NCBI GenBank assembly: GCA_024654065.1
Contig: JANLIQ010000076.1
Coordinates: 1-44,109 of the forward strand
From: Candidatus Berkelbacteria bacterium
GTDB lineage: Bacteria > Patescibacteriota > UBA1384 > 2-12-FULL-50-11
Reading direction: 5' to 3'
DNA: 44,109 bases
The notes beneath the pieces are model-generated. The model was given only the letters and a program-made list of their open reading frames with translations. It was not told where the DNA came from and searched no databases. Position numbers and translations under genes: made by a program. Below are positions 1 through 44,109 of this stretch, piece after piece. The stretch's first letter is position 1. Each line of letters begins with the position of its first letter.

Positions 1-1
1 C

Positions 2-229
2 GCCAGTCTCGTAGCTCTCGAGACAAAGCTGGATGAGTGTATCGGTCTCGAAGGGGGACCGAACCCGCTTCTTCGAATTCAAATCGCTCAAAGAGCAATT
101 GCTCTGGCGATCAACATGGGTTCCGACAATCTGCCAGAGTTCCACAGGAACGTGCTAAGCTCCGGAATGGATCCGGAATTGGTCTTCGCAGTTCTTTCTA
201 CGAGGAACCTCCAACTCGTCGCGAAGTAG
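2..229 (+). CDS. Hypothetical protein, 3' part (5' truncated by window edge)
   Basis: Frame starting at base 2 is open (ASLVALETKLDECIG...RNLQLVAK) to TAG at 227-229, followed by a terminator. Not in the ORF track because no start codon lies in the window. Confidence 0.55.
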   Translation, partial: ASLVALETKLDECIGLEGGPNPLLRIQIAQRAIALAINMGSDNLPEFHRNVLSSGMDPELVFAVLSTRNLQLVAK

Positions 230-248
230 CCAGCTACTTCGCCCGCCC

Positions 249-280
249 AGCTCTCCGCCACTAGGTTGGGGAGCTTTTTT
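249..280 (+). terminator. Intrinsic terminator
   Basis: AGCTCTCC...GGGGAGCT stem followed by a T run. Confidence 0.6.
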
Positions 281-336
281 AAGACCAGGGTAGTTCCCAA
301 TCAAAAGGCAACATAGTAACGCAAAGGTATTGTGTT

Positions 337-606
337 TTGAAAATGGTGTATATTGGTATTAGACCTTCCCTGAGGTCTACAGAACGAGACGTAAGTCTCT
401 CTGGAGTTGTTACGGGAGTGTGTTTGTTCGTTAAGTGCATCAAGAACAACAACGGCGAAAAGGCTACTAGTAAAAAGTTAAATGAGGTTGTTCTAAAAAA
501 CACAGCTGGATCCTTCCACGGGGTAAGTGTGTTTAGGGAGAGCGGTGGCGGAGTTTGCGCCTCGCCCGACGACAAAGAGCTCTTTGTCAACTTAACCCAC
601 CCTTGA
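337..606 (+). CDS. Hypothetical protein (~87-89 aa)
   Basis: ORF fills the gap between two terminators. No recognisable motif. Confidence 0.5.
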   Translation: MKMVYIGIRPSLRSTERDVSLSGVVTGVCLFVKCIKNNNGEKATSKKLNEVVLKNTAGSFHGVSVFRESGGGVCASPDDKELFVNLTHP

Positions 607-620
607 TGCAGAACGTGGAA

Positions 621-659
621 GAAGTCCTCGTATACGCAAATATACGAGGCTTCTTTTTT
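621..659 (+). terminator. Intrinsic terminator between convergent genes
   Basis: GAAG-CCTCGTATA cgcaaa TATACGAGG-CTTC followed by TTTTTT. Confidence 0.7.
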
Positions 660-1053
660 ACTCGGTTGTTTTACCGTCAAAATGCTCTTCGTGACCCTCT
701 GCGACTTCTTTTGTAGCTGCTACTGTCCCATCTTTGTGGTTAGCAGGTGAATAAATTGTGTAAAGTTTAAGCGAGAGGGAGTCTGAAGTGTTAACTACAT
801 TATGCTTAGCTCCTGCTGGTACAACTACTGCATCCCCGTTAGAAACATCATATAGGTTACCGTCAACAATCGACTTCCCAGTTCCCTGCTCAAAACGGAA
901 AAACTGGTCAACAGTATGAACTTCTTCGCCTATCTCTTCGCCTGGCTTAAGAGCCATTAATACCAGCTGGCTATGTGGCCCGGTATACAATACCCGACGA
1001 AAGTTCTCATTTTCTACTGTTAGTTTTTCAAGGTTTCCGTAGTATCCCTTCAT
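658..1053 (-). CDS. Cupin domain protein (mannose-6-phosphate isomerase-like)
   Basis: NFRRVLYTGPHSQLVLM..PGEEIGEEVH..DQFF..G..VVVPAGAKHNVVN..LKLYTIYSP is a typical cupin_2 signature. Start set to the ATG at 1053, after SD GAAAGGAGG. Confidence 0.9.
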   Translation of the reverse strand: MKGYYGNLEKLTVENENFRRVLYTGPHSQLVLMALKPGEEIGEEVHTVDQFFRFEQGTGKSIVDGNLYDVSNGDAVVVPAGAKHNVVNTSDSLSLKLYTIYSPANHKDGTVAATKEVAEGHEEHFDGKTTE

Positions 1054-1085
1054 AATCCTCCTTTCGATACAAATATACACCTATT

Positions 1086-1322
1086 CTAAAAAAGATTCTG
1101 ATTAATGTCTATCTCGATGGTCTTCTGTTTACTTGTTTCGCCTCTTTTGATCGTAAATAGGCTTTTTGGAAGCTTAAGATAGTTCGCAAGCAGTACGATC
1201 GTTGCCTTGTTAGCCTTTCCTCCAACTGGCGGTTCGGTAACCGAAACTAAGTAATGTTTCGCGTCTATCTGCTCAACATTAGCGATTCTCGAACTTGGCT
1301 TAACTTTCACAAATATCTTCAC
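1086..1322 (-). CDS. DUF167/UPF0235 (YggU-like) protein
   Basis: VKVKPSS..V.VTEPPVGGKAN..LA.Y..I.RGETSKQK motif. Confidence 0.9.
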   Translation of the reverse strand: MKIFVKVKPSSRIANVEQIDAKHYLVSVTEPPVGGKANKATIVLLANYLKLPKSLFTIKRGETSKQKTIEIDINQNLF

Positions 1323-1323
1323 C

Positions 1324-1899
1324 TTAATGACTGCTAATCTTCTCAGACATTTCTAATACTGCTTGCAGAACCTCGGGAAGCTCTTTGATACCTTCTACGC
1401 CAGAAAAATGTTCCCAATTATTATTCTTGATCAGCCTTGCTCCCAAATGTTGTTGAAATTCGTAAGCAGACTCAACACGGACGTAATTGTCCCTTTCTGA
1501 ATAAACTGCAACGAAGTATGGGCAATGAAGTAAAATCTTCGGGTAATTTAAGCCTTTCTCATAATACTTTTGAAGAATTGGGATTGGATGCTTTAGCGCA
1601 CCGCTAAATCCGGCTACCATCACTACCCCTCCGATCCTTTGGCTATCAGGTAGCGTTTCTAGATATTTCAAGATCGTATAGCACCCCAAGCTGTGGCCAA
1701 CTAGGTATGTCTCTTCGTCTGGTAGTCCGATAAGTTCTCTTAAGGTTAAAAGCCATTCATCCAGCTTTGGGAGTGCTGCGTGTGGCATTTGTGGCGCAAA
1801 AACCTGAAAGCCATTTCTCTCCAACTGTTGACGTAGCCACAGCTGCCAGCCCTCACCCGGCTTCCCTTCCCACCCATGAATAATTACCGCTCGCTTCAT
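1324..1899 (-). CDS. RBBP9/YdeN family alpha/beta hydrolase
   Basis: IIHGW, W..WL, LVGHSLG nucleophile elbow, S..D.YV and a C-terminal HF. Confidence 0.9.
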   Translation of the reverse strand: MKRAVIIHGWEGKPGEGWQLWLRQQLERNGFQVFAPQMPHAALPKLDEWLLTLRELIGLPDEETYLVGHSLGCYTILKYLETLPDSQRIGGVVMVAGFSGALKHPIPILQKYYEKGLNYPKILLHCPYFVAVYSERDNYVRVESAYEFQQHLGARLIKNNNWEHFSGVEGIKELPEVLQAVLEMSEKISSH

Positions 1900-1958
1900 G
1901 GAGCTATGATACCAAATTATTTTAATCAGATTCTAAACTCCCAAAGAGAAGTCGCCTC

Positions 1959-1987
1959 TTGACTAAAAAGCAAGTTTCTTGTAATAT
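1959..1987 (+). promoter_or_regulatory. Sigma70-type promoter for the 2028 ORF
   Basis: TTGACT-17 nt-TAATAT. Confidence 0.55.
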
Positions 1988-2027
1988 TCTTGTCACGTGA
2001 CATTGAGTCACTAAGGACGTACATACG

Positions 2028-2504
2028 ATGTCAGATCTGTTCGTAGCCCCAACAAAACCTGGTTTCCAGGTCCTTCTCGACTCCATAAGCGAGCTCAGTT
2101 CGGATTCTCCTAAGCCCAACTCTGGACGTTTTGCGTTCAGCAACCTAGAGGCGCGGGCGAGGGAGTTCATCCCCCCGGAAAGACGACAGGAAGTTTGCGA
2201 TGCCGTCTACGAGCTTGGAGACAAGATCGGGAATATGACGGACGGTTGCCTTCTACCAGACGCGATCACAGGCTTTCTTCTTCTTCAACTGGGGCCCGAA
2301 GAGCTAGCCGAGCTTCTCAAGAGTAAGGGTGGCAAGTGGGAGCTGAGGAAGTGCGAGCACCATTGCAACCAAGCTTATCACGCTTACACGACCGACCCCG
2401 AACGTCTACGCTCGTCGGCAGGCCGTGCCGCTGAGCAACTGGCAAACATGATTTTCTCCGATCTGACCGAGGTGTCGAGAGTACACTTCATCAGGCTGGA
2501 GTAA
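2028..2504 (+). CDS. Hypothetical protein (158 aa) with CEHHC motif
   Basis: ORF with upstream promoter and TAAGGA SD. No recognised family. Confidence 0.6.
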   Translation: MSDLFVAPTKPGFQVLLDSISELSSDSPKPNSGRFAFSNLEARAREFIPPERRQEVCDAVYELGDKIGNMTDGCLLPDAITGFLLLQLGPEELAELLKSKGGKWELRKCEHHCNQAYHAYTTDPERLRSSAGRAAEQLANMIFSDLTEVSRVHFIRLE

Positions 2505-2577
2505 CGGTTTTCCAACTGAATTGTTCGCGATTCAGACCCGTAACATGCGCTGGCTCCCGTGAGTCGGCGCATCTTTT

Positions 2578-2616
2578 AAAAGCAAAAAGCCGCCCAATGG
2601 ACGACTTTATTGCTTT
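2578..2616 (-). terminator. Intrinsic terminator after rpsJ
   Basis: Minus strand AAAGTCGTCC att GGGCGGCTTT TTGCTTTT. The G-U pairs only form on the minus strand. Confidence 0.7.
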
Positions 2617-2632
2617 CTAATTATCTTGTTGT

Positions 2633-2962
2633 CTAAGTCTTGATTTCAATATCTACTCCCGCCGGCAGATCTAAATTCATCAATGCATCTAATGTCTTTG
2701 GATTAGGGTCTAATACGTCAATTATACGTTTGTGAATACGGATCTCGAACTGTTCACGAGCGTCTTTATGAACGAACGTTGAACGGTTTACCGTAACAAG
2801 AGACTTTTCCGTAGGCAACGGAATCGGACCGGCCACCACTGCGCCGGTTCGTTCCGCTGTTTCTATGATTTTTTTGGCACTCCGATCAATGACCCTGTAG
2901 TCGTAGGCTTTGAGCTTAATCCTTATCGAGCTTTTAGCTTGTTCACGTTTAGTGTTGGCCAT
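2633..2962 (-). CDS. rpsJ: 30S ribosomal protein S10
   Basis: [40 protein letters not shown]. Confidence 0.98.
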
Positions 2963-2987
2963 TGATTAAAGTGCAATTGTTATTATT

Positions 2988-4169
2988 TTACTTAGTGATC
3001 TTAGTGACCACACCTGCGCCCACGGTTCGGCCACCTTCACGGATAGCGAATCGGAGCTTTTCTTCCATGGCAATTGGTTGAATTAGTTTCACCTTGAAGG
3101 TTGTAGTATCCCCTGGAACAACCATCTCCATACCTTCTGGAAGCTCAACTTCACCCGTAACGTCAGTGGTTCGGAAGTAGAACTGCGGTTTATAGCCTTT
3201 GGTAAACGGAGTGTGTCGGCCACCTTCTTCTTTCTTTAAGATGTAGCACTCGGCTTCAAACTCAGTGTGGGGAGTAACGGAGCCAGGCTTACAAATAACC
3301 TGACCACGTTCGATGTCTGTTCTCTCAAGGCCACGAACGAGTAGTCCGATGTTGTCACCAGCTTGACCGGAATCCAACATCTTACGAAACATTTCAACAC
3401 CGGTAACAACGGTTTTCTTTGTTGGGTGTAAACCAACAATTTCAACTTCTTCACCAATCTTGACAGTACCTCGCTCAACACGACCAGTAGCAACAGTGCC
3501 ACGGCCTTTAATTGAGAAAACGTCTTCAACTGGCATCAGGAAAGGCTTGTCAGTTTCGCGGACTGGGTCTGGAACGTAGGTATCTAGAGCCTCAACAAGA
3601 TCAGTGATAGATTTTTCAGCCTCGGCATCACCATCAAGAGCCTTTAGGGCAGAACCTTTAATGATTGGGGTGTCTTTGCCTGGGTACTCATATTTAGTTA
3701 ACAGATCGCGAACTTCTTCTTCGACTAGATCTAAAAGATCTTTGTCGGTAACCTGGTCGCACTTATTCAAGTAGACAACGACGTAAGGTACACCAACCTG
3801 TTTGGCTAGCAAGATATGTTCACGAGTCTGTGGCATCGGACCGTCAGGTGCAGAAACAACAAGAATTGCCGCATCCATCTGAGCGGCACCAGTAATCATG
3901 TTTTTTACGTAATCTGCGTGTCCGGGGCAATCAACGTGAGCGTAATGTCTTTTATCACTCTCGTACTCAACGTGATAGGTAGCAATCGTAATACCGCGCT
4001 GTTTCTCTTCTGGCGCGTTATCGATCTGATCAACTGCTCTTTTCTCAGCCTTGCCTTGCTTGGCGAGCACATTGGTGATCGCGGCAGTCAAGGTAGTTTT
4101 ACCGTGGTCGACGTGGCCAATAGTGCCAACGTTGACATGCGGCTTGGTGCGTTCAAATTTGTCTGCCAT
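2988..4169 (-). CDS. tuf: Elongation factor Tu
   Basis: [25 protein letters not shown] and [14 protein letters not shown]. Confidence 0.99.
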
Positions 4170-4237
4170 TTGTATTACCTTTCTCCTTTACTATTCTAAT
4201 ATTTTACTTTGATTTATTGTAACTCAAAACGAGTTCA

Positions 4238-4267
4238 ATTGTAACAGGTTAACTGCTTGTACGTCAA
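4238..4267 (-). promoter_or_regulatory. Dedicated tuf promoter
   Basis: Minus strand TTGACG-18 nt-TACAAT with a TGn extension. Confidence 0.6.
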
Positions 4268-4289
4268 CTGTGGGGTGCATAGAAATGTG

Positions 4290-4529
4290 TTGACAGCGGG
4301 AATTGTTACTAGGTACACTGGATTTGTTCGAATCTCGTAGGACAGGAGGCATCTTGCCTATGATGAACCTGATCACCTAATAACCCCTCGGCCTGCGGGC
4401 AAGCAAATCGTCACTTGTTCGGATTTGTGCTCCAGCAGTAGGAGCGTAAGCCCGACCCGACTCACTGCTCACGAATGTATGGGACTCCCGCCTGTGGTCA
4501 CTACCGCCTTCGGCCACAGGCGCTTCTTT
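4290..4529 (+). ncRNA. Candidate ~200-nt non-coding or micro-peptide transcript
   Basis: TTGACA-18-TACACT promoter (4290-4319) and terminator CGCCTGTGGTC...GGCCACAGGCG CTTCTTT (4489-4529). Only a 6-codon ORF (MMNLIT, 4360-4380) follows AGGAGG. Confidence 0.4.
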
Positions 4530-4603
4530 ATGCTTAAATGGTTGACATCCCATAGGTACGAGCCTATTATACACTCGAATCTTCGGACCTAATGGAGGAA
4601 CCG

Positions 4604-4834
4604 ATGCAACAAAACATAAGGGTCACCGAAGGAAGTCCGCAGCTTAAAATGTGGCGACTTGGTTTTTGGGGTGGACTACTTCTATTCGTCCTGGGCGTCA
4701 TCTTGTTCTCGATACCTTGTTTTGCTCAGAGCGGCAAGCTATTCGAGGACTTCTTTCCGCCGGGCTGCCTGCTGATGGCTTTTGGTGGATTAGGCTTGGC
4801 CTACGCGAGTCAAGTTGACCGACCGAAAAGCTGA
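4604..4834 (+). CDS. Small two-TM membrane protein
   Basis: Two hydrophobic segments. Promoter TTGACA-17-TATTAT (4542-4570), GGAGG SD before the ATG at 4604, and a terminator downstream. Confidence 0.7.
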   Translation: MQQNIRVTEGSPQLKMWRLGFWGGLLLFVLGVILFSIPCFAQSGKLFEDFFPPGCLLMAFGGLGLAYASQVDRPKS

Positions 4835-4858
4835 GACATCGACCTCGGCCACACACAA

Positions 4859-4896
4859 GGCCTTGGGGTGCTAACACTCCAAGGCCCCGTTCTTTT
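4859..4896 (+). terminator. Intrinsic terminator
   Basis: GGCCTTGGGGTG ctaa CACTCCAAGGCC followed by a T-rich tail. Confidence 0.7.
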
Positions 4897-4961
4897 GCTT
4901 AATATTTATCCCAAAGCCATAATCACACCCCCAAGGTGTACTAGAATCTGTTTTCTTCTAT

Positions 4962-5114
4962 CTAATAGTGTGGACAACGTGACGAGGTAAACCATTCGGG
5001 ACAACGGGAGAATTCAGGGAAAAATACTGAGCCAAGGATCGCCCCCACTAACGAGGCCGAGATTATCAGAAACCACCAGTAGTGCTTATAGATGAAGGTC
5101 CTAAGCCTCAGCAT
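4962..5114 (-). CDS. Small single-TM protein (50 aa) overlapping the fusA 3' end
   Basis: [35 protein letters not shown]: basic N-terminus plus a hydrophobic helix. The ATG overlaps the last codons of fusA. Confidence 0.5.
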
Positions 5115-7206
5115 CAACAGATTTGGCTGTAGGAGATTTACCAATAATGCCTTCGGCAATGTTACGAGGAACCTCTTCGTAATGGTCAAATTCCATAGTG
5201 TATGCAGCACGACCCTGGCTCATGCCACGAAGTTCGGTAATATAGCCAAACATTTCAGATAACGGCACTAAAGCATCGACAATATGGGAGTTTCCACGTT
5301 CTTCAGAGCCCTGAACTCTTCCGCGTCTGGCGTTCAAGTCTCCGACAACAGAGCCAAAGAACTCGTCAGGAGTTGTTACTTCCACTTTCATGATTGGCTC
5401 GAGAATCACCGGGCCAGCTTTTCTCACACCATCTTTAAAGGCCATTGCACCCGCAACTTGGAAAGCAACATCAGATGAGTCGACGTCGTGGTACGAACCA
5501 TCATAGAGAGTAACCTTAACGTCAACTAACGGGTAACCCGCAATCACACCCTTGCTTAAAACGTCTCGTACACCCTTTTCAACTGATGGGATAAATTCTC
5601 GGGGAATTGCGCCACCAAAGATCTTGTTAACAAACTCAAATCCTCCGCTTTGCTCAAGCGGTTCGATCTCAAGCCAAACATGACCGTACTGACCACGTCC
5701 ACCTGATTGTTTAATATATTTACCTTCCTGCTTAACAGACTTGGTAATTGCTTCTTTATACGCAACCTGGGGAGCGCCTTTATTAGCTTCAACACTAAAC
5801 TCTCTCTTCATCCGATCAACAATAATATCCAAATGTAACTCGCCCATACCTTCGATTAAAGTTTGGTTCGTTACGGTATCCTGGCTTAAACGTAGTGTTG
5901 GGTCTTCAGCTGCTAAGCGTTGTAGGGCCGCACCCATCTTTTCCTGATCGGCTTTTGTTTTTGGTTCGATAGCCATCTTAATAACTGGCTCTGGGGCAAC
6001 GATTCGCTCTAGGACAATTGGAGATTTCTCGTCACATAGAGTATCTCCGGTAGTCGTTCCTTTTAAACCAACTGCGGCAGCAATGTCTCCCGTATATACC
6101 TCCGTCACATCCTCACGGGAATTGGCGTGAAGTCGAACAATACGACCAACACGTTCTTTGTCTCCTTTAGAACTGTTTAAGACATATGAACCCGCAGATA
6201 ACTTTCCAGCATAAACCCTAAAGAATGTAAGAGATCCAACGAACGGGTCGGTAGCAACTTTGAATGCTAAGGCAGTAAACGGCTCGTCATCAGAAACTTC
6301 CCGGATAAGTTCTTTTTCGTGATCTTTAACATCAGTTCCTTTAACGGCTTCGACATCTAGTGGAGATGGTAAGTAGTCAACCACGGCATCAAGAAGAGGT
6401 TGAACACCTTTGTTCTTAAGAGCAGAACCCGCCAGTACGGGAAACAAACTTACGTTGATAACTGCAGTTCTTAGAGCAGCCTTTAGCTCTTCTTCGGTTA
6501 GCTCAGTACCTTCAAAGTATTTGTTCATAAGTTCTTCGTTGGTTTCGGCAATCTGTTCGATAAGCTTATGACGATACTCTTCGACTTCAGCTTTCATATC
6601 TTCTGGAACTTCTTCAACAGTTGCTTCTTTTCCTAAGTCATCAGATTTCCAAACAATAGCTTTGTTTTTAATCAAATCTACGACCCCCTTAAGCTGGTCT
6701 TCTGAACCTATCGGTAACTGCATAACAACGACTTTTGCCCCTAGTCTATCCTGAATGGTTTTAACGACGTATTTAAAGTCAGCCCCAATACGATCGAGTT
6801 TATTAACAAAACAAATCCGAGGAACCTTATACTTATCTGCTTGGCGCCAAACAGTTTCACTTTGAGCTTCAACTCCCGCAACACCGTCAAAAACAGTTAC
6901 CGCACCATCCAAAACACGCAATGATCGCTGAACTTCAATTGTGAAATCAATGTGTCCCGGAGTATCAATAATATTGATGTTGTGGTCTTTCCAAAATGCA
7001 GTTGTGGCTGCAGCGGTAATGGTAATCCCCCGCTCCTGCTCCTGTTCCATCCAGTCCATAACTGCAGCGCCTTCGTGAACTTCACCCATTTTGTAAGTTT
7101 TACCGGTATAGAAAAGTATACGTTCGGAAACGGTGGTTTTACCAGCATCGATGTGGGCGATGATACCGATGTTGCGAATCCGCTCGAGCGGGTACTGACG
7201 AGCCAT
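5101..7206 (-). CDS. fusA: Elongation factor G
   Basis: [38 protein letters not shown] and YHDVDSS. Confidence 0.99.
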
Positions 7207-7207
7207 T

Positions 7208-7396
7208 CTAGTTTTCTACTCTATTTTTATCAAGGAAGAAGTAGTGAACGACCGAATAAACCAAGAAGATCGCCACAAACATAATAAACGCTTCACGGAA
7301 GTTGACGTCGTCGAATCCAACAAATATCGTGTTAATTATTACACTCAACACTGCCACCATAAGACCGTTTATGAGAGAGTTCTGGCGCTTACTCAT
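7208..7396 (-). CDS. Small two-TM membrane protein inserted between rpsG and fusA
   Basis: 62 aa with two hydrophobic helices. TAATG overlap with the rpsG stop. Its stop lies 1 nt before the fusA ATG. Confidence 0.75.
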
Positions 7397-7869
7397 TAGT
7401 ACCTGGCAAAGTGAGCAAAAGCCCGGTTGGCTTCGGCCATCTTATGTAAATCTTCTCGCTTCTTCATAACCGCACCGGTATCTTCAAGGATATTCTTCAT
7501 TTCGGCATACATTGCATCAGCCATTGGTTTGCCTTTAACGCCACGGCAAGCAGCAATCAACCAACGCATAACCAAAATGACCTTACGGGCAGGTCGAACT
7601 TCCATCGGTACTTGATAGTTAGCGCCACCAACACGACGAGATTTAACTTCAAGAATCGGTGAAGCTTTTTCAATAATTAGTTTCAGAGTGGCTGGAACTT
7701 CCATTTTTTGTTCGGCGGCTAGACGCTCGATAGCTGAATAGACAATTGTAGTAGCAGTTTCTTTTTTACCACCGATCATCACTTTGTTTATAAGTTTCGT
7801 TAACTGCGGATCCTGGTATTTAGGGTCTAAATTTATCGGAGGTCTTTTTATTGTTACTTTTCCACGCAT
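7396..7869 (-). CDS. rpsG: 30S ribosomal protein S7
   Basis: EVKSRRVGGANYQVP and HKMAEANRAFAHF. Start reassigned to MRGK at 7869, just after the rpsL stop. Confidence 0.97.
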   Translation of the reverse strand: MRGKVTIKRPPINLDPKYQDPQLTKLINKVMIGGKKETATTIVYSAIERLAAEQKMEVPATLKLIIEKASPILEVKSRRVGGANYQVPMEVRPARKVILVMRWLIAACRGVKGKPMADAMYAEMKNILEDTGAVMKKREDLHKMAEANRAFAHFARY

Positions 7870-7870
7870 T

Positions 7871-8287
7871 TTATTTTGGCTTTTTAGCGCCGTATTTACT
7901 TCGGCCTTGGTTTCGATTTTCAACTGCTTCGGCATTCAACACGCCTCGAACAATGTGGTACTTGACACCTGGCAAGTCTTTAACGCGACCGCCCCGGATT
8001 AAGACCAGAGCGTGTTCCTGCAGATTGTGCTTAATGCCTGGAATGTAGGCCGTTACTTCTTGACCGCTAGTTAGACGAACACGAGCAATCTTTCGTAGAG
8101 CCGAGTTTGGCTTTTTTGGAGTTGTGGTTGTAACTTTAACGCAAACACCACGCATAAACGGCCGACCAGCTGGATAATCCACTGGACGGTTTTTGAGTGA
8201 ATTGAAACCACGATGCAACGCCGGGGATTTAGATTTCTCCTTTGTTTTCTTGCGACCGTATTTTACTAGCTGGTTTATGGTTGGCAT
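7871..8287 (-). CDS. rpsL: 30S ribosomal protein S12
   Basis: [28 protein letters not shown] and [10 protein letters not shown]. Confidence 0.99.
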
Positions 8288-8293
8288 TTGACT

Positions 8294-8322
8294 ATTATAC
8301 CTTGGGGTTTCATTTGGCTCAA
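8294..8322 (-). promoter_or_regulatory. Leaderless-type promoter for rpsL
   Basis: TTGAGC-17-TATAAT-6 nt-ATG, with no SD. Confidence 0.65.
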
Positions 8323-11300
8323 CCCTTATTCCCTGGTGCTACTTTAGACTTTTCGGCAGCCAAACCAACGGTAACTTCTGTTGGGTCAATTTTGACATCC
8401 ACCCCGTAGCCCGTACCTGCCGGGATAAGCTTACCGATAATAACGTTTTCCTTAAGGCCACGGAGGGGGGCAACCTGACCCTTCATTGCGGCTTTAATCA
8501 AGACGCTCGTTGTCTCCTGGAAGGAAGCAGCAGAGAGGAAGGATTTAGTGTTTAGAGAGGCTCGAGTAATACCAAGAACGATTTGTTCGTAGTCAATTGG
8601 AACAGCTTTCTCTTTTTTAAGTCGGAGGTTGATGTTGTCAGACTCCAACTTGTCTATAACCTGGCCGGTTAAGAAGGTTGAATCACCGCCCTGCAGTACA
8701 CGAACTTTGGCAAACATTGCACGAGCAATAATCTCGATGTGCTTTTCATTAACCGCAGCACCGTGAGAAGCGTAGATGTTCTGAACTTCTTTAATAATGT
8801 AGGCCTGGGTTGCTTCTAGACCACGTAGATCAAGAGATTGACCTAGATCAATATGGCCATCTGTTAATTTAGCGCCCTTTTCAACCATATCACCGTTCTT
8901 GATAGAGACGTTTATATCTGGGGAAACAGTGTAGCTTACAGTCACAGGCTCAAGCGAGGTAACGGTAATAGTCTTGCCTTTGATGTTGACACGCCCACCA
9001 ATATTAGAACGGATCGCCTTTTTATCTATTGCCGTTGCAACGGCTTGCTTTGCCTTAACAACATCGCCGTTTTTAACTGATAGTTGGTAGTCCTCGATGA
9101 GCACGAATGACTCTTTTGGAATGTCATCGGAAATTATTTCAATAAGCTGTTTATCTTTGTGTTCACTAAGAAGAGCCTTTCCAGAAATCTCGGCTAGAAT
9201 TGCTGGATTGTGAGGCGGACGAGCTTCAAAGATTTCTTCAACTCGTGGCAAACCAGAAGTAATATCTCCGACAGAAACACCGCCCATGTGGAAGGTTTTC
9301 ATTGTTAGCTGAGTTCCAGGTTCACCAATCGCCTGAGCGGCCATGATACCAACAGCGGTACCTACTTTAACAATTTCGCCACTTGCAAGATCGCGTCCAT
9401 AACATTTCTGACAGATCCCCCAAGGTGCACGGCAGTAGAGAGCAGAACGAACCAAAAGTTCGGTTTTTCCAACTTCATTAAGACCAGCTACGATCTCTTC
9501 AGTAATTTCCTGCCCAGCCTTAAGGATAACTTTTCCATCTTTGCTCTTAACTGTCTCCATGCTTACGCGGCCAAGCAGTCTCTCCAAGAATGACTCACCG
9601 TACTCCTGTGATTCAGATTCACGAACAATATTACCGCGCTCAGATTTACAGTCTTCGATAGTAATTACTAAGTCCTGCGCAACATCAACCAGACGTCGGG
9701 TTAAGTAGCCGGCATCGGCAGTTTTAAGAGAAGTGTCAGACTTTCCTTTTCGAGAACCGTGAGTTGAGATGAAATACTCAAGTACTGAGAGTCCCTCTTT
9801 GTAGTTAGATATAATAGGGACTTCAATGATTCCACCGGCCGGGTTAACCACCAATCCCTTCATTCCAGAAAGCTGTGTCATCTGGTTACTTGAACCTCGG
9901 GCACCTGATGACACCATAGTGAAGATTGAACGAGACTTCGGAAGGTCGTTCATAACCTCTTTCTGAATGCGGTTACGGATCTCAGTCCATTTCTCAATAG
10001 TTAGTTTACGTCGCTCATCGTCGGTAATTAAACCACGTCGGTAACGCTTCATAATCTCATCAACAGCTTCTTCGCCTTCGGCAATAAGTTTGCCTTTCTG
10101 TTCTGGAACGTGAACGTCTGAGATAGACATTGTCATTCCGGATTTCTCAGCGAACTTAAATCCGAGCTGCATTAGATCGTCAGCAACACGGGCAGTTTCA
10201 GCCTGACCGTATATTTTGTAGATGTGACGAATAACTACCTTAAGGCGTTTTGTATCTAATGGCTCGTTGATGAAAACATATCCCTCTGGGAGCACAGCAT
10301 TTAATAGTGCTCTACCGACAGTGGTGTCAATTCGCTTTCCATCACTCATGCGAAGTTGAATTTTTGCCTGAGGGTGAATATTGCCACGTTGGTAAGCAAG
10401 ATCTACCTCTTGTGTTGAAGCGAATGCTCGGCCTTCGCCCTCGACTCCTGCCTGTTCGTTAGTTAAGTAGAAGATACCAAATACGATATCTAGTCGTGGT
10501 GTTACCAATGGCTCACCAGAGGCTGGTTTTAGAAGGTTGTGGCTTGAAAGCATCAAATCGCCTGCCTCTTGTCTGGCTTGGGTGGATAACGGAACGTGAA
10601 CAGCCATCTGGTCACCATCAAAGTCGGCGTTGTAAGCAGCACAAACCAACGGATGTAGCTGTATGGCTTTACCTTCAATTAAAAGTGGGCTGAAAGCCTG
10701 GATACCAAGACGGTGAAGCGTTGGAGCACGATTAAGAAGAACGTGAGCTCCTTTAGTTACGGATTCCAAAATTTCCCAAACTTCAGGAGTACCACGATCA
10801 ATCAAACGAGAAGCGTTTTTAACATTGTGAACGTAGCCTTCGCTAATGAGTTTTGAGATTACAAATGGCTTAAATAGCTCTAATGCCATGACTTTCGGTA
10901 GTCCACATTGATCAAGTTTAAGTCGTGGACCAACAACAATAACGGACCGGCCTGAGTAATCTACTCGTTTACCAAGTAAGTTCTGGCGAAAACGACCCTG
11001 TTTACCGCGGAGCATGTCCGACAATGAACGAGGTTGGCGTCCACCAGCTGTAGTCTGACCCTTGCGAGCAGAGTTATCTATCAAAGCATCAACTGCTTCC
11101 TGAAGCATTCTCTTTTCGTTACGAACAATAACGTCAGGTGCACCCTGGTTCATCAGTCTCTTAAGACGATTGTTTCGGTTTAAAACACGGCGGTAAAGAT
11201 CATTCAAGTCACTGGAAGCGAAACGACCACCATCAAGCTGAACCATCGGTCGCAAATCCGGTGGTAGAACAGGCAATTTACCGATTATTAACCAGTCTGC

Positions 11301-12131
11301 ACGGATACCTGCAAGCTTCATGTCAGTTAAGACACGGAGACGCTTCATCAAACGACGGTAAGTGTTGCTTTGAACATTGCTGGCGTGTGCCTTAATTGCA
11401 GAAATCTCAGCGTCAAGGTCAATCTTTTTCAATAGTTCGAGAATTGCTTCTGCGCCAATAGCGACTTTAATAATATTGCCAAACCTTAATGAAATCTCAT
11501 GGAATTTGGCTTCTGGTAGAATCTGACGAGGCAGTAAGGACTGAAGGTCAGATTTAGTTTGTTTATAGTTTAATTCTAGCTGCTCAAGACGCTCCACGGA
11601 ATCTTTAAGCATTTCTTTTGCGCTCTTATATTCACTCTCTAGCTGAGAAAGCGCTTCAGCTTTAAGCTGTTCGTCAACACCAGTTACCACAAAGCTTGCA
11701 AAGTAGATTACTTTTTCAAGATCACTCACAGAGATGTCAAGAATTGTGCTTAAGATATATGGCACACCACGAACGTACCAGATATGGGCTACGGGTACCG
11801 CTAGATCAATATGACCCATCCGCTCACGTCGAACGGAGCTACGAGTTACTTCAACACCACATTTATCACAGATAACACCTTTGTAACGAATCCGCTTGTA
11901 CTTACCGCAGTAACACTCCCAGTCTTTAGTAGGACCAAAAATCCGCTCATCGAAGAGACCATCACGCTCTGGTTTCTGTGTTCGGTAGTTAATGGTTTCA
12001 GGCTTCATAACCTCGCCGTAAGACCATTTTTCAATATCTTCAGGCGAAGCAACACGAAGACGGAGTCCTTCAAAATTAAGAAGGCTAAATTCGGCTTTCT
12101 CTGGCTTGGTATTTAGTTTTAGTTCGGCCAT
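8319..12131 (-). CDS. rpoC: DNA-directed RNA polymerase subunit beta'
   Basis: Zn finger CYCGKYK..CDKC, NADFDGD active site and GEPGTQLTM. Confidence 0.99.
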
Positions 12132-15100
12132 TATTTTGTCTCCTTACTCGCTTCTTTAATTTCTTCTGGTTCTTCGGCTAGTTCTGCTTCGTCCATCTGG
12201 GGTTCTTTTAATTCTTCTGAAGCTAGGTCAAGAGATTCCGCTTCTTCGTCTACTTTCATACCCGAAGCAAAGACTTCAGCCTGCATTAAGGCTCGCTGGC
12301 TTTCCAGCTCCTGCAACCGCTCTTCGTTTTCGATTACTTCAACGTTCAAGCTCAGCCCCTGTAATTCGCGCACCAAGACGGCAAACGACGCTGGAACCTG
12401 TGGTTTCTGGATCTCTTCACCACGGATAATTGCTTCGTAAGCCTTCGCTCGCCCGATAACATCATCAGATTTGATTGTTAGCATTTCCTGTAAGGAATGG
12501 GCTGCCCCGTAAGCTTCAAGGGCCCAAACTTCCATTTCACCGAAACGCTGTCCGCCAAACTGGGCCTTACCACCGAGAGGTTGTTGAGTAACCATTGAGT
12601 AAGGTCCGGTTGAGCGAGCATGCATCTTGTCATCAACAAGGTGAATTAATTTAAGCATGTACTTAATACCGACCGTTGTCTGTTCGTCGTAACCGATACC
12701 TGCTCGTCCGTCACGGAGCTGGATCTTACCGGTCTCAGGCAATCCAGCCTTTTTAAGCTCGGTTACTATATCTTCTACCGGAACACCGAAGAAGGCAGGT
12801 GTTGCAACTTTGTAGCCCAGTATTTTAGCGGCCCAACCTAAGTGAGTTTCTAGAATCTGACCTAAATTCATACGTGAGATAACGCCAAGTGGGTTAAGGA
12901 TGATATCAACAGGTGTACCGTCAGGTAGAAATGGCATATCTGCCTCTGGGAGAACGACTGAAATAACACCTTTGTTGCCGTGTCGTCCTGCCATCTTATC
13001 CCCTACCGTAACTTTACGTAACTGTGCGATCGAAACTTCAATTTGCTGGTAAACACCAGCTGGTAATTCGTCGCCTTTATCTTTTGAGAAGATCTTTACC
13101 TCAACAATCTTGCCGCGTTCACCGTGCGGTAGACGGAGTGAAGTATCTTTTACGTCTTTAGCTTTTTCACCAAAGATTGCTCGTAGCAGTTTCTCTTCCG
13201 CGGTAAGTTCGGTCTCACCCTTAGGTGTAATTTTTCCAACGAGAATATCACCAGATGAACACTCTGCTCCAATACGAACAATTCCTTGTTCGTCGAGATT
13301 TGCTAGAGCTTCATCACCAACATTTGGAATGTCTCGAGTGATTAACTCTGGACCAAGTTTAGTGTCACGAACTTCTGTTGAATATTTCTCAATGTGAATA
13401 GAAGTAAAACGATCATTTCGAACTAAGCGCTCCGAAACGATAATAGCATCCTCGTAGTTGTAACCGCCCCAGCTTAGATATGCGACAGTTACGTTTTGAC
13501 CAATTGCAAGCTCTCCTTGATCTGAAGCCGAAGAGTCGACAATCACCTGGCCTTTAGTAACCTTATCGCCAATCTTTACTGTTGAGCGCTGGTTAATACA
13601 GGTGCTTTGGTTTGAACGAACAAACTTAGATAGAAGGTAAGTTTTTTCCTTAGAACCGGTTTTAATTCGGATCTGCTCACCGTCAGCGTATGTAACTACA
13701 CCGTCATCTTCCGAAACAACTAATTGTCCAGAATCTTTCACAGCACCTTCTAGTCCGGTACCAATAATTGGTGCCTGCGGTCGTACCAGGGGGACTGCTT
13801 GTCGTTGCATGTTTGAACCCATCGATGCACGAGTAGCATCGTTATGTTCAACGAACGGAATTAAAGCAGAGGAGATAGATACAGTCTGTTGAGGAGATAC
13901 GTCGATATAGTCAACTTTGGTTGGGCTTTCAATTAATGGATCACCGTGGCGACGAGCAATAACCTTAGAGCCAACAATGTAGCCGTCTTTATCTAGTTTA
14001 GTTGAGAACGGTGCTAAGGTGTATTTCTCTTCTTCGAAAGCATCTAGATATTCAACCTTACTAGTAACACGAGCTTTCGAGCCTTTTATTTCAATCTTAC
14101 GAAACGGGGTTTCGATGAAGCCATATTCGTTAACACGAGCGTTAGATGCCAGGTAGCCTACCAAGCCAATATTTTGACCTTCTGGAGTTGTGATCGGACA
14201 AACACGACCGTAGTGAGAACGGTGAACGTCACGAACGTCAAAGCCGGCATGTTCTCGAGACAATCCCCCAGGGCCGGTAGCAGATAGAGTTCTTTTATGC
14301 TCCAACTCTGCCAAAGGGTTGGTTTGGTTCATAAACTGGCTCATCTGACTGGATGCGAAGAACTCCTGTAGAATAGCGGCGACTGGACGTGAGTTTATAA
14401 GAGCAATTGGGTTAACCTCATCTGGCTCAGCAATCTGACTCATACGGTCTTTGATAATACGTTCTACACGAAGCAGACCAACACGAATGCGGTTCTGAAC
14501 TAACTCACCGACAGCGCGAACTCGTCGATTCTTTAAATGATCCACGTCATCAGGCAGACTTCCTGGAGTATTGTTTAGACGAATTATCTCTTTGATAGTT
14601 TCAACAACGTCCTCAAGACGTAACACACGATTCTTATCTGTGTTTGGAACGTTCATCTCTAAACGTTGATTGATCTTGTAGCGACCAACACGACCTAGGT
14701 CGTATCGTTTTGCATTGAAAAAGATTGTATCTATATAGCTTTTGGCAGTCTCTGGAGTTACTAAGTCACCGGGACGAATTCGCTTGTAAACCTCAACTAA
14801 CGCCTCTTCGTAAGTAGCAGCAGGGTCACGAGCTAAAGTTGACTCTATATACTGAGCATCTTTATTGGTATCTACGTCCTTAAACAAGGTGGTGATCTGT
14901 TTGTCGTCTAGTTTTGCCAGTGCTCGCAAGAAAGTGGTAATGGGGATGCGTCGTTTTCGATCAACCTTAACCGAAATGACATTGCGAGAGTTCGTTTCAA
15001 ACTCTAGCCATGCGCCACGATTAGGGATGACTTTAGCCCCAAAGAGATTTCTGCCACCAATGGTTTCACTAGTAAACAACACGCCAAATGAACGAACAAT

Positions 15101-15478
15101 CTGGGAAACAACAACCCGTTCGACACCGTTAATAATGAAGGTGCCACGATCAGTCATTAATGGGAAATCACCTAAAAAGACCTCTCCCGTTTTAGTCTTG
15201 TTGGTTAGTTTATTCGTTAGTTTAATTTGGCACCGAAGAGGAGCCTTATAAGAGAGATTCTTGTCTTTAGAAGTCTTCTCGTCGTATTTAGCCGGATCTA
15301 GTGAGTATTTGCCAAATTCTAAGGAAAAGAGCTTACCGGTGAAATCTTCAACTGGTGAGATTTCATTCAAGAGTTCACCAATGCCCTCATCAAAAAGCCA
15401 GCCGTAACTTTTCAGCTGCACTTCAATTAAATTAGAGAGTCCCTCCTGAGCTTCCAATGGGCGAAACAACTTGCGCAG
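12131..15478 (-). CDS. rpoB: DNA-directed RNA polymerase subunit beta (start CTG 15478 or TTG 15469)
   Basis: GTFIINGVERV, GDKMAGRHGNKG and GGQRFGEMEVWALEAYGA. An in-frame stop at 15491 limits the start to non-ATG codons after AGGAGG. Confidence 0.98.
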   Translation of the reverse strand: MRKLFRPLEAQEGLSNLIEVQLKSYGWLFDEGIGELLNEISPVEDFTGKLFSLEFGKYSLDPAKYDEKTSKDKNLSYKAPLRCQIKLTNKLTNKTKTGEVFLGDFPLMTDRGTFIINGVERVVVSQIVRSFGVLFTSETIGGRNLFGAKVIPNRGAWLEFETNSRNVISVKVDRKRRIPITTFLRALAKLDDKQITTLFKDVDTNKDAQYIESTLARDPAATYEEALVEVYKRIRPGDLVTPETAKSYIDTIFFNAKRYDLGRVGRYKINQRLEMNVPNTDKNRVLRLEDVVETIKEIIRLNNTPGSLPDDVDHLKNRRVRAVGELVQNRIRVGLLRVERIIKDRMSQIAEPDEVNPIALINSRPVAAILQEFFASSQMSQFMNQTNPLAELEHKRTLSATGPGGLSREHAGFDVRDVHRSHYGRVCPITTPEGQNIGLVGYLASNARVNEYGFIETPFRKIEIKGSKARVTSKVEYLDAFEEEKYTLAPFSTKLDKDGYIVGSKVIARRHGDPLIESPTKVDYIDVSPQQTVSISSALIPFVEHNDATRASMGSNMQRQAVPLVRPQAPIIGTGLEGAVKDSGQLVVSEDDGVVTYADGEQIRIKTGSKEKTYLLSKFVRSNQSTCINQRSTVKIGDKVTKGQVIVDSSASDQGELAIGQNVTVAYLSWGGYNYEDAIIVSERLVRNDRFTSIHIEKYSTEVRDTKLGPELITRDIPNVGDEALANLDEQGIVRIGAECSSGDILVGKITPKGETELTAEEKLLRAIFGEKAKDVKDTSLRLPHGERGKIVEVKIFSKDKGDELPAGVYQQIEVSIAQLRKVTVGDKMAGRHGNKGVISVVLPEADMPFLPDGTPVDIILNPLGVISRMNLGQILETHLGWAAKILGYKVATPAFFGVPVEDIVTELKKAGLPETGKIQLRDGRAGIGYDEQTTVGIKYMLKLIHLVDDKMHARSTGPYSMVTQQPLGGKAQFGGQRFGEMEVWALEAYGAAHSLQEMLTIKSDDVIGRAKAYEAIIRGEEIQKPQVPASFAVLVRELQGLSLNVEVIENEERLQELESQRALMQAEVFASGMKVDEEAESLDLASEELKEPQMDEAELAEEPEEIKEASKETK

Positions 15479-15494
15479 TATTCCTCCTAGCTAG

Positions 15495-15555
15495 TTAAAC
15501 AAAAAGCCACTCCGTTATGGAGCAAAACACCCTCGACGCTATGTCGTTTGTTTAT
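15495..15555 (-). promoter_or_regulatory. Candidate structured rpoB 5' leader
   Basis: Minus strand TAAACAAA...TTTGTTTA closing stem encloses hairpins CGAC atagc GTCG and GCTCC ataac GGAGT. Promoter TTGACA..TATTAT at ~15615-15588. Confidence 0.45.
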
Positions 15556-15654
15556 TTCTCCTATTTCCCCAACCTGTTCCGAAACTAATAATAACTGAAT
15601 CGAACCGTTTGTCAATAGGCAATTTCTGACAGCTAAGTTTGAAGAACCCTACGA

Positions 15655-18600
15655 CTAACTCAGCACCTCAAGCAGGTTATTATAGCCAGCGTTTTTAGCA
15701 AAGTTGTTCAGACTATAAAGGTTTTTTAATAATAACGTGATCCGTAGAGGTACTTTTAAGCCGACTTCTTTAATCTTCGTAACCAGATCAAATATTCCCT
15801 CTGGATTCTCAGCAATAGATACCGAGTTAACACCGTTTGATAATAAAGCCATAAGCTCTTCTTTGGAAAAAGTTGTATCATGATTCTCTGGCTGTCGAAG
15901 GAGATATTCGGCTAAAGCTCCCCTGACATTATCACCTGTTAAGCTCCCGAACAGTTGACGGTCATCATCTGATAGCTCTAAATAAAAATTTCGATCCAAG
16001 ATAGCCACCTTCTTATCTTCGGTTATTCTGAAGTTACCCGGGTGAACGTCGGAGTGTACGACACCGCTGACTATTTGATAGAGATAGTTGGAGGTAACTA
16101 GTCGAACGACTTCTTTCATGTCCTGTTCGGACAGTATTCCTTCTTGGTAATTTGTTGAATCGCCAACGCGAAACTGCGTCAGATTCTTTCCTTCTATAAA
16201 CTCCTCGACCTTGACGTACTTACCGCTATTCTCATCCAAACGAGGTACTTGAATCTGATAATCGCTTCCCTCAACCTTAAACCCGTTCCAATTTGCGTTG
16301 AATTGCCTTTCATTCTCGATAAAGCGCTCGTCATTAATATCCGACAAAAGCCATTCCTCGAGATCGGCAAGTAGATGTTCTTTAACCATCTTGTAATGAA
16401 GGTTGTCTGGAGACTTTTTTATAAGACGATCGGCAGTACGATGGGCAAGGTTCATTGACTCTCGAATTCGCTGTTCGGCATTCGGATTAAGAACTTTTAC
16501 TACCGTAGGGGTCTCGACGGACGGATTGTCATGGCGATAGACTGTTAAAAGCGAGCCGCCGCCGACTCGCGCCGAAAGCATACTGTCTTCCTGGAGTAGG
16601 TCCGGTCTTTCGCGTTGAATTGTACGGAAAGCTGATAATTTTGATTGGCCTTTAATTGAGTCGTACACGGCGGAGAATTTCTGCTCCACGGCCGGATCAA
16701 TATGGACATATTGTCCGAGTAGTTGCAAGAAGCGAACGCCGGGAGCGCCAAGCGTCGTAGCGACTTCGATCATTGCCTCGGACTCCTCCATCTTTTCAAA
16801 AATAACCCCCTCACGATAAGCCTCGGGCAGAGACCGTAGCACTTCCTGCTCCCCGAAGTTAATCGGTCGCTCCGAGTTCTCGGTGCCGATTTTTCCGTGG
16901 AATGACCAACGGTATGTTTTTTCTACAGCAGCGTCACCAAGTGTTTCATAGCCTGGAACCTCTACGGGCAGTTCTCGATCCAGTTCGTCTTCGAATCCAG
17001 AACCCTCCTGCTTGTACTCGTCGCGGATCGTCTCTTTGATAATCGAGCGGTAATCGGCTGACTCGGTCGGACGTTGAAGAATTGCGCGAGCCAGTAGAGG
17101 GCTTAGAAGAAAGTAGAGTTCGTCTTTATTGGCTGCACCCGCTAGTGACTCCATAATCTCATCCACCATTTGCACGCGTTCAGGCTTCAGTTTGACGTGA
17201 TTGTCGAATAAGCGATGAGCAACCTCCATAGTATTGTGTCGGGTATTTAGAACACCATCCTCGGGTTTGGTTAAAAGCTTTCGAACAATGCCGTGCCGTT
17301 CGACGATGTTGCTTCGATACAAACGCTCAAGCAGGTCGTCTATACGGACATATAATTGTCCTCTGTATGAATCGACATCCTGACGCAGAGCCGGTTTGTC
17401 TTCTATCCAACTATTAATTTTTTCAGGCGAGTCAAAATAGGTAAGCGTAGACGGATCAAGTCGTCCGGCGACATCTGATTCTTTCGTAATTACACCCCAC
17501 CAGTGTTCAATTAAAATACGGGCAAAACCCTGTTCATCCTCCCGAGTTTCGGTAAGCGCCAGAAGCGAGCCACTTGGATCTTTCAGTATCTTTTCCAGCA
17601 CCGCGTCTGCTCCGGTGAGCGTGCCGATTTCCTTCGAAGATTCTTGGTATGAATCCAGAATATATTTTTGAACTTCGATCATCTGCGCAGGAGTTTGAGC
17701 CAGATTCTCTGTCAGGTGGTCGATAAGTTCCGGCGAGTCTCCGACGCCGATCTTTTTATCCACAAAAAGAAGAGTCTTCAGCTCGCCATAAGTAACACCA
17801 TGAGCCAGCTCATTCGCGGCGAAAGCTTTAACCCGCCGTCGGATATCCGAGTCGATGAATAAGTCTGCCAGCAACATCTTTCTTTCGGGTAATAGGTTCG
17901 GGTTCCATAATTTTTGAATAACTTCCTGAATCGTTTCTAATAGTTTCTCGACATCATAAATGTCGGAATTAAGCCGCGGCCATGAGAATCTGGTGAATTG
18001 ATACCAGCGTTCCAATCCGCTCCACGCTTTTTCATTTTCGAGCTTGATTGCTTTTTCCATGAGGTTGGTGAAAAGATTAGGCCATTCATACAAACCCTTC
18101 ATCCATTGGCCACTGCCTTCAAAATAAGAGTCGCTCAAGCTCTTAAACAGCTCCAGGAGCGCCGCCTCCTTTTCTGAATCATCTTGCGAGTAAATACTGT
18201 CAAAAGCGCGGATGGTAGAGTTACAGATATCGCTCCAAAGTGAACTGTTAATATCGTAATGTCCCGCATCTAGCATTAATTCCTTATAAAGATTCAAAAC
18301 TCGCGCCTGCGACTCGGGCTGATTATTATCGATCTTCAGTCGATCATCTTCTTCTAGTGCAAGTAGAATGTTCAGGTAGGTAGAACTAGCATCCATCGGC
18401 GCCATTGAAGAGCAATTCTCTCGTAAGATAGTCGGGAATCTCTCCATATTAGTCGCGATATAGCTGATAATTTTTTCGTCCGCATCTCCGGACACTTCGT
18501 TGCTTCCACCGGTTGTTTTGTTGAACTGTTTCAGTAGCTGCGAGAACTCATCGGACTCTACTCTCTCTTTTGAAACGATCGAATCTAACACCCGGCGTAC

Positions 18601-20154
18601 TCCATCAATCCCCTTGGTCGAACCAGTACGCTCGAGAATTTCGATAATGGTTGCTTCATTACTGTCACTGATAGATGTTGCGACGTTGTTGATAAATGTT
18701 TGTTGATTAAAGAAGCGGTCGTAGCCGAGCTGGAGCATAAAGCGATCAACAGTAAGTGCAAGCTTTTGAAGCTCTAAGAGAAATATTCCGGGGTCAAACT
18801 CTCCGTTTGCTTCGTTCGTAAAAACGGCCGCAATTTTATCAAGATGGACAATGTAGTCCTCTAGCCGCGACTGGAAACCGTCGGAACAGAACAAGAAATC
18901 AATATCGCCTTTTTGCCATAACTCTGGATCGAAAATATTGCCGATGCTCTGCAATCGATTTTCGCTGGCATCATCTACTATCTCTAATGATAGAAAGTCA
19001 CCCTCTTTAGATTTGATATCAGCAACTTTCGAGTATTTTTGAAGAGGAATAGCTAGTCCTATCTCGAGCAAGGCGAATAACTGTGGTGCTTTTAATGATT
19101 CTGGAAAGTTATTCGCGTTTTGCAAGCTGTCGAAGATTTTTTGGCTGGCTTCTTGGTATGCGATAATTTCGAAGGAAGTAGTCGTTGTATTTTCCGCGCT
19201 TGTTCGTATCATCTGCTTCTGTTCGTCTCGGCCATTATTTCTAATATGTCGCTGAACTAGGCGATAAGTCTCTTCCCTCCATTTGGCAAGGGCTTCTGTC
19301 GCAAGAAGTAAAGATCGAGCGTCGCCCGTCCTTGTTAAGTTTGTCGCCAACTCCTCAACAGCCTGTCGCTCCATCTTCGCTAATGCCTCAAATTCCCGAT
19401 AGAAAGGTTTTTCCTCTAGTTGCGTTAACTCTTGGGTTGACTCCTTAAACTCGGATGAGAGTGGACTCGATTCTTGAGAGATATTTTCTATATCAAGAAA
19501 GTATTTCAGTGACAAAATATTCAAACGCCTGTCTTCGAGACTCCCATGTGCAACGGACCAGCCACCTTCTTCTGTCTGAAGCCGCTCAAAGAGTGAAGCT
19601 CCGGCTAACGGATTATAGCCTGATTTTTCTAGGAAATTCACAACGCTGACCAAGTCGGCTTCTACTTCGTTCATTCGGTCAAGTCCGGCGTGTGATTTGA
19701 CCCGATCTAGCGCTCTCTTGCTAAGCCCTTTATTCATCTGTCGAGCGGCATGCCCGGCTTTAACATGCTGACCTTCATGGGCAAGAAGAGCCGCGAGCTC
19801 GTCTTCGGTTGTCACCTTTTGAAGAATTCCAGGGTGGATGATAATGTGGCCATCAGGCAGAGCAAAAGCGTTGGCGATCGAATTTCCTCGACTGACCCTT
19901 ACCTTGTAAAGACTATCTTCCCCAAACAGTCGACTGCTGATCTCATCAATTTTAGCTTGAGTCGGACTATCTTTTGGGGCAAATCCGTAAACCGCTTCTA
20001 GTATTTTGACTTCTTGGTTGCTTGCCGCCGATAAATAGCGTTCGTCTACATCTTCGTGAGTTGTTCCTTGCTCGTTAAGCTCCTTCGGTTGCAACGTAGA
20101 CTCGTCCGAAGGAGGGACGGCATGTAATCCCAGGTCTCGAGACTCTATACTCAT
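15655..20154 (-). CDS. Large protein: N-terminal M48 family Zn metallopeptidase fused to a C-terminal ABC1/UbiB-like atypical kinase
   Basis: M48: NAFALPDGHIII..GIL, ELAALLAHEGQH (HExxH), EVEAD, GYNP, HGSLEDR. ABC1-like: QLLGQ, GGGSLLTVY, VVKV, EEFIEG, HSDVHPGNF, ILDRN. Confidence 0.8.
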   Translation of the reverse strand: MSIESRDLGLHAVPPSDESTLQPKELNEQGTTHEDVDERYLSAASNQEVKILEAVYGFAPKDSPTQAKIDEISSRLFGEDSLYKVRVSRGNSIANAFALPDGHIIIHPGILQKVTTEDELAALLAHEGQHVKAGHAARQMNKGLSKRALDRVKSHAGLDRMNEVEADLVSVVNFLEKSGYNPLAGASLFERLQTEEGGWSVAHGSLEDRRLNILSLKYFLDIENISQESSPLSSEFKESTQELTQLEEKPFYREFEALAKMERQAVEELATNLTRTGDARSLLLATEALAKWREETYRLVQRHIRNNGRDEQKQMIRTSAENTTTTSFEIIAYQEASQKIFDSLQNANNFPESLKAPQLFALLEIGLAIPLQKYSKVADIKSKEGDFLSLEIVDDASENRLQSIGNIFDPELWQKGDIDFLFCSDGFQSRLEDYIVHLDKIAAVFTNEANGEFDPGIFLLELQKLALTVDRFMLQLGYDRFFNQQTFINNVATSISDSNEATIIEILERTGSTKGIDGVRRVLDSIVSKERVESDEFSQLLKQFNKTTGGSNEVSGDADEKIISYIATNMERFPTILRENCSSMAPMDASSTYLNILLALEEDDRLKIDNNQPESQARVLNLYKELMLDAGHYDINSSLWSDICNSTIRAFDSIYSQDDSEKEAALLELFKSLSDSYFEGSGQWMKGLYEWPNLFTNLMEKAIKLENEKAWSGLERWYQFTRFSWPRLNSDIYDVEKLLETIQEVIQKLWNPNLLPERKMLLADLFIDSDIRRRVKAFAANELAHGVTYGELKTLLFVDKKIGVGDSPELIDHLTENLAQTPAQMIEVQKYILDSYQESSKEIGTLTGADAVLEKILKDPSGSLLALTETREDEQGFARILIEHWWGVITKESDVAGRLDPSTLTYFDSPEKINSWIEDKPALRQDVDSYRGQLYVRIDDLLERLYRSNIVERHGIVRKLLTKPEDGVLNTRHNTMEVAHRLFDNHVKLKPERVQMVDEIMESLAGAANKDELYFLLSPLLARAILQRPTESADYRSIIKETIRDEYKQEGSGFEDELDRELPVEVPGYETLGDAAVEKTYRWSFHGKIGTENSERPINFGEQEVLRSLPEAYREGVIFEKMEESEAMIEVATTLGAPGVRFLQLLGQYVHIDPAVEQKFSAVYDSIKGQSKLSAFRTIQRERPDLLQEDSMLSARVGGGSLLTVYRHDNPSVETPTVVKVLNPNAEQRIRESMNLAHRTADRLIKKSPDNLHYKMVKEHLLADLEEWLLSDINDERFIENERQFNANWNGFKVEGSDYQIQVPRLDENSGKYVKVEEFIEGKNLTQFRVGDSTNYQEGILSEQDMKEVVRLVTSNYLYQIVSGVVHSDVHPGNFRITEDKKVAILDRNFYLELSDDDRQLFGSLTGDNVRGALAEYLLRQPENHDTTFSKEELMALLSNGVNSVSIAENPEGIFDLVTKIKEVGLKVPLRITLLLKNLYSLNNFAKNAGYNNLLEVLS

Positions 20155-20225
20155 TTAATCTTATAGTAGTGTTAAAACTGCTATACGAGAAGCTATGCAA
20201 TATCACGAATGTTGCGAAGATATGA

Positions 20226-21188
20226 TTAGACAATTTCAAGCAAGCGGGTCTGAAGCTCTTTTAGGTTAGCTCCAGTCGTGGCACTGACCAGAACTGCTTG
20301 AGGATATTTTTTCTGCATAGCTTTTGTTTCGTCAAGCGAGAGTAGGTCGGACTTATTGATGACCACCAATCGCGGTTTATCAAGTAAGGTCGGATCGTAC
20401 TTCTTTAGTTCAGTTAAAACGGAGTTTTCTGATCGCTTGAGTTCCGGCGCAGTACCATCGAGTACATGCAGCAGTACCTTGACGCGCTGGGTATGCTTGA
20501 GGAATTCCGCACCCAGCCCTTTGCCTCGATGAGCGCCTTCGATTAAGCCTGGTAGATCAACCAAGGTTAAGGATTGCTCGCCAAGCGGTAAGACCCCTAG
20601 AACTGGTTCAGTGGTGGAGAAATTATAGGCACCGATTCGGACATTAGCTCCAGTTAGAGCCTTGATTATTGACGATTTGCCCGAGCTTGGCTCGCCGATC
20701 AGGGCTACATCGGCTACTAATTGTAGCTCCAATTTAACATTCAAAACCTGTCCGGGCGTGCCTTTGGTGGCTTCGAATGGATTCTGATTGGTCGACGACA
20801 CAAAATGGACATTACCTAGTCCGCCCTGGCCGCCTCGAGCAATGACGATACTCTCGTCGCTAGTGGTTAAGTCGGCAATGACTCGATTATCAACAAGATT
20901 GATTACCCGAGTTCCGGTAGGAATAAGTAGCTCTAAGTCAGCGCCGGCCGAACCGGTCTTTCTTTTATTGGCGCCGTTGTGGCCCCGTTCGGCCTTAAAT
21001 GTTTTTCGAAAACGAAACGAGGCTAAGGTATCTAGGTTGTGAGTACTGCGCAAAATAATACTACCGCCCCGACCACCGTCGCCACCCTCAGGACCGCCCC
21101 TAGCCACAAACTTCTCTCTTCGCCACGCAATCACTCCATCGCCACCGTCACCAGCTTTGAGCTCAATCTCAACTGAATCTACCAACAT
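20226..21188 (-). CDS. obgE: Obg family GTPase, lacking the C-terminal extension
   Basis: Gly-rich Obg domain (AGDGGDG..RREKFV..GGPEGGDGGRGG), G1 GEPSSGKS, DLPG and NKSD. Confidence 0.95.
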   Translation of the reverse strand: MLVDSVEIELKAGDGGDGVIAWRREKFVARGGPEGGDGGRGGSIILRSTHNLDTLASFRFRKTFKAERGHNGANKRKTGSAGADLELLIPTGTRVINLVDNRVIADLTTSDESIVIARGGQGGLGNVHFVSSTNQNPFEATKGTPGQVLNVKLELQLVADVALIGEPSSGKSSIIKALTGANVRIGAYNFSTTEPVLGVLPLGEQSLTLVDLPGLIEGAHRGKGLGAEFLKHTQRVKVLLHVLDGTAPELKRSENSVLTELKKYDPTLLDKPRLVVINKSDLLSLDETKAMQKKYPQAVLVSATTGANLKELQTRLLEIV

Positions 21189-22552
21189 TAACTTGAGGTT
21201 CCGAAAACGATCTTCAACAATTCACGCAGGAGAACGGGCGGATTCTTAAGGATATTAGTGTCAGGGTTGATATTGAAGGTTTCGGTCAACAGACCGGGGT
21301 TTGGGAGTAAAATATTGCCTTTGGCTATAAAGATACCATTCACAGTTCCTTTTTTTATGTCGTTATTCCCAAAAATAATGTTGCCACCTAAGGAAATATA
21401 CGTTCCACAGTCAATTTTCAGATTGCCATTCGAAGGAGCCTCAAAGACAATGTCACCTTCTGTGATTAAGGCAAATCGCGTTCCAGAAGCACAAGAAACG
21501 CCACCAAGAAACTTGACTGGCATTGAACCTTCAGTCGCATGTCTTCTAACGGAAATTGTTCCTGCTCCAGAAAATGTAGTTCCCTTTTTTTCATCTTGAC
21601 CAATTTTGTAAAAACCATCAGGCGAATCAACAAAGACATTCCACAGCCTTCCCTCTGGAGGAGTCGAAAATGTATTCATATCTAGTTTATGTGGAATATA
21701 TTTATCGGCAGAGTTGAGGTTCCAATTTGCGTCATTATAGATAATAACCTCATTGGCATTATAAGATTTATTAGAATTAAATTGATTAATTAATGTAGAT
21801 CCAATTTTAGTCCAGTTAATGGTAGAAATACGATCTTTATCGTAATTAGAAATAGTTTCTCCATTCACGGATGTACCAACTAAATTTCCAACTGCTAGCG
21901 CGGATTCAGATTGAATGAAGCCGTCCAACGTTCCATTTAAAGCGGCTGTGTTACCACTAATAATAATTCCTTTATTAAGGGGGATTGTCTGGAACAGATA
22001 TGCAGATAAATTACGACTACCTCCTTTTACTGTAGTAATCGTCTTGAGACAAATATGAGTTGTGCCAACCCCGCATCCCGGTCCAGATAGGAAGGTAGTA
22101 GGATGAGATTGCCCTGATGGAGGATTCTCTAAATAGCTCTTCACCTTCTCGATATCTTCTTTACTAACGTCTGTATCAAATGTTAATCGGAAGTCTTTTA
22201 ACACAGGAAGTTCATCTTTCTCAATACCTTTAATGGATATCTTATAATATTCTCCATCAGCACCACCATTAATAATACTGGTGCTGATGGTATGGTTAGG
22301 AAAGCTACCCTGACCCTCAGTGAGGGTAAACTTATTATTATTGAAAGTGTAAGTAACCCCAGCTTTCGGAAAACGAAGTTTCGCTGGCATCATAATCAAT
22401 TTCGGGGGTAACTCAATGATAATCTGTGCTGTCCTTGGTGGTAGTCGTGAGAAAATAAACATGCTTCCCCCCGGTGGTGGTCCGTATGCTTTCGCCGACG
22501 GAATTAAGATAAAAATAAGTAGCAAGGAGAATAGAAACCGTTTAATCATCAT
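21188..22552 (-). CDS. Secreted/surface protein, paralog of 24974..27454 (shared C-terminal beta-rich domain)
   Basis: Signal peptide (..LIPSAKA). C-terminal motifs PPEGRLW, FSGAGTI, GIFIAK and NPPVLLRELLKIVFGTSS. Confidence 0.8.
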   Translation of the reverse strand: MMIKRFLFSLLLIFILIPSAKAYGPPPGGSMFIFSRLPPRTAQIIIELPPKLIMMPAKLRFPKAGVTYTFNNNKFTLTEGQGSFPNHTISTSIINGGADGEYYKISIKGIEKDELPVLKDFRLTFDTDVSKEDIEKVKSYLENPPSGQSHPTTFLSGPGCGVGTTHICLKTITTVKGGSRNLSAYLFQTIPLNKGIIISGNTAALNGTLDGFIQSESALAVGNLVGTSVNGETISNYDKDRISTINWTKIGSTLINQFNSNKSYNANEVIIYNDANWNLNSADKYIPHKLDMNTFSTPPEGRLWNVFVDSPDGFYKIGQDEKKGTTFSGAGTISVRRHATEGSMPVKFLGGVSCASGTRFALITEGDIVFEAPSNGNLKIDCGTYISLGGNIIFGNNDIKKGTVNGIFIAKGNILLPNPGLLTETFNINPDTNILKNPPVLLRELLKIVFGTSS

Positions 22553-22904
22553 CGCATAACGTTGTTGTACAGTATCTTACTGTTCCCTGTATTCTAGGAA
22601 GTGCCACTAGCTTACCATTACTGTCTCTTTTCAAAGCTACTGCTCCGTAAGCATCGTACTTTGGAATATCTTCACCTTCTAGCTGATTAACTAAAAGAGG
22701 ATTTTCGGTATCGGCAGTTTGATCACTGACGTACCACTCCAAAGTAGTGCCATTGGAGGGCCCTCCTGTCATCGGACCCAGAAAACCTGTTCCACGAAAG
22801 TCGAAATATACAAATCCACCAATGACTATTGCAACCACAACGATAAGAGTTAAGTGGCGATGCATCTGATGTACGATTCTCTCTTCACGTTCTGCATGCT
22901 TCAT
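22542..22904 (-). CDS. Small single-TM protein, paralog of 27451..27786
   Basis: HRH then a TM, DFRG..FLGP, and C-terminal LPRIQ..V.Y. Confidence 0.75.
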   Translation of the reverse strand: MKHAEREERIVHQMHRHLTLIVVVAIVIGGFVYFDFRGTGFLGPMTGGPSNGTTLEWYVSDQTADTENPLLVNQLEGEDIPKYDAYGAVALKRDSNGKLVALPRIQGTVRYCTTTLCDDD

Positions 22905-23029
22905 CTATTACTAATGTAGCACTTAAGGCGCTTAGAAAAAACAATCCAAATCTTATCAGTCAACCTGAATGTATGATGATACTAATAAAAAAGCCCCGAT
23001 AAATCGAGGCAAACCCAAAAAAAGTGGGC

Positions 23030-23770
23030 CTAGGGAATGTTGACGCCTGACAGTTTGTAATGAACTTTGGTCAGGAATGTGTTGGGACGACTGGGCCAGA
23101 TGTCTAGTGTGACGTCCTTTTCGATCGCATTCCTTAACTCATAAGACTGCGTGATGTAAAGGATTCGTTCCACCGGTGTACCGTTATTCACATTCGCCGG
23201 AGGCACGATCGTAACCGTGATTAAGATAACCTGATTCTGGTCGGCTCTCTTCACTACCGTTAGATTTACTCCAACCGGTTGACTGGAAGTTGAAAGCCGA
23301 ACAGTATTTGATGCGTCATCGATCTTAAGAACGACGTCGTAGTCAGCCGTAGTTGGCCAGTCAGAGGTAACAAGCGTAACTTCAGCCGTAACCTCCATCT
23401 CTACTCCGATTCCGATACTTAAGTCTCTTGTTTTTAATCTTCCCGCTCCATCATTAACCTGGGCAGTGAACTCGTAATAACGGAACTGATTGGGTACTCC
23501 TGAAATCTCACCGGTTTCAGAATTCAGGCTCAGACCATTCGGTAATAGTCCTTTGGCTATCGACCAACGGTACGGTAGCTTTCCGCCAGTAGCCCGTAGA
23601 AACTGGGAATAGTGTCGTCCTTCATTGCCCGACGGGAAGCTTGATGTGGTAATCGTCAGCTCGTTCGTCGCACCAGCACCACCACAACCAACCATGGAAG
23701 CTAGCAACAAAAGACCCACGACCATGAACATGCCTATCGCATAACAGGCGAGACTGTTTGTAATTTTCAT
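23030..23770 (-). CDS. Putative lipoprotein with He_PIG/cadherin-like Ig domain
   Basis: Lipobox LASMVG-C. LTITTSSFPSG..Y...L.ATGG.LPY.W....G.LP.GLSLN..TGEISG.P is the He_PIG pattern. GGAG SD before the ATG at 23770. Promoter TTGACT-17-TACATT upstream. Confidence 0.8.
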   Translation of the reverse strand: MKITNSLACYAIGMFMVVGLLLLASMVGCGGAGATNELTITTSSFPSGNEGRHYSQFLRATGGKLPYRWSIAKGLLPNGLSLNSETGEISGVPNQFRYYEFTAQVNDGAGRLKTRDLSIGIGVEMEVTAEVTLVTSDWPTTADYDVVLKIDDASNTVRLSTSSQPVGVNLTVVKRADQNQVILITVTIVPPANVNNGTPVERILYITQSYELRNAIEKDVTLDIWPSRPNTFLTKVHYKLSGVNIP

Positions 23771-23974
23771 TATCGACTCCATGTGAAGATGCACCAAATC
23801 TCAAGGGCGTATCTGATGATCTAAGATGAGTGCAATGTAGCTCACCGACAATGAAGAGTCAATGTGTATGTTTTCTGATTTGAAAATTTTAGAGTTTAGT
23901 TTAGCTCTAAACTCTATTCAGAAGAAATTTCCAGAATTGGTTGACAAATACAACGACTGAAGTACATTTGTTAT

Positions 23975-24664
23975 ATGAAGAACTATTTAACTAAATTTCT
24001 TAAAAAACTAAATCCTAATCAGAATGTTGTTATGGGACTAATTGGCTTGATTTTAGCATCTTTTGGAGCAATGTTATTAATGGGCTACACGCCCGCTAGT
24101 ATTACACACGGACAAACTGGAAGACCGTATACAAGTACGTGGAAAGCTCAAAAAGCCATTACTGTTTGTTGTTGGGGATCTAATAATGTCGAGGTTGGAA
24201 TAGGGATATCTGAGTGGCTAGTTGATGGAAAGATAGAAGGAGTCCCAGCATTTACAGAAACCTGGAAGACAAATGATCCTAGTGCTATTTTTGTTAAAAC
24301 TAACGCAGGCCATGGCGATAGGGTATTTGTTCCCTATCCTCCGAGTTCTAGCCATTTTGATGCTTCAAAGTGGTTACTCGGAGCGGTATTCACTGAAAGA
24401 GGATCAAGTGTTTTATACCTTAAAGAAAAGACAATAGATAGCTTACGAGCCGATTGGGAAATAACTAAGTGGAAAAGTAGGGCGGGTGGTAATGGAGGTG
24501 TGGCTTGTGACGGAGATGATATCGACTGTCGCTATGCGACAGGCGCATACGGCTGGACCGATAGTGAATCAATTGGTTCAGCCCGAAATTCATCCCAACC
24601 AACTGGTGGTGGTATATTCATGCCCCTTGAATGGACGGTGAATGGTACGCTTTTCCTCGAATAG
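23975..24664 (+). CDS. Hypothetical membrane-anchored extracellular protein (Trp/Cys/Gly-rich)
   Basis: N-terminal TM. Promoter TTGACA-16-TACATT-6 nt-ATG (leaderless type). Confidence 0.7.
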   Translation: MKNYLTKFLKKLNPNQNVVMGLIGLILASFGAMLLMGYTPASITHGQTGRPYTSTWKAQKAITVCCWGSNNVEVGIGISEWLVDGKIEGVPAFTETWKTNDPSAIFVKTNAGHGDRVFVPYPPSSSHFDASKWLLGAVFTERGSSVLYLKEKTIDSLRADWEITKWKSRAGGNGGVACDGDDIDCRYATGAYGWTDSESIGSARNSSQPTGGGIFMPLEWTVNGTLFLE

Positions 24665-24959
24665 CTTGTTTTTTCGTCAATTGACATCAAGTGTTTTTGC
24701 GCTTGGTTCTTTGATATTTTTAATTGGAATCTTTCAGTTCGCAAGTGGATTGCCAAAGGTAGTTAGTGAGCTAACACCTTCCAGTTTAACTGAAAGAAAT
24801 ATTGCAATTAAAGCGGCTAAGGAGTCTGGGCGTACAGACTATAGTTATACTACTCATTTCATTCCGGGTATCGGAATTATTGCCAATCCCCAGGATTACT
24901 TGAATCAGATGAATACCAAGGTAAGTGAAGGAGAAACCCAGAGTAGTGAGACAAAATAA
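24642..24959 (+). CDS. Hypothetical single-TM protein (start uncertain)
   Basis: Hydrophobic helix VFALGSLIFLIGIFQF. Overlaps the upstream gene. Confidence 0.55.
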   Translation: MVRFSSNSLFFRQLTSSVFALGSLIFLIGIFQFASGLPKVVSELTPSSLTERNIAIKAAKESGRTDYSYTTHFIPGIGIIANPQDYLNQMNTKVSEGETQSSETK

Positions 24960-24973
24960 AAACGAGAAAAGGC

Positions 24974-27454
24974 TCAAGACGAGGTGGTAAAAACAATCCT
25001 CAGCAGTTCCTGGTAGAGTGCGGTTGGATTACTTGCAAATAAAGAATCGTATTCAACATTAAATGGACCAGTCAACGAAATTTTACTGGGTAATCTAATT
25101 GAATTCTTAGCAATAAAAATACCTTTAACTTGACCACTTGGAACATTTTTGAAAATTATTGTCCCATCATTACTACTTGAGCTCCGACTTAAAGCAGTAT
25201 AAGCACCGCAACCAACGAAATCAGTATTGATATTTATTTTCCCGTGAACGATAAAACCGAGACGAGTACTATCCTCACAAAGAAGTCTTCCGTTGATATT
25301 AAGATCCCCATTTATAACAATCGTACCAGCTCCATGGAAAGTAACCGAACCTAGAGTTAAGCTATTATTTTCGATTTTCCAAATTTTACCCTCAGGAGGG
25401 GAAGAAAAAGTACTACTATTACTATTAGTTGGAATATTTGTATCTGAGTTTAAAAACCAATTAGCTCCATAATAACTTCCGCCACTTACCCCAGTACCAA
25501 GACCTTGACCCTTTGCATAAAGAGCACCCAATTTGAGACTAATTCGGTTCCAATCAAATGTTTCTGATTGACCATCAATATAATCATCGAGTTGATTAGT
25601 CGAACCCTGAACATTTACCGAACCTCCTACTGCTATTGCCTTAGAGTCAAGCGTGAAACCAGCTACTTGTTCGGGTGCAGCCACATTGCCTTCGACATTT
25701 ATTTGGCTAACATCGATCGGTATTCTTTGTAATAAAGTTTGGTTAATTGGGTTTCCTGGACGCTCGGTGGGATTATTTAGAGTTAGTCTAGATCGCAAAC
25801 ATAGGTTAGTCGCCACATCTTCTTGAGCTGGAACACAATCTGAGTCTCCAAGAAAAGTATGATCAAGAGATTGTGGTTGGTTTCTAAGAGATCCGACAAT
25901 ATTATTGAAAACAGCAAACGTCACCCGTTCTTTATATGTTAACCTCACGCCCCAATTCTGAATTCTGGGATCATCTAAATTAATTCCGTCACCCTTAATA
26001 ATATCTTTTATGGTTAGCCGGAAGGTATTATCAACTAAGTTGTTATTGACCCGATCCACACTTATTTTTGGTGAACAAAGACTGTTTGTCATAAAACAAA
26101 GGCTGGTTTCGTCGAATGTATAAAGCTGATCACCAAACCGTAATCGATCAGGGGTATAAATCTGGCTCGTAGGTAAGTTGATCTGCAAACTAGCCGGATC
26201 TGGCAATATCCCACATTTGTCTCCGGGAAATGATTTAAGCGAACTAATTGGGGTTCTCCAAACTTTAGCAACATTTGTCGAACCTTGATTAGTACTGCCC
26301 GTTCCTCGACCCTCGGCAATAAAGATATTGTCTTTATGAATGGCTATATCAGTAACCGAGTAGCCTCTAAACTCCGTATCCCTCCGATCGATAGAACGAT
26401 AGAAGTATGAATCGGAGCCTACCGGCAAAACATGTGAAGGACAAGCCCGATAAAAATCTCCCTCTTGCGTCCCGATCATTAGCTGACGATCAGTCAATGC
26501 CCGCAGGGATGTGACAGCACCCTTACTGAAACCATAGCTGTTGCCGGGGCAATGTTGTGAGCTTCCCTCCAGGAAGCAAGTCGAGTTCAATTTTACATAA
26601 GTAACCCCATCCCAAGTTTGGTAAAGAGTATCAGATACGCCATTTGCCCTTTTTGATAAACCGACGTAATTAATGCCAAATAATTCGGCGGACGAGCCGA
26701 TACATTCTGTCATTGTTCGAGGAAGACCATCTGGGAAATATGATTTCCAGCTATTGGCATTGCCATTGTCAACAGATCTGATAAGTCGACAGCCAACGGT
26801 TCCTTGGCCTGAATTCAAAAATGATGCAAACAGAGTCTGTCCGATTGAGAAAATGTGTTGAATAGCATAATAGCCGCTGCTACCTAGACCATCAGTAACT
26901 ACCTGTTCCCAATTGGGGTTTCGTGGATCTTCAGTATTTTTCAGCCGCCAGATTTGAGCTCCATCGTAATTACGGGTTCCGGCATAGAGATAGTCACCGA
27001 AAACTGCAAGTGACGTAATCTCTTTATTTCCAGGATTAGGCCAGGGGGGAGACGGTAATTTAGTGTTGAACCATGTATTTAAATTCGGGTCAAACGCAAA
27101 CACATATGACTTGCCCGCCCCTATGGCTCGTGATCCAGCGTAAACATACTTCGTACCATCGGTATTAGGAAACTCAACCAAAGAAGTAGTTTTATCACCA
27201 CTAACACCACCTAAATTGCCTGAAGGGAAAAATAGGTTGGTCGTTTGACGAACCTGGGCACCGTTGGTATTTTCCGTTCCAGCCATTAAGGTATCTCCGT
27301 ACGAAAGAAGTTTCGTAGCACTAATATTTTCTGATTGTCCAAAACCAAAATCACTAGCACTACTCCAATTGTCAGCTGCTTGAGCTGTCATCGGCCTACT
27401 AAAGACGCTAATAACTATTAAGACTGCCAATAAGACTTTACTTACTTTCTTCAT
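24974..27454 (-). CDS. Large secreted/surface protein: beta-propeller-like N-terminus plus conserved C-terminal domain
   Basis: Signal peptide (..AQA). Repeated blades (LLSYGDTLMAGTENTNGAQV; SLAVFGDYLYAGTRNYDGAQIWR). C-terminal PPEGKIW, FHGAGTI, GIFIAK and NPTALYQELLRIVFTTSS. Confidence 0.8.
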   Translation of the reverse strand: MKKVSKVLLAVLIVISVFSRPMTAQAADNWSSASDFGFGQSENISATKLLSYGDTLMAGTENTNGAQVRQTTNLFFPSGNLGGVSGDKTTSLVEFPNTDGTKYVYAGSRAIGAGKSYVFAFDPNLNTWFNTKLPSPPWPNPGNKEITSLAVFGDYLYAGTRNYDGAQIWRLKNTEDPRNPNWEQVVTDGLGSSGYYAIQHIFSIGQTLFASFLNSGQGTVGCRLIRSVDNGNANSWKSYFPDGLPRTMTECIGSSAELFGINYVGLSKRANGVSDTLYQTWDGVTYVKLNSTCFLEGSSQHCPGNSYGFSKGAVTSLRALTDRQLMIGTQEGDFYRACPSHVLPVGSDSYFYRSIDRRDTEFRGYSVTDIAIHKDNIFIAEGRGTGSTNQGSTNVAKVWRTPISSLKSFPGDKCGILPDPASLQINLPTSQIYTPDRLRFGDQLYTFDETSLCFMTNSLCSPKISVDRVNNNLVDNTFRLTIKDIIKGDGINLDDPRIQNWGVRLTYKERVTFAVFNNIVGSLRNQPQSLDHTFLGDSDCVPAQEDVATNLCLRSRLTLNNPTERPGNPINQTLLQRIPIDVSQINVEGNVAAPEQVAGFTLDSKAIAVGGSVNVQGSTNQLDDYIDGQSETFDWNRISLKLGALYAKGQGLGTGVSGGSYYGANWFLNSDTNIPTNSNSSTFSSPPEGKIWKIENNSLTLGSVTFHGAGTIVINGDLNINGRLLCEDSTRLGFIVHGKININTDFVGCGAYTALSRSSSSNDGTIIFKNVPSGQVKGIFIAKNSIRLPSKISLTGPFNVEYDSLFASNPTALYQELLRIVFTTSS

Positions 27455-27786
27455 TTATAATCTATCTCAAACTGAAATCTTGGTATTTTAATATTTGTAT
27501 TATTCTTCTCTAGTTTTGTCGCTCCGGTGTTAATATCATCAGCGTACTCTGGTCTAGTGGTATCGGTTATGGTATTTGGTAAAGCAATTTTTTGTTGTCC
27601 GACTTTAGAATGATCACTCGATTTTAAGCGGATTGTTGTCGGACCAACATTGCCAGTTGTGCCTGAGTCCGGAGATAGATAACCTTTCCAATCAACAACG
27701 ATGCCTGAGATTAAAATTATCAAAATCGCTCCAAGTCCAATAATGGCAAACGAATGGCGATGGAGAAACTTCTTTAATAAACTCAT
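27451..27786 (-). CDS. Small single-TM protein, paralog of 22542..22904
   Basis: Start at MSLLKKFLHRH. TM, DWKGYLSP and C-terminal IPRFQ..I.Y. ATGA overlap with the downstream gene. Confidence 0.75.
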   Translation of the reverse strand: MSLLKKFLHRHSFAIIGLGAILIILISGIVVDWKGYLSPDSGTTGNVGPTTIRLKSSDHSKVGQQKIALPNTITDTTRPEYADDINTGATKLEKNNTNIKIPRFQFEIDYK

Positions 27787-27805
27787 CGTAAACCAAAAAT
27801 CATGC

Positions 27806-29344
27806 CTAACGGTTTTCCAAAACAACGCTTACCGCCGAAGGCAGGTAACTTACTAGACTAATTCCTTCGGGGAGGGTGAAATCAGATAATTTGATCGTAA
27901 TGGAATATGTCCCAGCCGACTGATAAGGCGAAAGGCTTAGTTTAAGTTTGGCTGTACCGTCTGCCAGATTACTTAAAATTGTTGACGGTCCAGAAACTAA
28001 GACTGAAACTGAGCTTGGCGTAAGAGAAGTTACTTTTAGAAGTGAGCTTAATCCATCGTACTCAATTTCGGGAACGATGGTTTTTACCGTACTAGTAAGT
28101 TCTAAGTCGATCTTGGCACTTATTTTGCTAGTTCCGTCCGCAATGGTAACACCTGAGGGTAAAGATAAAGTAATTGAAACAGTAGTATTACTACTCAGAG
28201 CAGCAACGGGAATTGGTTCTGTTGGAATCTCAGTTAAATTAGCTAGTTGATCAGCTGAGCCCGTAACGGTCACTACTGATGGATCAACGATAATAGATTT
28301 GATCCAAAAACCACTTGCGGGTTGACCTGATGTAATTGGACGAATGCCAACGGTTTTCAAATTTCCAGCTTTTACCAAATTAATTGTGGCCTCAACTTCA
28401 GTTGGATTAAAACTGACCGAACCAATAACTTCACCAGCAGAATTAAGGGCAACTAAACTAAACTTCTGAATTATTTTTTGGATTTCTCCATTTAATTTAA
28501 CTTGAATAAATGCTTGAGATAAATTAGTTAAAACAGATTTTGGTCCCCTTGCTTCAACCTTCAATGGCTCATAGGTTGGTTCATCGGGTACTAAATCATT
28601 TCCAGCTTTACCAGAAAATTTAGCTATTACGGTCACAGTTTTTTTAATAACAGGTTCAACAGTAACTACAACATTACTGGGGTTAATCCTAACTATTGTC
28701 ACATCTTGAATTTTAGAAGTTAGTTTTACCGGCAGGTCGTAAGTTCCTTCTCCACGAGCGGCTACATCGACAGTAGCGGAAAAGTTATCTGCCGTTAAAG
28801 ACTTCCACTTATTATTTTGGGCACTAACAATTATTTTTGTGTTTACTTGGCTACCAAAGCTTGCTGCCATTCCTTCAGGAAGATTGACAGCCACCAATGG
28901 AACACCACTTGGAAGTTCGGCAGTTTTGGCTCCGATACCACTAACTAATCCCACAATTAAAAAAGAACCTATTAAAGAGAAAAAACCAATAAGAAATGAA
29001 TTCAAATATGGTGGTTCAGAATTGGTTAGGCTTGCCTTGTTACTAAATAATCCCAACCATCGATCATCTAAATAAAGTGGTAAACCTATAACTAGTAATA
29101 CTAAACCGAATTGGGCTAATACGTGGAGACCGGGAAGAGTAATGTAGGCACTAATAACGAGTAACGAAAGAGCTAAACCAATTAAGGAAAAATAGTTTAT
29201 ATTCTTCCTAGAATTAAAAGTTCGCACAATCAAGTACAAGATTACCGCTACCAGTAAAATATCAAAAGAAAAATATAACCAACGTGTGGTGTCACCAACA
29301 CCAAACTGCAACCATCCCTGCCAGATATCTTTCAGCGTCTGTAT
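27806..29344 (-). CDS. CdaR/YbbR-repeat protein fused to a CdaA-like N-terminal TM region (no DAC catalytic domain)
   Basis: N-terminal DILLVAVILYLI followed by hydrophobic helices. YbbR-type repeats follow (A.VD....EGTY.LPV; P..V...GP.S.L; P..VTVTGS). Start probably ATA 29344 after AGGAGG; the ORF track gives TTG 29383. Confidence 0.8.
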   Translation of the reverse strand: MQTLKDIWQGWLQFGVGDTTRWLYFSFDILLVAVILYLIVRTFNSRKNINYFSLIGLALSLLVISAYITLPGLHVLAQFGLVLLVIGLPLYLDDRWLGLFSNKASLTNSEPPYLNSFLIGFFSLIGSFLIVGLVSGIGAKTAELPSGVPLVAVNLPEGMAASFGSQVNTKIIVSAQNNKWKSLTADNFSATVDVAARGEGTYDLPVKLTSKIQDVTIVRINPSNVVVTVEPVIKKTVTVIAKFSGKAGNDLVPDEPTYEPLKVEARGPKSVLTNLSQAFIQVKLNGEIQKIIQKFSLVALNSAGEVIGSVSFNPTEVEATINLVKAGNLKTVGIRPITSGQPASGFWIKSIIVDPSVVTVTGSADQLANLTEIPTEPIPVAALSSNTTVSITLSLPSGVTIADGTSKISAKIDLELTSTVKTIVPEIEYDGLSSLLKVTSLTPSSVSVLVSGPSTILSNLADGTAKLKLSLSPYQSAGTYSITIKLSDFTLPEGISLVSYLPSAVSVVLENR

Positions 29345-29356
29345 ATCCCCTCCTAG

Positions 29357-29391
29357 ATTTAAGTATCGAGTATCAAGTGTCAAGTTTCAAG
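29357..29391. repeat. Five imperfect tandem heptamers
   Basis: ATTTAAG TATCGAG TATCAAG TGTCAAG TTTCAAG. Confidence 0.7.
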
Positions 29392-29422
29392 GGCGCTATT
29401 ATTACTAACAGACGTCTGAGTC

Positions 29423-29451
29423 TTGACGGCATCTACATACCGTGGTATGGT
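29423..29451 (+). promoter_or_regulatory. Sigma70 promoter of the candidate sRNA
   Basis: TTGACG-17 nt-TATGGT with a TGn extension. No plus-strand ORF downstream. Confidence 0.6.
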
Positions 29452-29457
29452 AATCTT

Positions 29458-29542
29458 ACAAATGGCCTTCGGGCTTTAGTCTGCGCAAGCAGACTAGGTA
29501 AATGCAAGGGAGCGGTCAGAGTAAATCTTTGGTCGCTTTTTT
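29458..29542 (+). ncRNA. Candidate ~85-nt structured sRNA convergent with and overlapping the PemK-like toxin gene
   Basis: GGCC(TTCG)GGCT, TAGTCTGC(GCAA)GCAGACTA, then terminator AGCGGTCAGAG taaat CTTTGGTCGCT TTTTT. Confidence 0.6.
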
Positions 29543-29908
29543 GATTCTTATAATCGAACTTTCCTTGGCAAGAGTGATTTTGTCTGTAAGGCGCTTAGAA
29601 CTAATGAGTCGTAACTGGGAAATCATAGCTGCACGGGTCTCTCCGTCGTTAGCTAAACACTCAACATAAAATCGGTTATCTTTCATTTTGGTCGAAAGAG
29701 GCACAGCCCAGAAAAGGAATTGATTAAACTTTCTTAGTATAATAACCGGCCGGCTAAAGGACTTGCCCTTACCATCTTCCTCGTGCCCAACATTAGCTCC
29801 GAGACGACACCACCAAATCTCTCCATCGCGAAAATATGATAATTGAACTGATTTCTCCTCTATACTCCCCTTCGCTTCGTGCCATTTCTTGTAATCCCGT
29901 TTCGTCAT
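29516..29908 (-). CDS. PemK/MazF-like toxin (orphan, CPR type)
   Basis: GEIWWCRLGANVGHEEDGKG..FSRPVIIL..WAVPLST..AMISQLRLISSKRL. Confidence 0.85.
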   Translation of the reverse strand: MTKRDYKKWHEAKGSIEEKSVQLSYFRDGEIWWCRLGANVGHEEDGKGKSFSRPVIILRKFNQFLFWAVPLSTKMKDNRFYVECLANDGETRAAMISQLRLISSKRLTDKITLAKESSIIRIKKATKDLL

Positions 29909-30007
29909 CTATTTTTCAGCATAACAAAAAAGTTCAGTGGAAAGTGTTGACTTTCGAGAACGAATTCATTATAAATACTGCATCTTCGGCCCTAAAGGAG
30001 GAACCCG

Positions 30008-30424
30008 ATGACGAACAACACCTTAAAACTAGTAGTCGCCCTGGATTGTATTCGCAACGAAGTGTGTAGTGGCATCAGTTCTAACGGGGGCGGAGCCGCA
30101 ACTGAAAAGCAGTTTAGAACTCTACACTCCAGTTTGTTCATAATAGCTGACGCCCTTAATATCGACGAGCAAACAATGTTTGCTGATTGGGGCATTACAA
30201 AAGAGACCTGGCGTCGATGGCAAAAAGGCAAACAGTATCCCTCGCTCTGGTCTCTACTGGGCCGTGAAAAAAGTCTGGTCAACTTGATCGAGCGTAGGAC
30301 GTACCTGCCGAGAGACCTCATGCGCGATGCAGCAAGAGAGTTCTATCAGGTTGTCGGAAGACTAGTTTCCCAGTTGCCTGCGGAAAATCTTTTTCCACCG
30401 CATGGGGAGATATGTGGGATGTAA
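30008..30424 (+). CDS. Hypothetical protein with XRE/Cro-like HTH
   Basis: IDEQTMFADWGITKETWRRWQKGKQYPS. Promoter TTGACT-17-TATAAA, AAGGAGG SD and a terminator. Confidence 0.6.
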   Translation: MTNNTLKLVVALDCIRNEVCSGISSNGGGAATEKQFRTLHSSLFIIADALNIDEQTMFADWGITKETWRRWQKGKQYPSLWSLLGREKSLVNLIERRTYLPRDLMRDAAREFYQVVGRLVSQLPAENLFPPHGEICGM

Positions 30425-30452
30425 GGATGGCTTATGACTGCCCTTCGAATCT

Positions 30453-30485
30453 GCCCTGGCGCACACCGCGCCAGGGCCTCTTTTT
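30453..30485 (+). terminator. Intrinsic terminator
   Basis: GCCCTGGCGC acacc GCGCCAGGGC ctc TTTTT. Confidence 0.8.
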
Positions 30486-30673
30486 ATAAATGAGATATCG
30501 TGAGGCATGACCCATCAAAAGCAGGTCAGTGAGCGGTTTTTCACCATATTTCGTTAGAGAAGCGGGTGGAGGTAGGGATCGCGAGGGGGTAGGGGGCGGC
30601 TTCGCAAATCAGCCCCCTGGTCCTCGGTTGAAGCCAGGTGGGCGCAGGCCACAACAGTTAGCTCGAAGTAACT

Positions 30674-32377
30674 CTACTCAACACTAATTTTGATAAAGGC
30701 TAGGACATCGCCTTTTTCTAATTCAGGAGCGCCTTCCATACCAACTCCACATTGTTCACCAACTTCGGCTTGATCAACAGCAACTTTACCAATCTTTAAA
30801 CCAGTCATTTTAGCCTTCCCGATTTCTTCTTTATCGCGGTAAGCAACAACTTCATCGCTCATCGTCACGATGCCTTGAGTAACATCTCCACCAGCAATAG
30901 CAATACCTTTTTTCTGAGAAAAGACTTGCAAAATTTTTAGTCGTCCTGTCTCTTCACGCACATAAACTGGAGTAGCAATTTTCTTTAATTTTTCCGTTAA
31001 AAGATCTAGAGCTTCATAGATAACCCAAAACTCACGTAATTCCACTTCTTCTTTTTCGGCTAAGTCCAACATGCGTTTTGTTGGAGTCGAACGAAATGCA
31101 ATGACTAAGGCCTTCGCCGGTTTAGCTAAATTAATATCATTTTCGTTAATCGCTCCAATGCCACTTGAAAGTATCTCAACTGTCGCATCTTTGATTTTAA
31201 GTTTAGAAATCGAATCCTCAAGTGCCGCTAAAGAACCCCCAACATCAGTTTTTAAAACTATTCTTAAGTGATTATCGTTTTCGTCTGTTACCGCTTTGGA
31301 TGTAGTTGCCGTTTGAACCACCATTGTTTTAGCGACTTTTTCATTAGGTGCTGTTATCAGACGATCACCAAATATTGGTACATTTTTTAAACCCATAATT
31401 ACAACCGGAGTGGCTGGTCCAGCAGTGACAATATTACGCCCTAGATCATTTTCTAATACTTTAATCCGACCATATGTCCCACCCGTAACAACGACCTGAC
31501 CAGCTCTGAGTGTTCCGTTATAGATAAGGACGGTAGCAATTGGACCACGTTGTTTATCCATATTGGCTTCAATAACAATGCCTTCGCTTGGAGCCTCAGG
31601 ATCAGCTTTAAGCTCAAGTAAATCGGTTGTTAAAATTACCATTTCAAGTAACTGATCCACACCCTTACCAGTCTTAGCAGAAACGGGGACGACTACAGTT
31701 TTACCACCCCATTCCTCGGGGGCTAGATCATTTTCGACTAATTGTTGTTTGACTCTTTCGATATTTGCCCCAGGTAAATCAAATTTATTTATTGCAACTA
31801 TAACCGGTACATTAGCGCTACGAGCATGGTGGAGAGCCTCAAGAGTCTGTGGTTTGACACCATCATCAGCTGCAACTACTAAAATAACTAAATCCGTAAT
31901 ACTTGCTCCGTGAGCCCTCAGAGCCGAAAATGCTTCGTGACCAGGCGTATCCACAAAAGTAATTTTTCGTTTACTTCCTTCTGAGGTTTTAAACTCAATC
32001 TGGTAAGCACTGATATGTTGGGTGATCCCACCAGATTCACCACCAGCAATGTTAGATTGTCGGATAAAGTCTAATAGAGAAGTTTTGCCATGATCAACAT
32101 GACCCATTATCGTTACGATCGGTGGTCGGGCAATTGAAGATTTTGTATCCGTACTTTTAGTAAAAACATTTGTTGCTACAACTTCTTGTTCGGCTGTCCA
32201 CCCAAATTCCTCGACCAATAGTGCTGCAGTATCATAGTCAATCGACTGGTTAATTGTTGCCATAACACCGTTTTTTATCAACTTACCAATCACGTCAGTA
32301 GCACCAACCTTCATTTTATCTGCCAACGCTCTGACGGAAATAGATTCCGGTAATTGGAGAACCTTTTGTTCGGCCAT
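30674..32377 (-). CDS. infB: Translation initiation factor IF-2 (compact)
   Basis: [35 protein letters not shown] and NKFD. Confidence 0.97.
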   Translation of the reverse strand: MAEQKVLQLPESISVRALADKMKVGATDVIGKLIKNGVMATINQSIDYDTAALLVEEFGWTAEQEVVATNVFTKSTDTKSSIARPPIVTIMGHVDHGKTSLLDFIRQSNIAGGESGGITQHISAYQIEFKTSEGSKRKITFVDTPGHEAFSALRAHGASITDLVILVVAADDGVKPQTLEALHHARSANVPVIVAINKFDLPGANIERVKQQLVENDLAPEEWGGKTVVVPVSAKTGKGVDQLLEMVILTTDLLELKADPEAPSEGIVIEANMDKQRGPIATVLIYNGTLRAGQVVVTGGTYGRIKVLENDLGRNIVTAGPATPVVIMGLKNVPIFGDRLITAPNEKVAKTMVVQTATTSKAVTDENDNHLRIVLKTDVGGSLAALEDSISKLKIKDATVEILSSGIGAINENDINLAKPAKALVIAFRSTPTKRMLDLAEKEEVELREFWVIYEALDLLTEKLKKIATPVYVREETGRLKILQVFSQKKGIAIAGGDVTQGIVTMSDEVVAYRDKEEIGKAKMTGLKIGKVAVDQAEVGEQCGVGMEGAPELEKGDVLAFIKISVE

Positions 32378-35300
32378 TATTTCTTCCCCTTTGGCTCTAC
32401 AATCTCCTCGGGCGAAACTTCGTCGGATTCGTTGACAACTGTCATGGAGACAACTTTGTCATTACCACTTGAGCGCATTAAGATAACACCCGAAGCTTGA
32501 CGTGATAGTTTTTTTACAGAAGCAATTGGTATTCGAATAACTTGACCCGTATCTGAAACAATAATTAAATCTTTAGACTGTTTATTGATAACTGTCCCAC
32601 CTGCCAGTAAACCAGTTTTAGGTGTTAATTTGGCTATTCGGATACCGCTTCCACCACGATGCTGGTTGCGAAATTCTTTAACGTTAACTTTTTTACCAAC
32701 ACCATTTTTCGAAATTACACAGATAGCCTCAGATTCATCAGTTAGAACAGTTGTTTCGATTATTTCGTCGTCTCCTTTAAGCCGCATTCCTCTTACCCCT
32801 GAGGCGCTTCGACCCATTACCCGAGCTTCTGACTCATTGTATAAAATAACCTGTCCATTTTTCGTCATTTGAGCAATCTCATCGCTCCCAGTAGTTCGTT
32901 TAACCCAAAGTAAAACATCTTTTGGTTTCAGACCAATAGCGATCACTCCACTTTTACGAACATTTTTAAATGCTTCAGTCGCAACACGTTTAACTACACC
33001 TAATCTTGTTGCAAAGAAGAAAAATCCAGCTCGATTTTTATCCGACATTGTGATTAAGGCCGTAACTTTTTCTTCGGCTTCAATTCGAATTAAGTTAGGT
33101 AGGGCAATACCCTTGCTTTGGCGACTAGAAGCTGGAATTTCGTAAGCTTTAATAGTGAAAACTCTTCCGGCATCGGTAAAGAACATAATATCGTCGTGCG
33201 TTGAAGCAAAAACAATATCAACAACAGCGTCATCCTCACGCGTTTGCATCCCAATTACACCTTTACCACCTCTTTGTTGGCTCTTATAGGTATCGGCCGG
33301 AAGACGCTTGACATAGTTACCCCGAGTCAAGCTAATTAAGACAGACTCTTCGGGAATCAAATCTATAGCCGTAAGTTGACCCAGAGCTTCAGGACGAATT
33401 TCAGTTTTACGCTCAATATTAAACTTAGCTTTCATTTCCAATAACTCGTCCTTAATAATTTTTTGAATTCTCGCTGGCTTAGCAAGAATGTCTTCCAAAT
33501 CAGCAATTAGTTTCAAAATTGCATCATATTCATCGTAAATTCGCTGACGTTCGAGATTAGCTAATTGGGACAAACGCATTTCCAAAATAGCATTGGCCTG
33601 TATCTCAGTCAGTTCGAACTGCTTCATCAATTCGGTCTTAGCCTCTTCCCGATCTTTAGAAGCTCGAATTAATTTAATGATGGCATCAAGATGATCAAGA
33701 GCAATCTTTAATCCTTCTAAAATATGGGCCCGAGCTTTGGCAATCTTCAAATCATATTCAGTTCGACGAGTAACAATAGTTATTCTATGGGCTAAGAACT
33801 CGCAAAGGACTTCCGTGACATTAAGTAATCGCGGCTGGATTCCGTCAATTAAAGCCACTAGATTATAATGGACAACAGATTGTAATTCAGTTAGCTCATA
33901 TAGTTGGTTTAAGATTTTTGAGGCCATCGCTCCAACCTTTAGCTCGACTACCACCCTCACACCATCTTTTTGATCCGACTCATCGCGAAGATCACTTATA
34001 CCCTCGATTTTTTTACTTTTGACCAAATCAGCAATATGAGTAACAAAAGTCGCTTTATTTGTTTGATATGGAAGTTCACTTACAATAATCCTGTTTCGAT
34101 TTTTCTCTTCTTGAATTTCTGCTCGTCCGCGTACCACGACTCGACCCCGACCAGTTGAAAGAGCTTCCTTAATATCATTTTGACCGTAGGCAATTCCTCC
34201 AGTAGGAAAATCAGGTCCCTTAATGATTTCGATTAATTCATCAACGTCGGCTTCTGGTTTTTCTTGTAATAAAAGTAACCCATCTATTATTTCACCGACA
34301 TTGTGAGGAGGAATATTTGTAGCTAAACCTACAGCAATTCCTTGCGAGCCATTAATTAACAGATTAGGCAAGCGCGCCGGTAAGACTACTGGCTCTTTGT
34401 GGGTACCATCGTAGTTGTCTTGAAAGTCCACCGTGTCTTTGTCAATGTCCGCCAAAAGGGCTTCTGCGGCGCCGACTAACTTTGCCTCGCTGTACCTCAT
34501 GGCCGCTGCCGGATCCCCATCCATCGAGTTGTGGACAAAGATACCGCTCGCTAGAGCAAAGTTATGACTGCCTTCAATAGTCAGATCGAATACATCTTCC
34601 CGCTCAGCTAATACTTTAATACTAATAACTTTATGGTTCTGATTGATCGAATGCAAAACTAAATTAGGATCGTTGTCGTAATATTTATTAAGCCCTATTT
34701 CCCATTTAGTTGCGCCGCCGTAATTGTACAACTCAGTTCGTTTCTTCTCATACAGTTCCTTATTGAGAGGTTTTTTATCGTTCAATACGGCCCTACAGAT
34801 GTTTAGAAACTTTGATTTACCCGTAAGATTCGTAAGTCGTCTTTTATTTGAAGCGACAATCTTTTCGTGAAAAATTTGTCGATACTCCGGCACTTGCCAT
34901 AGTCTCTTCAAGGTCTTTGAGCCACGGGTAGCTAGCTCGAGTCGCTTCTCGGGGTGGTTCTTGACAAACTCCTTATTAACCGCACTGAGAAAGAGTCGCA
35001 TTTTCTCCTGATAGGCCGGATCCTGCCAATTCTTCAGGTTTCTTTCAGACAGTCTAGCCCCATATTCTTTTCGATTTTTTGGGTCAGACCAGAATGCGGC
35101 TCGACCAATAGCTATTTTTTGTCGATATTCCTCATCTTTATGCAGTTCAGTAGCGTGTTGGTAATGAATTTCCCAGTGATCGCCCCATTCAACCCTTAAA
35201 ATGTTATCAGGATTATTGTTGAGCTTATTAAAATCGACATGATGCCTCACTCTTCCCCTGCTCTTGGAGTAGATTCCCTGGGTAAGGTTGTAATTGTCAG

Positions 35301-36111
35301 CCATGTGATGGGCCGGAACCCAGGTCTGGGTTTTGTTTTGATATATGAGTCGATAACCTTTTCTCTTGAGGCGGTCTTCTTCTGTAGAGAGCTTTTGGTA
35401 CAATGGCATTAGCGATTGGCCGGTGGTAAGATCTCGAGCTTCCTTATAGGAGCCGTCCCTCAACATAAATCGATGGTTTGGCGTACACCTTATCCTCGCA
35501 CCGTTATCAAGCCGAACTTCAATTAACTCGGCTTGAGTTTGGGTTAAGCGGGGCTTCAGGATTTCTGCGATCGAGATTAAGCCAGAATTATTAACTGTGA
35601 AAGTATAGTTTTTCTTACCGTCTTGATACTCTCTGACTAAATTCTCAAAACTAAGATTTCGGCCGTCTGCCAGTAATACCTCCGTGTCTTTGGTGAAACA
35701 ACCAAAATTACCTTGACCGTTAACAAGTGGCATTCGTAAACTCCACCATTGAGCCATTCTTACCATGGCTTCATAAATTGATGAGTCGCCATGAGGGTGG
35801 TAAAGACCCATAACTTGACCGACAATTTTTGCCGATTTTTGGTGCTTGGAATTGGCCGACAAGCCCATCTCACGCATAACATAAAGGATACGACGTTGAA
35901 CAGGTTTTAATCCGTCTCTAACATCAGGCAGGGCTCGAGCAACAATAACGCTCATGGCGTAATCTAAATAAGACTCGCTCATCTCGTCGTGAATCTGTCG
36001 TGGTTTAATTACACCGAAGTCAGTTTTTTCAGGCATCACTTTAACACTCTTATTGAGAGTATTGGGCTCGCTATCAGCTTGTCGATCTTTTTTTTCTACT
36101 TCTTCAGCCAT
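32377..36111 (-). CDS. gyrA: DNA gyrase subunit A, intein-containing
   Basis: [26 protein letters not shown] catalytic Tyr and GyrA-box QQRGGKG. Confidence 0.98.
34528..35700 (-). mobile_element. Intein (391 aa) with HNH-type homing endonuclease
   Basis: GQGNFG|CFTKDT...RCTPNHRF...[15 protein letters not shown]...H...[16 protein letters not shown]|SMDGDP. Confidence 0.93.
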
Positions 36112-36112
36112 C

Positions 36113-38068
<1,956 letters not shown>

Positions 38069-38123
38069 CTAATATATGGAGAAAACCAAGCCAAGAAAAT
38101 CATTCGAGTTTGAGTTAAATGAC

Positions 38124-38156
38124 AAGCCCCCGATCCGCGTGGAAGGGGGGCCTGGT
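38124..38156 (-). terminator. Hairpin terminator upstream of the gyrB promoter
   Basis: Minus strand CAGGCCCCC...GGGGGCTTG TCATTT. Confidence 0.5.
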
Positions 38157-38251
38157 TGACGGGGTTAGTCGGCGACACGATTGTGCCGAGTCCCGTCTTT
38201 GGGTGGTTTAGGCGTTTGACACCTGCCCACCCTGTTCGCGCCGGCTCCGGA

Positions 38252-38350
38252 TCAGCCGGTGTCCGTGGATGTGGCCGTCGAGGCCGTTGTACCGAAATAA
38301 GCTTCACCTGCGGACATGTGACCCGCAGGCCCTGCGCGTGAGTTCATCAT
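38252..38350 (-). CDS. Putative 32-aa peptide MMNSRAGPAGHMSAGEAYFGTTASTATSTDTG
   Basis: Strong SD GAGGAGGTGA and promoter TTGATT-17-TATATT. Too short for the ORF track. Confidence 0.45.
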   Translation of the reverse strand: MMNSRAGPAGHMSAGEAYFGTTASTATSTDTG

Positions 38351-38449
38351 TTAAACTCACCTCCTCATTTTCCGCCTCATCAACTCTGACGATTTGGTAA
38401 AGATAATATAGCAAAAAACTTTATATAAATCAAGGCTTTTTAGAGAATT

Positions 38450-39541
38450 TTACAACTGGCTCTCAACGATCTTTTTTATCTTTTCTTGAAAGATTTTTGT
38501 ATCAAACTTTTCGGCGTGGGCACGGATTTTGGCAGGATCGTATTTGGTGGCATTAAATTCTTTGAGCACCGTCACGAGTGATTCGACCGTCTGTGCGGTG
38601 AAGAATTCGCCCGTCACACCCGGCACCACCGATTCCAGTGCCCCACCTTCGCCGTAGGCGATCACCGGCCGGCCAGACGCCATCGCTTCGAGCGGCGTCA
38701 TCCCAGCATCTTCTTTCGGCGGAAATATCAAACCAATGGCCTGCGAATAAAGATCGGCCAATTTGTCGTCGCTCACCCGGCCGACAAACTCAATTGTTGG
38801 CCCCGCGATCGCCATTAGTTCAGTTATTTTGGTCCCGCCACCAACTACTTTGAGTTTTAGGCCGAGTTGGTTGGCCGCCTTAATCGCTAAGTCCGTTCGC
38901 TTATACGGTTCGTTTCGACCCAGCGTCAACCAGTAGTCGCCAATTTTGTCGGTAATTCTAAACCGGCTGGTAGCAACTGGCGGAAAGATCACTTCGTCCG
39001 GAGTCCGCCCGTAGTATTTCTTCGTGCGTGCGGCAATGTAATTAGAATTCGCAATTAAGTAGTCTGGTCGCTTACTGGCTTGAAGATCCCACCGAGTTAG
39101 GTATTTCAAAATTTGTCCTACCACCGGTCGACCAATTATCGGTAACGGGATTGGGGCGTCTGCCAGATACTTCTCTCTATCACTGGTTAAATATCTTGTA
39201 GGCGTATGGAGATAGCAGATATGTTTAGTGGGCGGTTTAGTTATCGCGCCCTTAGCGTAAGCCGAAGAATCCGACAATATGACATCATAAGCAGACAGGT
39301 CGAAAGATTCGATCGCACGTGGCATCAGCGCTAGATAGTACTTGAAAGCTTTCGGTATTCCGGGAAAATCTTGTAAAAAACTTGAAACAACTTTGCGCCC
39401 AGGCAGAAATTCGTCGACTAGTTTTTGGTCTTTGGCGATGACATAGATTGGTGCCTCTGGCCAAATCTCGCTAAAAGTTCTTAAAACTCGCTCTCCCCCA
39501 CCCCATTGGGTAAAAAAATCATGTACTAGCGCAATTCTCAT
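38450..39541 (-). CDS. Glycosyltransferase family 4
   Basis: MRIALVHD...GGGERVL, YLHTPTRY, and EDAGMTPLEAMASGRPVIA (E-x7-E-like). Confidence 0.93.
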   Translation of the reverse strand: MRIALVHDFFTQWGGGERVLRTFSEIWPEAPIYVIAKDQKLVDEFLPGRKVVSSFLQDFPGIPKAFKYYLALMPRAIESFDLSAYDVILSDSSAYAKGAITKPPTKHICYLHTPTRYLTSDREKYLADAPIPLPIIGRPVVGQILKYLTRWDLQASKRPDYLIANSNYIAARTKKYYGRTPDEVIFPPVATSRFRITDKIGDYWLTLGRNEPYKRTDLAIKAANQLGLKLKVVGGGTKITELMAIAGPTIEFVGRVSDDKLADLYSQAIGLIFPPKEDAGMTPLEAMASGRPVIAYGEGGALESVVPGVTGEFFTAQTVESLVTVLKEFNATKYDPAKIRAHAEKFDTKIFQEKIKKIVESQL

Positions 39542-40899
39542 TGTTCCGATCTAGCCAGCTGTCTTACCATATAAATGAAGGTCGCTAAAATAATGCGGAT
39601 ATCAAACCAGATCGACCAATTCTCGATGTAATAAAGATCGTATTTGACCCGGTCCGCAATCGGGGTATTGCCTCTGGCGCCGTTGATCTGTGCCCAACCG
39701 GTCATACCAGATTTTACATGATGTCGTTTGAGATATTCTGGTAATTCCTGAGCGAATTTAGCTACGTATTTGGGCTGTTCTGGACGCGGTCCGACAATAC
39801 TCATCTTGCCTATGAGTACGTCCCAAAGTTGAGCCAATTCGTCCAGATTTGTCTTACGCAAAATCCGACCGGCTGGAGTAACGCGCGGATCTTTCACTTC
39901 ATTACTCGACCAGCCCCGGAATTCTGGAAACCGATCGTCCCCATCAACATACATACTTCGAAACTTATGAAGGAAGAATTCTTTGCCGTCTTGCCCGATC
40001 CTCTTCTGACGGATAATTCCCGAGCCAGTAGAAACCTGACTAATAGCAAAGAGTATGAGTAACAGTGGCGAAAGAATGATTATGGAAGGTATGACTATAA
40101 CTAGATCCAATAGCCTTTTATAAACCCGTCCCCAGCCTTCTAGCGGTGTTCGGCGAAAGAATAATACCGGACTTCCAGCCAAAGTTCCCATCTCTACGTT
40201 AGTTGAGCGTACTGTGCTCAAGCTCGGCACCAGTACGAACTGTGTATTGGTTCTGTCTGCCCAACTAATAACCGACAACATTGACGCTTCGTCAAGAACA
40301 TTATCTTGTACAACTATCTCGTCAACTTGTCCAGGTTCTAGCTTTGTAAGTTCAGAAAGGTAGTCGCTTTTAATAATCTGGCTTAAGTGGCGACCATGTT
40401 TTTCTTCTATTCGGAAACTGCCTATCAAATTTTCGTGGTTACCCGAAACCAGTAAAACAGAACGAATAACCCCTATCCCTTGGCGACGCAGTATCCCAAT
40501 AGTAGCACTCAAAACCAACTTATCTACGATACACAACAAACTAGTCAGGCCTACACCGTAGACAATCAACAAACGAGGAAAGTTCTGGGCTTCAGGTGAT
40601 CTGCTTAGATATAGAAAGATCATAAAAGCCCCCCAACCCGACAGCAGACCTATAAGCAAGCGGCTAATAGCACTCCAGCCAGTCGGCAAAGAACGTTGGT
40701 TGTACAGACCTTGGCTAGCAAGAAAGACTAGCCAGGCTGGGGTAGCCCACCACAGAAGTCGTAGGTAATTAGAAAATGGGAGTAGATAAATATCTCCGCC
40801 ATCGGAGCGAAGTTTGTAGGCTAAAATCATCGCCAAGACGATTGCTACAGCATCTAAGATGACGGCTAGTATTGCTAAACTTACACTGAATTTTCTCAT
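39538..40899 (-). CDS. Polyprenyl-phosphate sugar phosphotransferase (WcaJ/WbaP family)
   Basis: N-terminal TMs, KRLLD, KFRSM, DPRVT, LDEL, MSIVGPRPE and GMTGWAQING. Confidence 0.93.
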   Translation of the reverse strand: MRKFSVSLAILAVILDAVAIVLAMILAYKLRSDGGDIYLLPFSNYLRLLWWATPAWLVFLASQGLYNQRSLPTGWSAISRLLIGLLSGWGAFMIFLYLSRSPEAQNFPRLLIVYGVGLTSLLCIVDKLVLSATIGILRRQGIGVIRSVLLVSGNHENLIGSFRIEEKHGRHLSQIIKSDYLSELTKLEPGQVDEIVVQDNVLDEASMLSVISWADRTNTQFVLVPSLSTVRSTNVEMGTLAGSPVLFFRRTPLEGWGRVYKRLLDLVIVIPSIIILSPLLLILFAISQVSTGSGIIRQKRIGQDGKEFFLHKFRSMYVDGDDRFPEFRGWSSNEVKDPRVTPAGRILRKTNLDELAQLWDVLIGKMSIVGPRPEQPKYVAKFAQELPEYLKRHHVKSGMTGWAQINGARGNTPIADRVKYDLYYIENWSIWFDIRIILATFIYMVRQLARSEQ

Positions 40900-40919
40900 T
40901 CAAAGATATTGTACACCAG

Positions 40920-40943
40920 AAAACCGCTCTTTCGAGCGGTTCT
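40920..40943 (-). terminator. Intrinsic terminator
   Basis: AAACCGCTC gaaa GAGCGGTTT TCT on the minus strand. Confidence 0.75.
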
Positions 40944-40974
40944 CCTTGCTTGTAACACGCGTGTTAAAGCAATA

Positions 40975-41178
40975 CTAACGAGCCTTACGCAACATTGGGA
41001 GACCTGTGCGAGCGTTCTCCATTACTTCGTAGCCGGCTGGAATTGCATCAAGGGCGCCCGGTCGGACGTCTTGAGCGAAGAAATAGATGGTCTGTTGGCG
41101 ACCGCCACGCAGGGTAACATCTCGGGAGTGTAGGTAGTAAGTCTTACCAGACTTTGCTGATACTTTGCTAAATGCCAT
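40975..41178 (-). CDS. Small basic conserved hypothetical protein (67 aa)
   Basis: SGKTYYLH..VTLRGGRQQTIYFFA...P.GY.V.EN.RTGLPML. SD AAGGAGGTGA and its own terminator. Confidence 0.8.
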   Translation of the reverse strand: MAFSKVSAKSGKTYYLHSRDVTLRGGRQQTIYFFAQDVRPGALDAIPAGYEVMENARTGLPMLRKAR

Positions 41179-41326
41179 GCTTCTCACCTCCTTCCCTAAA
41201 GTTTTTTATTTTTAACTTGTGATACAGCAAACCAGTACCGTACCTGATATACATTACTAAAGACCTGATACGAACCTGTCAAGAGGAAAGAGAGTTTTGC
41301 AGGTTCAATTACCTGATATTTTGTAT

Positions 41327-41379
41327 AAAAAACTCGAGGTGGCTATTCTGCTACGTTAGCTAAAACGGCCACCTCGGAG
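41327..41379 (-). terminator. Intrinsic terminator
   Basis: CGAGGTGGC...GCCACCTCG AGTTTTTT on the minus strand. Confidence 0.65.
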
Positions 41380-41380
41380 A

Positions 41381-41599
41381 TCATGTTACCTCGGGTGTCT
41401 GAATGCTGATGGGGGCTCTACCAACCCCCTTGCATGTTGATCCAGATTTGTCTAGGTGGTCTCGTAACATATAACGTGACTCCGGAACAAAAGAGTCAGC
41501 TAGTCCCTTTCTGTAACCTAACGGATCGAGATCTAGCCCGATCCCCTTCTGGTGACAGACAGGACAGACCCCTAATAAGACGGGGATTTCGATACTCAT
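41381..41599 (-). CDS. Small putative zinc-binding protein
   Basis: CPVC...H......C.G.G. AGGAGG SD and its own terminator. Confidence 0.6.
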   Translation of the reverse strand: MSIEIPVLLGVCPVCHQKGIGLDLDPLGYRKGLADSFVPESRYMLRDHLDKSGSTCKGVGRAPISIQTPEVT

Positions 41600-41696
41600 T
41601 TTCAGTTACAACCTCCTGGGTTATGGCTTGATTGTATTAGCTAAGTTGGGTAAGTCAAGGGAAATACTGGTAATTTTCAGGTAGAATTGCAGAGTC

Positions 41697-43688
41697 ATGA
41701 AATTTGAATTGGCAACCGATATGAAACCAGCCGGCGATCAGCCGAAGGCGATTGAGGCGCTGGTTAAAGGAATCAACAAAGGCCTGAAGCATCAGGTGCT
41801 TTTAGGTGTGACCGGATCTGGTAAAACCTTCACCGCTGCTAACGTCATCGCTCAAGTTCAAAAACCTACCCTTTTTATAGCTCACAACAAAACGCTGGCC
41901 GCCCAGCTCACTAGCGAGTTTCGTCACTTTTTTCCAAAAAACGCTGTTGAGTATTTTGTCTCTTATTACGATTACTACCAACCAGAGGCATATATGCCCA
42001 ATTCAGATACATATATTGAAAAAGAAGCTCAGATTAATGATGAAATAGATCGGTTACGTCATGCCGCAACACAGGCGCTTTTAAGTCGAAAAGATGTTAT
42101 TATCGTTGCTTCTGTTTCCTGTATCTACGGTCTAGGTTCGGCAGAAGAGTATCAGAAAGCAACATTAGTTTTAACTAAAGGGGATAAAGCTGATCGTGAA
42201 GCAATTATAGATAAGCTTGTTTTTCTACAGTACCAACGCAACGATGTTGAGTTAGCTCGTGGTGATTTCCGTGCTCGTGGCGAAATTATCGAAGTGATGC
42301 CATCTAACGCCACTACACTAGTTCGGATTAAACTTGACGGAGATACTATTGCAGATATTCAGGAAATCGATCACGTAACAGGGACGATTACGGCAACCCC
42401 AAGGTTTGTGGTTATTTACCCTTCTCGCCATTTCGTTACCCCTCCAGAAAAAATTGAAGGAGCCCTTTCTTCAATCGAGACCGAACTTAAAGATCGACTT
42501 AAAGTGCTGGAAAAAGAAAATAAAGGTATAGAAGCAGATCGTTTAGCTCGTCGCACTCTTTATGATATGGAGATGATTCGCGAGGTCGGTTACTGCAACG
42601 GAATAGAGAACTACTCCCGACATTTTGATGGTAGGGCTCCAGGCGAGACTCCAAACACTTTAATGGATTACTTTCCTAAAGATTTTTTAACAATTATTGA
42701 TGAGTCACACGTTACTGTTCCCCAAATCGGTGGAATGTTTAATGGAGATAGGGCTCGTAAAGAAGTCTTGGTAGATTACGGGTTCCGTCTTCCGTCTGCC
42801 AAGGACAACCGTCCATTGAGATTCCCTGAATTTGAACAAAAAGTTGGTCAAACCATTTACACTTCCGCCACACCAGGATCCTATGAACTTGAAAGAACAG
42901 AGCAAACCGTGGAACAGATTATTCGTCCAACTGGTTTGGTTGACCCTGAAATAATTATTCGACCGCTAGATAACCAAGTTGGTGACCTAATGGAGCGAGC
43001 AAAAGAACGTGTTAAACGTGAGGAGAGAGTGCTCGTAACGACCTTGACCAAGAAAATGGCTGAAGATTTAACAGATTATTTCACTGAACAAGGTATCCGG
43101 GTTCGTTATCTGCATTCTGGTATTGAGACTCTAGAACGTATCGAAATACTGCGTGAATTACGTAAGGGTACTTTCGATGTATTGGTTGGGGTTAACCTTC
43201 TGCGAGAAGGCCTGGATCTACCAGAGGTATCGCTTGTGGGAATATTGGATGCTGACAAAGAAGGATTTCTCCGTTCTGACAGATCACTAATCCAAACAAT
43301 TGGTCGTGCCGCCCGAAACGTTCAAGGCCAGGTAATTCTTTATGCGGATAATATTACTGGGAGTTTAAAACGAGCAATCGACGAAACTGATCGGCGCCGA
43401 GCTATTCAGGAAGAGCACAATAAGAAACATCACATTACCCCAACGACAATTTCTAAAGAAATAACCTCAATAGTTGAGCAGGAGCTCTCTGAATCTGTAG
43501 GTTTAGATAAAATTGAAACCCAGTTAGCTAAGTCTAATATTGAATCCCTTATTAAAGCCAAGGAGCGAAGTATGAAGTTAGCCGCCCAAGAATTGCAATT
43601 TGAACTGGCTGCGATACTGCGCGACGAGGTGATAAAGTTGAAGAAAATGCAGAAAGAGAAGGCAGGTTTTGTCGACATAAAAGACTAG
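41697..43688 (+). CDS. uvrB: Excinuclease ABC subunit B
   Basis: [39 protein letters not shown] and a C-terminal UVR domain. Confidence 0.99.
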
Positions 43689-43713
43689 GGACTCCCTTTT
43701 CATGGGGAGTCCC
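43687..43713. terminator. Hairpin terminator after uvrB
   Basis: AGGGACTCCC ttttcatg GGGAGTCCCT. Confidence 0.65.
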
Positions 43714-43960
43714 TTCTGAGGGTGTCGGCAAGGTGTTGCCGCAACCTCTGGTCGAGAGAAGGGCACAAAGACTCGTGCCCTTGAGTCACTAGATGAGCCC
43801 CGAGGCGCTTAAGCTCATCTCTTTCGGCGGTTTCGAGTCGAGAGTAGATCTCGATTGCCTTTTGACAGGTGATCGGTTCTGCTTCGAGCGTGACAAGATA
43901 CTGCCGAGCGGTTTGGCGACGGACAATCTGCACCTCGCGTCGGCTACCGGGCCTAAACAC
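43700..43960 (-). CDS. Hypothetical protein (86 aa)
   Basis: ORF with TATCAT 7 nt before the GTG start. Confidence 0.5.
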   Translation of the reverse strand: MFRPGSRREVQIVRRQTARQYLVTLEAEPITCQKAIEIYSRLETAERDELKRLGAHLVTQGHESLCPSLDQRLRQHLADTLRRDSP

Positions 43961-44011
43961 GCCTAGTATGATACCCTAATCGAATCAATTAATCAAGAGT
44001 TTAGAGCTCGA

Positions 44012-44109
44012 GGTAGATTCTAGAGTCATCGAAACACTTCGGCTAATATAAGCCGACTAGAAGGTGTGGAGATGCATGACAAGACTGACGTATTATGAAC
44101 GAGAGATTA
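44012..44109 (+). mobile_element. Probable left end of an IS30-family element with the start of its transposase (ATG 44076, MTRLTYYEREI...)
   Basis: GGTAGATTCTAGAGTCATCGAAACAC resembles the IS30 terminal IR (TGTAGATTC...GTCAACGCAACA). LT..ER..I matches the HTH_38 N-terminus. Truncated by the window. Confidence 0.55.

Follow-up and report, generated by a model that had tools for sequence, protein, structure and literature searches.

The window, that is, the whole 44,109-nt stretch of DNA analysed, carries between ybbR and infB an island of about 1.1 kb with three elements: the gene of a 130-residue protein of the MazF/PemK fold, a predicted small RNA (sRNA) gene that converges on the 3' end of this toxin gene from the opposite strand, and a divergent open reading frame of 138 amino acids (orf138) that was inserted together with the other two. 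The features discussed below are these:

27806-29383, minus strand: ybbR, the left neighbour of the island.
29400-30498: the island (sRNA, toxin gene, orf138), with approximate edges.
29423-29451, plus strand: promoter of the sRNA from the promoter scan, with -35 box TTGACG (29423-29428) and -10 box TATGGT (29446-29451).
29458-29543, plus strand: small RNA of about 85 nt with three hairpins, from its fold, covariance-model match and covariation.
29458-29463, plus strand: 5' tail of the sRNA, ACAAAU.
29464-29475, plus strand: hairpin H1 of the sRNA, GGCC-UUCG-GGCU.
29476-29497, plus strand: hairpin H2 of the sRNA, 9 bp with a GCAA loop.
29498-29504, plus strand: A-rich linker of the sRNA.
29505-29543, plus strand: hairpin H3 of the sRNA, a terminator with a U-tract (U6).
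29516-29543: overlap of the sRNA 3' end with the toxin reading frame, covering its TGA stop and last 8 codons (KKATKDLL*).
29516-29908, minus strand: toxin gene, MazF/PemK fold, 130 aa, from the reading frame and its Pfam match.
29918-29926, minus strand: TGtTATGCT, the extended -10 element of the toxin gene; its end lies 9 nt ahead of the ATG.
30008-30424, plus strand: orf138, divergent from the toxin gene.
30453-30477, plus strand: terminator of orf138 from the terminator scan, near the right edge of the island.
30674-32377, minus strand: infB, the right neighbour of the island.

Four genomes of the same genus have infB directly upstream of ybbR and lack the island, and the intergenic sequence that flanks it can be aligned to theirs. 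Direct repeats flanking the island were not found.

The assignment of the toxin rests on several searches. It matches PemK_toxin (Pfam PF02452) with an E-value of 4.1e-11 and 43.5 bits against a cut-off of 23.1, and PHROG 9567, 'MazF-like growth inhibitor', at 6e-14; none of the NCBIfam and PADLOC models match it. A profile of the toxin family run against the PDB recovered EndoA, MazF and PemK structures at E of about 1e-6, and a Foldseek search of the PDB with the AF2 model (pLDDT 82.8) returned only MazF proteins as top matches (E about 1e-6, TM 0.6-0.7), namely MazF-mt1, MazF-mt9 and the B. cereus, S. aureus and E. coli enzymes. Across 30 family sequences R53 is invariant and aligned with R25 of EndoA, while position 72, aligned with EndoA T48, is always Ser or Thr; R25 and T48 are the catalytic residues of EndoA, and the corresponding Arg and Ser/Thr positions, as judged from this alignment, are kept in the 130-aa protein. 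The N-terminal helix is specific to the family, with W9 and K13 invariant, and the C-terminal IKKAIKDLL is conserved throughout it. What is encoded here is a soluble MazF-fold protein and not the small hydrophobic peptide that is usual for a type I toxin. Its clade comprises 1120 clusters (50% identity, E <= 1e-10), and species-representative genomes contain relatives in at least 595 stretches; tblastn of phage records with the toxin gave zero matches at E <= 1e-8.

The start of the gene had been described as near-leaderless in the first-pass annotation, and the extended -10 element on which this was based is present at the distance given above. The same arrangement is seen in the family, where a TAnnnT ending 5-10 nt before the toxin start occurs in 69 of 143 upstream regions as against 17-30 in slid controls, and a Shine-Dalgarno-like tetramer occurs in just 11 of the 143. 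This pattern predicts a toxin mRNA that is leaderless or nearly so.

On the opposite strand, the promoter with its 17-nt spacer, containing a TG ahead of the -10 box, was recovered where it had been proposed, by a scan which by itself is not significant (4 sites versus 2.9 expected). The UUCG hairpin, the GCAA hairpin and the terminator with its U-tract are likewise all there, the loops of the first two being UUCG and GNRA tetraloops and the GCAA stem having 9 bp. The plus strand had been preferred on account of these tetraloops and of G-U pairs, and folding bears this out: the sRNA reaches -37.3 kcal/mol (z -5.35, none of 200 shuffles folding as well) versus -19.9 kcal/mol (z -2.53) for the complementary strand, and G-U pairs are numerous in the RNA alignment (for example GU:38 at columns 7-27). 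The sRNA is present in a single copy in the window genome, as one unit downstream of the toxin gene, on the opposite strand and with its own promoter. The 3' arm of its terminator and its U-tract form the overlap with the toxin reading frame, 28 nt in the predicted transcript, such that the U-tract is the antisense of the toxin Lys-Lys codons. Two other readings of the RNA were discarded. A small peptide (AUG GCC UUC GGG CUU UAG) loses its AUG in the ACAAACGG variants and its reading frame is not conserved; and H1 as a mimic of 16S rRNA would involve GGCCTTCGGGC, which occurs three times in the genome, with no rRNA-like context seen.

The RNA gene and its pairing with the toxin are more than a chance arrangement, and it is conservation and covariation at homologous loci that decide this. 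With covariance model R2, which scores the window RNA at 82.1 bits (96.5 bits with R1), an RNA antisense to the toxin 3' end is found in 114 of 160 homologous loci (46/80 and 68/80). Of the remaining 46 inspected by eye, 38 have variants of the RNA, 6 have none and 2 are cut by the end of the contig; two of identical sequence (L032 and L132) have an intact toxin without the RNA. The promoter pattern recurs too, with a TTGAC-type -35 box, the spacing, and TAnnnT 6-8 nt before the RNA 5' end, and the orientation and the distance of this end from the toxin stop (43-66 nt past it) are almost invariant. In a genome of a different genus (G013), where the toxin is 62% identical, the promoter spacing and the RNA are as in the window, and H2 differs at five pairs, with both partners altered in four. 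Where a second RNA match was found (L034, L041, L142/L145), each adjoins the 3' end of an additional toxin copy.

Over the 50 distinct rows of the alignment, 98.2% of pair cells are paired. In shuffles the figure is 74.2%, none of the 500 coming as high, and slid controls give 34-48%. Two-sided, compensatory changes occur at 18 of the 23 pairs. These counts are to be read with the alignment being fitted to the covariance model and many loci being near-duplicates (55 rows, 50 distinct). All 8 of 8 pairs covary in H2, whereas in H3 the covariation is entangled with the coding constraint of the toxin. H2 and H3 are predicted anew by RNAalifold, and 21 of 23 pairs are then compensatory; the same program, applied with MAFFT to raw sequences, misses H2, the 3' arm being out of register, and the alignment by covariance model was used. 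The conserved, covarying motif that the first-pass annotation had asked for downstream of homologous toxins thus exists, and the nucleotide-level conservation that it had suggested behind CPR PemK-like genes is verified: the conserved 5' end of the RNA is ACAAATGGCC, and its reverse complement, read in three frames, gives the toxin tails RPFV, EGHL and KAIC. In nearly all cases the toxin of this clade is accompanied by a structured sRNA that is convergent and shows strong covariation.

This RNA matches no family of Rfam 15, against which it had been proposed to run Infernal. For positions 28500-31000 of the window cmscan gave no relevant match at E <= 10 (pemK and DUF3800 motifs included), and for related loci none at E <= 1 (seven loci) or at E <= 5 (two loci); specifically, the DUF3800, drum, skipping-rope and pemK motifs had no match to the RNA in the window region or in these nine loci. 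The Rfam pemK motif is found upstream of pemK genes in Firmicutes.

Could the antidote be a protein after all? As noted at first, the toxin gene leaves no room for a co-transcribed MazE/PemI antitoxin, since only 99 nt separate it from the divergent gene at 30008-30424. The missing mazE is not an annotation gap, because a canonical mazE-mazF pair is present at another place in this genome. Among the homologous loci, neither a conserved upstream ORF on the toxin strand (114 ORFs falling into 99 clusters, the largest of 4) nor a conserved divergent one (71 ORFs in 70 clusters) was found. The RNA is the sole conserved neighbour of the toxin clade across several phyla. An explanation in which the hairpins are mere transcription signals, a terminator or insulator, and the antidote is orf138 or a factor encoded elsewhere could appeal to the terminator-like H3, to the insertion of orf138 along with the toxin and to an XRE-like WGITKETWRRWQKGK stretch in orf138, a likeness seen by eye with no family match behind it, as well as to Myxococcus, whose MazF-mx is reported (PMC4803016) to be neutralised by a distant regulator. 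We regard it as very improbable: a terminator needs neither its own promoter nor a conserved 5' tail, H1 or an H2 with every pair covarying, and upstream proteins are conserved on neither strand. As for orf138, searches of Pfam, NCBIfam, PADLOC and PHROG gave no match and no homologue was found at any other toxin locus; it is not the general antitoxin, nor is it part of the conserved system.

The spread of the system is patchy. Of 61 related genomes three carry the toxin, namely that of the window (G000) and two of its 60 relatives, and a search of 151 genomes with R2 found the RNA in the two toxin carriers G000 and G013 plus one orphan in G005, a genome without any PemK gene, where the RNA lies near a DUF3800 gene; R2 matches in G143 and G093 are plain terminators and were dismissed as false. 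An H1/H2-like motif also adjoins a gene for an NYN-domain protein in the window genome. Because of such motifs near NYN and DUF3800 genes, the 5' module of the RNA may not be specific to the MazF-like toxin. For the H1/H2-like element in G000:C34 the fold does not surpass that of shuffles (z -1.37), and little weight is given to it. Convergent units of promoter and hairpins also accompany the plasmid-borne homologues of Nitratiruptor, H. suis and C. jejuni pVir.

The company of DUF3800 and NYN genes raises the question whether RNA and protein might instead form a ribonucleoprotein or an enzyme-substrate pair that is no toxin-antitoxin (TA) system, with the protein acting as a processing RNase or as an RNA-sensing defence effector with an RNA cofactor. 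There are parallels for an RNA tied to one protein family, as DUF3800-I to XI, drum and skipping-rope RNAs are presented by Weinberg et al. 2017 (PMC5737381) as having 3' terminators, one associated protein family each and no known function. Such a role would leave the retention of the catalytic residues of toxic MazF RNases unaccounted for, and both the patchy, island-like and plasmid-borne spread, which is typical of addiction modules, and the existence of tandem paralogous modules speak against it, so that we consider it improbable.

Our reading is accordingly framed around a TA module, at several levels of confidence. It is fairly probable, judging by the arrangement and its conservation, that the sRNA is a negative regulator or antitoxin of the toxin. 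The pairing recurs at well over 100 related sites in many bacterial groups, at which the sRNA probably serves as the antidote. We lean, with some caution, towards the fuller proposal of a two-part, horizontally mobile module in which the gene for a MazF/PemK-fold RNase, of the leaderless type, has the convergent ~85-nt RNA as its cognate antitoxin. The layout would be that of cis-antisense control, perhaps with direct protein binding as well. The sRNA would be made constitutively from its near-consensus promoter, and the toxin transcript, having no terminator on its own strand, would run into the RNA gene; the sRNA could therefore pair with the toxin mRNA at its 3' end and in its 3' UTR, over at least 28 nt in the window and up to the whole RNA. 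Pairing would silence or destabilise the mRNA, by the logic of type I systems with a 3' overlap, and control from the 3' end would fit a leaderless mRNA, in which a 5' UTR is not available as a target. Outside the overlap lie the 5' tail, H1 and H2, conserved across phyla; they would make the RNA more stable, and direct binding to the toxin, in the manner of type III systems, may be a further role. Loss of the module, or a stop in RNA synthesis, would then set the RNase free, resulting in addiction or abortive defence.

That antisense pairing is the main mode of action is plausible, though we would stop short of calling it probable. U-turn loops are typical of antisense recognition, and the UUCG and GNRA loops are not of this kind, which counts against it. 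The recognisable RNA of variants B, C and D stops at the toxin stop codon or short of it, so that overlap with the reading frame is not universal and for these variants the antisense model hangs on putative read-through by the toxin transcript. Conservation of the RNA is highest outside the overlap, in a part common to several phyla, and this fits protein binding at least as well. Protein binding as the main mode appears to us rather unlikely. In its pure form, which we hold to be similarly doubtful, the folded RNA (5' tail, H1, H2 and linker) would bind a MazF-like dimer as a pseudo-substrate or decoy, perhaps after cleavage, and the convergent layout would merely keep both genes linked. Apart from the conserved, covarying portion outside the overlap and the variants that seem to stop short of the toxin reading frame, it would account for stable tetraloops that suggest a scaffold, for the retention of the orphan RNA in G005, for the two tandem RNA cores in a locus from a Rickettsia-labelled MAG (L066), reminiscent of ToxI repeats, and for the family-specific N-terminal helix with its invariant W9 and K13, which could be an RNA-binding addition. 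The near-invariant orientation and 43-66 nt distance are needless for a binder acting purely in trans, however, and the 5' tail and linker share a motif only weakly: their mean longest common substring, 3.19 versus 3.02 +/- 0.08, was equalled or exceeded in 131 of 5000 shuffles, and matches of at least 4 nt were not in excess. A common recognition word in the 5' tail and the linker after H2, being this marginal, was set aside.

A combination of both modes can be envisaged, more speculatively, as a very widespread and so far unclassified type of TA system, in which the sRNA would be a type III-like decoy of a MazF-fold RNase and would also exert type I-like 3' silencing of its leaderless mRNA, and in which the RNA scaffold may be reused with NYN and DUF3800 genes in the ultra-small CPR genomes; we think it unlikely as a whole. 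If this dual reading were true, it would suggest what some of the orphan 'protein-associated' RNA motifs do.

As to novelty, the first-pass proposal of a new RNA-antitoxin system is supported in part, with no conserved protein partner, a convergent covarying sRNA and no Rfam match, and the word 'new' is uncertain in view of the C. jejuni plasmid pVir. Its positions 30630-31034 encode a member of the toxin family (WP_011117588.1, 34% identical, with no annotated partner), which is faced by a convergent TTGATT-17-TATAAT promoter followed by three hairpins, although the pVir RNA, unlike that of the window, is without the ACAAAYGG-H1 5' module. A type I system with an antisense sRNA antitoxin, CjrA/CjpT, is attributed to pVir (Shen et al. 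2016, Mol Microbiol 101:909, as cited in PMC7826846 and PMC10470494) and may be this very PemK-family gene with its convergent RNA. The sRNA Cjpv2 is listed at 25244-25412 of IA3902 pVir, and the matching region of 81-176 pVir has small hydrophobic ORFs. The literature searched, in which CjrA/CjpT is known from citing papers alone, yielded no account of a convergent sRNA beside a MazF/PemK toxin; the term 'pemK' has 0 occurrences in the main text of PMC5737381, and a possible sRNA antitoxin was raised in 2009 by the authors of PMC2701414.

If CjrA/CjpT proves to be a member, a system studied in one plasmid becomes a family spanning several phyla. In any case a whole MazF clade now has a concrete, conserved and covarying RNA partner, an RNA family absent from Rfam is defined, and an old puzzle turns into a two-gene system of ~600 bp that can be tested directly; an RNase toxin would join the TA systems controlled by RNA. 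To our knowledge almost nothing is known about sRNA regulation in Saccharibacteria and other CPR bacteria, and the module provides a handle on it.

Compared with type II MazEF/PemIK systems, the toxin has the same fold, Pfam family and catalytic positions, but it is without a MazE/PemI gene and its clade adds an N-terminal helix. In the type III systems ToxIN, CptIN and TenpIN tandem-repeat RNAs lie upstream of the toxin in one operon, with a terminator between them, and the ToxN fold is distantly Kid/MazF-like. An RNase toxin and a structured RNA flanked by A-rich single strands, here predicted, are features in common with ToxIN; the single RNA unit (two in L066), convergent and downstream, and the MazF rather than ToxN proteins at the top of the Foldseek list are not. 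With the DUF3800, drum and skipping-rope motifs the window RNA shares a conserved structure, attachment to one protein family and, as often there, a terminator at its end. Type I systems with enzymatic toxins exist in SymE/SymR and RalR/RalA, whose RNAs target the 5' region or pair over short stretches in trans; an sRNA antitoxin (here a candidate) is similarly set against a nuclease-type toxin, although the toxin fold differs and the conserved convergent 3' RNA unit is particular to the present system. The layout is closest to the type I pairs txpA/RatA, bsrG/SR4 and bsrE/SR5 of B. subtilis, in which antisense RNAs are convergent and overlap the toxin 3' end and the toxins of the txpA/RatA type are small hydrophobic membrane peptides. 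As in these, an antisense RNA with its own promoter converges on the toxin 3' end, its terminator lies in the overlap and there is no protein antitoxin, whereas here the toxin is a 130-aa MazF-fold RNase, some RNA variants may not overlap the reading frame, and the RNA beyond the overlap has kept its sequence and structure across phyla.

The toxin gene and the RNA gene that converges on it are laid out in the window as follows.

29516-29908, minus strand: toxin ORF, 130 aa (Pfam PemK_toxin, E 4.1e-11)
29423-29451, plus strand: RNA promoter, TTGACG-17-TATGGT (promoter scan)
29456-29545, plus strand: three-hairpin fold, -37.3 kcal/mol, z -5.35
within 29456-29545, plus strand: hairpin H1, GGCC-UUCG-GGCU
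within 29456-29545, plus strand: hairpin H2, 9 bp, GCAA loop
within 29456-29545, plus strand: hairpin H3, 17 bp, then U6
29505-29543, plus strand: RNA terminator (terminator scan)

A profile of 30 family members matches the structures of B. subtilis EndoA/YdcE, B. anthracis PemK (MoxT) and S. aureus MazF at about E 1e-6, and the AlphaFold model of the toxin (pLDDT 82.8), which combines a MazF-type barrel with a helix at the N-terminus (residues 6-18) and a disordered loop (38-48), has exclusively MazF proteins as its top Foldseek matches. Across the family alignment R53 never varies and position 72 is S or T throughout; they align to R25 and T48, the catalytic residues of EndoA. The clade has 1120 representatives at 50% identity (E <= 1e-10), and nearly all of the best 150 of them align from about residue 1-9, thus including the N-terminal helix. 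The toxin strand carries TGtTATGCT, which ends 9 nt 5' of the ATG, as expected for the apparently near-leaderless gene described in the first-pass annotation, and the gap between the ATG and a divergent ORF of 138 aa (orf138) is just 99 nt, so that there is indeed no space for a co-transcribed mazE-like gene. The plus-strand RNA unit proposed there is also complete, from its promoter through the UUCG and GCAA hairpins to the terminator, its 3' end overlapping the toxin TGA stop and last 8 codons, and the fold favours the plus strand as claimed (z -5.35 vs -2.53 for the opposite strand of the same stretch).

The homologous toxins likewise have no conserved protein partner. Same-strand ORFs ending <= 150 nt upstream at 114 loci fall into 99 clusters, the largest with 4 members, and the 71 divergent ORFs upstream form 70, neither set containing a conserved partner; orf138 has no homologue at the other loci and no match in Pfam, NCBIfam, PADLOC or PHROG. 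The lack of mazE at the window toxin is real, since a textbook mazE-mazF pair is found on another contig of the same genome.

1489-1824 and 1806-2054 of L003 (locus on G000:C37), minus strand: canonical type II pair, 111-aa PemK/MazF and overlapping 82-aa AbrB/MazE-like ORF

The RNA is the sole conserved partner of the toxin. Eight loci have a second toxin paralogue, at most ~1.5 kb apart (L117, L119, L022, L124, L034, L041, L142/L145), and the extra RNA matches of L034, L041 and L142/L145 lie at the 3' end of the second paralogue, so that at these loci, where the model scored, each toxin has its own RNA.

The window genome is a 770-kb assembly of 77 contigs, whose closest named relatives among the loci listed are Saccharimonadales and Saccharibacteria MAGs. 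Its toxin is patchily distributed, present in 3 of 61 related genomes (its own and 2 of 60 relatives). A family-level relative (G013) has a toxin of 62% identity between unrelated neighbours, with a MarR-type ORF on its upstream side and a 442-aa ORF on its downstream side. Past its stop the reverse strand reads TTGACA-17-TAGGGT-8-AUAAAUGGCCUUCGGGCUUU; H2 keeps the GCAA loop with 5 pairs changed, 4 of these on both sides, and the terminator overlaps the toxin end KKAIKDLL and its stop. For a wider comparison 80 loci were sampled from species-representative genomes (at least 595 relatives, 595 of the 599 pattern matches listed) and 80 more from metagenomes (568 of 598 pattern matches being relatives). 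A simple pattern of the RNA 5' end occurs antisense to and downstream of the toxin in 133/164 loci, usually 44-66 nt beyond the stop.

R1, a covariance model made from 8 sequences, gave 55 matches at E <= 1e-7, every one antisense to the toxin 3' end. In the resulting alignment (50 distinct rows), which is model-fitted and includes several duplicate loci from different sources, 98.2% of pair cells hold standard pairs, compared with 74.2% in shuffles (0/500 as high) and 34-48% in slid controls; both sides have changed in 18 of 23 pairs (H2 8/8; H3 9/11, where covariation is also under coding constraint; H1 1/4). From the same alignment RNAalifold re-predicted H2 and H3, with 21/23 pairs compensatory. 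The rebuilt model, R2, has an antisense match at the 3' end of the toxin in 46/80 and 68/80 loci (114/160). The conserved motif and covariation downstream of homologous toxins, whose absence was set beforehand as a refutation, were both found. A scan of 151 genomes of the class with R2 gave five matches. The window and G013 carry a toxin; a third true RNA lies in a same-genus genome (G005) that is 92% complete and without any PemK gene, its first 40 nt almost identical to the RNA of locus L096; two were false matches to plain terminators.

When the other 46 loci were read by eye, 38 had variant RNAs, 6 had none and 2 were cut by a contig end. The variants have a promoter and then the same plan of 5' tail, H1 and H2 in altered form, starting with CUAUACGGCUUCGGCC (10), ACAAAUUGSC (14) or otherwise (5); in 9/38 there is a CUCCGAG junction and H2 itself is the terminator. 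No RNA was seen downstream at L006, L027, L032, L132 (identical in sequence to L032), L063 and L071. The L063 and L071 toxins have C-terminal extensions of some 40-70 aa with an RVPNGS-like motif in common, which could be a different means of toxin control. L006 holds a distant homologue in another arrangement.

1474-1893 of L006 (G002:C17), same strand as the next element: toxin, 36% identical
1200-1400 of L006, plus strand: element upstream of the toxin, TTGACA-17-TATGCT promoter, then 176-nt multi-hairpin and terminator, z -8.0

The 3' end of the preceding gene is duplicated at the flank of this ~0.75-kb unit (..TGTADYITTGTF), as if the unit had been inserted there.

Among the loci listed, carriers of the RNA module are Saccharibacteria, Paceibacterota and other Patescibacteria, together with MAGs labelled Rickettsiales, Bdellovibrionales, Gammaproteobacteria, Chitinophagaceae, Saprospiraceae, Caldilineaceae, Trueperaceae and Sulfurovum. 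Two tandem RNA cores (ACAAAUUGG..hairpin..hairpin..GACUAA) after one toxin gene were noticed only at L066, in a MAG labelled Rickettsia typhi.

That the module is a dedicated RNA-protein gene pair is established. Of the RNA-controlled PemK-fold toxin proposed at the outset, the association, the RNA structure and the lack of a protein partner stand, while function and mode we infer: judged from sequence, the RNA is probably the antitoxin of the MazF-like toxin. Leaderless mRNAs appear typical of the family, because a TAnnnT box ends 5-10 nt before the toxin start in 69/143 genes (17-30 in slid controls) and an SD-like tetramer precedes only 11/143. One subfamily has in addition a terminator hairpin ~10 nt before the ATG. 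At L139, L059, L025, L030, L043, L132, L136, L146, L157, L034, L126 and L142 a conserved terminator-like hairpin (CTGGTAATTTTTACCAG, then a T-run) ends ~10-15 nt before the ATG and resembles an insulator placed in front of a leaderless gene. On the toxin strand an A-run precedes the H3 complement and no U-run follows it, so the toxin transcript would be expected to run into the RNA gene. The RNA may then act cis-antisense on the 3' end or UTR of the toxin mRNA, as in type I systems with 3' overlap, a mode favoured by the strict convergent orientation and spacing and by the predicted leaderless toxin mRNA. Direct binding of the RNase by the RNA, as in type III, is favoured, or at least allowed, by the conservation across phyla of the 5' tail, H1 and H2, which lie outside the overlap, by the stable tetraloops, by variants that end at the toxin stop codon and by the orphan RNA of G005; testing for a recognition word repeated on either side of the structured core gave only a marginal result.

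Four same-genus genomes lack the insert, their infB being immediately upstream of ybbR, and junction comparison places the ~1.1-kb window insert at about 29400-30498, comprising the sRNA, the toxin and orf138 with its terminator; no flanking direct repeats were seen. Plasmids from Nitratiruptor, Helicobacter suis and C. jejuni (pVir) carry toxin homologues, in 12 records, and a search of the phage collection gave none. Related RNA elements and one unrelated feature of the window are as follows.

1508-1572 of L167 (G005:C2:72300-75400), plus strand: orphan RNA 5' tail-H1-H2 with promoter
1600-1728 of L167, plus strand: second promoter and structured stretch ending in a terminator, directly after the orphan RNA
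1729-2331 of L167, minus strand: DUF3800 gene (Pfam 2.3e-7), converging with the structured stretch
about 1430-1560 of L179 (G000:C34:1500-4200), plus strand: element like the RNA 5' module, ACAAUGGCUUCGGCCUCG, hairpin, CAAAC
329-398 of L039, minus strand: Rfam DUF3800-IX RNA, 43.2 bits vs gathering score 36.8
32377-36111 of the window, minus strand: GyrA-like ORF, 1244 aa, with a large insertion ending ..VHNS

The L167 DUF3800 unit adjoins an IS200-like transposase, and its structured stretch has no match to the Rfam DUF3800 motifs. The L179 element, in the window's own genome, is divergent to an NYN-domain gene (Pfam 2.7e-14) and has a terminator-like hairpin at its end; over the whole stretch the folding energy does not stand out from that of shuffled sequences (z -1.37). 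The L039 RNA, from a gammaproteobacterial MAG, has a toxin-RNA module 2 kb away. The GyrA-like insertion looks, by eye, like an intein.

The RNA has no family match in Rfam 15, and the literature searched describes no MazF/PemK toxin with a convergent sRNA. Solo toxins are noted as abundant, and RNA antitoxins as possible, in a passage of Makarova et al. (2009; PMC2701414), and terminator-bearing RNAs of unknown function tied to DUF3800 and other proteins appear in sections of Weinberg et al. (2017; PMC5737381). A parallel may exist on C. jejuni pVir, where a family member (34% identical) faces a convergent TTGATT-17-TATAAT promoter and three hairpins. CjrA/CjpT is a published type I system of this plasmid, as cited in PMC7826846 and PMC10470494; another pVir sRNA, Cjpv2, has the listed coordinates 25244-25412 on IA3902 pVir, and the 81-176 pVir region matching that site holds small hydrophobic ORFs. 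Should CjpT prove to be the PemK-family gene, one plasmid already provides an example of this kind, and the present loci reveal how broad it is and add a distinct conserved RNA class; if not, the pairing of this toxin with a convergent sRNA is undescribed. With either outcome the module would be an RNA-controlled toxin-antitoxin system outside types I, II and III as defined, and the large clade of 'orphan' MazF proteins gains a concrete, testable RNA partner.
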